This document shows positions 1-64,000 of a DNA stretch of 64,000 nucleotides, one piece after another. Both the position numbers and the translations under genes were made by a program. Within the stretch, counting starts at the first letter, position 1, and each line of letters starts with the position of its first letter. A model generated the notes under the pieces. That model saw only the letters and a program-made list of their open reading frames with translations, was not told the origin of the DNA and did not search any database. Source of the DNA: Eledone cirrhosa (taxonomy: Eukaryota); the NCBI GenBank assembly GCA_964016885.1, contig OZ024742.1, positions 256,680,001-256,744,000 on the forward strand. The letters run 5' to 3'.

Positions 1-539
1 AAGTAGGAAGAAAGTCCTTCAGTGTGTCCGGATAAATCGATTCTCCCAATGTGTACGTGCAAACAAAGTCACGCAGTGTTTACGTAGAGATCGATCCTCC
101 CCGTCTGAATATTGTGACAGAGAATATTTTATTTCAAAGGAAACTCTACTTGTAAATAATGAAAATTTGGCATGAAAGTAAATTTCAAGTGCTCGGGCCC
201 ATCTAAACCATTTCAAAGAACTTTATATAATGCAGCAGGTGTGTAACATAACTATACGCCAATTTGGTAAAAACATTAGATATATCTCGTAGCTATAATA
301 TATAATTTTCATTTCTAATGCGTGCGATTCACGTCAAACTCACAACCCAGCATCTACCGACACTACATAATGATGCATCTATATACACTCGAAATCTGGA
401 AAAGACAATGTGATCTAACAGGTTGAGATCGTTCCAATCCTAATGAAGATATTCATGCGGGGATGGACTATGCTGAGCGTAATCATGTTTGTTCAGTAAA
501 TAAATATTATCCCGTTTACAATCAGATTAGTGTTAGTTT

Positions 540-1750
540 GTATTGAGTTATTGATTACCTATCCTTGTTCCAATGTCAGATGGCTGCTTTGATACAATGG
601 TCAATGGTCTAAACGTCGAAATTTGGCAAGGTTATCCCTTCCCAGCTCTCTATATATTGACTAAGAGAAATTATCTGGTTCCTGAATACCGGTTTGTTGA
701 TGGTGAACTGTCATCATTTGTCGAAATATCATATCTATTTGACCAATGTGATATGCATGGCAGCTTTGTTATACGGCATGCAGCTTTGCATTTATCATTG
801 CCAGTTTTAGAGACTATGCTTGCCTTTTCCTGTTTATAATTGGATATTTCTGTAAGTTTTTACATGATTTTGTCTTTTAGTTAAATAGCTTGGTTTCGTT
901 TTATGTGTATGTAGATTTCAATATTATTTGGATTAAACGTTGAAATACTCTTTTTTGTTATTTATTTGCTTGAGTTCCTATGTGTTAAATTATCTTGATT
1001 TGTTGATAAAATTACTGATTATATTCTGGTGATATTTTCTTTTCATGAGTATTTTTCAATCCCTTCTAATCTGCCATTTCTTGTCGGTTTTGAGACTATT
1101 GTGCAGATTCTTGCATAACTTAATTGGATGGAATATCTATACGGATTCTATTGGAAGAAATAATATTTTTTTAGTTACATTAGTGACTACGTAAAATGCA
1201 TTCTCTCTCGATATACTCTGGGAGCCCGTAAGAAAATGAGATTAGCCAGTATTTAATAGCCTCTATTCCATACTCCCGTGGAGTATTGCTCTGTAAGTTC
1301 ACCGCATCAAATAAACCATGTAGGTGTACTGTATCTGGTTTACTATGTCTTGATAGTCTCGTTTGAACCTGTTTTAGTAAGATGCTTAGAAACGTGTATA
1401 TGCGATGTGTCTTGCGAATTAGGCCTGCGAAAATTGCTCCTAGCTTTAAATCGACTAATGAGGGAAACATTATACAATTGATTCGTTTCTTTTCGCATAC
1501 CACATTGATTACTTTAACCTTATGTAATCTAGGTTTTCCATAGATGTTTAACATCTAAAATTGGCGATATAGTCTTATTTGGATATCCGTGTAATAAATA
1601 AGTGAGTTGTTTCATCACATTATTAAATTTGTACACTTTGGCTTCTACATATTATGTATAGTGGCATACTCTGAACAATGTCTGTATAGTTGTTTGTATC
1701 CATAATAATTACATTATCTCCTTTTCCGCTTTTCTGATAACAAGTTCGAG
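540..1750 (-). pseudogene. Decayed PLE RT-thumb-GIY-YIG (Neptune-like)
   Basis: ORF 1180-1554 has IYGKPRLHK..DLKLGAIFAG..ILLK..FDAVNL.SNTP..GIEAIKYWL (PLE RT N-half). Downstream minus-strand remnants RICTIVS, STFNPNN, VHHQQ. Many stops and frameshifts. Confidence 0.75.
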
Positions 1751-2699
1751 ACATACAGGTGAAATTTATCGAGGACTTTATACCTTCCTTCTTCGGGCTG
1801 ATAACCCTTTTCTTTTTTTTATTAATCCATCATTATTTGTTGTTGTTTTTTCTTACCGTTTGTGTACGTCTTCTGCAGATTTGCGAAATAGCATCATTAA
1901 TTTTTTGTTTATTCGGTTTTAGGGGAGCTGGTTAAAATTGTAATCATTGAAATAATATATATGTGCATTAACAATTTTTGCTAATGATTCATTATTTTCC
2001 GTTTCGGGAGACTGTCGAAAATTCCATTCCGTTTCTGTCAAATTTGGTTATTATAATATCAATATACTAATATACTATTATAATATCAATATACTAATGT
2101 CAATATTATTGATATTAGTAGTATTTTTATTATATTGCTTTTGTAATTATTGTTTATTTCCATATAGAATTTACATCATTTTACTTCTTTCTAATGTGTT
2201 AACATTACTTAGGTCTGACATTATTTCTGTAATACTTGATTGTGGCGTCTTTGTCACTGAAATTTTCATTTCTGTTTACTGTTCTCTATTTATAGGTATT
2301 CTCTTTGTGGTTATTTCTCCAGAGATTGACTGCGATTGTCTTCGAAATTATATACGTGTATCCTGTTTTAGCATCTATCTTTTTCTGGTGGTTTCATAAT
2401 TCTGTGTGTAAATGGTAGTGGTTGCCTACGGAGATTCTGTCTGAACTTTGTCTATGTTGGATATTCAGGTTGTGTTGTTGGAATGGTATCGGCTTAGATT
2501 TTCCTATGGTAAATGTTGGTTTCACTATATTGCCGATTTACTGATGATTCAGGTTGTTGTCGAGATAAAAGATCATTCATCAGTTTTGGAAACAAACAGC
2601 CATTTTTCACGTCACACAACAGGTAATCTACAATTCAATTTCCAGTATGTTTCAGACGTAGAAAGATAGCTGGCAACAGAGATCTTAACTCACCCAACA

Positions 2700-4190
2700 G
2701 AATGTCAATCAAATTACGCTCCCCTACAAGGCTCTTATTCTCACAAAGGAAGTGGGTGTTTCTGAATTGGCTACCTACTTGTTTCAGGAGATTCATGCAG
2801 AGATATACGACAGAGAGCTGTCACGATCAGCAGTTCGACAATTTTGCTAGCCAGAACGAACTATTCGACATATATTGAATAGCCGGACAACTGCACTGTA
2901 AAATAATTATTTCGTGACTTCCTTGGGATTTGCCCATACCTTAACCTGTACCTCGAACCTATTTTGCCTCTTTGACGAGCTAGTCATCATGCCCTCCTGT
3001 TTTTTCCTTCACGGGTTAGTTTTACTATCAGGTAACCGGGGGTACACCAATGGGTACCAGCACTGCCAACTTACGCGTAGGCTAAGTTGAGGCTGAAATA
3101 TTTGCCCAATTCATTCTCCCCATTACGGAGCTATGCAGCCGACCCTTATATCGAAGACTATATTATTGTAAAATAGCTCACGCATGAGCAGGTCGGCTCC
3201 TTTCTCTCTTACCGCTACTCATTTCCTCCGACCTTGACTTCATCACCTCCATCCACTTGCTGGACATCGGCGGCTCCATCGCGACAACACTAATTTTTCA
3301 TATATTTTATCCGTTTTCTTTAAATTTTCCGAGTCACATTCCTACTTCAATTTCACTTCACCCTATCCCTCTCATGGAAAACACAAATACTTACTCTCAA
3401 TTTCTCCACCTCCAACATCTGCTCTGTTAGACCCAAGATTTCGAAATGCACGCTTATTACAGTGCTAGAAAGTTTACACTGTGTCATTAACTCCCCCACC
3501 CTGATCCACGTAGCTACACTCGTGCCCCTAAAATCGAGTGCACCACCGCCTTCACTCCAAGCCATCGCCTTCCCCTACCGATTATAACATTCCCTTTCCT
3601 ACAAATCCTCAACTTTGTTTCTCCAGAGTACGATACTCCGTCGCTTCCACTTTCTCCACTCAGCTCCCCCCATCTCGTCATTTTCTCAGTACCACCGCTT
3701 CCCTCCCTCAAGTCAATACGAAAATTCAGAAATTTCCCCTGCTGCGGTTCCCCCCTATCACCGCTACTTCACCGGATCCTAGTCCTGCTCCTGACCCTAC
3801 TCCCACATATGCAATTTCATAACCAATACCCTCACAGGGCCAAACGTCCGGTCCTTCCAAATCAGTAATTTCTCTTCCTGCATCTTCTCTAGTCCTGTCT
3901 ACAGGCTCTTCTGCATGATATGCCAGACCATCTACATTTGATAAACTCGCCACTGGCTAGCGGAGAGTTTCATCGAGTGGCTTCGGGACACCTGTCTTGG
4001 CAACGCGTCGCCGGTCGCACCACATTTTAACCCCACTGAACTCTCCACCCACCAACACAGACTTATCGGCCTCATTGCTTGCCCTAGCCAAAATAATTCT
4101 CACTTTACGAGAGACAGGACGTTATTTTTTCTCTTCATACTTTTAATGGAAGCGGCCTAAATTACCCGTCCCTAATCCTTTAAAATCTGC
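2700..4190 (+). pseudogene. Decayed PLE RT + CCHH-type GIY-YIG endonuclease (Neptune-like)
   Basis: Hand translation: FYYQVTG/GTPMGTSTANL (~3020-3075), TYSQFLHL (~3390), GPNVRSFQI..SC...VY.LFC.IC.TIYI**TRHWLAESF...PVAPHFN (~3835-4035). Confidence 0.75.
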
Positions 4191-5460
4191 TATCCTAGTA
4201 CCCACCTCCCATACTCTTTCACGCCAACCCACATGCACTATGTCCAGCACCATTTGATGACTTTCTCGACTACACCCACTCACACTTTTACATAGAGACA
4301 CAAACACTTACATATGTCGTTAATTAGTTACACACACATGACGTTACATACTTAATTTTACTAGCTCTATTAATTAACTTATTAATTTAAATAACACAAC
4401 TCTCTCTCACACCAACATATATGCACTACCACCAAAACTATTGGACCAATTATCCTAACCCAACCACTCACATGCTTACAATAGACACACCAATATATAT
4501 ATATATATATACACATATTTGATTTTAATAACACTATTAATTAATCAATAAATGATACTAACAAGACAATCTATTCTACGACGTTTCAAACTTATACTAT
4601 CAGTAGACACACACATATAAACATAGCATCACCAACACCACCTCAAATCATCACAACAGCTTGTCCTCACACTCACCCTTGATATTAACTTACCCTTGAA
4701 ATTAACCTATCCCATTCTGCGTCACCACCAGCTTCAGAGCCAAACACTTCCTTGACTACACACAGAAACCCCACCAAGTTCCCGTCCCTGGAAATTTCCT
4801 GAAATAGTACAGCTTGGACATCAACAAACCATTCCTTCGGGATTTATGCCACGCACGGATAGAGACAGCCATACTTGTTGATACACATGCACACAGAAAA
4901 CCACTCACATACACAAAATAATATCCGCATGAGACTCGAACAAGCATACCCATACCCATACACACATAAACATACACACACTCAATAAAAGGCATAGCCT
5001 ATACAGACACCCATAAGGAATGCACACCCGCATATGCACATTCACTCCTAAAAATACACATACACAAACACACAAATATGTACAAACACGCACACAAAAG
5101 TCCATTAAAAATCACAGATACACACATGCGTCCACATTCAGTAATACATAAACATACATACGCACGCACACCTTTACAAACAAGCACACATAGAACTGCA
5201 GACAACACACGCATATTTACATTAACTAAACTCAAATCACACACGTGGTCTCTCCGCCTCACCAATTATCTCGGCACTACTCACCTACGATCCTCACTCG
5301 TCGTAATTTCATTCCAACAATCTCTCTCTGAAATTTCCTCTTACCTGATCCGATACGTTGAGACATGATTACTTCCTGTTTCACTTTTCTTCATCTTCCT
5401 TCCCAACGTGAAGCTAAGAAGACTTTGTATTTTCCATCCCTCTGTATGTCTCGTTTATCC

Positions 5461-5491
<31 letters not shown>

Positions 5492-5688
5492 GTACATACA
5501 TATACGTATACAGACGTACAGTAGTATGTATATATATATATACATACATGCACACATATATATATATGTACGTACGGATTCACCGAACATTTATTATAAT
5601 GCTCGGTGTGTTTGTAAACAAACATCCCGTATTAAGCCGTAGTGTCCTGCAACTATCGTTGCTCGTTTGTTCAACACTGACAAAGGTA

Positions 5689-5729
5689 CGCTGTACTGGT
5701 TTCAAGCTTATTAGCTATCGTCAGCAATG
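5689..5729 (-). ncRNA. Minimal type I hammerhead (R1)
   Basis: Reverse complement: cattg CTGACGA tagctaataagctt GAAA ccag TA cagcg; one stem I mismatch. Confidence 0.75.
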
Positions 5730-6273
5730 TATACCTTCCTGCCAGATTGTTGAACGTATATACTTACCTTATGCATATTAACACCTGAGAAGCCCAATTT
5801 GCATATCGAGTGGGTTAATCGGCCGGGTGCACCGAAAACGATAAACGGAAAAAATGAAACGAAATTTCATTTCCCAATCTTAGTACGGCTGTTACTTAAG
5901 TATATGTATGTACACGTACATACATATATGTATACAGGCGTACAGTAGTATGTATATATATATACATACATGCACACATATATATATATGTATGTTGTGG
6001 ATTCACCGACCATTTATTATAATGCTCGGTGTGTTTGTAAACAAACATCCCGTATTAAGCCGTAGTGTCCAGCAACCATCGTTGCTCGTGTACATATTTA
6101 TATTTAAGTAAAGGCCGTACTAAGAGTGGGAAATTAAATTTCGTTTCATTTTTTCCGTTTATCGTGTTCGGTGCACCCGACCGATTAACCCACTCGATAT
6201 GCAAATTGGGATTCTCAGCTGTTAATATGCATAAGGTAAGTAGATACGTTCAACAACCTGGCAGGAAGGTATA

Positions 6274-6314
6274 CGTTGCTGACGATAGCTAATAAGCTTG
6301 AAACTGGTACAGCG
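6274..6314 (+). ncRNA. Minimal type I hammerhead (R1)
   Basis: cgttg CTGACGA tagctaataagctt GAAA ctgg TA cagcg. Confidence 0.8.
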
Positions 6315-6704
6315 TTCCTTTGTCATGTTGAACAAACGAGCAACGATGGTTGCTGGACACTAAGGCTTAATACGGGATGTTTGTTTACAAACACACTGAG
6401 CATTATAATAAATGTTCGGTGAATCCATACGTACATATATATATATATATATATATGTGTGCATGTATGTATATATATATACATACTACTGAACTTCTGT
6501 ATACATATATGTATGTACGTGTACATACATATATTTAAGTAACAGCCGTACTAAGAGTGGGAAATGAAATTTCGTTTCATTTTTTCCGTTTATCGTTTTC
6601 GGTGCACCCGGCCGATTAACCCACTCGATATGGAAATTGGTCTTCTCAGCTGTTAATATGCATAAGGTAAGTATATACGTTCAACAATCTGGCAGGAAGG
6701 TATA

Positions 6705-6745
6705 CGTTGCTGACGATAGCTAATAAGCTTGAAACTAGTACAGCG
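6705..6745 (+). ncRNA. Minimal type I hammerhead (R1), palindromic stem III ACTAGT
   Basis: cgttg CTGACGA t-agc-taataa-gct-t GAAA ctag TA cagcg; GUA triplet. Confidence 0.88.
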
Positions 6746-7130
6746 TTTCTTTGTCAGTGTTGAACAGACGAGCAACGATGGTTGCTGGAGACTACGGCAT
6801 CATACGGGATGTTTGTTTACAAACACACCGAGCATTATAATAAATCTTCCGTGAATCCATACGTACATATATATATATATATGTGTGCATGTATGTATAT
6901 ATATATACATACTACTGTACGTCTGTATACATATATGTATGTACGTGTACATACTTATACTTAAGTAACAGCCGTACTAAGATTGGGAAATGAAATTTCG
7001 TTTCATTTTTTCCGTTTATCGTTTTCGGTGCACCCGGCCGATTAACCCACTCGATATGCAAATTGGGCTCCTCAGGTGTTAATATGCATAAGGTAAGTAT
7101 ATACGTTCAACAATCTGGCAGGAAGGTATA

Positions 7131-7171
7131 CGTTGCTGACGATAGCTAATAAGCTTGAAACTAGTACAGCG
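7131..7171 (+). ncRNA. Minimal type I hammerhead (R1)
   Basis: Identical to the motif at 6705-6745. Confidence 0.88.
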
Positions 7172-7432
7172 TTCCTTTGTCATGTTGAACAAACGAGCAA
7201 CGATGGTTGCTGGACACTACGGCTTAATACGGGATGTTTGTTTACAAACACACCGAGCATTATAGTAAATGTTCGGTGAATCCATACGTACATATATATA
7301 TGTGTGCATGTATGTATATATATATACATACTACTGTACGTCTGTATACACATATGTATGTTCGTGTACATACTTATATTTAAGTAACAGCCGTACTAAG
7401 AATGGGAAATTAAATTTCGTTTCATTTTTTCC

Positions 7433-7470
<38 letters not shown>

Positions 7471-7476
<6 letters not shown>

Positions 7477-8405
7477 AAAATTTCGTTCCACATCACTGAA
7501 TACAATATATGTAATCTGAGATTTTCGAATATTAAGAATAAAATTTGATTCGTTTGCAATTATGCAAACAAGCCTCAATTGTATAGCCAAGTGAGTAGAA
7601 TGAACACTCCATTCTTGCTTTTGTGTTGGCATGCGAACAGAACTGCAGACACTAATGTTCTGGGTATCACCTTTCATCAGTACAGCTCACTGTTCACCTG
7701 CCAAACTGTTAGAGCTAGTGAACATATATGCTATTTTCAAAAATACACAGTCACTGGTCGGCTTGATATGCATATTAACAGACTGGCTGATCAGTAAGAT
7801 CTGCATATTAGCAGATCCACTGATCAGCCATATTTGCATATCAGCAGACTGGCCAGTCAGTTTCCTGCATACGAGCGATAAATAGGCGGCTTTGCCAAAT
7901 TCAGAATAACAAAGAAAAATGAAGGGTTCGTTCTACTGACATGACAATAACATTGAGGCTTGTTTGCATAATTGCAAACGAAGCGTATGTTATTATTGAT
8001 ATTCGGAAAACACAGATTACATTCATTGTATTCAGCCTTGTTGAGCGAAATATTTTTATTTTATTTTGAATTTGGCAAAGTCGGCCATTTTACGCTCGTA
8101 CACATGAAACTGACTAGCCAGTCTGCTGATATGCAAATCTGGCTGATCAGTGGATCTGCTAATATGAGTATCTAACTGATCAGCCAATCTGCTATTATGC
8201 AAATCAGGCCGATCAGTCACTGTGAATGTTTGAAAATAGCATATGTTTCCACTAACTCTGACAGTTTGGTAGGTGAACATTCAGCTGTACAGAAACATTA
8301 GTGTCTGCAGTTCTGTTCATATGCCAACACAAGAGCAAGAATGAAGTGTTCATTCTACTGACATGGCTATAAAATTGCGGCTTGTTTGCATAATTGCAGA
8401 TTACA
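7471..8405. mobile_element. Retrozyme-like element R2: ~440-nt monomer; minus copy 7471-7919 plus terminally redundant plus copy 7920-8400
   Basis: 7920-7978 recurs at 8341-8398; arms are reverse complements; HHR at 7640-7688(-) lacks one A of GAAA; plus copy has the core deleted (~8290). Confidence 0.8.
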
Positions 8406-8420
8406 TATATTATATATATA

Positions 8421-8463
<43 letters not shown>

Positions 8464-8497
8464 CACAATGATTCTTCAAGCAAACTTCAATACTCTT

Positions 8498-8537
<40 letters not shown>

Positions 8538-8637
8538 ATTTGGGACATTACGTTACTATTGGTTCACTAACTGGCTTAATATAGTATTTTACATTTGGTG
8601 TCATAATGTGGTCGGGTTCCTTCATAAGCAGTCAGTT

Positions 8638-8860
8638 AATAATGATTTCCTATATAGGCACAAGGCCAGCAATTTTGGTGGAAGGGAAAGACGATTAAAT
8701 CGACCCCCAGTGCGTGTCAGGTTCTTTATTTTATCGACCCTGTAAGGATGAAAGGCAAAGTAAACCTTGGCGAATATTTGAACTCAGATCATAAAAGGCC
8801 GTAACTTTATGCTGCAAAGCATGGCGTCCGACCCTCTACCAATACTGCCAATCCACCGCC
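8638..8860 (-). mobile_element. tRNA-derived SINE (Octopus-type), full length
   Basis: Minus strand: A-box-like tggcagtattgg, B-box-like gagttcaaat, body ctttcatccttacagggtcgataaaataa, AT-rich tail; five related copies in window. Confidence 0.85.
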
Positions 8861-9753
8861 TGTGTGTTAATAATAATGATTACTAAGAACGAGTTGCCAA
8901 AGTATCATTAAATGTATTCCGGTGACACCTGGTTCGCGATTGATCATCTCATGTCGTGATCCCAATTTATCGCGCCCGATTGTGGAATCAGTACCTCATC
9001 AGACTCATGGTTTACTTAATGATAAGAGATATGCGCTTTCTGCTTTAAAATACCATTATATATTATATTTCATACACGCAATAAGAATTGGTGTAGCTTA
9101 GGTTTCAAGGCGTAGGTTTTTCACGAAACACAGACTGTACACGGGGTGCAGAATGCATGATAAACGGTGCAGCGCTAGTCTTAATTCGTGATGCACGGAG
9201 TAAATGTCAAAAGGAGATATAATTATGAGGTCCAGCGTGGGAAGGATCTACAAGCCAGAAAATGTGTTCATCCGTTTTCTAAGGCAGGCAACTCTTCTGT
9301 AAACACCAACTGTTATGAGGTGTGTGTTTCACTGTCGGTGTGTCGTTTTGCTGTCAATATTTAGAGTTTATTAGTAGCGTTATGTAGAGAAAACACAAAG
9401 AAAATTACAAAGCTTATCAGCAAAGAAAAAGTGGTATGCAAAAATAAGAGTTAATGTGTTGGAACTATCGAAAATATAGAACTACGGTTCACTGGATATC
9501 GTGTGCGTAGCTCTTCCTTTGTGAAATCTTGTTTTTTTTATTCCGATTGACGTTAAATTGGCATTGGCTTCCGTGTTCGTATAAATCATACCGGAAACAT
9601 AGGCAAACCACCATGCGGATGCCTCTGATACCTAAGGCACCGCAATATACCCGTAGGAATCACAATAATAAATTGGATGTTTTGCTCTAGATAGACCGTG
9701 TTTTTACATTTTCCTTCCTCTGGATAATTTATATACATATAATTATGTAATAA

Positions 9754-9952
9754 ACAACATAAGACAATTATTCCATTTACCAAAGATTACACGAAGACAG
9801 ACGAGCGCAACAGGGACGTCTGAAATCGCTCATTAGAATGAACATTTATTAAATTTATAAAATGTTCATTCTGATGACGATTTCAGACGTCTTTGTTGAG
9901 CTTGTCTGTCTTCGTGTAACCTTTGGTAAATGGAAGAAATGTCTTATGTTGT
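9754..9952. repeat. ~200-bp imperfect foldback (arms ~95 bp), MITE-like
   Basis: acaacataagac...catt(a)gaatgaacattt versus aaatgttcattctgatgac...gtcttatgttgt. Confidence 0.8.
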
Positions 9953-10025
9953 GTATTGCTTAATTAAATAGCTCGGTAGCATACATAGAGCACTCTCCTT
10001 TTCTATACCCTTCCCACGGAAATAC

Positions 10026-10082
<57 letters not shown>

Positions 10083-10559
10083 TGTACGAACAAATATTTT
10101 TCTTCACCAGAGTGGCAACCCATATGACTATTGTATATGAACGTATTATATATCTGTTGATTAACACCTCTATCATATTTAAACCTTGTTTTATTGGTAC
10201 CACCAATTGAATATATCCACATTAATGCACACTATATGAAATCATTTGCATATAGTGCGTCTCTATCACGAACAGCTGCTATTCACAGACTGCGGGAGGA
10301 AACTAATTCGCTATAATCGCACAAGCCAATATACATATATGAGTTTCAAGGTGTAAACAAATTACACATCATATATTTATTGCCGCTTTCATTCATTCGT
10401 TCCGCCACCATCTTTAGATATACTGGCAGAAGAAACGCTACGGGCGGTTTTCTATTAGCATATATAGTGTGCATGTTGGTATTATATGCAAATGTATATG
10501 CATACAGATATATGTAAATTGCAAGTAAATTGACGATATCTTCTTCGCCCACTTATTTC

Positions 10560-11000
10560 TGAGAAGCTCTTATGGCAGAGTCCTACTCAAACACTCCTTA
10601 TAGTGAGTCTGTCAGAAGCAAACATCTCTAACTGATCCAGCTGAATCCCAAACTGTGACCAGCCAAGCTAAGGGATGTTATCCAACTATCTTGCTCGGAG
10701 TCTGTCTACCTCTGGGTCTCTAGCCGGTTGGATTTGCCTGTAAAATCTGTCCACAGATTCTTAACTGTGACATTCTAACCACATACCCATAGTATCGGAG
10801 TTGTGATCCCTCAATTCGGTGTAGTAGCGGTTCTACCAGAGGTGACTCTCTGATCTCTGAGCTATGCACTTTACCGAGTAATGTTACTCCAAAACCCTTC
10901 TCCAGCATTCCATCACTCATGAACACGGGACCGAGATACTTGACCTTCTCTACCTGCTTCAATAGAAATTCATTCCTATGTATATAAATTTGAGAGACTT
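10560..11000 (-). mobile_element. RTE-clade LINE 3' fragment
   Basis: LKQVEKVKYLG..SDG...IRE...VEPLL.RIE.SQLRYYGYVVRM...PTG*RPRGR. Confidence 0.8.
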
Positions 11001-11169
11001 CTGTCCATCCGTCCATCACACAATGTGTATGTGTGTTTGTGTGAATCTATGTGAGTGTAAATGGAAAGAAGGGGATTCACATAGGTATGTCTCTAACTTA
11101 AAAGCAGTGCACACACACACGTGTTCCTAATTTAAAACGCCGATGAACTTACGCACGCACGCATATGCC

Positions 11170-11610
11170 CACTGTCCTATTACCACTTAAGAGATTTGGG
11201 CCGGGCAAACATCCCCTCAATTTTAGAACCGTCATGGTTGTCCAAAATTGATGGGAAAAGACTTAACGGTCTTGCCTTGTGCTCCTGGTCAAGAGGCAGG
11301 TGCTTTATCGGGGACGACACAGTTAGTGACTCTTTTGCTTTTTCCCACAGCCTGGATGCAGCGGTAAGGCCGAAAGCAACAGCATCCGCAACTGAACGGA
11401 ACAAAATCCTAAAATATAGTGTTTTGTCAGCTAACTACATTATCCAGCCTGTGGCGTTCAAGACGTTTGGGGGAGTTCGGCTACTGACAGCGAGGTTCTT
11501 CACTAGCGGCTCCCAAATCAGAGGTAACTGGTGATGTTCGTGAGGGCACTTGGTTGTTCCAGCACCTCACCCTGGCCATCACCCTAGGTAACGGTGCGAG
11601 CGTGCAGGCT
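11170..11610 (+). mobile_element. CRE-clade non-LTR element, restriction-like endonuclease C-terminal fragment
   Basis: LEPSWLSKIDGKRLNG...WSRGR..DDTVSD...TERNKILKY..L...PVAFKTFG, then LFQHLTLAI.LGN in another frame. Confidence 0.75.
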
Positions 11611-12167
11611 TGACTCAAAAACTATTAAAGAGGTTTCACAGTTCTCGCTATATTGTTATATTTTCCTCTGGTAGCGGCTCATTTGCCCACTCCTTTCGTT
11701 TGCATTTTGTTCCATGTGCTCTAAGACGTATGTATTACGTGCTTGTGTGTTTTCTCTTTCTTTTGTGTATATTATATTTGTTTATGTCTTCGTTCTCTAA
11801 TCATTATATCAAATTTTTATACAAATGAGTTTAAAACAGAAGTGCTACACTGTTAATAATTAAATAAAACGTTGTACTTCATGTTATTCACTAATTTCCA
11901 ATTTATCTAACGCGCTGTCATGACTGTATGACTGCATGAGTGTGTATTTGTGTTTATGTAAACGTATGCGTGAATGTATGTATGTGTTTGTGTGAAAGTA
12001 TATGTATTTGTGTGAATGTACGTCCGTGAGCGTCTATTTTTGTAAGTTTATGTGTTTGCGCGATTAGAGTTATATAATCATACATATAAATATATGTATA
12101 TGCACATACACACACGCACACACATACACATACGCCTCAGTCTGTTGAAAAAAATCCTAATCTCTTC

Positions 12168-12320
<153 letters not shown>

Positions 12321-12566
12321 TCGGTGTCATCATAGTCACTGTATCTATCTGTATCTATATCATCACACACACTCTCTCATTCTCGCTCTGTCTATATATA
12401 TGCTGTTGGTGGCAGCGATATACCGGAGGTGTAGAAATTTGAAAATTGTAAATGAAGTCTTTTTTAAAAGAACAAAAAAGCAATAAAACTATTTATATTT
12501 AATCAATAGTTACGAAATTTAGTACATAAATTATGTCATATTCATTCATTATTTATACAAAGCCAA

Positions 12567-12762
12567 AATAAAGTACCAGTAATGTACTGGGTTATTGCTG
12601 GTCTTGTGCCTAAAGTAGAAACAATTATTTATACAAAGCCATTCTGAGTTCAAATCCCGCCGAGGTTAACGTTGCCTTACATCATTACGGGGTCGATAAA
12701 ATAAAGTACCAGTGATCTATTGGGTAATTGCTGGCCTTGTGCCAATAGTAGAAACAATTATT
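12567..12762 (+). mobile_element. 5'-truncated SINE with a duplicated 3' part
   Basis: gagttcaaatcccgccgagg...ggggtcgataaaataaagtacc; tail ttgctggccttgtgcc..gtagaaacaattatt present twice. Confidence 0.8.
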
Positions 12763-13331
12763 TATTCAAAGTAAACTAACTTATTTTACTAACGGGATTA
12801 AAAAATATAAAAAGGACACTGTCCCGCAGTCCTCTATTTATTATAGTATATATATATATATGTAAGTATATAATGTATCTACATTTGTTATGATATTAAT
12901 ATAGTTTTACATGCTCACTCTTAGATAAACAAGGATTACCGCAAAATACGACGTTGACATAAATATCTTAATGTTAAATTCTATATAAACATATGCTACC
13001 TGGTAACCGTTATTCATGTCTATTCTTGCGCTTAAGAATGACTACGCCATACGCATTCGTAAATAGACGCACTCACGCAAACTTCTCTCTCTCTCTCTCT
13101 CTCAGTATATATATATATACTTACGGTAAACATTGATGCAATTCAAATCAAGCACTCAACATATTTTTTCCACATAGGAATGACAGTATATATTTAGAAT
13201 GAGGATGTGCGAAGTAGTTTCAAATGTTAAAGTCCTTTATTGATAATACTGTGATACATATTTCGATGACGACAGTGGCCACACGATTACGTGTACCCAG
13301 TGCGATGACATTAATAGACAGCTTCTTATAT

Positions 13332-13415
13332 AATTGTTTCTACTTTTGGCAAAAGGCCAGAAATTACCCAGTGTGTTACTGGTACTTTATGTTATCGACA
13401 CCGTAAGGATGAAAT
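13332..13415 (-). mobile_element. SINE 3' fragment
   Basis: Matches the 3' end of the copy at 21645-21830. Confidence 0.7.
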
Positions 13416-14062
13416 GCAAATTTAAACTCGTTCCAGAGGCAATCCAAACAGAAACGACAAGGAAACGAACAAGGCACGTGTTCTTGAATCCCTCGGCCGT
13501 TCCCCTGTATACATATACGTACATACATATATGTATACAGACGTACAGTAGTATGTATATATATACTTACATGCACACACATATATATGTACGTATGGGT
13601 TTACCGAACACTTATTATAGTGTTCGGTTTATTTGTAAACAGACATCCCGAATTAAGCCGTACAGTGTTTATCAAGCATCGTTGCTCTTTTGTTCAACAC
13701 TGGCAAAGGAACGATGCACTAGTTTCAAGCTTATTAGCTATCGTCAGCACCGTAAACCTTCCTGCCAGATGATTGAACTTCTGAAAGTATATACTTTCCT
13801 TATGCATATTAATGGCGGAGCAGCCTAATTAGCATATCGAGTGAGTTAATCAGCCGGGCGCACCGAAAACGATAAATGGAAAAAATGAAAGGAAATTTCA
13901 TTTCTAACTCTTAGTACGGCTGTTATTTAAATATTCCATTTATCGTTTTCGGTGCGCCCGGCCGATTAACTCACTCGATATGCAAATTAGGCGGCTCAGC
14001 CGTTAATATGCATCAGGAAAGTATATACTTTCAGACGTTCAATCATCTGGGAGGAAGGTATA

Positions 14063-14103
14063 CGGTGCTGACGATAGTTAATAAGCTTGAAACTAGTACA
14101 TTG
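14063..14103 (+). ncRNA. Minimal type I hammerhead (R1 subfamily b)
   Basis: cggtg CTGACGA tagttaataagctt GAAA ctag TA cattg. Confidence 0.82.
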
Positions 14104-14504
14104 TTCCTTTGCCAGTGTTGAACAAAATGGCAACGATGGTTGCTAAACACTGTACGGCTTAATTCGGGATGTTTGTTTACAAACAAACCGAACATTATAA
14201 TAAGTGTTCGGTAAATCCATACGTACATATATATATATATATTTGCATGTATGTATATATATATATATACATACTAGTGTACGTCTGTATACATATATGT
14301 ATGTACGTATACATACTTATATTTAAGTAACAGCCGTACTAAGAGTGAGTCAGAAATGAAATTTCGTTTCATTTTATCCATTTATTGTTGTCGGTGCCCC
14401 CGGCCGATTAACTCACTCGATATGCAAATTAGGCTGCTTAGCCGTTAATATGCATAGGGAAGGTATATACTTTCAGACGTTCAATCATCTGGCAGGAAGG
14501 TATA

Positions 14505-14545
14505 CGGTGCTGACGATAGCTAATAAGCTTGAAACAAGTACATCG
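14505..14545 (+). ncRNA. Minimal type I hammerhead (R1 subfamily b)
   Basis: cggtg CTGACGA tagctaataagctt GAAA caag TA catcg. Confidence 0.82.
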
Positions 14546-14685
14546 CTCCTTTGCCAGTGTTGAACAAAAGGGCAACGATGGTTGCTAAACACTGTACGGC
14601 TTAATTCGGGATGTTTGTTTACAAACAAACCGATCATAAAAATAAGTGTTCTGTAAATCCATACGCATATATATATATATATATA

Positions 14686-17032
14686 TGCAAAAGTTTTATT
14701 TAAGATTGTTGGGTTACAACGAGTAAATATTTTATAACTGATATAAAAGCACTCAACAGTTTCTGGAGTAGGTTTACGATATTAAACAAATGGAAACTAT
14801 ATTTATAAAACCATATTTATTTCGTTATATATATTTCTGGGATATCATATTAAAAATATGTTATGCCTTCCTCGGACAAATTACAATACATAAGCTGTTT
14901 TATAAATAATTAGTGACATACCTTGTAATAATGCAACTTCCTTTTAAAACGTTGATTTGGTAATGAAACTGTTATGATAGTTATATAGAAAGAAAACGAA
15001 ATGAGAAGAAGAAGATGAAGAGATGTATGTAAATAAAAAAGAAGAAGATGAAGAGATGTATGTAAAGAGAATAGAGATGTATGTAAAGAAAAACAACGGA
15101 GCGAGATAGAGAGACAAGGATAGAGGGAAATACATTGATGGTGAAAAAAACATAGTAGGCTTCTTTTTGACAGATGATCATCGTATATGTGAGAGGTTAA
15201 GGGAAGGGATACAGTTAGATTAGTGTATAGGAGAAAAAGAAAGAAAGATGATATATTTAAAATATATTAAAAATATATTATGTCTCATCCATTTGAATTA
15301 TCAATTTTTATGAATTAGGCATTATAATGTAAATATCAGTATTCATGAATGAGACACATATCTATAATGTGTAAAAAAATGACCACATGCTCAGTTTAAA
15401 AATTCTTAGGTCTATAAGCAAAATCTGAGACAAAACTTCAAACATAAGTATATATGCATTCTCGTGAAAAATGAGAAAAGAGAAGGTTATCTCAAATTCA
15501 AGTTGATAAATATAGACGCACATGTGAACCTACGTGATACGCTGCACTGATTCTTATATTTCATGAAAAACTTCAATGTGTCAGAAAAGAAAAACTTCAA
15601 TGCGTTAGAAAAGATTCCACCCTACATATATTTACATACATATATACATATATATAGACACAAAACATATAAGATATACATTAACATCTAAAATAATCAT
15701 CGATCAAGCATAGAGTAGACAACAGATATCAATATTAAAATTAAAAACGCCAAGAATATCTTCGTCACTCCTCAGAGTATCTAGGGACGCAAGAGAACAT
15801 AGTATGCCACGCATATCGGTCATAGAATCAGAGTCAAAAGTAAACAAGACCAAAATTGCTCACCAAGCCTTATCTATCAGAAATCATTCAAAACTTATTC
15901 TACAAATGCTCTTATATTTATTATAGAAGTTTATCCAGCTTAAAAATTTATTCAAAAGATTGGGAACAACGCCAATTTTAGGGTAGTTTATTTAATCTCA
16001 TTAATTATATATTCATGCGGAAAGGTTTTAAAAAAAAAAAAAAAAATTGAAGGAATCGAAAGATTTATCGCCAACTATCACAAATAGTCAAATACCTTAA
16101 GTAAATATACTACATTTTATACTACATTTTAAATTTATATTTATATTTAAATGTTGAGTTCAATCTATGTCTGCAACAGCTGAATAAATTGGTTCGTAAA
16201 TTAAGGGAATTTTTTGATTTTAATATAAAGAATATCTCCTCCGCGCAGAGGTCACAAGTCTCAGAAGAGGAATTAAAAGGAATCCCTTTTGAGACTATAT
16301 TCCAAACCATCGAATATCCAACTTTATCATGCTTAAGTTGCCAGAGTAACCATGACAGCGATGTTGATGATTTTTTATTTGGATCCTTGAAAGAATTTTT
16401 GTGATTATTATAGCGAAGTTTAAATTCTGTCGAGGTGGAACCAACATAATTAAAAGAATTTAAATCAGTTCTAACATTACAGTTGTATATTATATTTTTA
16501 ACTAAGCAATTGTTATTTAGCGGACATTTAGATCTATCTCTCCAGTTACAGTTTTTTAGTTGAATATTGTTTAGGCTATTTTCGGTATTTTGGCTAGGTT
16601 TTAGATTCCTATTATTTATTCTATTAATATTTTGTGCTAAATTTTTGGTGGACGAGTACGTTAATTTTATAGTATGTCTATTAAAAATTGAGTGATACTT
16701 ATGTGTTCTAGGGAAGCGTTTGTTAAGAGCATTAAAAAATAGTTTAGCGATGTGGGCTTTAATGTTTAGTGAGAAAGGGGGGGCAAACCATATTATATTT
16801 CTAGTTCTATTTCTTTTCTGGTTTTTGAAATTATTGTAGTGCTTTCTATTATAGTTGTTAAAGTTGTTACTGTAATTAAAATTGTTGTTATTTTGGTTAG
16901 TTTGTCTATTATCGATGTACATAATTTTATCACTATATCCTGCTCTAGCTAAAGCATCATTATAATATTAGGCTTTTTCGTCAAAAATATTTTTATTGGA
17001 AGAGATTCTAGAGATACGTTTTTGAACAGAGT
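14686..17032 (-). mobile_element. 5'-truncated PLE (thumb + GIY-YIG + ~1.4-kb 3' UTR)
   Basis: Contains ORF 16122-16922; degenerate HHR (CCGAGGA core) at ~14818-14885; (TA)n flanks. Confidence 0.85.
16122..16922 (-). CDS. PLE C-terminal region with GIY-YIG endonuclease (truncated)
   Basis: WFAPPFS..IFNRHTIKLTYS..CNW..CPL..CL..NIIY.C..YVGST..FK.RY.NH..CDLC.EE..LN..CCRH. Confidence 0.88.
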   Translation of the reverse strand: MYIDNRQTNQNNNNFNYSNNFNNYNRKHYNNFKNQKRNRTRNIIWFAPPFSLNIKAHIAKLFFNALNKRFPRTHKYHSIFNRHTIKLTYSSTKNLAQNINRINNRNLKPSQNTENSLNNIQLKNCNWRDRSKCPLNNNCLVKNIIYNCNVRTDLNSFNYVGSTSTEFKLRYNNHKNSFKDPNKKSSTSLSWLLWQLKHDKVGYSMVWNIVSKGIPFNSSSETCDLCAEEIFFILKSKNSLNLRTNLFSCCRHRLNSTFKYKYKFKM

Positions 17033-17049
17033 TATATATATATATATGT

Positions 17050-17463
17050 ATTTTTGCGAAAAGACTAAGATGGAGAATTTTTTCTACGATAGATACCGCG
17101 ACAATCAGGACTTCGACACCAAGGTGAGATTCGGATTCAATACAATCTCCCCCTCGGAACCCTATGCTCTCACTCTTCGACAACGACCTTTTCCACCAGG
17201 TCAAGAGCATTCAATTCAAACCCAGACACAACAGATTCCTACAACAAGACCGTAGCAAAATAACAGAGTATGAAAACACCAACGACATCATGGTGCAGTC
17301 GGACAAAACTGGAAACCTGACAGATATCAGTCTAGAAATAGTCGTCGAAACGGCTAGAGCTCTGCCGTCGGGGTCATACTCTTCCCTATTTCCCACTCTA
17401 CTACACTAAGTATTGAGTACTCTGGTGAGTTATGGTCCATCTGTTTCCTTACCACAATTCCTT

Positions 17464-17465
<2 letters not shown>
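17050..17465 (+). mobile_element. Internally deleted PLE: N-terminal ORF piece fused to 3' terminus
   Basis: 17084-17318 matches 45492-45735; 17330-17462 matches the terminus at 35148-35281, including the 3' half of the HHR. Confidence 0.8.
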
Positions 17466-17526
<61 letters not shown>

Positions 17527-17582
17527 GCGGCGATGAATTAGTTTTGCGAGGTTTTTTATATGAAATCGTGTGTCGAAACAAA

Positions 17583-19034
17583 TATTGTTATACTTGGGGA
17601 GGGTCATATTTGTGTAATATTGCCAGAATTAATAACAGAACACACTCACTGTTTGGTTGGTTTTCGCTTCTCGCTGTCTTTTATATCGATAATCTAACTT
17701 ACTCGGTCCACGATGTTGCCATTGACTGACCGACGGTCAAAAATAATACAGATACAATATAAACACAAATACATATATATAGTTTATCATAATTCTTTCG
17801 TTGCACATCTGCAACATCGTCAGTGGTGTTATATGTTCCTCCTGTTGTGTTGTATGTCTACGCCATTTTTATTCAGTCTGTCTATATATTTATTTATTTA
17901 TTTGCTTGTTTGTTTATTTTAAATATTTGTCTTCTTTGCGCAAGCGTTTGCGTGTGTGTATAGTGTTATGTTTGCTGTGTGATGGGTGACTAGTGTGTGT
18001 TTATGTGCTTGTTGTTATTGTGCTTGTGTATGTATTTATTTATTTATTTATCTTATTTTATTTACTTATTTATACTTCTCTTAGGTCAGTGTTGTTTGTT
18101 TGGGTGTTGTTGTTATTCCATTCTTTCTTTCTGTTTAGCTTTGGTCTTCTAATTTCTATTTCACTGGCCTCTCTGATTTGCCTATCTGCGGGGTCATTTC
18201 TATGTTTAGATATTATTCTAATTTCTATGTTGTCTATGTTACCGTCATGTTGTTGTCTAGCATGTTCGTATAGTACTGACCTGTTTTTTCGTCCTTTTAG
18301 TTCCCTCCAGTGTTGGTCTATACTTTCACCTATGCTACGAACTGTCTCACCTATGTATGTTGTTGTCATATTTCTGCAAGTACCCTCTGTACATCTTATG
18401 CTATAGACTACGTTTCTAGTTTTACAGTTTATCCGGGGGTTCACCTTGTATATGATACATTTCCTATTGGTACAGTGGGTTTTCTTAAAAAGGTAGGTTT
18501 TGCTGATCAGGGATTTTATGGTGGTTCCTGGCTTTTCTACCACCTTTATTTTTACATACTAATTAAATACATACATATTAAATACATACACAAGCACAAT
18601 AACTACAAGCACATAAACACACACTAGTCACCCATCACACAGCAAACATAACACTATACACACACGCAAACGCATGCGCAAAGAAGACAAACAAATAAAA
18701 TAAACAAACAAGCAAATAAATAAATAAATATATAGACAGACTGAATAAAAATTGCGTAGACATACAACACAACTGGAGGAAAATATAATACCACTAACGA
18801 TGTTGTAGATGTGCAACGAAAGATTTATGATAAACTATATATATGTGTTTGTGTCTATATTGTATCTGTATTATTTTTGACCGTCGGTCAATCAATGGCA
18901 ACATTGAGGACCGAGTAAGTTAGATTACCGATATAAAAGACATCGAGAAGCGAAAACCAACCAAACAGTGAGTGTGTTCTGTTATTAATTCTGGCAATAT
19001 TACACAAATATGACCCTCCCCAAGTATAACAATA
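17583..19034 (-). mobile_element. Truncated PLE with ~480-bp inverted pLTR arms around a GIY-YIG fragment
   Basis: 17583-18065 is the reverse complement of 18546-19034; HHR-like CTGACGA-gttgca/tgcaac-GAAA at 17786-17828(-) with weak stem I. Confidence 0.88.
18070..18543 (-). CDS. PLE GIY-YIG endonuclease domain, CCHH type (truncated)
   Basis: NVVYSIRC...C..YIGETVRS..H...SVLYEH..H..RQIREA.EI...LNRKKEW. Confidence 0.88.
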   Translation of the reverse strand: MVEKPGTTIKSLISKTYLFKKTHCTNRKCIIYKVNPRINCKTRNVVYSIRCTEGTCRNMTTTYIGETVRSIGESIDQHWRELKGRKNRSVLYEHARQQHDGNIDNIEIRIISKHRNDPADRQIREASEIEIRRPKLNRKKEWNNNNTQTNNTDLREV

Positions 19035-20266
19035 TTTATATATATATTTATATATATATATATATATTTATATACATATATATATTTATATATATATATA
19101 CTTATATATATATATGTATAGGATAGACATTATGTATGAATATAGGGTATATAGGTGTCAAATAACAGAAAGTATTTCACATCATTTTTTTCATCTTTTC
19201 CTAGTTAGATTCCCATTGAAGAAATCTTTAACAGCATATCAACCCTTCAGAAGCAACTCTTTCGTGCTTTTAACTATGTTATCTTATCTGATACACGTTG
19301 CAAAAGTACATTTAGGTATTCGTATAAATATATACATCTTTTCCTGACGAGACATCTAACAAACATAGGTAGCAGGTCAGCAACACTTCTTAGTTCATGA
19401 AACCATTGGTTGTATATATAATGCGTATATTCTGAAAGAGGAAGCATCGTGCACATATGCACCCTCTTTTGGTAAATAATCCTCTGTATCGTTTCTCTTT
19501 TACCTCATTTTTCTATCCTCTCTCACGATACTGTAATATCTTCTTCCCCCTGTCTCATCCTATCACTTCCTTCCACCCCCTATTTTCTTCCTAGACTGCT
19601 TTTCCCCTTTCGCCTACCCCGATGCAGCCCATCGGGCCTTTGTAGCATCAGTTCCCCCACCCCTGTAATTTTAAGATAGAATTGGCCGAATACGTTTTAC
19701 TAACTACTTATAGCAGATGTGTTAGACCCCTTTAATTCTGTATGAGTTCTGGTACTACTCAATTTCTACAAGTTTTTTTCTATTCTCAACTTATTAACCT
19801 GTAATTGTAAGATAGCATTGTGATTTTTTTTATTCATTTCTCACTATCTAATTTTTTATATTTTTTTATTTATTTCTATTATTTTTATTGTCTCCTACTC
19901 CCATTCGAATTGCCTATTCTATAACCTCCCTCCTCCATTTCATACACTATCCTTAGAATCTGGTGTATACATATAACTTTCAACGCTTAACCGCTCCACT
20001 CACTCCCCTATTGTTCTACAGGCAAGTTCAGCCAGCCCTACCCCTACCAAAAGCCATGATAGACTTATTTGTGTTTACAACAAATGTTAACAATCCTCTT
20101 GAGAACTACAATCTCCCCATATAAGGAAGTACCCTTTCACAAGTTTGGGTATATATTCAGCAGGCTAAACCTTCTAATTTAGTCCAGAAATAGACGTCGA
20201 AACGGCTTGATATATATATATTATATATAAATATATATTATATATATATAATATATATATATATAT

Positions 20267-20302
<36 letters not shown>

Positions 20303-20340
20303 TGTATATATTATATATATATATATATATTATATATATA

Positions 20341-20464
<124 letters not shown>

Positions 20465-20468
20465 ATAT

Positions 20469-20557
<89 letters not shown>

Positions 20558-20562
<5 letters not shown>

Positions 20563-21046
20563 AAAGTTTTATTTAAAATTGTTGGGTTACAACGAGTAAA
20601 TATTTTATAACTGATATAAAAGTACTCAAAAAGTTTTGGAGTAGATTTACGATATTAAACCTAAACATTTTTAAACTAAACATATGGTCATTATTTTTTC
20701 ACACATTATTGATATGTGTCTCATTCATGAATATTGATATTTACAGTATAATACCTAATTCATATGAATTGATAAACTGATGAAACATAATATTTTAAAT
20801 CTATCATCTTTCTTTCAGAATATATCTATTTCTTCTCCTCCTCCCTCTACACTTGACGGGATTTATGTATCGGCTGATTTAACTCTACCTCCTGTATCTC
20901 ACCCCTCCCCTATCTCTCCCACATCGTATAATATATATTACTCGATCTACCTCTTTTCTCCCACCACCTATATCTCTCTCTACCTCTCTTTGTTTATTTA
21001 TTTTTGTTTTTATTTTTATTTCTCTCCGTATCCTTAACACTATAAC

Positions 21047-21091
<45 letters not shown>

Positions 21092-21519
21092 ACAGTACCC
21101 CCTTCCCTCCTAAATATCTCATTTGTACGTTATTCATCTGTGCCCCAGCTGCCTATCATTTTTCACCTCCTCAATATTTATATCTCCCATATCTCTCTCT
21201 CTATCTCGCTCTGTTGTTTTTTCTTTACATGCATTTCTTCATTTTCTTCGTCTTCCTCTCTAACTGTCCTTAGCACTATACACTTTCTTTCTTTTTCTCT
21301 TCGTCTTTCTTTCTAACTGTCCTTAACGTTTTCACTACCAAAACAACTTTTTAAATGGAAGTTGTAAAGTTTAAGGTATGTCAAATTTATTTATAAAACT
21401 GTTTATATATTGTATTTTGTCTGAAGAGGGCATACCATATTTTTTATATGATATCCCTGAAATATATATAATGAAATAAATATGGTTTTATAAATATAGT
21501 TTCCATTTGTTTAATATCG

Positions 21520-21520
<1 letters not shown>
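20558..21520. mobile_element. PLE 3'-UTR insertion with inverted terminus (family of 14686-17032)
   Basis: 20558-20660 matches 14685-14787; 21340-21520 is the reverse complement of ~14775-14965. Confidence 0.8.
21413..21478 (+). ncRNA. Minimal type I hammerhead
   Basis: tattttgt CTGAAGA ggg...ccct GAAA t-atat-a TA atgaaata; 8-bp stem I with two G.U pairs. Confidence 0.8.
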
Positions 21521-21553
<33 letters not shown>

Positions 21554-21554
21554 A

Positions 21555-21586
<32 letters not shown>

Positions 21587-21644
21587 TATATTTATATATA
21601 TTATATATATATATATATTATATATATATATATTATATATATAT

Positions 21645-21830
21645 AATTGTTTCTACTTTAGGCACAAGGCCAGCAATTACCAGTGCATTACTGGTACTTT
21701 ATTTTATCGACCCCGTAAGGATGAAAGGCAAAGTCAACCTCGGCGGGATTTGAACTCAGATGGTAAAGGGACGTAACTATGCTGGAAAGCATGGCGTCCG
21801 ACCCTCTACCGATACTGCCAATCCACCGCC
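21645..21830 (-). mobile_element. tRNA-derived SINE
   Basis: Same family as 8638-8860. Confidence 0.88.
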
Positions 21831-21834
21831 CTTA

Positions 21835-23078
<1,244 letters not shown>

Positions 23079-23164
23079 CTTAGGTTAATAAGAGTTAGGT
23101 ATTGTATACCCGTGTCCCATTAAGGTATTGACATCATAATAATTAGCTCTATGCTTTGGAGCAG

Positions 23165-25885
23165 AGCCGTTATATGAAAAAGAACACAAGAGCGTCTACA
23201 ACATCAACAGACTTTTATTGGCTTACAATGTTTCTTCCTTACGTAACCGTAGGATTCGTCAGAGTTATAAATGAGGTTTGATTGGTGTTAAGGACTCTAC
23301 CATCCAAACATTCAAGAACAAAGAGTAAAGAGAGTAAAGAGCAAAAGTAGGGGACGATAAGTCTAATTTTTGGAGGAAGCTTACTAGATCCACGCCATAC
23401 CGACCGCAGAGCGGAAGTTGTGACCTGTGTTTACAGGAATGCCATGCCATAATACACTCTAAATTGAACCTGCTTAACAGGAAATCAGAAATGTTCTCCT
23501 CTTGCCAACACAAAATCCTGAGTTCCTTCTATTTTAAACCTAGCACATAGACGTAACATATATCACGCAAACCCCACCTAGACTATAGCTTCCCCCCTCC
23601 CCCCCAACCCGTAACCCAGATAGATAGGTACCCTAAGGGTGGTACAGTCCCCTACAAGGCTGGTGTTTTTGCGCGTGTGTGTGTGTGTGTGTGTATTCTC
23701 CTTTTCTCTCTCACACGCACACACACGCAGACATATGTGTGGGTGTGCGTGCCTGTGTGCATGCATGCACGCATGTGTGGGTGCATTGTATGCATGTATA
23801 TTGTATGTATATATATATATATATGTATATTGTATGCACGCGTATTATATTGTGTGTATGTGTATATGTAACATGTATGTGAATATATGTATGTATGCGT
23901 ATGAGTGTGTATGTGTATGTGTAAGTGTATGATGTGTGTATGTATGTGTATATGTATGTATACTTTTCTGTAGAAATTCTCTCTATATGTGGTGTGTGGC
24001 ACGAATTCCTCCTATAATACTCTTCTCTGAGAGGAACATGATATGCAGAGTAACACATATGTATTGTCGAAGTTGAAACTGAGAACCACCACCCATCCTG
24101 CTGACCCAAATGTTTACTGAGGACCAGAACACCATTCTCCGCAATATAAGAGCGAAATGCGCTTGCCGGATTATTGATGACCATAACATCACATTCCAAG
24201 GTAATGGCAAAACACAGTGAATGCTATGCACGACCAGAACACCACAGCATGCACATCCGAGCGACACAGATATAATATCAATAGGGGAATCAAGTGAATT
24301 TTTTGAGTTGAAATACATATGGATATGTGTCTGTGTGTATCGGACACACGTACACATAAAGAAGCTGCTGACCTAAATATACCTGTCATGCCTGTCTGAA
24401 TTCCTAAGGGAATTGTCGGCCAGTTGCTGTCTTGACCGATTGTAGTACCAGTGGGTGAATCAATTGAGTTTTTTGAGTTGAAACATATAAATATGTGTCT
24501 GTGTGTGTCGGACACACGTACACATAAAGAAGCTGCCGACCTAAATGTGCCTGTCATGCCTGTCTGAATTTTCGGTCAGTTGCTGACTTGACCGATTAAC
24601 CCCACAATTACTACGTAGCGGTTCTTGCACGTGAATGCTGGACCCGGATGAAACGAAGACGAAGAATTTCCTTGCGTACCGTTTTGTACCACAGATGCGA
24701 TCTCACCCTGCCTCGTTAATGTCCTATCGACACCAAAGTTCAACGTTCGGGCGAATAGAATTGAATCCAACCACCAACAATATAGCTGGATGACCGATAA
24801 TCACACCAAACCGGAGTACTGTAATCCCTGTGATTTCCAGATATACAACCACTGACACTGTTACGAAGACCAGAAAACCATACTCCATAATATTGAACCA
24901 AGTGATTGATTTGTGCGACCAAAATAACACCACACACATATTGAACTAGGAATATTGGATCCTCCGTCAATGTCCGGGTGAGCAAAAATAGATTTCTATC
25001 TGCATTGGAATTTACGAATTTGTGCATCTGCTGTGGTGTCAAAAACAAACGCGAATGACCGCACAGATAAACAATGGACCACGCCACGTGGCTTGAACCC
25101 GTAAGTGAATTGAAGGTTCTGCAACTCTGACACAGATTATTTATTATTAAGATGTATAACCTTGACATAACTATTATCATCTTATATTCTCTCAACTAAT
25201 CACACTTGATCATATTTCTCTATCCCGTTTTCTCCTCCCATAATTATTATATTTTTATTATTATTTGAAAAAATCGTTTTTTTACGTTGTGTTTTCCTCT
25301 CCAAATATTCGCTTATATTTCTTTATATATTCTCTATATATTTTTTTATCTTTATTATTTCCACTTTTATCCTCCTTTATATTTTACCTTATTCTTACTT
25401 TTATACCTTATTATAGTGTAATCTTCCCCATGCCTTATTATACACTATTAAGTATACATTACTATTATTACTCTTTTTCCATTTCTAATTACCTCATGTA
25501 CTTTCTCCTCCGCTATATATATATATATATATATTGTATGCCCTTTGTGTCTGTATAGCCTATGCGCACCCTCTGCACCATACTATCGACGCCACCCCAT
25601 CTATGGTTCAGCTAACCACCCGACTCCCGGGAATGAATATGACCGCAGCTAGTAAACAAGGACCCACACCCCACGCTCCCGCACCAAAATTAGACTTATC
25701 GTCCCCTACCTTTGCTCTTTACTCTCTTTACTCTTTGTTCTTGAATGTTTGGTTGGTAGAGTCCATAACACCAATCAAACCCCTTTTATAGCTCTGACGA
25801 ATCCTACGGTTACGTAAGAAAGAAACATTGTAAGCCTATAAAAATCTTTTGATGTTGTAGACGCTCTTGTGTTCTTTTTCATATA
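23165..25885 (+). mobile_element. 5'-truncated PLE: inverted pLTR (23172-23370), EN C-terminus (23371-23550), 2.3-kb 3' region, sense pLTR (25685-25885)
   Basis: Hand translation WRKLTRSTPYRPQSGSCDLCLQECHAIIHSKLNLLNRKSEMFSSCQHK...*; arms are reverse complements; HHR in both arms (23215-23270 on minus). Confidence 0.85.
25786..25841 (+). ncRNA. Minimal type I hammerhead
   Basis: ttatagct CTGACGA atcc-tacg-gtta-cgta-agaaa GAAA c-att-g TA agc(c)tataa. Confidence 0.8.
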
Positions 25886-25897
25886 ATATATATATAT

Positions 25898-26008
<111 letters not shown>

Positions 26009-26091
26009 TGAGCCAAGCTGTGTCCTTTCTGATCGTTTATTTTTTGTATTTTACTTTCTTTATGTCAGTAGAATATATATATATATATATT

Positions 26092-27235
26092 TGATAAAAT
26101 ATAGACACTATTTCCTCTCTAAATTAGCATAATTAACCACATAACAAATCAATTAGACCAGGCTATAAGAATAAAGGCTCCTATGAAGAAATATTTGATA
26201 AATAAACAAAGCTGCATCTTCGCGACTGACCGCAATAGAATATTTACCCAACACTTCAACAGCATGTAGAAATTGACTAAATATACCGTCAACCATACTC
26301 AATTAGTTATGAATTTAAAGTTAGAAGAAATGCGGATATTCTTACCGTAATTACGTCCCTACCATGGTTTGTTGATATTTGGGTAAATATTCTATTGCGG
26401 TCAGTCGCGAAGAGGCCGCTTTGTTTATTTATCAAATATTTCTTCATAGGAGCTTTTATTCTTATAGCCCTGTCTAATTGATTGTGTATGTGGTTAATTA
26501 TGTTAATTGGGAGAGGAAATAGTGTATATATTTTATTAAATGATTCTGTGGACATAATTGATATATTATATTGATATATTGCTCTGATTATTTAATTTAT
26601 TAATTCTTCATTGAGCCACATCGTGAACGTTTGCCGCATATATATCTGTGACGTTGCATATATGTAAATCTTTATATTTAATAATCTCCCACTCTGTTGA
26701 GATGCAATTTGGGCGATATTCGGCTGCGCTTTCTAGCAACCAGCCTACTCGCCGTAAGCAACTAATCACATTCTTTCTAACTTGAACACTGCCACGTCAC
26801 GATTCTTAGCCATTTTTAAAATCTATTCCTGGCGTGGATCGCTTTGGAAAATTAACTGTCCTATTGAGTTAGTCTCCTGACGAGTTCGATACTCGAGATT
26901 TATCCTTAATAGGATAACTTAAAATACAAACGAAACCATGGTATGGACGTAATTACGGTAAGAATGTGCGCATTTCTTCTAACTTTAAATTTATACCTAA
27001 TTGAGTATGGCTGACGGTATATTTAGTCAATTTCTACATCCTGTTGAAGTGTTGGGTAAATATTCTATTGCGGTCAGTCGCGAGGAAGCCGCTTTGTTTA
27101 CTTATCAAATATTTCTTCATAGGAGCCTTTATTCTTATAGCCTGTTCTAATTAATATTTTATGTGGTTAATTATGCTAATTGTGAGAGGAAATAGTGTAT
27201 ATATTTCATCAAATGATTCTGTGGACATAATTTAT
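26092..27235. mobile_element. Retrozyme-like element R3: 673-nt terminally redundant monomer plus inverted partial copy
   Basis: 26381.. recurs at 27054..; 26092-26370 is the reverse complement of ~26933-27212. Confidence 0.8.
26872..26948 (+). ncRNA. Type I hammerhead with extended stem II and palindromic CATG loop III
   Basis: gtctc CTGACGA gtt..ttatcct-taat-aggataa..aac GAAA c-catg-g TA tggac; the inverted copy has gggac, restoring stem I. Confidence 0.75.
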
Positions 27236-27532
27236 GATATATATATATATATATAGTGAAAACTTGGGCGGGAACAAAAACAGATAGGCAGACAAATAAA
27301 GGTGTATTAGGTGCACGCTCATAATATTGTATATACATATATATATGTGTATATATAATTATATATAATATATATATATATATATATATGTGTATATATA
27401 ATTATATATAATATATATATATATATATATATGTGTATATATAATTATATATATAGTATATGTATATATATAATTATATATGTAGTATATGTATATATAT
27501 ATATATAGTATATGTATATATATATATATATA

Positions 27533-27565
<33 letters not shown>

Positions 27566-27656
27566 AGGTATATATATATATATATAGTATATATATATAT
27601 ATATATATATAGTATATATATATATAGTATATGTATATATATATATATATATATAG

Positions 27657-27697
<41 letters not shown>

Positions 27698-27738
27698 TAT
27701 GTATATATATATATATATACACATATATATATATATAC

Positions 27739-27782
<44 letters not shown>

Positions 27783-27837
27783 TATGCACATATTATACAT
27801 ATATATATATATATACATATATTATATATATATATAC

Positions 27838-27927
<90 letters not shown>

Positions 27928-28030
27928 AGAATTTGAGCCAAGCTGTTTCCTTTCTGATCGTTTACTTTTTGGTATTTTACTTTCTTTATGTCAGTAGAAA
28001 ATAGTGTGTCTCATCTCACTATTCAACCAT

Positions 28031-28082
<52 letters not shown>

Positions 28083-28652
28083 AATATATATATCTTCATG
28101 TTATTCATTACATAATTTTAGGAACAAGGTCTATTTATGAACGGAAAAGAAAGAAAAAAAATGGATGAATGTGAAACACATTCCAAAATCCAGATTGAAA
28201 ATCACGCAATCACACATATAGCAGCATATATACTGTCATTGTTTTATCACATTTTCAAGATTGTATTGCTGATGAATATGTATTATAACTGGCAGGAGAT
28301 TACTTCCGAGGCTAATAAATCAAGTCTTTACAAATCCTGCAACCGCAGCACTAGTTATGTTTCAGAGCTTTAGCTATCTTACCTAGCAACTATACTGTTT
28401 GTGTTGCTATAGACAGGAGGCATGTGGCTTCAAAATTAGGATGCTGCTCGTAACATGCTCCCTGTTGAAGTCGTGAGTTCGATTTTTCTGACGAAGCTAG
28501 GCATTATACCACTAAATAATAAATGTATTTAATCACGTTACACCACTCTATTTAGTTTGACAAAAGTAATTTCGATGTAACGACCACACTACCAGATCGG
28601 CCGATGATTCCATATAGGAAATATCAAGCATTGCTCATACAGCATTATATAT

Positions 28653-28840
28653 GTGGATTGGCAGTATCGGTAGTGCGCTAGACACCATGACTTGCAGCAT
28701 TGAGTTATAGTCCTTTACGTTCTAAATTCAAATCCTGCCGAGGTTAATTTTGCCTTTCATCCTTATGGGGTCGATAAAATAAAGTACCAGTAATGCATTG
28801 GGATAATTGCTGGCCTTGTGCTAAAAGTAGAAATAGTTAT
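28653..28840 (+). mobile_element. tRNA-derived SINE
   Basis: gtggattggcagtatcggtag...ggggtcgataaaataaagtacc...ggccttgtgc. Confidence 0.85.
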
Positions 28841-29016
28841 ATATATATATTTCGTTTCTGAATTTGTTTAGCAATATTCTTTATCTGAAAGCGTGTGTTG
28901 AAACCGATATTGTTATACTTTGGGAGGTTCATGTTGCCAATAAGAAACACACGCACCAGTTGCTTTCACTCCAATTTATTATAAATTCTTAAATTCATAA
29001 ATTTAATTTATAAATA

Positions 29017-29049
<33 letters not shown>

Positions 29050-29196
29050 GGATACTATTTATGGTTATGTATATACTAAACTTTTTATAGTTATATATAT
29101 TTTAAACCCTAAAGAGTAATTTATTACTACATTATTAACAGTAAGATAAATAGCTCAATGTAATAACATCAGTTGTTCAACAGAGCAGTTATATAG

Positions 29197-29947
29197 AATT
29201 CACAAGAATCCAATCTATGTTCAAAGCATTTATTCACTTACAATTGTTTCATCCAAACCTAGGCTTGAAGTCTTCGGAGCATTTTTCAATGTTTGTACAC
29301 ATGATTGATCTCCTTTCCGCCGCAAGAGACATACAGATACATATTTATATATTGATGTACAGTGTAGTAACATATATTATATTATATTTCTGTATATAAA
29401 AATCATAATCAAAGAAAAATTAAAATACAATCGGCAGTTAACAGAGATATTGCAAGAGGATAGTTTGTTAGTCAGATGTATTAGTTATTTTAGTTATTTT
29501 ATGCGTTAGTTACACGTGGGGCATACTCGTGTGTCTCATTTATATATGATTATTGTGCGCAGGGTGTTACATGTAATAGAAGCACTTAAAGCGGGTAAGT
29601 AAGAGTATTATGGAGGTTGTAGTGGTAAGGTATTTTTTGTATATGATACAGAAGTATGCGTGTAAAGGAGAAGCAAAAGAAAGTTATGGTTTTTGTATCC
29701 ACAACCATTTTCACATTCAAGAAACGTAATATATCCTTCACATAATTAACGGTGATTTCGCATTGGAGGTTTGATGCATTACATTAAATTATTTTAGCTT
29801 GCTGCGGCTCAGTCTTTTTAATCCAATTTAGGAGGTCAATCATGTGTAGAAACATTAAAAAATGCTCCGAAGAAACCAAGCCTAGGTTTGGATGAAACAA
29901 TTGTAAGTGAATAAATGCTTTGAACATAGCTTTGATTCTTGTGAATT
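29197..29947. mobile_element. Non-coding element with ~97-bp inverted arms, each with a CCGA-core HHR (29235-29282 minus; 29863-29909 plus)
   Basis: gct CCGAAGA ..aagcc-ta-ggttt.. GAAA c-aatt-g TA agt in both arms. Confidence 0.72.
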
Positions 29948-29948
29948 A

Positions 29949-30021
<73 letters not shown>

Positions 30022-30239
30022 TAGGTAGTACTGTGAAATATTGGTGTTGGTACCAAATCAAGCACTCTATGCACAGGCAGAGTGTATATAATAGAAAAAA
30101 CGAGGAGGTTTCGTTTAGTTATATACATATATATATTTTTTTTATTAATAAAAACTTACACCACTGAACGTGTGCGCATAAACGCACCTGCACCGTGTTG
30201 TATTTATGACAATATTGTATAAGCTCAATGTACAAGAAC

Positions 30240-32280
30240 AGAGCCGTTATATGTACAAGAAATCAAAGAACGCCTACATACTCATACAATTTTTATTTGC
30301 TAACAATGTTTCATCCATACCATTGGGCAGGAATCATCAGAGCTTTAAAAGTCAAAATAAAATTACAATGAAGTGTATAGGCCATACCGAACTTCGTCAC
30401 ATGAACATTAGAAATACAATAGAGGGCAACAAGAGGAAGATCGGAAATGGCGAGTATTGAGAGAGTGCATAGTGGGGTTGTTATTCAGCACTACAGCTAA
30501 AGTAAATGGTACAGGCAGATTTTTTCACAAGATGCAGAAGCACGTGAGGGCACACAAAGGCAAAACATTAAACAATAGTTAAAATATATAATAATAAAGT
30601 AAAAGGAAAATAATAATATAAAGAGATTAAACAAATAAAAGAAGAGAAAAGAAAAAGTGTTTAAAGCACACAAAAAACACAAAAAAATCCAGAAGATATG
30701 CGTTGATCACTATATATGCAGATGATTTAGTTCTCTATAACTTAGAGTTATAGAAATACTAAAAGGCTCCCAAGGTACCATCAGAAATCCCAATTGGGGT
30801 TTTATTCCTCCCCATAGTATACATAATCAAGGTATACTAGTAGGTTACGGAATTATGTGGACCATAGGGGCTATACCTGTATATACACATGCACCACATA
30901 AATAAATACGTAATAAATTGATGTTTATATATCCGTAGCGGTGAAGAACGACGTAACATGTGTCTGCCTTTTATGTCATTTATTGATGTGTTTATGCACT
31001 TAGTGGTGAAGAATGAAGTAGCGTGTGTTCATTTTTGATGGAACAGAATTCCTAAATCTCCGCGTGGTATGTAAGCTGTCTTAGATAATTTGTATATGCC
31101 TGTTTGGGTATGACCCCACCTAATAGAGATATTGGGGCACCTGCTGGATTTACTGATTTGAGCACTTTGTGTTATTTTCTATTTTGTATAGATTGTTAGG
31201 CCACGTGCTGTATTGGCCAACAGTGAATTACTGCTACGATTAACCATGCATTATCTTGATGTATTGCGGCTGGATTAGGTGGTGAATTTGGTTGTACAGA
31301 ATCCGGAGCTGCGACTCGGACACATTGTGCCTCACGATCTGGGATTTTGAACACGTGGGGATTTTGTTTATGCGTGTATTCAGCCTGTATTGCATGTTAC
31401 TATATGTGATGTTTTGTTTTGGTGATCGTTTAAATCCGACTGGTTTGAAGTTTAAGGACCATCTACATATGTTGTAAACTCTGGACCGCATTACTATCTA
31501 CGGATAATCCACTATCTTTATAACCTCTTCGGTAGATATGAATATGTCGTGACTCCTCGCCAGATGTGTGTTTTTTCAGGAACTTAACCATTTGTTATGT
31601 CATTTGCTTTAGCCTGATCATGCAATAACCCTGCTTTGCTTGTGATTGGTCTGTATTTAATTATGTGGTGCATGTGTATATACAGGTATAGCACCCATGG
31701 TCCACATAATTCCGTCACCTACTAGTATACCTTGATTATGTATACTATGGGGAGGAATAAAATCCCATTGGGATATCTGAAGGTACATTGGGGGCCTTTT
31801 AGTATTTCTATAACTCTAAGTTACGGAGGACTAAATCACCTGTTATATATAATGACCAACGCATATCTTGTTTTTTTTGTGTTGTTTGTGTGCTTTAAAA
31901 ACCTTTTCTTTTTTTCTTTTTAAAAGTTTTTTTTATCTCTTTATACTATTATTTTCCTTTTACTTTATTATTATATATTTTAACTATTGTTTATATTTTT
32001 TGCTTTTGTGTATCCTCACGTGCTTCTACATCTTGTGAAAAAATCTGCCTGTACCTTTTCATTTAGCTGTAGTGCACTCTATCAATACTCGCCATTTCCG
32101 ATCTCCCTCTTGTTGCCCTGTATTGTATTTCTAATGTTCATGTGAAGAAGCTTGGTATAGCCAATACTCTGCATTGTAATTTTATTTTTAAAGCTCTGAT
32201 GATCTTGCCCAATGGTATGGACGAAGCATTGTTAGCAAATAAAAATTGTATGAGCATGTAGGCGTTCTTTGATATATTTT
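30240..32280. mobile_element. PLE-derived insertion with ~640-bp inverted arms; HHR at 30299-30343(-) and degenerate copy at 32193-32236(+)
   Basis: 30260-30905 is the reverse complement of 31655-32272; gct CTGATGA ttcc..ggat GAAA cattg TT agc; terminus resembles 23165-23235. Confidence 0.82.
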
Positions 32281-32829
32281 ACACACATATATATATATAG
32301 CCTTCGTGAGCCACTTTTTTTATTGTCATAAACTTCTCTAAAAGGCTACAAAACAAATTCCGTATTACGGGCGCGAAATTTTATAATCTTGTTCAGGTGA
32401 CAGCCATAATCTCATTTATAACCAAACAGATTACATTTTGGGGGAAAAAGCCTTCGTGAGCCCCTTTTTTTAAAGTAAAAAGTAATTCAAACACTCATAT
32501 ATGAAAAAACAACCTGAGCACCCCCGCCCCTTGTTTGAAGAACTTTGTATGTATGTAAGTGCGTATGTATCTATACGTTTACATCTCAGTGTATTGTCTA
32601 GCATTACATCCATTTTGTACATTTCAAAGTCACCAAAATCGCAATATGTAATAGTAATTAATGCATTATAGTCAGACAGTTGCTGATATAAACAATATTT
32701 TTGTTTTCAGTTATTGATATGGGCGTATATGAATATGTTTCTATATATGTGAGCATATATATATATATATATATATGTGAGCACATATATATATATATAT
32801 ATGAGCACATATATATATATATATATGAG

Positions 32830-32877
<48 letters not shown>

Positions 32878-32879
<2 letters not shown>

Positions 32880-35287
32880 AACGAGTAGGACCTCGACGGC
32901 TGAGCTCAAGCCGTTTCGATGGCTAATTCTGGAGTAAATGAAAATGTTTATCCTGGTATATGAATAGCCGAGCTTCTCAGGGGGTAATTCCATATATAGT
33001 AAAAGTGATTGTCACAAGGATTGGTCAAAAGTTTGTTGTTGAGACACATAATTCTATCATGGCAATTGTGGAAGGAAGAGGTAGCTGAACCTGCCAATAG
33101 CAGAAAGAGGGAGAGGGGGTGGAGGAAACCCAGTCGTGCGTTGATAGTGCCAACTACAGCAGGGCAGGAAGTCAAGGATATATACTAGGGAGGCGGAGGG
33201 GAGGGGGAGGGGGGAGGAAGTCGGAACAATAAGTAAAACAATATGGGGTAAATATATAGAATAATACCGAGAATGTTAAAAAAAACAATTAAATATAAAA
33301 AACAATTGTTACTGTTCCCTAAGGATAGCTATCAAGTCTCTCACAGATATTGCTAGACTAAAGAAAAGTTTACTAGGTGGGACGGAATTATAATGAGACC
33401 ATTTTAAGAGGTAGTAGTAATCAAACGAGTATATCTTACGGTGACGGGTCAACAAGGACCGAGGGGCTGCCTCGGGTGGGCGAGAGAGTGAAAAGGACGA
33501 CGACAAAGAAAGAGGACTGCGGTGGAAGGACTAGGAAGGGATGGGGGAAGAAGGAAATATAGAGGAAGCGATAAAAAGATATCAATGAAGATCTTACGTC
33601 TAACTTTGCAAGCAGGGGTTACCCATTAAAAAGTTGACAAGTGGGGTGTTACAGCCCTTGTCTACACCCCCGGATCATTATGGGGTTTGAGGGCGAGGTA
33701 AGTCCTACGCAATCTGTGTTTGCATGCAGTTACCAGTTCATCTTTCTTGTTTAGGAATTGGTCCGTCGAAAAGAGCATTTGTAAAGTTTCCTCCGAGCAT
33801 AAATTGCACGGACGGCGTCCTCCCGTGTAAGAGTTGGCTCTGGACAGTAAGCTCCAAGTGAGATCAGGTAATATTGTTATCCTTGTGGTCCCATATGTGG
33901 CCCGAATGTGTGGTGGCGTGACGCCGGGCCGGGTTTACGGAATGTATGTATGTGTTGCTATAGCCGAGTCTTGAAGTAACATGCGGTTAATCCTATATAA
34001 GCTTTGTTGGAGGTGTCCGTCCTCACGTTGCACTGGTAGATCACATTACGATCTCTGCATCTGTTGTCGAGGGGCAAATGGATCCATCAGGACAGTTGCA
34101 CCTCCTAGTCGGCTCTCCACTGCTATTTAGGTTATTTCTTCCATAGGGGTTGAGTTTTTTGTTGTTAGAGGAGACGATGTTTTGTGCAAGGTTTGGTGTG
34201 GTGCTGTAGGAGAGTTTGATGGTATTTTTGTTAATTATGTTGTGGTAGCTGTTTTGTAGTGGGAAGTGTTTTTCAATGAGCCTGAAGGAGATTTTCCCGA
34301 TAGGAGTTGTCACCTCGGCGTTGTGGGGAGGATTCAACCATGTTACATTGCGTGAGCGGCGGTGTCGCCTGCTGGTTCCGCTAATAGAAGCTGGACAGTA
34401 GGATATTTCCTCCCGGAAACCACTCCGCTTGAGGGCCTGGTTGTAATAGGGGGCATGTTCATCCAATATCTGCTCATTAGCGGACAAACGAGATATGCGG
34501 AGGGAGATGTTTTTAACCAGGTTATTGGTGATGTTCCTAGGATGGTTTGACCGGCGGTGGATGTAGTGCAGGTTGTCGTTGGGTTTCATGTATGGGTAGT
34601 ACAGATCATTATCGATGTCAAGGGTAACGCAGCCCCTCGGTCCTTGTTGACACGTCACCGTAAGATATACTCGGGTCTCATTAAAAGGGTCTCATTATAA
34701 TTCCGTCCCACCTATTAAACTTTTCTTTAGTTTAGCAGTACCAGTGAGAGACTTGGTAGCTGTCTTTACGGGATAGTAACCAGAAATTGTTTTTTATATT
34801 TAATTGTTTTTTTTTTTAACGTTCTCGGTATTTTTTATATATTTACCCCATATTGTTTTACTTATTGTTTCGACTTCCTCCCCTTCCTCCTCCCTAGTAT
34901 ACTTCCTTGACCTCCTGCCCTGCTTTAGTTGGCACTATCAACGCACGATGGGTTTCCTCCACCCCCTCTCCCTCTTTCTTCTATTGGCAGATTCAGCTAC
35001 CCCTTCCTACCACAAATTGCCATGATAGAATTATGTGTCTCAACAACAAACTTTTGCCCAATCCTTGTGACAATCACTTTTACCATATATGGAATTACCC
35101 CTTGAGAAGCTTGGCTATTCATATACCAGGATGAAAATGTTCATTTAGTCAAGAATTAGCCGTCGAAACGGCTTGAGGTCAGCCGTCGGGGTCCTACTCG
35201 TTCCTATTACCCATTCTACTACCCTAAGTATTGAGTACTTTGTTGCGTTATGGTCCACCTGGTTCCTTACCACATTTCCTTCGTTAT
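32878..35287 (-). mobile_element. Truncated PLE (thumb + GIY-YIG, frameshifted, 33660-34627) with ~600-bp inverted pLTR arms
   Basis: ORF 34041-34658: PYMKPND..YIH..SNHP..WLNPPH..TIKLSYSTTPN..CNC..CP; 32878-33471 is the reverse complement of 34631-35205. Confidence 0.9.
35097..35192 (+). ncRNA. Type I hammerhead with U3-A8 core variant
   Basis: acccc TTGAGAA gctt-ggcta..tagcc-gtc GAAA cggct-tgaggtc-agccg TC ggggt; sister copies at 32890-32985(-), 43859-43952(-), 48414-48507(+). Confidence 0.82.
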
Positions 35288-35299
35288 ATATATATATAT

Positions 35300-35951
35300 G
35301 AGGACAAAAAAAAACGGTTCAGTACTATATGAACACGCCAGACAAAGACTTGACGGCAATATAGACAGCAACGAAATTAAAATAATATTGAAGGAGAGAA
35401 ATGACTCAGCAAGTAGGCAAATTAGAGAAGCAACTGAGATAGAACTAAGAAGACCGAAGATGAACAGAAAGAACGAATGCAATAACAACAACCATACCCA
35501 AACAAACAATACTGACATAAGGGAAATATAAATAAATAAATAAATATATATATACACAAGTACAATAACAACAAACACGTATAAACACACACTAGTGAAC
35601 AAAGATAGAAAACAAATATACAATCAAACGCGAATACACACGCAAACAGAGACAAGAAGAAATAAATACATTAATTAAATTAAAATGGCGTAGACTTTGC
35701 AATACAATGGGAGGAAACATAATAGTACCACTGGTGATGTCGAAGATGTGTGACGAAAGAAGTTTGATAGACTATAAATATATGTTTATATCTGTATTTT
35801 TAACCGTTGTTCAATCAATGATAAACATTGATTGCTAAACAAATTAACTATGGAAATAGAAAAGATACGGAAGCGAAAGCTAACCCAAACCAAACACTGA
35901 GTGTGTTCTGTTATTGTTTCTGGCAATAATATGACCCTCCCCCTCCAGTAT

Positions 35952-35958
<7 letters not shown>
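35300..35958 (+). mobile_element. 3' fragment of the PLE family at 17583-19034
   Basis: SVLYEHARQ..RQIREATEIELRRPKMNRKNE plus homologous 3' UTR ending gtataacaata. Confidence 0.85.
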
Positions 35959-36009
<51 letters not shown>

Positions 36010-36350
36010 CGTTATGTTTGACGACATTGGATAGCAACAGGCCACCTTACCTATTAGATATGGTGGCATTGGCCTCCGGCACCCGATCTCGCTGGTTTTG
36101 CCAGCGTTTCTTTCGTCGGTAAATACATTCCACGTAATCGTCAACAAGTTTCACCTAAAGCACAATGGAACCCACTGTGATCGAGGAACGTGAGGCTGCC
36201 TGCCAGACGTGAAACTGGCTTGGGCTTAGCCCAGTAGACGTCCCTCCTCCTCCCCCTGCTGACGTCAAGTGCTCCCAGATTATTTGGGATGCCCTTCAAA
36301 TGCAACCTCGCTTCAGACAGGGTAGCGTGCTAGCTCACCCAGCACCGCCC
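36010..36350 (+). mobile_element. CRE-clade LINE RT C-terminal fragment
   Basis: Hand translation QQATLPIRYGGIGLRHPISLVLPAFLSSV. Confidence 0.65.
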
Positions 36351-36364
36351 TGTATGTTTTCGCG

Positions 36365-37050
36365 CGGATAAATGGCCGGCTTTGTCACATTCAAATAGAA
36401 AAAAAAATTCCGCTCTACATGGCTGATTACAATAAATGTAATCTGAGATTTTCGAATATAAATAACAACTTTCGATTCGTTTGCAATTATACAGACAAGC
36501 CTATTTTATTTTTTATAGCTATGTCAGTAGAATAAACCCTTCATACTTGCTCTTCTGTTGGCATGTAAACAGAACTACAGACCCTAATGTGTCTGGGTAT
36601 CACCCTTCATCAGTACAGCTCACTGTTCACCTGCCAACTTTGCCGGCCCTTTATCGCTCGTATGCAGGAAACTGACTGGCCAGTCTGCTGATATGCAAAT
36701 CTGGCTGAGCAGTGGATCTACTAATATGCAGATCTGACTGATCAGCCAGTCTACTAATATGCATATCAGGCCGATCAGTCACTGTATAGTTTAGAATATA
36801 GCATATATTTTTACTAGCTCTGACAGTTGGCAGGTGAAGAGTGAACTGTACTGATGAAGGGTGATACCCAGAAACATTAGTGTCTGCAGTTCTGTTTACA
36901 TGCCAACACAAGAGCAAGAATGAAAGGTTCATTCTACTGACATGGCTATACAAATGAGGCTTGTTTGTATAATTGCAAACGAATCGAATCTTATTATTAA
37001 TATTTATTATATTTATTATATTCAGCCATGTTGAGTGAATTTTCTTTTAA
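36365..37050. mobile_element. Second R2 insertion (minus arm 36365-36640, plus arm 36641-37050)
   Basis: Homologous to 7471-8405 but starting at a different point of the monomer. Confidence 0.82.
36843..36892 (+). ncRNA. Canonical type I hammerhead (R2)
   Basis: gaactgta CTGATGA a-gggt-gat-accc-a GAAA ca-ttag-tg TC tgcagttc; 8-bp stem I, GUC triplet. Confidence 0.92.
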
Positions 37051-38190
37051 TATATATATATAATGATATTATAAAAGAAGCATTGCATGTTGATATAGGG
37101 TTCGATTTCCGCTAACGAAATTTGATCACTACTATATATTTATATATATCGGTGTGAGTGTGTGTATGTTCATCTGCGTGTTAGTGTTTGTGTGAGTTTG
37201 TGTATATGAGTGTGTAAACACAGAGTTGACTCCTGTATTTTATCACCAAAATGTCAAACCGTAGAAAAGAATTAACCCTAGGCTATAGCAGGTGAGAACA
37301 TATGCGGAACCTGCCTCCACACACGCCTGAACATGTGGTTGTGTAGCGAACACTTTACCCAAAAACCATGTTTTGTTGTATAGATAATATAATTAATACA
37401 TGTATTACTGTTATTATTTCCTGCTATTCTTAATACCTGCCGTTTTATTGCCTCCAAGAAATATGTTTTCTCTAAGTATTTTTGTTCTTTGGTGTTGATT
37501 GTGTCACATCTCTCAGTAACACAGATAAACATGCTTTAATTGGAAATGTTAACAATACTGGAAACACGTTTCTTATATTCTTAGACTGTACTCTTATGAT
37601 AAGATGTTAAATTTTGATATTTTGTAAGCCTCAAGTCATTTGTTTATAATCTTTGTTTTATTAGATCCATTTTTCCTTTCACATTTTTTCACGTGATTGA
37701 CGTTATATAACTGAAGCAATATATTAACTAATTTTTGTTCAGTGCTCTTTTTACATTTTGAACTTAATTCTCAACTAATATGTTCAATTTTACAGCATGA
37801 AGTATATTTCTGAATCACTTCAACTGCTTTCAACAATTTTATTTGACATCTGCTGCATCTCCTTATGTTTGTGTGTCTAGGTGTGTGTGAAATGTTTAAT
37901 AACATTTCAGTTATTACAACTAATTATCTCACATGCAATTCTGTTTGACCTACCATTCCATTTCATTCCATTACTTTCCATAACATTGCAATCAACAGGT
38001 GTATCATTTATGAACAAAATTTATATATCAGCTGAAACTAGAGATGGAAGATGAGATGTGAGTGAGACATATTTGGCAGTTAAATAACAGTATATATGTG
38101 TATGTATGTATGTATGTATGTATGTATGTATGTATGTATGTATGTATGTATGTATGTATGTATGTATGTATGTATATATGTATGTATGTA

Positions 38191-38751
38191 TGTCTCATGG
38201 TCGGGTCGTTGGCGACTAAACTGGCAACCCCACCAAGGTTTCTTGGTGAGGAGGGTGACTTTGGACATCCTGCAGGACTAAAAACAAAACCTGTCAAAGG
38301 GCAAAGGAGCTCTTAAAAGTCAATGGCCATCCAAAATCACCGGGAGAGATGACCCCTTAGCCTTTGTCAAGGCAGAATTCTAGGAGAAGGAAAACTCTGA
38401 TATAACACCTGCAACCCTGACGGTATCCAATGATGTTGACTTGTTCTTCTTTTTGGTAAATATCATCTTGGTTAAGAGAGTGGGACTGGCTTTGTGCAGT
38501 GCCTTTGCTCACTATAAAAGCTTCACGGCACAGGCATTGCTTTGTATCTGGAGATCTCTCTGCACTTGTCCTCACATGGTACCATGGGCCCAGCACTATG
38601 TGTCAATAATTGTCACAGGTGTAGTGTTTGTACCAGAGTTTTGAAGTCGCTGGCTGGACTAAAAAGTCACACTCGTTCAGCGCTTCGGTAGGGGTTCTCC
38701 TACATGGATATAAAGTAGTGGCCGTACTCGAAAACGAGTTGGCAGCCACCA
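38191..38751 (+). mobile_element. Short non-autonomous RTE-related element with (TATG)n tail
   Basis: 3' part encodes [17 protein letters not shown], similar to the RTE zinc-finger end at ~41200-41260; copies at 39204-39468(+) and 50635-51244(-). Confidence 0.75.
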
Positions 38752-38949
38752 TATGTATGTATATGTATATATGTATGTATATGTATATGTGTATGTATGT
38801 GTATGTATATATATGTATATGTGTATGTATATGTATGTGTATGTATGTATATATGTGTGTATATGTATGTATGTATATGTATATGTATATGTATGTATGT
38901 ATATGTATGTATGTATGTATGTGTATATGTATATATATATATGTATATG

Positions 38950-38980
<31 letters not shown>

Positions 38981-39029
38981 GTATATGTATGTATATGTAT
39001 ATGTATGTATGTGTATGTGTATGTATGTG

Positions 39030-39061
<32 letters not shown>

Positions 39062-39203
39062 TGTATGTATATATGTATGTATGTATATGTATATGTATGT
39101 GTGTATGTATGTATGTATATATGTATGTATGTATGTATATATGTATGTATGTGTATATGTATGTATGTGTATATGTATGTATATGTATATGTATATATAT
39201 ATG

Positions 39204-39468
39204 CTGCTTTGTGCAGTGCCTTTGCTCACTATAAAAGCTTCACAGCACAGGCATTGCTTTATATCTGGAGATCTCTCTGCACTGGTCGTCACATGGTACC
39301 ATGGGCCCAGCACTATGTGTCAATAATTGTCACAAGTGTAGTGTTTGTACCAGAGTTTTCAAGTCGCTGGCTGGACTAAAAAGTCACATTCGTTCAGCGC
39401 ATTGGTAGGGGTTCTCCTACATGGATATAAAGTAGTGGCCGTACTCGAAAACGAGTTGGCAGCCACCA
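39204..39468 (+). mobile_element. 5'-truncated tandem copy of the short RTE-related element
   Basis: Matches 38488-38751. Confidence 0.85.
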
Positions 39469-39510
39469 TGTATGTATGTATGTATGTATGTATGTATGTT
39501 TGTATGTATG

Positions 39511-64000: not shown

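Follow-up and report, generated by a model that had tools for sequence, protein, structure and literature searches.

The hammerhead of the avocado sunblotch viroid is of type III and sits on an autonomously replicating infectious RNA; its helix III is too weak for a single motif, and multimeric replication intermediates are cut via a double structure. The 1988 paper by Forster and colleagues names this double hammerhead in its title. In metazoans hammerheads are mostly of type I, with six pairs in helix I, four in helix II and one or two in helix III, which is capped by a palindromic loop of 2-4 nt, and efficient cleavage of the monomer is prevented (PMC4209133). In the available text of that paper, tandem copies fold into an active dimer, so that multimers are cut and circular monomers spared (Forster et al. 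1988, via PMC4209133), and the minimal, Penelope-type dimers of S. mansoni cut weakly. Monomers of axolotl repeats are described as cutting little, and dimeric constructs as cutting far more efficiently (Cervera and de la Pena 2020, PMC7229834); in the passages available, helix III of HHR_Amex1 is a single pair under a palindromic tetraloop, and helix II of HHR_Amex2 has a U.U at its base, which is termed a weaker helix II. The earlier note on this DNA had stated that minimal hammerheads can act as double hammerheads, and the same is described for metazoan type I motifs in these parts of PMC4209133 and PMC7229834. Sequence-based predictions of hammerhead activity often fail, and eight of nine Xenopus dimer constructs gave no cleavage product in vitro, as reported in the accessible part of 10.64898/2026.07.22.740005. 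In the same text the case is made that animal retrozymes derive from Penelope-like elements and are non-autonomous. Penelope-like elements are described as leaving partial tandems with an adjacent inverted, 5'-truncated copy head-to-head and as inserting preferentially into (TA)n (Craig et al. 2021, PMC8557442).

Here we consider a repeat, R1, in a window of 64,000 nucleotides from the Eledone cirrhosa genome. The window has a GC content of 31.8% and is rich in (TA)n-type microsatellites. R1 forms a two-armed array (Table 1), whose plus arm is detected by Tandem Repeats Finder with period 426, 3.2 copies and 93% matches; three ribozyme motifs, spaced 426-431 nt, lie there on one strand, and positions 6705-7171 correspond to one 426-nt unit between two of them. 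Units are 93-96% identical (blastn) and have a GC content of 37.6%, and the longest open frame in the array has 75 aa, which marks the repeat as non-coding. R1 thus has the features by which the available text of PMC7229834 defines a non-LTR retrozyme: tandem units of about 150-450 bp that each hold a type I hammerhead, have less than 50% GC, encode no protein and lack an LTR. The exact 25-letter string from the core to GAAA occurs 11,743 times in the 3.0 Gb genome, a count of intact cores and thus a minimum; C15.2 follows in 11,409 of them and CTAGT comes next in 10,575. The 30-letter core string of R1 was not found in the literature text searched, which comprises neither figures nor supplements.

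Table 1. Coordinates of R1 arrays, hammerhead motifs and adjoining repeats in the window; cut sites are predicted
Feature	Position	Strand	Description	Basis
(TA)n	5461..5567	.	outer end of inverted arm	
R1 inverted arm	5477..6089	-	unit 28-426, then 1-219; head-to-head with plus arm	blastn
Inverted-arm hammerhead	C3 at 5724	-	helix III ACCAGU; A.C mismatch in helix I	
R1 plus arm	6087..7438	+	unit 204-426, two full units, then 1-279	Tandem Repeats Finder; blastn of unit against window
Hammerhead 0, same plus arm	6273..6315	+	helix III ACUGGU 6303-6308; predicted cut between 6309 and 6310	
Hammerhead a	6704..6746	+	ACUAGU 6734-6739; A17 = 6740; predicted cut between 6740 and 6741	sequence, pair list, covariation
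Hammerhead a, helix I	5' strand 6704-6709; 3' strand 6741-6746		6 pairs	
Hammerhead a, core	6710-6716; 6731-6733		CUGACGA (C3-A9); GAA (G12-A14)	
Hammerhead a, helix II	6718-6721/6726-6729		4 pairs AGCU/AGCU, loop AAUA; flanked by U 6717 and U 6730	
Cut-site-to-cut-site unit	6741..7166	+	426 nt; RNA that two cuts would release	
Hammerhead b	7130..7172	+	43/43 letters as hammerhead a; ACUAGU 7160-7165; predicted cut between 7166 and 7167	
(TA)18	7436..7471	.	directly after plus arm, which stops at unit position 279	
Second, older R1 insertion	13514..14689		two-armed, other breakpoints; 83-86% identical to unit	blastn
Second insertion, minus arm	13934 down to 13514	-	hammerhead 13747, position 17 = G	
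Second insertion, plus arm	13934-14689	+	hammerheads 14068 (ACUAGU) and 14510 (ACAAGU)	

The 43-letter string shared by hammerheads a and b reads ACGTTG CTGACGA T AGCT AATA AGCT T GAAA C TA G T A CAGCGT. The motif is of type I, since only helix I is open, with the other two helices closed. Seven R1 copies are present in the window, with C3 at 6279, 6710, 7136, 14068 and 14510 on the plus strand and at 5724 and 13747 on the minus strand. The core letters C3 U4 G5 A6 N7 G8 A9 and G12 A13 A14 appear as CTGACGA and GAA in all seven, and A15.1...U16.1 followed by A at position 17 in six, the exception being 13747(-) with G17. The usual pair at the base of a hammerhead helix II, G10.1-C11.1, is absent, and U6717 faces U6730 instead. 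Helix III consists of A15.1-U16.1 and C15.2-G16.2 enclosing the two letters UA, with A17 next. It reads ACUAGU in four of the seven copies, ACUGGU, which is self-complementary via G.U only, in one (hammerhead 0), and ACCAGU or ACAAGU in the other two. Nearest-neighbour folding rules demand at least three letters in a hairpin loop, and the two-letter loop lies below this minimum; therefore helix III of R1 cannot close alone. ACTAGT equals its own reverse complement. The description of stem III as two base pairs around a two-nucleotide loop with a self-complementary ACTAGT, from which the earlier note had started, is thus exactly what hammerheads a and b contain. The palindrome taken alone is weak evidence, because 4 of the 16 central dinucleotides are self-complementary once the two closing pairs are given.

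The loose core CTGANGA-N(6-30)-GAAA occurs 16 times in the window vs 0.73 expected (100 shuffles, none of which reached 16), and 7 of the 16 matches are R1 copies. Pairing was followed in an alignment of 20 cassettes, 16 of them distinct, taken from R1 of the window and its 200 kb flanks, the older R1 subfamily, a family with a 310-nt unit (family C) and a few genomic relatives; pairs were counted on the 16 distinct rows. Standard pairs fill 96.6% of the cells, a value reached by none of 500 shuffles, and alignments slid out of register are paired in 23-42% of cells. Both sides change in 10 of the 13 pairs, with compensatory changes in all six pairs of helix I and in three of the four pairs of helix II. 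Four rows (L023, L024, L035 and L040) were chosen from pattern searches that fix or favour the central letters, so the count for the central column pair of helix III is biased and was left unused. A contig of a related species (X5), covering 6677-6766, differs from the 43-nt ribozyme only at 2.3 and 1.3 (U.G to G.U, a compensatory change), at N7 and in loop 2, and no change at 6735-6740 is found among 40 listed of 54 rows.

Rfam gives no hammerhead in the window at the gathering score, none in 6660-6800 at E up to 10, and none among the best 150 of 589 matches to the whole window at E up to 10. These 150 matches are dominated by microsatellites that resemble mir-297 and families of that sort. 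Two other descriptor-positive hammerhead-like motifs in the window, at 58990(-) and 36851(+), one of them with a four-pair helix III, are missed by Rfam too, and hence its miss on R1 says little. We regard R1 as a hammerhead-bearing retrozyme-type repeat, an assignment that is very probably correct.

Fold energies were predicted for one copy and for two. The best fold of an isolated 51-mer (-8.6 kcal/mol) is inactive, with C3-U4-G5 paired with letters of helix III, and a hammerhead-like fold that contains just helices I and II reaches -7.2 kcal/mol. A domain-swapped dimer of two 51-mers, which is a fully nested structure, has -20.4 kcal/mol vs -14.4 kcal/mol for two separate hammerhead-like folds. 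Helix III has six pairs in the dimer (the ACUAGU duplex alone gives -4.8 kcal/mol), and the core of either copy lies opposite the cleavage site and the helix I strand of its partner. For the two-unit transcript 6690-7190 the minimum free energy is -143.9 kcal/mol, the double hammerhead with unpaired cores lies at -143.7 and two single hammerheads at -137.3; with other flanks the values are -144.2, -143.7 and -138.2. The double hammerhead thus misses the minimum by 0.2-0.5 kcal/mol and is more stable than two single ones by 5.5-6.4 kcal/mol. The difference between double and single is -3.9 kcal/mol for another R1 pair (L013) and -6.8 kcal/mol for family C, where the double fold is itself the minimum free energy fold. 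In two natural pairs whose palindrome is imperfect the double fold is no longer favoured (+1.4 and +2.3), though they are not clean controls, because their units differ elsewhere too. The R1 unit folds as a rod that is closed where the 1.x strand upstream pairs with the 2.x strand downstream, and so the inner ribozyme of the double structure comes free, its helix I being the closing stem of the rod. Folded as a circle, the 426-nt unit has -120.0 kcal/mol (z = -5.3, 50 mononucleotide shuffles), with helix I extending into a long stem of 6741-6765 with 7105-7135.

Other hammerhead families were collected from 264 kb, the window with its flanks, by a descriptor that leaves helix III free except for A15.1, U16.1 and a position 17 other than G. 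Ten families have a hairpin-like helix III, and in six it is Watson-Crick self-complementary: ACUAGU in R1, ACGCGU in family C, ACUAAUUAGU at L003, AUGCGCAU at L005, and AUAUAUAU in two unrelated families. Two more are self-complementary with G.U (AUAUGUAU and ACAUUAGUGU), one has a helix III of odd length (ACAUUGU) and one a stable four-pair stem with a non-palindromic loop. The probability of six or more self-complementary cases in ten is 0.02 at p = 1/4 and 1e-5 at p = 1/16. At this one structural place the 264 kb hold the self-complementary strings ACGCGT, ACTAATTAGT, ATGCGCAT, ATATATAT and ACCATGGT. That different families use different self-complementary strings is what one would expect of a pairing rule at the RNA level rather than of a single DNA site. 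R1 and family C both carry the cassette U-helix II-U with loop AAYA and GAAAC-NN-GUA; all helix I pairs and three of the four helix II pairs differ between them, the centre is GC in family C vs UA in R1, and the two units show no similarity outside the ribozyme.

Five descriptor hits (L004:5047, L005:4910, L014:5365, L020:2475 and L020:3008) were set aside as chance matches, their 'helix III' of 12-24 letters forming no hairpin. The alternative registers that the script preferred for 13747, 14068 and 14510 were likewise set aside; a stricter run gave ACTAGT for 14068 and ACAAGT for 14510. The descriptor missed 25794, 23262, 30340 and 26872, which have defects in helix I, and 29863, which has a core change; these were read by eye. 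The palindromic loops III that the earlier note had listed elsewhere in the window hold at 21421(+) and at 49086(+)/48841(-), which read GAAA-TATATAT-A, and in the region of 26872 (ACCATGGT). They do so less well at 29863 (ACAATTGT), where the core is CCGAAGA with U4 changed, and the site 54063(-) is not confirmed as a hammerhead: ACGATCGT stands after GAAA, but the 90 bases upstream contain no CUGANGA core. Searches for further families with the cassette shared by R1 and family C gave 15 and 27 matches, with a central AT commonest (10 of 15 and 18 of 27). Inspection showed most of these matches to be decayed: of 20 retrieved, only 5 have at least four helix I pairs in the R1 register, and a GGAT/ATCC group among them probably has a longer helix III (ACAUGUGU); none was counted as a clean independent family.

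Within R1, changes of the two central letters look neutral. In a set of about 10,900 copies whose core is intact, 1.4% have a different first letter and 1.7% a different second one, vs 2.8% with a change at the neighbouring C15.2 and 4.3% with one at G16.2 or U16.1 taken together. The first 100 of 156 changes of the first letter are 50 AA, 33 CA, 12 GA and 5 other, and the first 100 of 182 changes of the second are 46 TT, 41 TG and 13 TC; these spectra are mirror images, as predicted for neutral strand-symmetric mutation of a palindrome. TG, which keeps a wobble pair, is not significantly above CA over the same genome span (41 vs 29, p = 0.19). R1-type cassettes with two central changes are palindromic at about four loci and non-palindromic at about four, and one small two-armed array, at C1:319.89 Mb, carries ACAUGU. 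Since the central letters change no less than their neighbours, and do so strand-symmetrically, R1 itself gives no sign of selection on the palindrome, whether in the counts, the spectra or the double changes of these copies. That 90% carry ACTAGT is therefore due to the young age of the family and not to demonstrable selection.

We suggest, with a probability of about 0.65, that cleavage of R1 would depend on a second copy, with a partner in the same transcript and one on a separate RNA not told apart. This is what the earlier note had supposed when it held that the R1 hammerhead probably needs dimerisation; the fold energies, the palindromes across families and the literature speak for it, and the missing sign of selection on the palindrome within R1 speaks against it. 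Of the readings considered, the dimer reading is the best available. It is not new as a model, its design, its regulatory logic and the insertion shape that goes with it all having been published. The proposed course of events is as follows. R1 RNA would be made and would cut itself. Because helix III cannot close alone, two R1 copies are predicted to pair through ACUAGU and would swap their helix I strands, giving a double hammerhead that cuts after A6740 and A7166. In this structure the upstream ribozyme would have the closing stem of the unit rod as its helix I, and its site would be cut by the downstream core. The released 426-nt units may then be circularised by a host ligase, and the circles may be copied back into (TA)n sites by the enzymes of a Penelope-like element, both steps as proposed for animal retrozymes.

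The R1 monomer might instead cut by itself, with helix III formed as one A-U pair under a CUAG tetraloop, or kept in place by stacking on helix II together with an interaction of loop AAUA with the GGUAU bulge beside helix I, the palindrome being incidental. According to the text available of PMC7229834, single hammerheads of most invertebrate retrozymes, with two pairs and a tetraloop in helix III, self-cleave efficiently, and axolotl monomers still cut somewhat (Rtz_353, 22% in one hour); the neutral behaviour of the R1 central letters also suits such a monomer. However, four letters between A15.1 and U16.1 are the arrangement of the axolotl/newt type, described there as very weak, and not of the invertebrate type. 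The inactive best fold of the isolated 51-mer argues in the same direction, and the excess of self-complementary helices III across families would be left without a reason. We therefore consider cutting by the monomer unlikely.

Equally unlikely, in our opinion, is that R1 is an inactive relic, which has been spread or homogenised as DNA or copied by the enzymes of a retroelement without any self-cleavage, so that its uniformity is a matter of youth. The change of 1.4-2.8% per site all along helix III and the unit identity of 93-96% are as expected of a young unconstrained family, and the U.U in place of G10.1-C11.1, the lack of an Rfam match and the eight inactive Xenopus dimers out of the nine predicted (10.64898/2026.07.22.740005, in the part available) also point this way. 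Against this, the whole core is kept in subfamilies 83-86% identical and in the contig of the other species, the ribozyme having changed there only in compensatory or permitted ways, and the unrelated unit of family C keeps the same cassette with all helices re-paired. Conservation of the core across subfamilies, species and family C points to selection for the fold in those lineages that gave rise to many copies. That ACTAGT is a chance palindrome, or a DNA-level site for a protein or nuclease with no relation to RNA pairing, would agree with the one-in-four share of self-complementary dinucleotides given two closing pairs and with the lack of covariation of the central letters in R1 alone, but is very improbable given the different self-complementary strings at the same structural place in the families of the 264 kb.

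The dimer reading may be extended, tentatively and with the odds against the extension as a whole, to a joint proposal in three parts. The double hammerhead could be the resting fold of any two-unit R1 RNA, because the helix I of its inner ribozyme is the closing stem of the unit rod. ACUAGU could act as a switch that counts to two: no cut would be made before transcription has completed a second full unit, and circles as well as the many single-unit insertions would stay uncut. Finally, families living in one genome could separate themselves from each other by changing the central pair in step, as UA in R1, GC in the 310-nt family and AU in one R1 sublineage might indicate.

The shape of the insertions bears on how R1 could have spread. 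At both loci of the window the arms meet head-to-head, at about 6087-6089 and at 13934, and the outer ends lie in TA-rich repeats. The first 100 genomic R1 places include 8 divergent minus/plus pairs less than 700 bp apart vs 0 convergent ones (p = 0.008). In run X1, 49 contigs, probably of DNA, run into (TA)n beyond 7019; this corresponds to unit position 279, the very position where the plus arm in the window stops. In the flanks, R1 at L001 is two-armed, and so is family C at L012, with seven minus and three plus copies. Judged by this layout, the R1 insertions have the shape that is left by Penelope-like elements. An autonomous partner, that is, a reverse transcriptase and GIY-YIG nuclease with the terminal sequence of R1, was searched for and not found. 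At L041, where two R1 copies lie 4.6 kb apart, there are weak RVT_1 fragments below the Pfam cut-off and no nuclease domain, and the Atlas look-up returned generic reverse transcriptase clusters only.

R1 leaves existing knowledge unchanged. It is a large family, with at least 11,743 ribozyme cores and apparently without a prior record in the searched text. Its units are well delimited, the palindrome varies naturally between copies, and a sister family in this genome has a different one. This makes R1 a convenient natural test set for the double-hammerhead idea of 1988 and for the suggestion that animal retrozymes are linked to Penelope-like elements.

Last but not least, R1 can be set beside the systems from which we started. 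With the metazoan double hammerheads, as the available text of PMC4209133 describes them, it shares a helix I of six pairs, a helix II of four, a short helix III with a palindrome, the tandem repeats and the proposed logic by which only multimers would be cut; unlike them it has U.U in place of G10.1-C11.1, and its activity is predicted. The hammerheads of Penelope-like pLTRs in the same text have palindromic positions 15.2-16.2 and loop 3, as R1 does, whereas the minimal Penelope ones have a helix II of 6-8 pairs vs four pairs in R1. Like Penelope-like elements as described in the accessible part of PMC8557442, R1 forms a partial tandem with an inverted, 5'-truncated head-to-head copy in (TA)n; unlike them, it has no reverse transcriptase or GIY-YIG frame in the array. 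The axolotl retrozymes resemble R1, by their description in the available text of PMC7229834, in palindromic helix III, U.U and copy numbers up to tens of thousands. However, R1 joins in one motif the two weak features, the helix III of Amex1 and the U.U of Amex2, its unit has 426 nt vs 330-350 nt there, and it occurs as short two-armed arrays in (TA)n and not in long satellite blocks. As in the avocado sunblotch viroid, helix III of R1 is too weak for a single motif and a double structure is predicted; unlike the viroid motif, that of R1 is of type I and is encoded in nuclear DNA.

Many copies of R1, the 426-nt tandem repeat with a type I hammerhead, end at unit position 279 (window 7019 / 7438), where CCGTTTAT is followed by (TA)n. 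The same end is present in 49 contigs of X1 and in 4 contigs of X4, two sequence runs whose contigs match R1 and are probably DNA. This suggests that reverse transcription has a preferred stop, or that (TA)n targets are a favoured place for it to be primed.

Two-armed arrangements, in which minus- and plus-strand arms meet head to head, are not confined to R1 itself. Helix III of the small R1b-type array is ACAUGU vs ACUAGU in R1, so that the two central letters differ and the palindrome is retained. The hammerhead pair with helix III AUAUAUAU adjoins a 1.4-kb (TA)n block (window 49180-50636), and is a further two-armed insertion.

Coordinates of features in the window and elsewhere in the searched genome, G000 (C1 and C3, contigs; L numbers, pieces outside the window with their own coordinates)
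Feature	Position	Strand	Details
R1b-type sublineage, small two-armed array	G000:C1:319893995-319896432 (L023, L024)		3 minus + 1 plus copies
Identical hammerhead pair, helix III AUAUAUAU	window 48805-49122		facing apart, ~245 bases between
Family C, tandem, 310-nt unit	L012:2975-5643 (G000:C3, ~13 kb past window end)		7 minus + 3 plus hammerheads, head to head
Hammerhead family, helix III ACAG-UUCUAGUC-CUGU	window 58928-59005; L011:319; L011:1486; L005:1523	-; -; +; -	
Open frame, 176 aa	window 39797-40327	+	RVT_1 match, E 1.9e-12, 47.8 bits
Two weak RVT_1 fragments	L041:943-1818 (G000:C1:22595442-22596317)	-	26.3 + 21.4 bits, cut-off 29.6
Stop-to-stop open frame, 633 aa	window 61893-63794	-	directly adjoins 2-kb AT microsatellite
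33-base tandem repeat, ~3 copies each	window 7765-7853, 8122-8219, 36684-36781		three occurrences
microRNA-like Rfam matches, examples	window 5901-5987, 6447-6529, 54580-54650		

The 176-aa frame is a retroelement remnant. The two L041 fragments share their strand with an R1 copy that begins directly downstream of them, and no nuclease domain was seen with them at this locus; they may adjoin R1 by coincidence or represent the degraded terminus of an autonomous element. The 633-aa frame has no Pfam match.

One occurrence of the 33-base repeat sits a short way upstream of the 36851 hammerhead; the other two closely follow the R1 array. Across the window, sub-threshold matches to Rfam families such as mir-297, mir-3149 and mir-1277 number in the hundreds, scoring at most 55.8 bits, far under the gathering value of 90 (best 150 of 589 matches). 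MicroRNA genes were rejected here, the matches being TA/TG microsatellite hairpins.

Family C shares the U-helix II-U cassette with R1, and its helix III is ACGCGU. The predicted minimum free energy fold of a two-unit family C transcript is a double hammerhead, the joint fold of two copies. The U...U-flanked helix II recurs in the ACAG-UUCUAGUC-CUGU family, in which helix III is stable with four pairs. This family is likely a monomer-type relative, standing beside the dimer-type families, in which a self-complementary helix III is too short to close alone and two copies are predicted to pair.

What the first reader, a model, noticed from the sequence alone, without database searches (positions are those of the whole stretch)
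13507..14668. Independent R1 subfamily with a paired double change in HHR stem I
Seen: array 1 has stem I cgTtg/caGcg (U.G); array 2 has cgGtg/caTcg (G.U). Both partners changed while pairing is kept, and the core is identical despite many substitutions elsewhere in the monomer. The inversion breakpoint differs (13934 versus 6088), so these are separate insertions. The inverted copy has an uncleavable GUG triplet. Inference: selection on ribozyme structure in an actively spreading family.
Basis: partly seen in the sequence, partly recalled or inferred. Interest (0 to 1): 0.75.

Follow-up and report, generated by a model that had tools for sequence, protein, structure and literature searches.

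The report
Hammerhead repeat with compensated stem change
This stretch is an old insertion of a 426-base repeat carrying a hammerhead ribozyme motif, a kind of element already known from animal genomes; its two-letter swap in one ribozyme stem keeps the pairing and likely reflects selection on the lineages that spread, not on the inserted copies.

Summary
Array 2 (13507-14687) has cgGtg/caTcg (G.U) where array 1 has cgTtg/caGcg (U.G); the inverted copy reads GUG at the cleavage triplet; the inversion junctions differ.

The repeat has about 26,000 copies in this 3.0-Gb genome. It has the anatomy of an animal non-LTR retrozyme: a roughly 426-bp AT-rich monomer with a type I hammerhead, a 2-bp helix III inside a palindrome, and insertions into (TA)n built as inverted-plus-direct partial tandems, as Penelope-like elements make.

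The pair has three paired states genome-wide: U.G 4370, A-U 1723 and G.U 975 exact copies. The mismatched combinations total 250. A second stem I pair also shows a compensated change.

- Fixed differences between the two subfamilies are about 2% both inside and outside the ribozyme.
- Single-locus mutations hit the ribozyme as often as its flanks (1.07% against 1.09%).
- The window's arrays are old.

Constraint is therefore visible only among propagating lineages, and modestly. Cleavage, circular RNA and the mobilising element are inferred. This is a new member of a known kind, and compensatory changes between hammerhead families within one genome are already in print.

The parts
13507..13934 (-). 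Array 2, inverted monomer. Monomer positions about 14-426 plus a few bases of the next unit; its own 3' end faces outward (left).
   Evidence: blastn layout (13934->13520 = monomer 14-426); inverted repeats I3 and I4.
13698..13768 (-). Hammerhead motif of the inverted copy. Stem I pair is G(13750)/U(13714). The triplet is GUG with G17 at 13717, so this copy is predicted to be uncleavable.
   Evidence: Sequence. The H17 rule (any base but G) is established hammerhead knowledge.
13934..14305 (+). Array 2, first direct monomer, 5'-truncated (monomer 67-426).
14047..14117 (+). Hammerhead motif. Pair G14065/U14101; predicted cleavage between A14098 and C14099. Two C>T changes, each leaving a G.U wobble.
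14306..14687 (+). Array 2, second direct monomer (monomer 1-368). It ends inside the monomer's own TA-rich part, which is an atypical 3' end.
   Evidence: 3' end at 368; the usual ends are about 76 or 426.
14489..14559 (+). Hammerhead motif. Pair G14507/U14543; predicted cleavage between A14540 and C14541. The loop III palindrome is broken (ACAAGU).
5493..6089 (-). Array 1, inverted 1.4 monomers. Hammerhead at 5675-5745 (-), pair U5727/G5691.
6087..7438 (+). Array 1, 3.2 direct monomers ending at monomer position 76. Hammerheads at 6258-6328, 6689-6759 and 7115-7185. Pairs are U/G at 6276/6312, 6707/6743 and 7133/7169.
7436..7471 (.). (TA)18 directly after array 1; (TA)n also lies before it at 5461-5486. 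This is the microsatellite target of the insertion.

Best explanation
Window 13507-14687 is one old insertion (one inverted plus 1.9 direct monomers) of a roughly 426-bp, roughly 26,000-copy repeat that carries a type I hammerhead motif, and that likely is a non-autonomous 'non-LTR retrozyme' predicted to be copied into (TA)n microsatellites by Penelope-like element enzymes.

Shown:
- The motif has all core letters (CUGANGA ... GAAA ... GUA^C).
- Helix I is 6 bp, then an internal loop, then a distal stem. Helix II is 4 bp with an AAUA loop. Helix III is 2 bp inside the palindrome ACUAGU.
- Copy numbers, subfamilies and insertion anatomy.
- The stem I position has three paired states.

Inferred from the published behaviour of such elements, not tested here:
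- Multimeric transcripts would fold two neighbouring hammerheads into a dimer through the palindrome and cut at GUA^C.
- This would yield unit-length RNAs that a host tRNA ligase would circularise.
- A Penelope-like reverse transcriptase/GIY-YIG nuclease would copy them back by target-primed reverse transcription. That would leave inverted 5'-truncated pieces and partial tandems.

The U.G to G.U difference between the two window arrays marks two subfamilies. Only RNAs that keep stem I paired appear to have founded large families, so the constraint likely acts on the propagating RNA. Once inserted, copies decay freely, which is how the inverted copy acquired G17.
For: Motif:
- 7 cores in the window against 0 expected.
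- Full-length alignment to Rfam Hammerhead_HH9, model positions 1-77, 20.2 bits, E = 0.0048 on 121 nt.
- Folds of six 71-mers recover helix I, its extension and helix II.
- The unit-length RNA folds at -124.3 kcal/mol, z = -4.18, bettered by 0 of 100 shuffles.

Abundance:
- 25,888 matches to ACGNTGCTGAN{24}GTACANCG, reversed-pattern control 0.
- 13,735 matches to a 16-nt anchor outside the ribozyme.

Pair states:
- Exact 41-mers: U.G 4370, A-U 1723, G.U 975; UxU 146, AxG 59, GxG 45. That is 7068 of 7318 paired.
- Sample not selected on the ribozyme: 88 of 92 copies paired.
- Logan contigs of run X1: 6707 T>A 24% and T>G 12%; 6743 G>T 46%.

Covariation on 104 distinct 71-mers:
- 95.6% of cells paired against 93.3% in shuffles (0 of 500 shuffles reach it).
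- Covariation score 0.113 against 0.072 (0 of 500); slid controls reach at most 0.059.
- Second compensated pair 6697/6751 (AU 72, UG 5).
- Pair 6692/6754 shows GU 68, GC 21, AU 13.

Simulation and family comparison:
- 9 random changes leave the motif intact in 34 of 200,000 trials, yet the two most divergent families differ at 9 ribozyme positions and both are intact.
- Core plus helices II/III: 0 of 24 fixed differences against 49 of 235 elsewhere, p = 0.011.

Insertion anatomy, 111 whole insertions:
- 51 are inverted plus direct, 59 direct only, 1 complex.
- 3' ends cluster at monomer 60-76 (61 of 110) and 423-426 (38 of 110), running into (TA)n.
- This matches the Penelope-type structure and (TA)n bias described in PMC8557442 (passages read).

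Other:
- GIY-YIG domains are abundant: 10,597 first-look candidates, 150 of 150 scored above the cut-off.
- No ORF with a Pfam match lies in the array.
- GC is 0.34-0.40.
Against: - No Rfam family reaches its gathering score. HH9 scores 20.2 against the 52 bits required.
- The helix II closing pair is UxU, not the highly conserved G10.1-C11.1, so catalytic competence is uncertain.
- Helix III has only 2 bp and a 2-nt loop. A monomer is unlikely to cleave.
- Between the two subfamilies in question, the ribozyme is not better conserved than the rest: 2 of 68 against 5 of 246 columns, and 2 of 57 against 16 of 264.
- Single-locus variants are equally dense in ribozyme and flanks. A smaller sample of 49 copies gave 0.86% against 1.39%, p = 0.034.
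- At the 5% frequency level in X1, the ribozyme has 3 polymorphic places in 69 nt against 9 in 192 nt outside. That is no depletion.
- 'Pairs with a change on both sides' (2) is reached by 452 of 500 shuffles.
- A mismatch-bearing family (AxG at 6697/6751, the A/T family) amplified to more than 1700 copies, so pairing is not strictly required everywhere in stem I.
- No similarity to the repeat was found in 18 Penelope-like loci examined, apart from TA-rich tracts. The mobilising element is unidentified.
Confidence: 0.75

Rival explanations
1. It is an ordinary satellite or dispersed tandem repeat whose hammerhead-like motif is a fossil or a coincidence. The two-letter swap is a chance pair of substitutions that hitch-hiked with two subfamilies.
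For: - The score is below threshold in Rfam.
- UxU sits at 10.1/11.1.
- The ribozyme is no better conserved than the rest between the two subfamilies.
- Private mutations are as dense in the ribozyme as elsewhere.
- Long satellite-like arrays exist, for example hits about 856 bp apart over 18 kb on C1.
- The swap rests on one double event at this pair.
Against: - All core letters and the three helices are in place in about 26,000 copies.
- There are three paired states with 96.6% paired.
- A second compensated pair exists.
- The nine fixed differences between the most divergent families all fall in tolerated or compensated places, against 34 of 200,000 random trials.
- Another repeat family in the genome has the same ribozyme design but different helix letters and a different palindrome, ACGCGU.
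- Fixed 3' ends, 5' truncation and inverted pieces show retrotransposition, not only unequal crossing-over.
Confidence: 0.1
2. The copies are not a separate non-autonomous family. They are detached pseudo-LTR pieces (5'-truncated ends) of one autonomous Penelope-like element that carries this hammerhead in its terminal repeat.
For: - Penelope-like elements carry hammerheads in their pseudo-LTRs and insert as 5'-truncated partial tandems with inverted pieces (PMC4209133 and PMC8557442, passages read).
- GIY-YIG domains are very abundant here.
- Hammerheads of similar design (CUGAUGA-U-UUCU...AGAA-U-GAAAC) lie next to Penelope-like ORFs (L129; window -58990).
Against: - None of the 18 Penelope-like loci examined is similar to the repeat outside TA-rich tracts. 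That is only 18 of more than 10,000 candidates.
- Arrays of up to about 9 whole monomers contain no ORF.
- The monomer closes on itself as a unit-length fold.
Confidence: 0.12
3. The paired change comes from a mutational mechanism such as template switching or gene conversion within the inverted repeat of the stem, not from selection on RNA structure.
For: The two positions lie in a DNA quasi-palindrome. Insertions are full of inverted copies that could serve as conversion templates.
Against: - Correction of a quasi-palindrome would produce a Watson-Crick complement (T/A or C/G), not G/T from T/G. That is an inference from the known mechanism.
- T/T, G/G and A/G intermediates exist as scattered single copies.
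- Trees on non-ribozyme columns place T/T leaves near the splits between families, though with weak support of 0.48-0.86.
Confidence: 0.03

Closest known systems
Animal non-LTR retrozymes (Cervera and de la Pena 2020, PMC7229834, abstract and passages read; Li, Clavereau and Pollet 2026 preprint 10.64898/2026.07.22.740005, abstract and Results read)
   Same: - Tandem repeats of about 170-450 bp with a type I hammerhead.
- Low GC, no LTR and no ORF.
- Thousands of dispersed and tandem copies.
- Co-occurrence with Penelope-like elements.
- Hammerheads with a short helix III that need a dimer.
   Different: - No RNA evidence could be obtained here for linear or circular forms.
- The helix II closing pair is UxU (CxA in one small family), not G-C.
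- The family itself matches nothing I could compare it with, so whether it is already catalogued is unknown.
Hammerheads of Penelope-like elements, and the canonical metazoan type I design (Cervera and de la Pena 2014, PMC4209133, passages read)
   Same: - Helix I of 6 bp and helix II of 4 bp.
- Helix III of 1-2 bp capped by a 2-4 nt palindromic loop, with a proposed dimeric active form in tandem repeats.
[quoted passage not shown]
   Different: - That paper lists the G10.1-C11.1 pair as highly conserved. It is absent here.
- Here the motif sits in a short ORF-less repeat, not in the terminal repeat of a coding element.
Penelope-like element insertion structure (Craig et al. 2021, PMC8557442, passages read)
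   Same: - 5' truncation and partial tandems.
- An inverted 5'-truncated copy at the 5' end.
- Bias for microsatellite targets, including (TA)n.
   Different: The (TA)n bias is described there for Naiads, which lack canonical hammerheads. Which clade, if any, moves this repeat is unknown.
Rfam Hammerhead_HH9 (RF02275)
   Same: Alignment runs end to end with the same order of helices and core.
   Different: 20.2 bits against a gathering score of 52. HH9 has a 3-bp helix III with a 5-nt loop and a G-C pair closing helix II.

Membership tests
Hammerhead ribozyme, type I | Conserved core C3 U4 G5 A6 N7 G8 A9 ... G12 A13 A14 ... A15.1/U16.1, with H17 not G | tested here: met
   CUGACGA ... GAA A ... 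GUA^C in 6 of 7 window copies. The seventh has G17.
Hammerhead ribozyme, type I | Three helices around the core, with helix I open-ended | tested here: met
   cmscan structure alignment. Folds recover helices I and II. 95.6% of 1768 pair cells are standard pairs.
Hammerhead ribozyme, type I | Score at or above the Rfam gathering threshold for a hammerhead family | tested here: not met
   0 matches at gathering. Best is HH9 at 20.2 against 52 bits.
Hammerhead ribozyme, type I | G10.1-C11.1 pair closing helix II | tested here: not met
   U/U in all main families. C/A in a small family.
Hammerhead ribozyme, type I | Self-cleavage after position 17 | not testable with these tools
   Needs transcription of dimeric constructs.
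Animal non-LTR retrozyme | Short (about 150-450 bp) tandem repeat unit carrying a type I hammerhead, with low GC | tested here: met
   Period 426, 3.2 copies. Array 2 period is 442. GC is 0.34-0.40.
Animal non-LTR retrozyme | No LTR and no coding capacity | tested here: met
   The longest mechanical ORF is 164 aa with a TTG start and has no Pfam match. PBS and PPT were not looked for.
Animal non-LTR retrozyme | Expressed as unit-length linear and circular RNA | not testable with these tools
   No run usable for this could be laid.
Penelope-like-element-dependent insertion | Fixed 3' end, variable 5' truncation, partial tandems, adjacent inverted 5'-truncated copy, microsatellite target | tested here: met
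   111 whole insertions: 51 with an inverted piece. 3' ends lie at monomer 60-76 (61) or 423-426 (38) of 110. (TA)n follows. A few overlapping loci are counted twice.
Penelope-like-element-dependent insertion | An autonomous partner that shares the 3' end or terminal repeat | tested here: inconclusive
   GIY-YIG domains are abundant. 18 loci were examined and showed no similarity beyond TA-rich tracts.

The most novel reading that the evidence does not exclude
One genome preserves a stepwise compensatory walk in a ribozyme helix: G.U, then a rare UxU intermediate, then U.G, with A-U as a side branch. Family copy number serves as a natural read-out of fitness. All of this occurs in a hammerhead class that has replaced the near-universal G10.1-C11.1 pair by UxU or CxA and may still cleave as a dimer. 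If the motif is active, the A9/G10.1 metal site would be dispensable in a natural hammerhead. The 26,000 copies would then form a ready-made fitness landscape for it.
Probability: 0.15. Interest if true: 0.5.

Novelty: new member of a known kind. Interest (0 to 1): 0.28.

Why it matters
The value is mainly as annotation. This repeat, its many relatives in the genome and its odd inverted/direct arrays can be labelled as a hammerhead-bearing retrozyme-type element that inserts into (TA)n. They need not be treated as unexplained satellites or assembly artefacts.

The family also gives a clean teaching case. Constraint on an RNA motif shows among the lineages that propagate (three paired states, compensated changes, untouched core), while the inserted DNA copies decay neutrally. 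Naive 'conserved despite divergence' arguments drawn from two copies mislead.

The UxU closing pair of helix II is the one feature a ribozyme specialist might want to test.

Tried and rejected
- RNA evidence: the look-up of sequencing runs listed no RNA holder. Nothing can be said on expression, ends or circles.
- Rfam at E <= 10 over 5000-15500 gave 169 matches. The 150 listed are low-complexity miRNA-like hits in the TA/TG-rich part of the monomer, all far below gathering, and I treat them as chance. No hammerhead was among the 150; 19 were not shown.
- Earlier scan notes: nothing for this genome or for this sequence.
- Autonomous partner: 18 GIY-YIG loci (10, 8 fetched) showed no similarity to the repeat. 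The search was abandoned as too large, with more than 10,000 candidates.
- Family-level depletion tests depend on filtering, so I quote them as a range only:
  - 0 of 24 against 68 of 271 columns, p = 0.002. This is biased, because 60 loci had been picked by an exact 41-mer that covers the core.
  - 0 of 24 against 104 of 240. This is inflated by non-homologous flanks.
  - 0 of 24 against 29 of 240, p = 0.087. The filter left almost only one family.
  - A first version of the private-variant test gave 2.0% against 12.2%. I rejected it as an artefact of sub-family structure and unaligned flanks, and replaced it with the singleton test.
- Trees on non-ribozyme columns suggest a history. The G/T-AATA type is central, the T/G clade derives from it with a T/T leaf at its base, and the A/T grade leads to the G/T-AACA families. 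Deep branches have support of 0.0-0.86 and the rooting is by midpoint, so I do not rest on the order of events.
- The depth peak over the ribozyme in X1 might mean it is the part shared by most families. The tool warns that contig depth cannot rank parts, so I did not use it.
- Read laying failed three times with the machine busy before answered.

Full report
**What is there**

Window 13507-14687 is built from a roughly 426-bp unit that also forms a larger array at 5493-7438 (Tandem Repeats Finder: period 426, 3.2 copies, 93% matches; repeat families).

A blastn layout gives the following:
- Array 2: an inverted monomer (13934 down to 13520 = monomer positions 14-426), then two direct ones (13934-14305 = 67-426; 14306-14687 = 1-368).
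- Array 1: 1.4 inverted monomers (6089 down to 5493), then 3.2 direct ones ending at monomer position 76 (7438). (TA)n runs lie on both sides.

**The motif**

Seven copies of CTGACGATAGCTAATAAGCTTGAAAC lie in the window; none is expected by chance. Read as RNA, the neighbourhood is a type I hammerhead:
- Helix I: ACGUUG/CAGCGU (6 bp), an internal loop (UAU/U), a distal stem GAAGG/CCUUU, and a further extension CUGGCA/UGYCAG.
- Core: CUGACGA.
- Helix II: AGCU/AGCU with loop AAUA, closed by UxU.
- GAA, then helix III: A-U and C-G around UA, which makes the palindrome ACUAGU.
- Cleavage triplet: GUA before C.

Rfam finds nothing at gathering scores. On a 121-nt piece, Hammerhead_HH9 aligns end to end (model 1-77) at 20.2 bits against the 52 required, E = 0.0048.

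Folding six 71-mers recovers helix I, its extension and helix II. The unit-length RNA from predicted cut to predicted cut folds at -124.3 kcal/mol, z = -4.18.

This is the 'canonical metazoan' design described by Cervera and de la Pena 2014: helix I 6 bp, helix II 4 bp, helix III 1-2 bp with a small palindromic loop, thought to act as a dimer in tandem transcripts (passages read). It differs from that description in lacking the G10.1-C11.1 pair.

**The observation**

It holds letter for letter.
- Array 1 has U at 6707 and G at 6743, and likewise in its other copies.
- Array 2 has G and U (14065/14101, 14507/14543, and 13750/13714 on the minus strand).
- The inverted array 2 copy has G at position 17 (13717). 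Established hammerhead knowledge says that blocks cleavage.

**How big the family is**

The window lies at G000:C3:256680001-256744000 in a 3.0-Gb assembly.
- A pattern that fixes only helix I and the cleavage region finds 25,888 places, against 0 for the reversed pattern.
- A 16-nt anchor outside the ribozyme finds 13,735.
- Logan contigs of several differently labelled organisms hold parts of the repeat.
- Of those laid, one contig of organism C carries the G/U, N7 = U, loop AACA form.

**The pair genome-wide**

Exact 41-mers in the CTGACGA/AATA context:

| State | Copies |
|---|---|
| U.G | 4370 |
| A-U | 1723 |
| G.U | 975 |
| UxU | 146 |
| AxG | 59 |
| GxG | 45 |
| UxU with N7 = U | 12 |

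So 7068 of the 7318 copies in the six counted combinations are paired, in three different pair states. The A-U state came to light only through the laid contigs (6707 T>A 24%, T>G 12%; 6743 G>T 46%).

Other samples agree:
- In the first 100 places I tallied by hand U.G 47, G.U 42, A-U 9 and UxU 2.
- For a sample not selected on the ribozyme, I fetched the first 100 anchor places. Eight had no recognisable ribozyme, being insertion edges or deletions. Of the other 92, 88 were paired: U.G 64, A-U 19, G.U 4, C-G 1. The remaining four were AxA 2, UxU 1 and AxG 1.
- This anchor misses the large G/U, N7 = U, AACA family.

**More covariation**

Families defined by pair, N7 and loop II are visible.

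Across the main variants, the distal stem I pair 6697/6751 goes from A-U (U.G family), to AxG (the A/U family and the G/U-AACA family), to U.G (the G/U, N7 = U family). Pair 6698/6750 goes from A-U to G.U. Pair 6696/6752 goes from G.U to A-U.

On 104 distinct 71-mers (123 unique among 176 instances; 19 dropped for more than 5 differences from all seven main variants), the counting tool gives:
- 95.6% paired cells against 93.3% in shuffles (0 of 500).
- 32 cells changed on both sides against 10.6 (0 of 500).
- Covariation score 0.113 against 0.072 (0 of 500), with slid controls at 0.059 or less.
- The number of pairs with a both-side change (2) is reached by 452 of 500 shuffles. The tool itself warns that related sequences can beat shuffles without any structure.

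With the helix I extension included, pair 6692/6754 shows GU 68, GC 21, AU 13, other 2.

A different repeat family met by chance (L053:309-379, L098:4626-4696) has the same design. It has other letters in helices I and II and another palindrome, ACGCGU. That fits a dimeric helix III.

**Is this selection?** Three levels have to be kept apart.

*(a) The two subfamilies of the finding.* Their fixed differences are few and evenly spread. Using the 70% majority rule, they are 2 of 68 ribozyme columns against 5 of 246 elsewhere. An earlier version gave 2 of 57 against 16 of 264, p = 0.75.
Array 2's monomers are only 85.5-89.1% identical to one another, and array 1's are 90.9-95.6%.
- An unchanged core is therefore expected here and proves nothing.
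- What is unlikely is that the only two ribozyme differences are partners and still pair: 862 of 200,000 random trials.

*(b) Inserted copies.* In the anchor sample, variants seen in a single locus are as dense in the ribozyme (42 per 3942 sites, 1.07%) as in the flanks (141 per 12926, 1.09%; p = 0.93). In the core plus helices II/III they are 12 per 1379 (p = 0.58).
- A smaller, earlier sample of 49 copies had suggested a deficit: 0.86% against 1.39%, p = 0.034.
- On balance the inserted DNA is not constrained.

*(c) Propagating lineages.* Between the most divergent families, the core and helices II/III have 0 of 24 fixed differences against 49 of 235 elsewhere (p = 0.011). Two related comparisons give p = 0.018 and 0.031, and these are not independent.
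- The nine ribozyme differences between the U.G-AATA family and the G/U, N7 = U, AACA family are two compensated pairs, two wobble-compatible single changes, N7, loop II and the internal loop.
- Nine random changes leave the motif intact in 34 of 200,000 trials.
- At a 5% frequency cut-off in X1, the only variable places inside 6689-6757 are 6707, 6714 (N7), 6743, and 6748 (private to the window copy). Loop position 6724 was listed at 18%.
- The density of such places is no lower than outside: 3 in 69 nt against 9 in 192 nt.
- Filter-dependent versions of this test are listed under Tried and rejected.

I conclude that constraint on the ribozyme among founders is likely but only modestly demonstrated. 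It is also not absolute: the A/U family amplified to more than 1700 copies with an AxG mismatch in distal stem I.

**How it moves**

Of 111 whole insertions in the fetched loci, 59 are direct only, 51 have an inverted piece at the 5' side, and one is complex.
- 3' ends fall at monomer 60-76 in 61 of 110 and at 423-426 in 38 of 110. In both cases they run into (TA)n.
- 46 of 110 pass a strict TA test on the first 20 flanking bases.
- A few overlapping loci are counted twice.

Fixed 3' ends, variable 5' ends, partial tandems, adjacent inverted 5'-truncated copies and microsatellite targets are the published signature of Penelope-like elements (PMC8557442, passages read).

GIY-YIG domains are very abundant here: 10,597 first-look candidates, with 150 of 150 scored above the cut-off. 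Some long frames (up to 1096 aa) lie at such loci. None of the 18 loci I examined resembles the repeat, so the partner is not identified.

A 2026 preprint argues from vertebrate genomes that animal non-LTR retrozymes derive from Penelope-like pseudo-LTRs (abstract and Results read). Cervera and de la Pena 2020 showed expression, dimer-dependent cleavage and ligase-mediated circularisation for such elements in other animals (abstract and passages). Those steps are inferred here, not shown.

**Novelty**

The class, the design of the ribozyme, the insertion structure and even the presence of 'covariations and compensatory changes' between hammerhead families of one genome (PMC4209133) are all in print.

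What may be particular here is the UxU (or, in a small family, CxA) pair in place of G10.1-C11.1. The three-state pair with rare mismatch intermediates is also unusually clear.

I searched the paper library once. I did not search for this specific family, and the supplements of the bioRxiv preprint are closed, so I cannot say whether this family is already catalogued.

**Verdict**

This is an ordinary but well-preserved example of a known kind of element.

Noticed in passing
window 25794 (+), 23262 (-), 30340 (-): Three copies of another hammerhead-like motif: CTGAYGA, a long helix II, then GAAAC-ATT-GTA/GTT followed by AGC. The helix I arms are complementary. This looks like a second ribozyme-bearing repeat family in the window.
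   Followed up: no
window 36851 (+) and 58990 (-): At 36851 there is a canonical-looking type I hammerhead with a GUC triplet, CTGATGA-AGGGTGATACCCA-GAAAC-ATTAGT-GTC, flanked by a perfect 8-bp helix I. At 58990 (-) there is a motif, CTGATGATTTCTAATGAATGAAAC, like one found upstream of a Penelope-like ORF in L129.
   Followed up: partly
L053:309-379 (+), L098:4626-4696 (+): A different repeat family whose hammerhead has the same design as the one studied: U/U closing helix II, loop AACA or AATA, and a 2-bp helix III. The helices use other letters and the palindrome is ACGCGT instead of ACTAGT.
   Followed up: partly
L141, L143, L165, L184 (anchor sample): A small subfamily of the studied repeat with C and A in place of U and U at positions 10.1/11.1 (both sides changed), N7 = U, and a GUU triplet instead of GUA.
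   Followed up: no
window 53028-58862, 42109-43766, 49180-50636, 59726-61780, 21836-23078: Very long TA-rich microsatellite tracts, up to 5.8 kb. This is the same kind of sequence into which the repeat inserts.
   Followed up: no
G000:C1:51775040-51793012: Exact ribozyme 41-mers spaced about 856 bp apart (two units) over 18 kb. This is a satellite-like array with a two-unit higher-order period, alongside the dispersed short insertions.
   Followed up: no
window 7467-8415 and 36684-36781: Another repeat with long inverted arms (I6, I13, I17) and 33-bp tandem units (7765-7853, 8122-8219, 36684-36781). It is unrelated to the hammerhead repeat.
   Followed up: no
window 12565-12771 and 8706-8767 / 13367-13428: Short dispersed repeats just upstream of array 2 (D10 and D12). 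The 13367-13428 copy lies about 80 bp before the array's left edge.
   Followed up: no

Follow-up and report, generated by a model that had tools for sequence, protein, structure and literature searches.

The SM-alpha and Sj-alpha elements of schistosomes are SINE-like hammerhead retroposons, short and dispersed, that contain a type I hammerhead ribozyme (HHR). Animal retrozymes have been described as non-coding, low-GC repeats of 150-450 bp with a type I HHR that coexist with Penelope-like elements (PLEs) (PMC7229834; preprint 10.64898/2026.07.22.740005; like PMC8557442 below, both are cited from excerpts), and it was recently proposed, on the grounds of co-occurrence and sequence similarity, that they are non-autonomous passengers of PLEs (10.64898/2026.07.22.740005, excerpt). 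PLEs are recognized by frequent 5' truncation, partial tandems and an inverted 5'-truncated copy at the 5' end, as well as by a tail of 30-40 bp at one end and a bias towards microsatellites and (TA)n (PMC8557442). With a purified anole PLE, both strands of the DNA are cut and extended, and the tail is bounded by two neighbouring internal positions at which reverse transcription starts (PMC11167929).

Here we describe a locus of Eledone cirrhosa at positions 36368-37062 of the window, i.e., of the whole 64,000-nt stretch of DNA that was analysed (256680001-256744000 of contig OZ024742.1, labelled C3). We consider it likely that this locus is one composite insertion of a non-coding, HHR-bearing repeat of about 438 nt, an animal non-LTR retrozyme, and that it was written by the reverse transcriptase (RT) and endonuclease of a PLE. 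The repeat family, labelled R2 below, is best filed as an added member of the known class of animal non-LTR retrozymes and non-autonomous PLEs.

Structure of the locus and of a second copy in the window

The locus is an inverted repeat with arms of 245 nt around a centre of 185 nt, and the composite insertion comprises 36368-37062 together with TA-rich DNA to about 37072. Positions within the repeat unit are given as U coordinates on a reference copy (L014:1694-2105), in which CUGAUGA starts at U211 and the predicted cut follows U244. The features are as follows.

36368..36407, minus strand: outer end of the left (inverted) arm; in reverse complement, the T-rich head-to-tail junction and the first 13 nt or so of the next unit, ending at ATTTAT
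36399..36640, minus strand: left arm, covering about U184-407 of an inverted unit that is 5'-truncated; identity to the right-arm unit 83%
36572..36621, minus strand: degenerate HHR of the left arm, with GAC for GAA at positions 12-14 and a mismatch in helix III; missed by the motif scan
36642..37062, plus strand: right arm, one full unit of 421 nt, ending at the distal 3' terminus ('site a')
36684..36782, plus strand: three 33-nt tandem sub-repeats, rich in CTGATCAG palindromes and predicted to fold into a long hairpin in the RNA
36843..36892, plus strand: type I HHR with a complete core, A.A at 10.1/11.1, a 3-bp helix III and a UUAG loop
36884..36885, plus strand: predicted self-cleavage site, after C17 (C36884), placed by sequence
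37049..37072, no strand: TA-rich microsatellite adjoining the 3' end of the right arm

The right-arm unit is shortened by an 11-nt deletion near 37003; the unit measures about 435 nt in most copies. At the other end of the locus, the left arm overruns site a and reaches U13 of the following unit, where its last letters are ...ccatttat, another TTTAT motif. This third terminus was found in one of 66 head-to-head pairs, namely the present locus, and none of 19 copies with a tandem junction showed a similar tail past the T-tract by stopping within 59 nt. Since the older, unrelated repeat that adjoins the left arm (36002-36367) is cut off at 36367 and its remainder is absent from the window, the left-arm end at 36368 may be the product of a later deletion. 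No Pfam match was obtained for the 13 long stop-to-stop frames in the window or for the only long frame of the R2 unit, and ARAGORN found no tRNA in the window.

A second R2 locus, at about 7436-8460, has one arm for each of two 3' termini (the a/b type described below).

7456..7890, minus strand: left arm, a full unit; its HHR is dead, one A of GAAA being missing
7915..8443, plus strand: right arm, a partial tandem consisting of unit positions 275-414, a junction (8065-8081) and unit positions 3-380; the HHR core is deleted from the copy at 8082-8443

The 3' end of the left arm (site a) adjoins (TA)n at 7436-7472, and the T-rich junction lies at 7891-7918. For the right arm, the 3' terminus is the proximal one ('site b', ...cagattacat), and it adjoins (TA)n at about 8404-8460. 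The window has R2 hammerheads at four positions, and only that at 36843-36892 has an intact core.

These two loci had been delimited as 36365-37050 and 7471-7919 in the first-pass annotation, and their limits are redrawn here to 36368-37062 and about 7436-8460. The same annotation had observed that the minus arm runs continuously across what are the two ends of the other copy, and had taken this to mean that the monomer is circularly permuted between loci. The observation is correct: in the minus arm (36368-36640), the 3' part of the unit leads by way of the T-rich junction to the beginning of the following unit, and the two ends of the 7456-7918 copy are here joined. The interpretation is contradicted by the alignment of the copies. 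When one locus is read on the opposite strand, 36354-36544 corresponds to 8105-7919 and 36642-37062 to 7890-7456, i.e., the two loci are colinear on opposite strands and share the standard R2 insertion architecture; a 97-nt piece with the dead HHR at the first locus is matched in place by 28 nt at the second. Both consist of a full unit placed head-to-head with a 5'-truncated copy that crosses the T-rich junction (...gagcgaaattttcttttttatttgaatttggcaaagcc...) into the next unit. Judged from this alignment, the cause of the contiguous ends is a partial tandem inside a composite insertion, and not a differently permuted monomer.

Size and age of the R2 family

In the 3.0-Gb genome, the locus search listed at least 151 matches from 3953 first-look candidates. 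Exact matches numbered 760 for the 44-nt HHR core, 1691 for a 26-mer at unit positions 260-285 and 2555 for a 26-mer at positions 376-401 (the 3' marker), and each reversed control gave none; the family as a whole may comprise about 4-5 thousand copies. The head-to-tail period is 438-441 nt, the GC content is 39.6%, and arrays are short; among the first 100 HHR cores listed, three pairs have a spacing of 437-438 nt. A predicted circle of 438 nt folds at -148.1 kcal/mol with 69% of its bases paired (z = -12.6 against 30 mononucleotide shuffles).

Across 25 aligned full copies, agreement with the column majority was 83-99% per 10-nt block, which shows the family to be young. The HHR blocks (97-99%) were not better conserved than their neighbours in these copies; this is expected for young, neutral copies, and hence there is no signal of selection. 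All invariant core positions are nevertheless kept in the majority sequence of the family, and when 60 copies were picked by means of an adjacent marker, 41 had an intact core with its helices and 17 of the 60 contained the exact 44-mer.

Two position-ordered samples, taken on contig C1, were used for the counts given below; the copies sampled in this study represent the first part of one chromosome and best-scoring matches. Sample 1 consisted of 100 copies with the U260-285 marker and sample 2 of 90 copies with the U376-401 marker, which demands copies of the site-a type.

The same genome also contains a SINE-like family of about 190 nt that ends in (TA)n; in one sub-family (12/90 copies) the tail consists of the last 60 nt or so of the R2 unit. 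A Schistosoma-like hammerhead (CUGAUGAGUCCUAAAUAGGACGAAAC) occurs elsewhere in this genome and is unrelated to R2.

The hammerhead motif and its predicted fold

On the plus strand, 36843-36892 reads GAACUGUA / CUGAUGA / A-GGGU-GAU-ACCC-A / GAA / ACA-UUAG-UGU / C, followed beyond the predicted cut by UGCAGUUC. All of the invariant positions (C3 U4 G5 A6 N7 G8 A9, G12 A13 A14, A15.1-U16.1 and H17) are found at 36851-36884. Helix I is open, holding the 5' and 3' ends, and has 8 bp with one G.U; in fold predictions it is lengthened over two bulges to about 25 pairs. Helix II is GGGU/ACCC (4 bp), helix III is ACA/UGU (3 bp), and GUC stands at the cut. The helices, the GUC and the cut position thus agree with those given for this HHR in the first-pass annotation. 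A scanner combining a regular expression with a helix test gave 11 matches in the 64-kb window and none in each of 20 shuffles; the matches other than the R2 motif belong to other hammerhead families.

The description of this HHR as canonical needs qualification. At 10.1/11.1, A36858 faces A36870, and the G10.1-C11.1 pair, which is usual but not absolute, is absent. A comparable U.U mismatch at the base of helix II is found in an axolotl motif that is described as active (PMC7229834, excerpt). The Rfam hammerhead models gave no match to the R2 HHR, either at the gathering score or at E<=10, with queries of 801 nt and 106 nt, and RF00163 does recognize hammerheads elsewhere in this genome, including the Schistosoma-like one, with 19 of the 74 candidates scored lying above the cut-off. 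An Rfam scan of the whole window by E-value was dominated by microsatellite look-alikes of miRNA families, and a literature search by the HHR core sequence returned no matching paper.

The folds point in the same direction. Without constraint, 36822-36912 is predicted to fold at -33.8 kcal/mol with ACUGAUG paired to CAUUAGU, an inactive fold in which the core is sequestered, and the fold constrained to the HHR (-27.6 kcal/mol) is less stable by 6.2 kcal/mol. Helix III as a lone hairpin is unstable (0.0 kcal/mol), and its stem and loop, ACAUUAGUGU, are self-complementary, two copies being predicted to form a 10-bp duplex at -8.8 kcal/mol. The cut predicted after C36884 would probably proceed better in a pair of motifs than in one alone. 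The locus had been put forward as the best candidate for monomeric self-cleavage; given the predicted folds, the A.A mismatch, the lack of an Rfam match and a helix III of the dimer type, such cleavage appears doubtful.

Five-prime ends and the nature of the template

Head-to-tail junctions were seen in 13/100 copies of sample 1 and about 21/90 of sample 2. A template of more than unit length is required to account for these junctions, and a multimeric or circular RNA is plausible. A circular or multimeric intermediate had indeed been suggested in the first-pass annotation; the suggestion keeps its force through the junctions, and loses the ground on which it was made, there being no true permutation.

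The 5' ends of the copies offer two hints about this RNA. The first is a pile-up next to the predicted cut. There were 7 ends in each sample at U229-244, 27 in sample 1 and 9 in sample 2 at U245-260, and 2 (sample 2 only) at U261-276. The 16 nt following the cut thus hold 2.6 times as many ends as the 16 nt preceding it (36 vs 14). The pile-up is broad, covering U242-260 with no sharp peak, and joints often show 3-4 nt of microhomology; few copies begin within 1-2 nt of the cut, and in several of them microhomology blurs the joint. This distribution fits cDNA running off self-cleaved RNA followed by ragged joining, and it also fits RT pausing or stalling in a stable hairpin. Some ends lie at U230-242, upstream of the cut, and could not come from cleaved RNA, which is why stalling in the hairpin has to be considered as an alternative.

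The second hint comes from copies of unit length. In sample 1, 18/100 copies are one full period long, their 5' stops falling at most about 45 nt upstream of where the unit begins. Many of these stops lie, one period upstream of the 3' end, in the T-tract at which copies also terminate. Such copies would arise from a single turn on a circle, and also from a favoured joining site.

A possible, though less probable, account of these data is that the HHR is a mere passenger derived from a PLE pseudo-LTR and has no role: it would not cut alone, no circles would be made, and the templates would be linear read-through multimers. In the anole PLE, insertion in vitro is normal with HHR mutants, cutting by the HHR depends on protein, and the cut site is not marked by the end of any RNA-seq read (PMC11167929). 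The sequestered core, the A.A mismatch, the missing Rfam match, the lack of extra conservation and the spread of 5' ends near the cut are all what this account would lead one to expect. It is less easily reconciled with the preservation of the invariant core in the majority sequence and in 41/60 copies, with the excess of 5' ends after the cut, or with the over-representation of unit-length copies, for which a circle is a simple explanation. Comparable animal retrozymes, moreover, are abundant as circRNAs (PMC7229834, excerpt).

Insertion architecture across the genome

Most sampled copies are 5'-truncated, and about half or more face an inverted partner. In sample 1, 31 of 100 copies reach the unit start; these continue in tandem (13), meet an inverted partner (11) or border unrelated flank (7), and the 69 truncated copies meet either an inverted partner (49) or unrelated flank (20). 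In sample 2, 14 of 90 copies reach the unit start (7 tandem, 4 inverted partner, 3 unrelated flank) and 76 are truncated (40 inverted partner, 36 unrelated flank). Head-to-head arrangements thus total 60/100 and 44/90. Arm lengths and inner breakpoints vary from locus to locus.

Two 3' termini about 35 nt apart account for most of the copies in sample 1: site a (...gagcgaaattttctttt[t]at) accounts for 36 ends and site b (...cagattacatttat), the more upstream of the two, for 45. The other 19 ends lie elsewhere, and several of them are broken by a SINE-like insertion. Both sites lie at a TTTAT motif (...acatttat and ...ttttctttttat). A microsatellite, nearly always (TA)n but in single cases (CA)n or (TG)n, follows 23/36 site-a ends and 39/45 site-b ends in this sample; (TA)n follows 60/81 site-a or site-b ends in sample 1 and 59/90 copies in sample 2. 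Over both samples, the repeat beside a few R2 ends is (CA)n, (CT)n or (TG)n instead. No consistent target-site duplication was found in the 11 solo or tandem copies inspected.

We compared the arms of 66 head-to-head pairs, using loci with 1.5-kb flanks. Both outer ends lay at site a or site b in 35 pairs, of which 32 were a/b, 2 a/a and 1 b/b; against an expectation of 0.5, the binomial tail is about 2e-7. The other 31 pairs were a/other (15), b/other (10) or other/other (6). Among pairs with both ends classified, the two arms therefore nearly always end at different sites.

Part of this pattern resembles that of a SINE-like retroposon mobilized by a LINE, in which case the (TA)n would be a tail, the arms would result from L1-style twin priming, and the partial tandems would be 5'-truncated copies of transcripts from a tandem master. 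We regard this reading as improbable. A fixed 3' end beside a simple repeat and variable 5' truncation would suit it, as would the approximately 190-nt SINE-like family with its own (TA)n end and the sub-family that borrowed the end of the R2 unit. In twin priming, the inverted segment begins at an internal site of the RNA, without the 3' end. In R2, however, both arms end at 3' termini of the element itself beside microsatellite DNA, the two termini fall one to each arm in 32/35 pairs, and inverted partners accompany 44-60% of the copies; PLEs of the same genome also end in (TA)n.

That R2 is a foldback or MITE-type DNA transposon, with the long arms as terminal inverted repeats, is suggested by the 245-nt arms around a 185-nt centre at the present locus and is extremely improbable, since inner arm breakpoints differ between loci, many copies are solo or tandem without an inverted partner, the arms meet 5'-to-5' with the unit 3' ends outward beside microsatellites, and neither fixed termini nor a constant target-site duplication was seen.

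Penelope-like elements in the same genome

PLEs are very abundant in this genome. A GIY-YIG search returned 10597 first-look candidates, and all 150 of the 150 scored passed the Pfam cut-off. At three loci (L044, of 938 aa; L046; L048), long ORFs encode an RT and, C-terminal to it, a GIY-YIG domain. The L044 element is itself a partial tandem with a period of 4979 nt, and its terminal copy ends ...ctcactttctaa followed by (TA)n; the repeat search of PLE loci returned mostly microsatellite noise, and only the direct repeats of L044 were used. In 12 of 40 further PLE 3' regions a common terminal sequence (...ctctttctccctgttttca) stands directly before (TA)n, and at least three other PLE families also end directly before (TA)n. 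The PLE-type features found in R2 are the partial tandem with an inverted 5'-truncated copy, the two adjacent start sites and the bias towards microsatellite and AT-rich DNA. In BLAST comparisons of the R2 unit with 18 + 40 PLE loci, no similarity was found other than to two neighbouring R2 insertions, and no candidate for an autonomous partner of R2 emerged from these 58 loci, sampled from more than 10,000 candidates.

An insertion of this kind could be produced as follows. The template would be an RNA that exceeds one unit in length, being transcribed as a multimer or else circularized by ligation once the hammerhead has cut. The PLE enzyme would likely cut AT-rich microsatellite DNA on both strands, and from each 3'-OH reverse transcription would start at one or the other of two UUUAU sites inside the RNA. 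The resulting cDNAs would then run inward and be joined by microhomology, which would leave the inverted repeat whose halves are the arms described above. A bolder version is put forward tentatively, and we think it rather unlikely as a whole. In this version a pair of PLE enzymes primes from both ends of the microsatellite break, with one of the two UUUAU motifs for each DNA end, and the excess of unit-length copies and of copies that begin shortly past the predicted cut would mean that circular and self-cleaved linear RNAs both serve as templates in vivo. If it were true, the ribozyme would be active in the animal, and the genome would be a fossil record of retrozyme copying.

Comparison with known systems

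Like the schistosome SM-alpha and Sj-alpha elements, R2 is a dispersed, short retroposon with a type I hammerhead; unlike them, its unit has no tRNA-like head (ARAGORN, in the window).

The resemblance to animal non-LTR retrozymes, as these are presented in the excerpts cited, is closer. R2 is, like them, a non-coding repeat of a few hundred bases with low GC and a type I HHR (PMC7229834), and it has in common with them head-to-tail copies, a copy number in the thousands, a predicted circle that is highly self-paired, and the presence of PLEs in the same genome. It differs from them in consisting mostly of dispersed single or partial-dimer insertions rather than long arrays, and its expression, cleavage and circularity are putative. 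A head-to-head footprint with two termini is not described for retrozymes in the available portions of PMC7229834 and 10.64898/2026.07.22.740005.

In its ribozyme, R2 recalls the axolotl HHR_Amex2 of the excerpted source, with a mismatch at the base of helix II (U.U in HHR_Amex2, A.A in R2). It also recalls the minimal hammerheads of amphibian satellite-2 and of PLEs, which act as dimers, in that helix III is weak and ACAUUAGUGU is self-complementary, and it departs from them in having three pairs in this helix instead of one (PMC7229834, excerpt). Three pairs are the invertebrate style, which often cuts as a monomer (PMC7229834, excerpt). Sequence therefore does not predict whether R2 acts as a monomer or as a dimer.

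With PLEs (PMC8557442, excerpt; PMC11167929), R2 shares partial tandems and, at the 5' end, a 5'-truncated copy in inverted orientation; further common features are a one-sided extension of about 35 nt, location in microsatellite or AT-rich DNA, a hammerhead motif and two adjacent RT start sites. Unlike PLEs, the R2 unit has no ORF, and it has no sequence similarity to the 58 sampled PLE loci. In vitro, the anole PLE shows the same start-site use on both strands (PMC11167929), whereas the two arms of an R2 insertion nearly always differ.

It should be noted that the type of element is already known and that similar families occur in the same genome. What R2 adds to the proposal that retrozymes are passengers of PLEs is evidence independent of co-occurrence and sequence similarity, namely an insertion footprint made up of head-to-head arms, microsatellite targets and one start site per arm. 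With thousands of copies that have diverged by a few percent, the family is of a size and age that allow this footprint to be counted, and it offers a concrete substrate, an RNA of 438 nt with a (TA)n target, for the study of PLE reverse transcription and of the role of cutting and circles in mobility. In our view, its most useful content is a clean and countable footprint of the PLE type, including the rule of one site per arm.

A SINE-like family tied to R2

The window also holds copies of an abundant SINE-like family of ~190 nt, which, like R2 (the non-coding, ~438-nt hammerhead-bearing repeat), has (TA)n at its end:

8655-8856, SINE-like copy
12594-12766, SINE-like copy
13330-13430, SINE-like copy
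21637-21826 (-), SINE-like copy
28654-28846 (+), SINE-like copy

The family carries GAGTTCAAATCCCGC, which we take to be B-box-like, and an ARAGORN scan of the window called no tRNA in it. In one sub-family the tail consists of the R2 unit's final ~60 nt (12 of the 90 copies sampled by the R2 3' marker), and a whole R2 unit sometimes follows. This arrangement suggests that one reverse transcriptase is common to the SINE-like family and R2. In addition, a SINE-like element is inserted within the ttattattaatatt stretch of the R2 unit (unit positions 352-369) in four of 100 sampled R2 copies (L107, L129, L148 and L172); being AT-rich, ttattattaatatt may be favoured as a target.

Sequences bordering the R2 copies and in the rest of the window

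On its left side, the R2 composite begins exactly at the point (36367) where a copy of an older repeat family (36002-36367; 1716 first-look candidates at 79-85% identity) is cut off. Because the continuation present in other copies of this repeat is absent from the window, the cut edge points to target deletion at R2 insertion or to later rearrangement. At the second R2 locus, the (TA)n of the minus-strand copy at 7456 starts where the array of a second hammerhead family, a ~430-nt tandem repeat, ends. The motif of this family is of minimal type (CUGACGA ... GAA ACUAGU A), with a 6-nt palindrome as helix III:

6100-7440, second-family array, motifs at 6273-6315, 6704-6746 and 7130-7172
14062-14104, second-family motif
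14505-14545, second-family motif

Between ~38000 and 64000, the window is TG/TA-type simple sequence rather than genic DNA. Several reading frames of either strand stay open over long stretches there but match nothing in Pfam; microsatellite-like miRNA models (mir-297 etc.) give hundreds of weak matches in these stretches and elsewhere in the window.

Further hammerhead and hammerhead-like motifs

Both within the window and near two loci with Penelope-like element (PLE) ORFs there is a third hammerhead-like motif (CUGAUGA UUUCUAAUGAAU GAA ACAG...CUGU A), and others combine CUGAAGA with helix III UAUAUAUA:

Window 58946-58996 (-), third motif
L043 9401-9451 (-), third motif, PLE ORF locus
L048 979-1029 (+), third motif, PLE ORF locus
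Window 21413-21478 (+), CUGAAGA motif
Window 49081-49135 (+) and 48792-48846 (-), CUGAAGA motifs, inverted pair
L046 1044-1098, CUGAAGA motif adjoining a PLE ORF

Finally, a Schistosoma-like hammerhead (CUGAUGAGUCCUAAAUAGGACGAAAC AUU GUC; RF00163 score 37.8 bits) is found at six genome places (L269-L274), one on each of contigs C3, C4, C10, C12, C22 and C28. Since the surrounding ~100 nt are nearly identical in all six, this Schistosoma-like hammerhead is another young hammerhead family.
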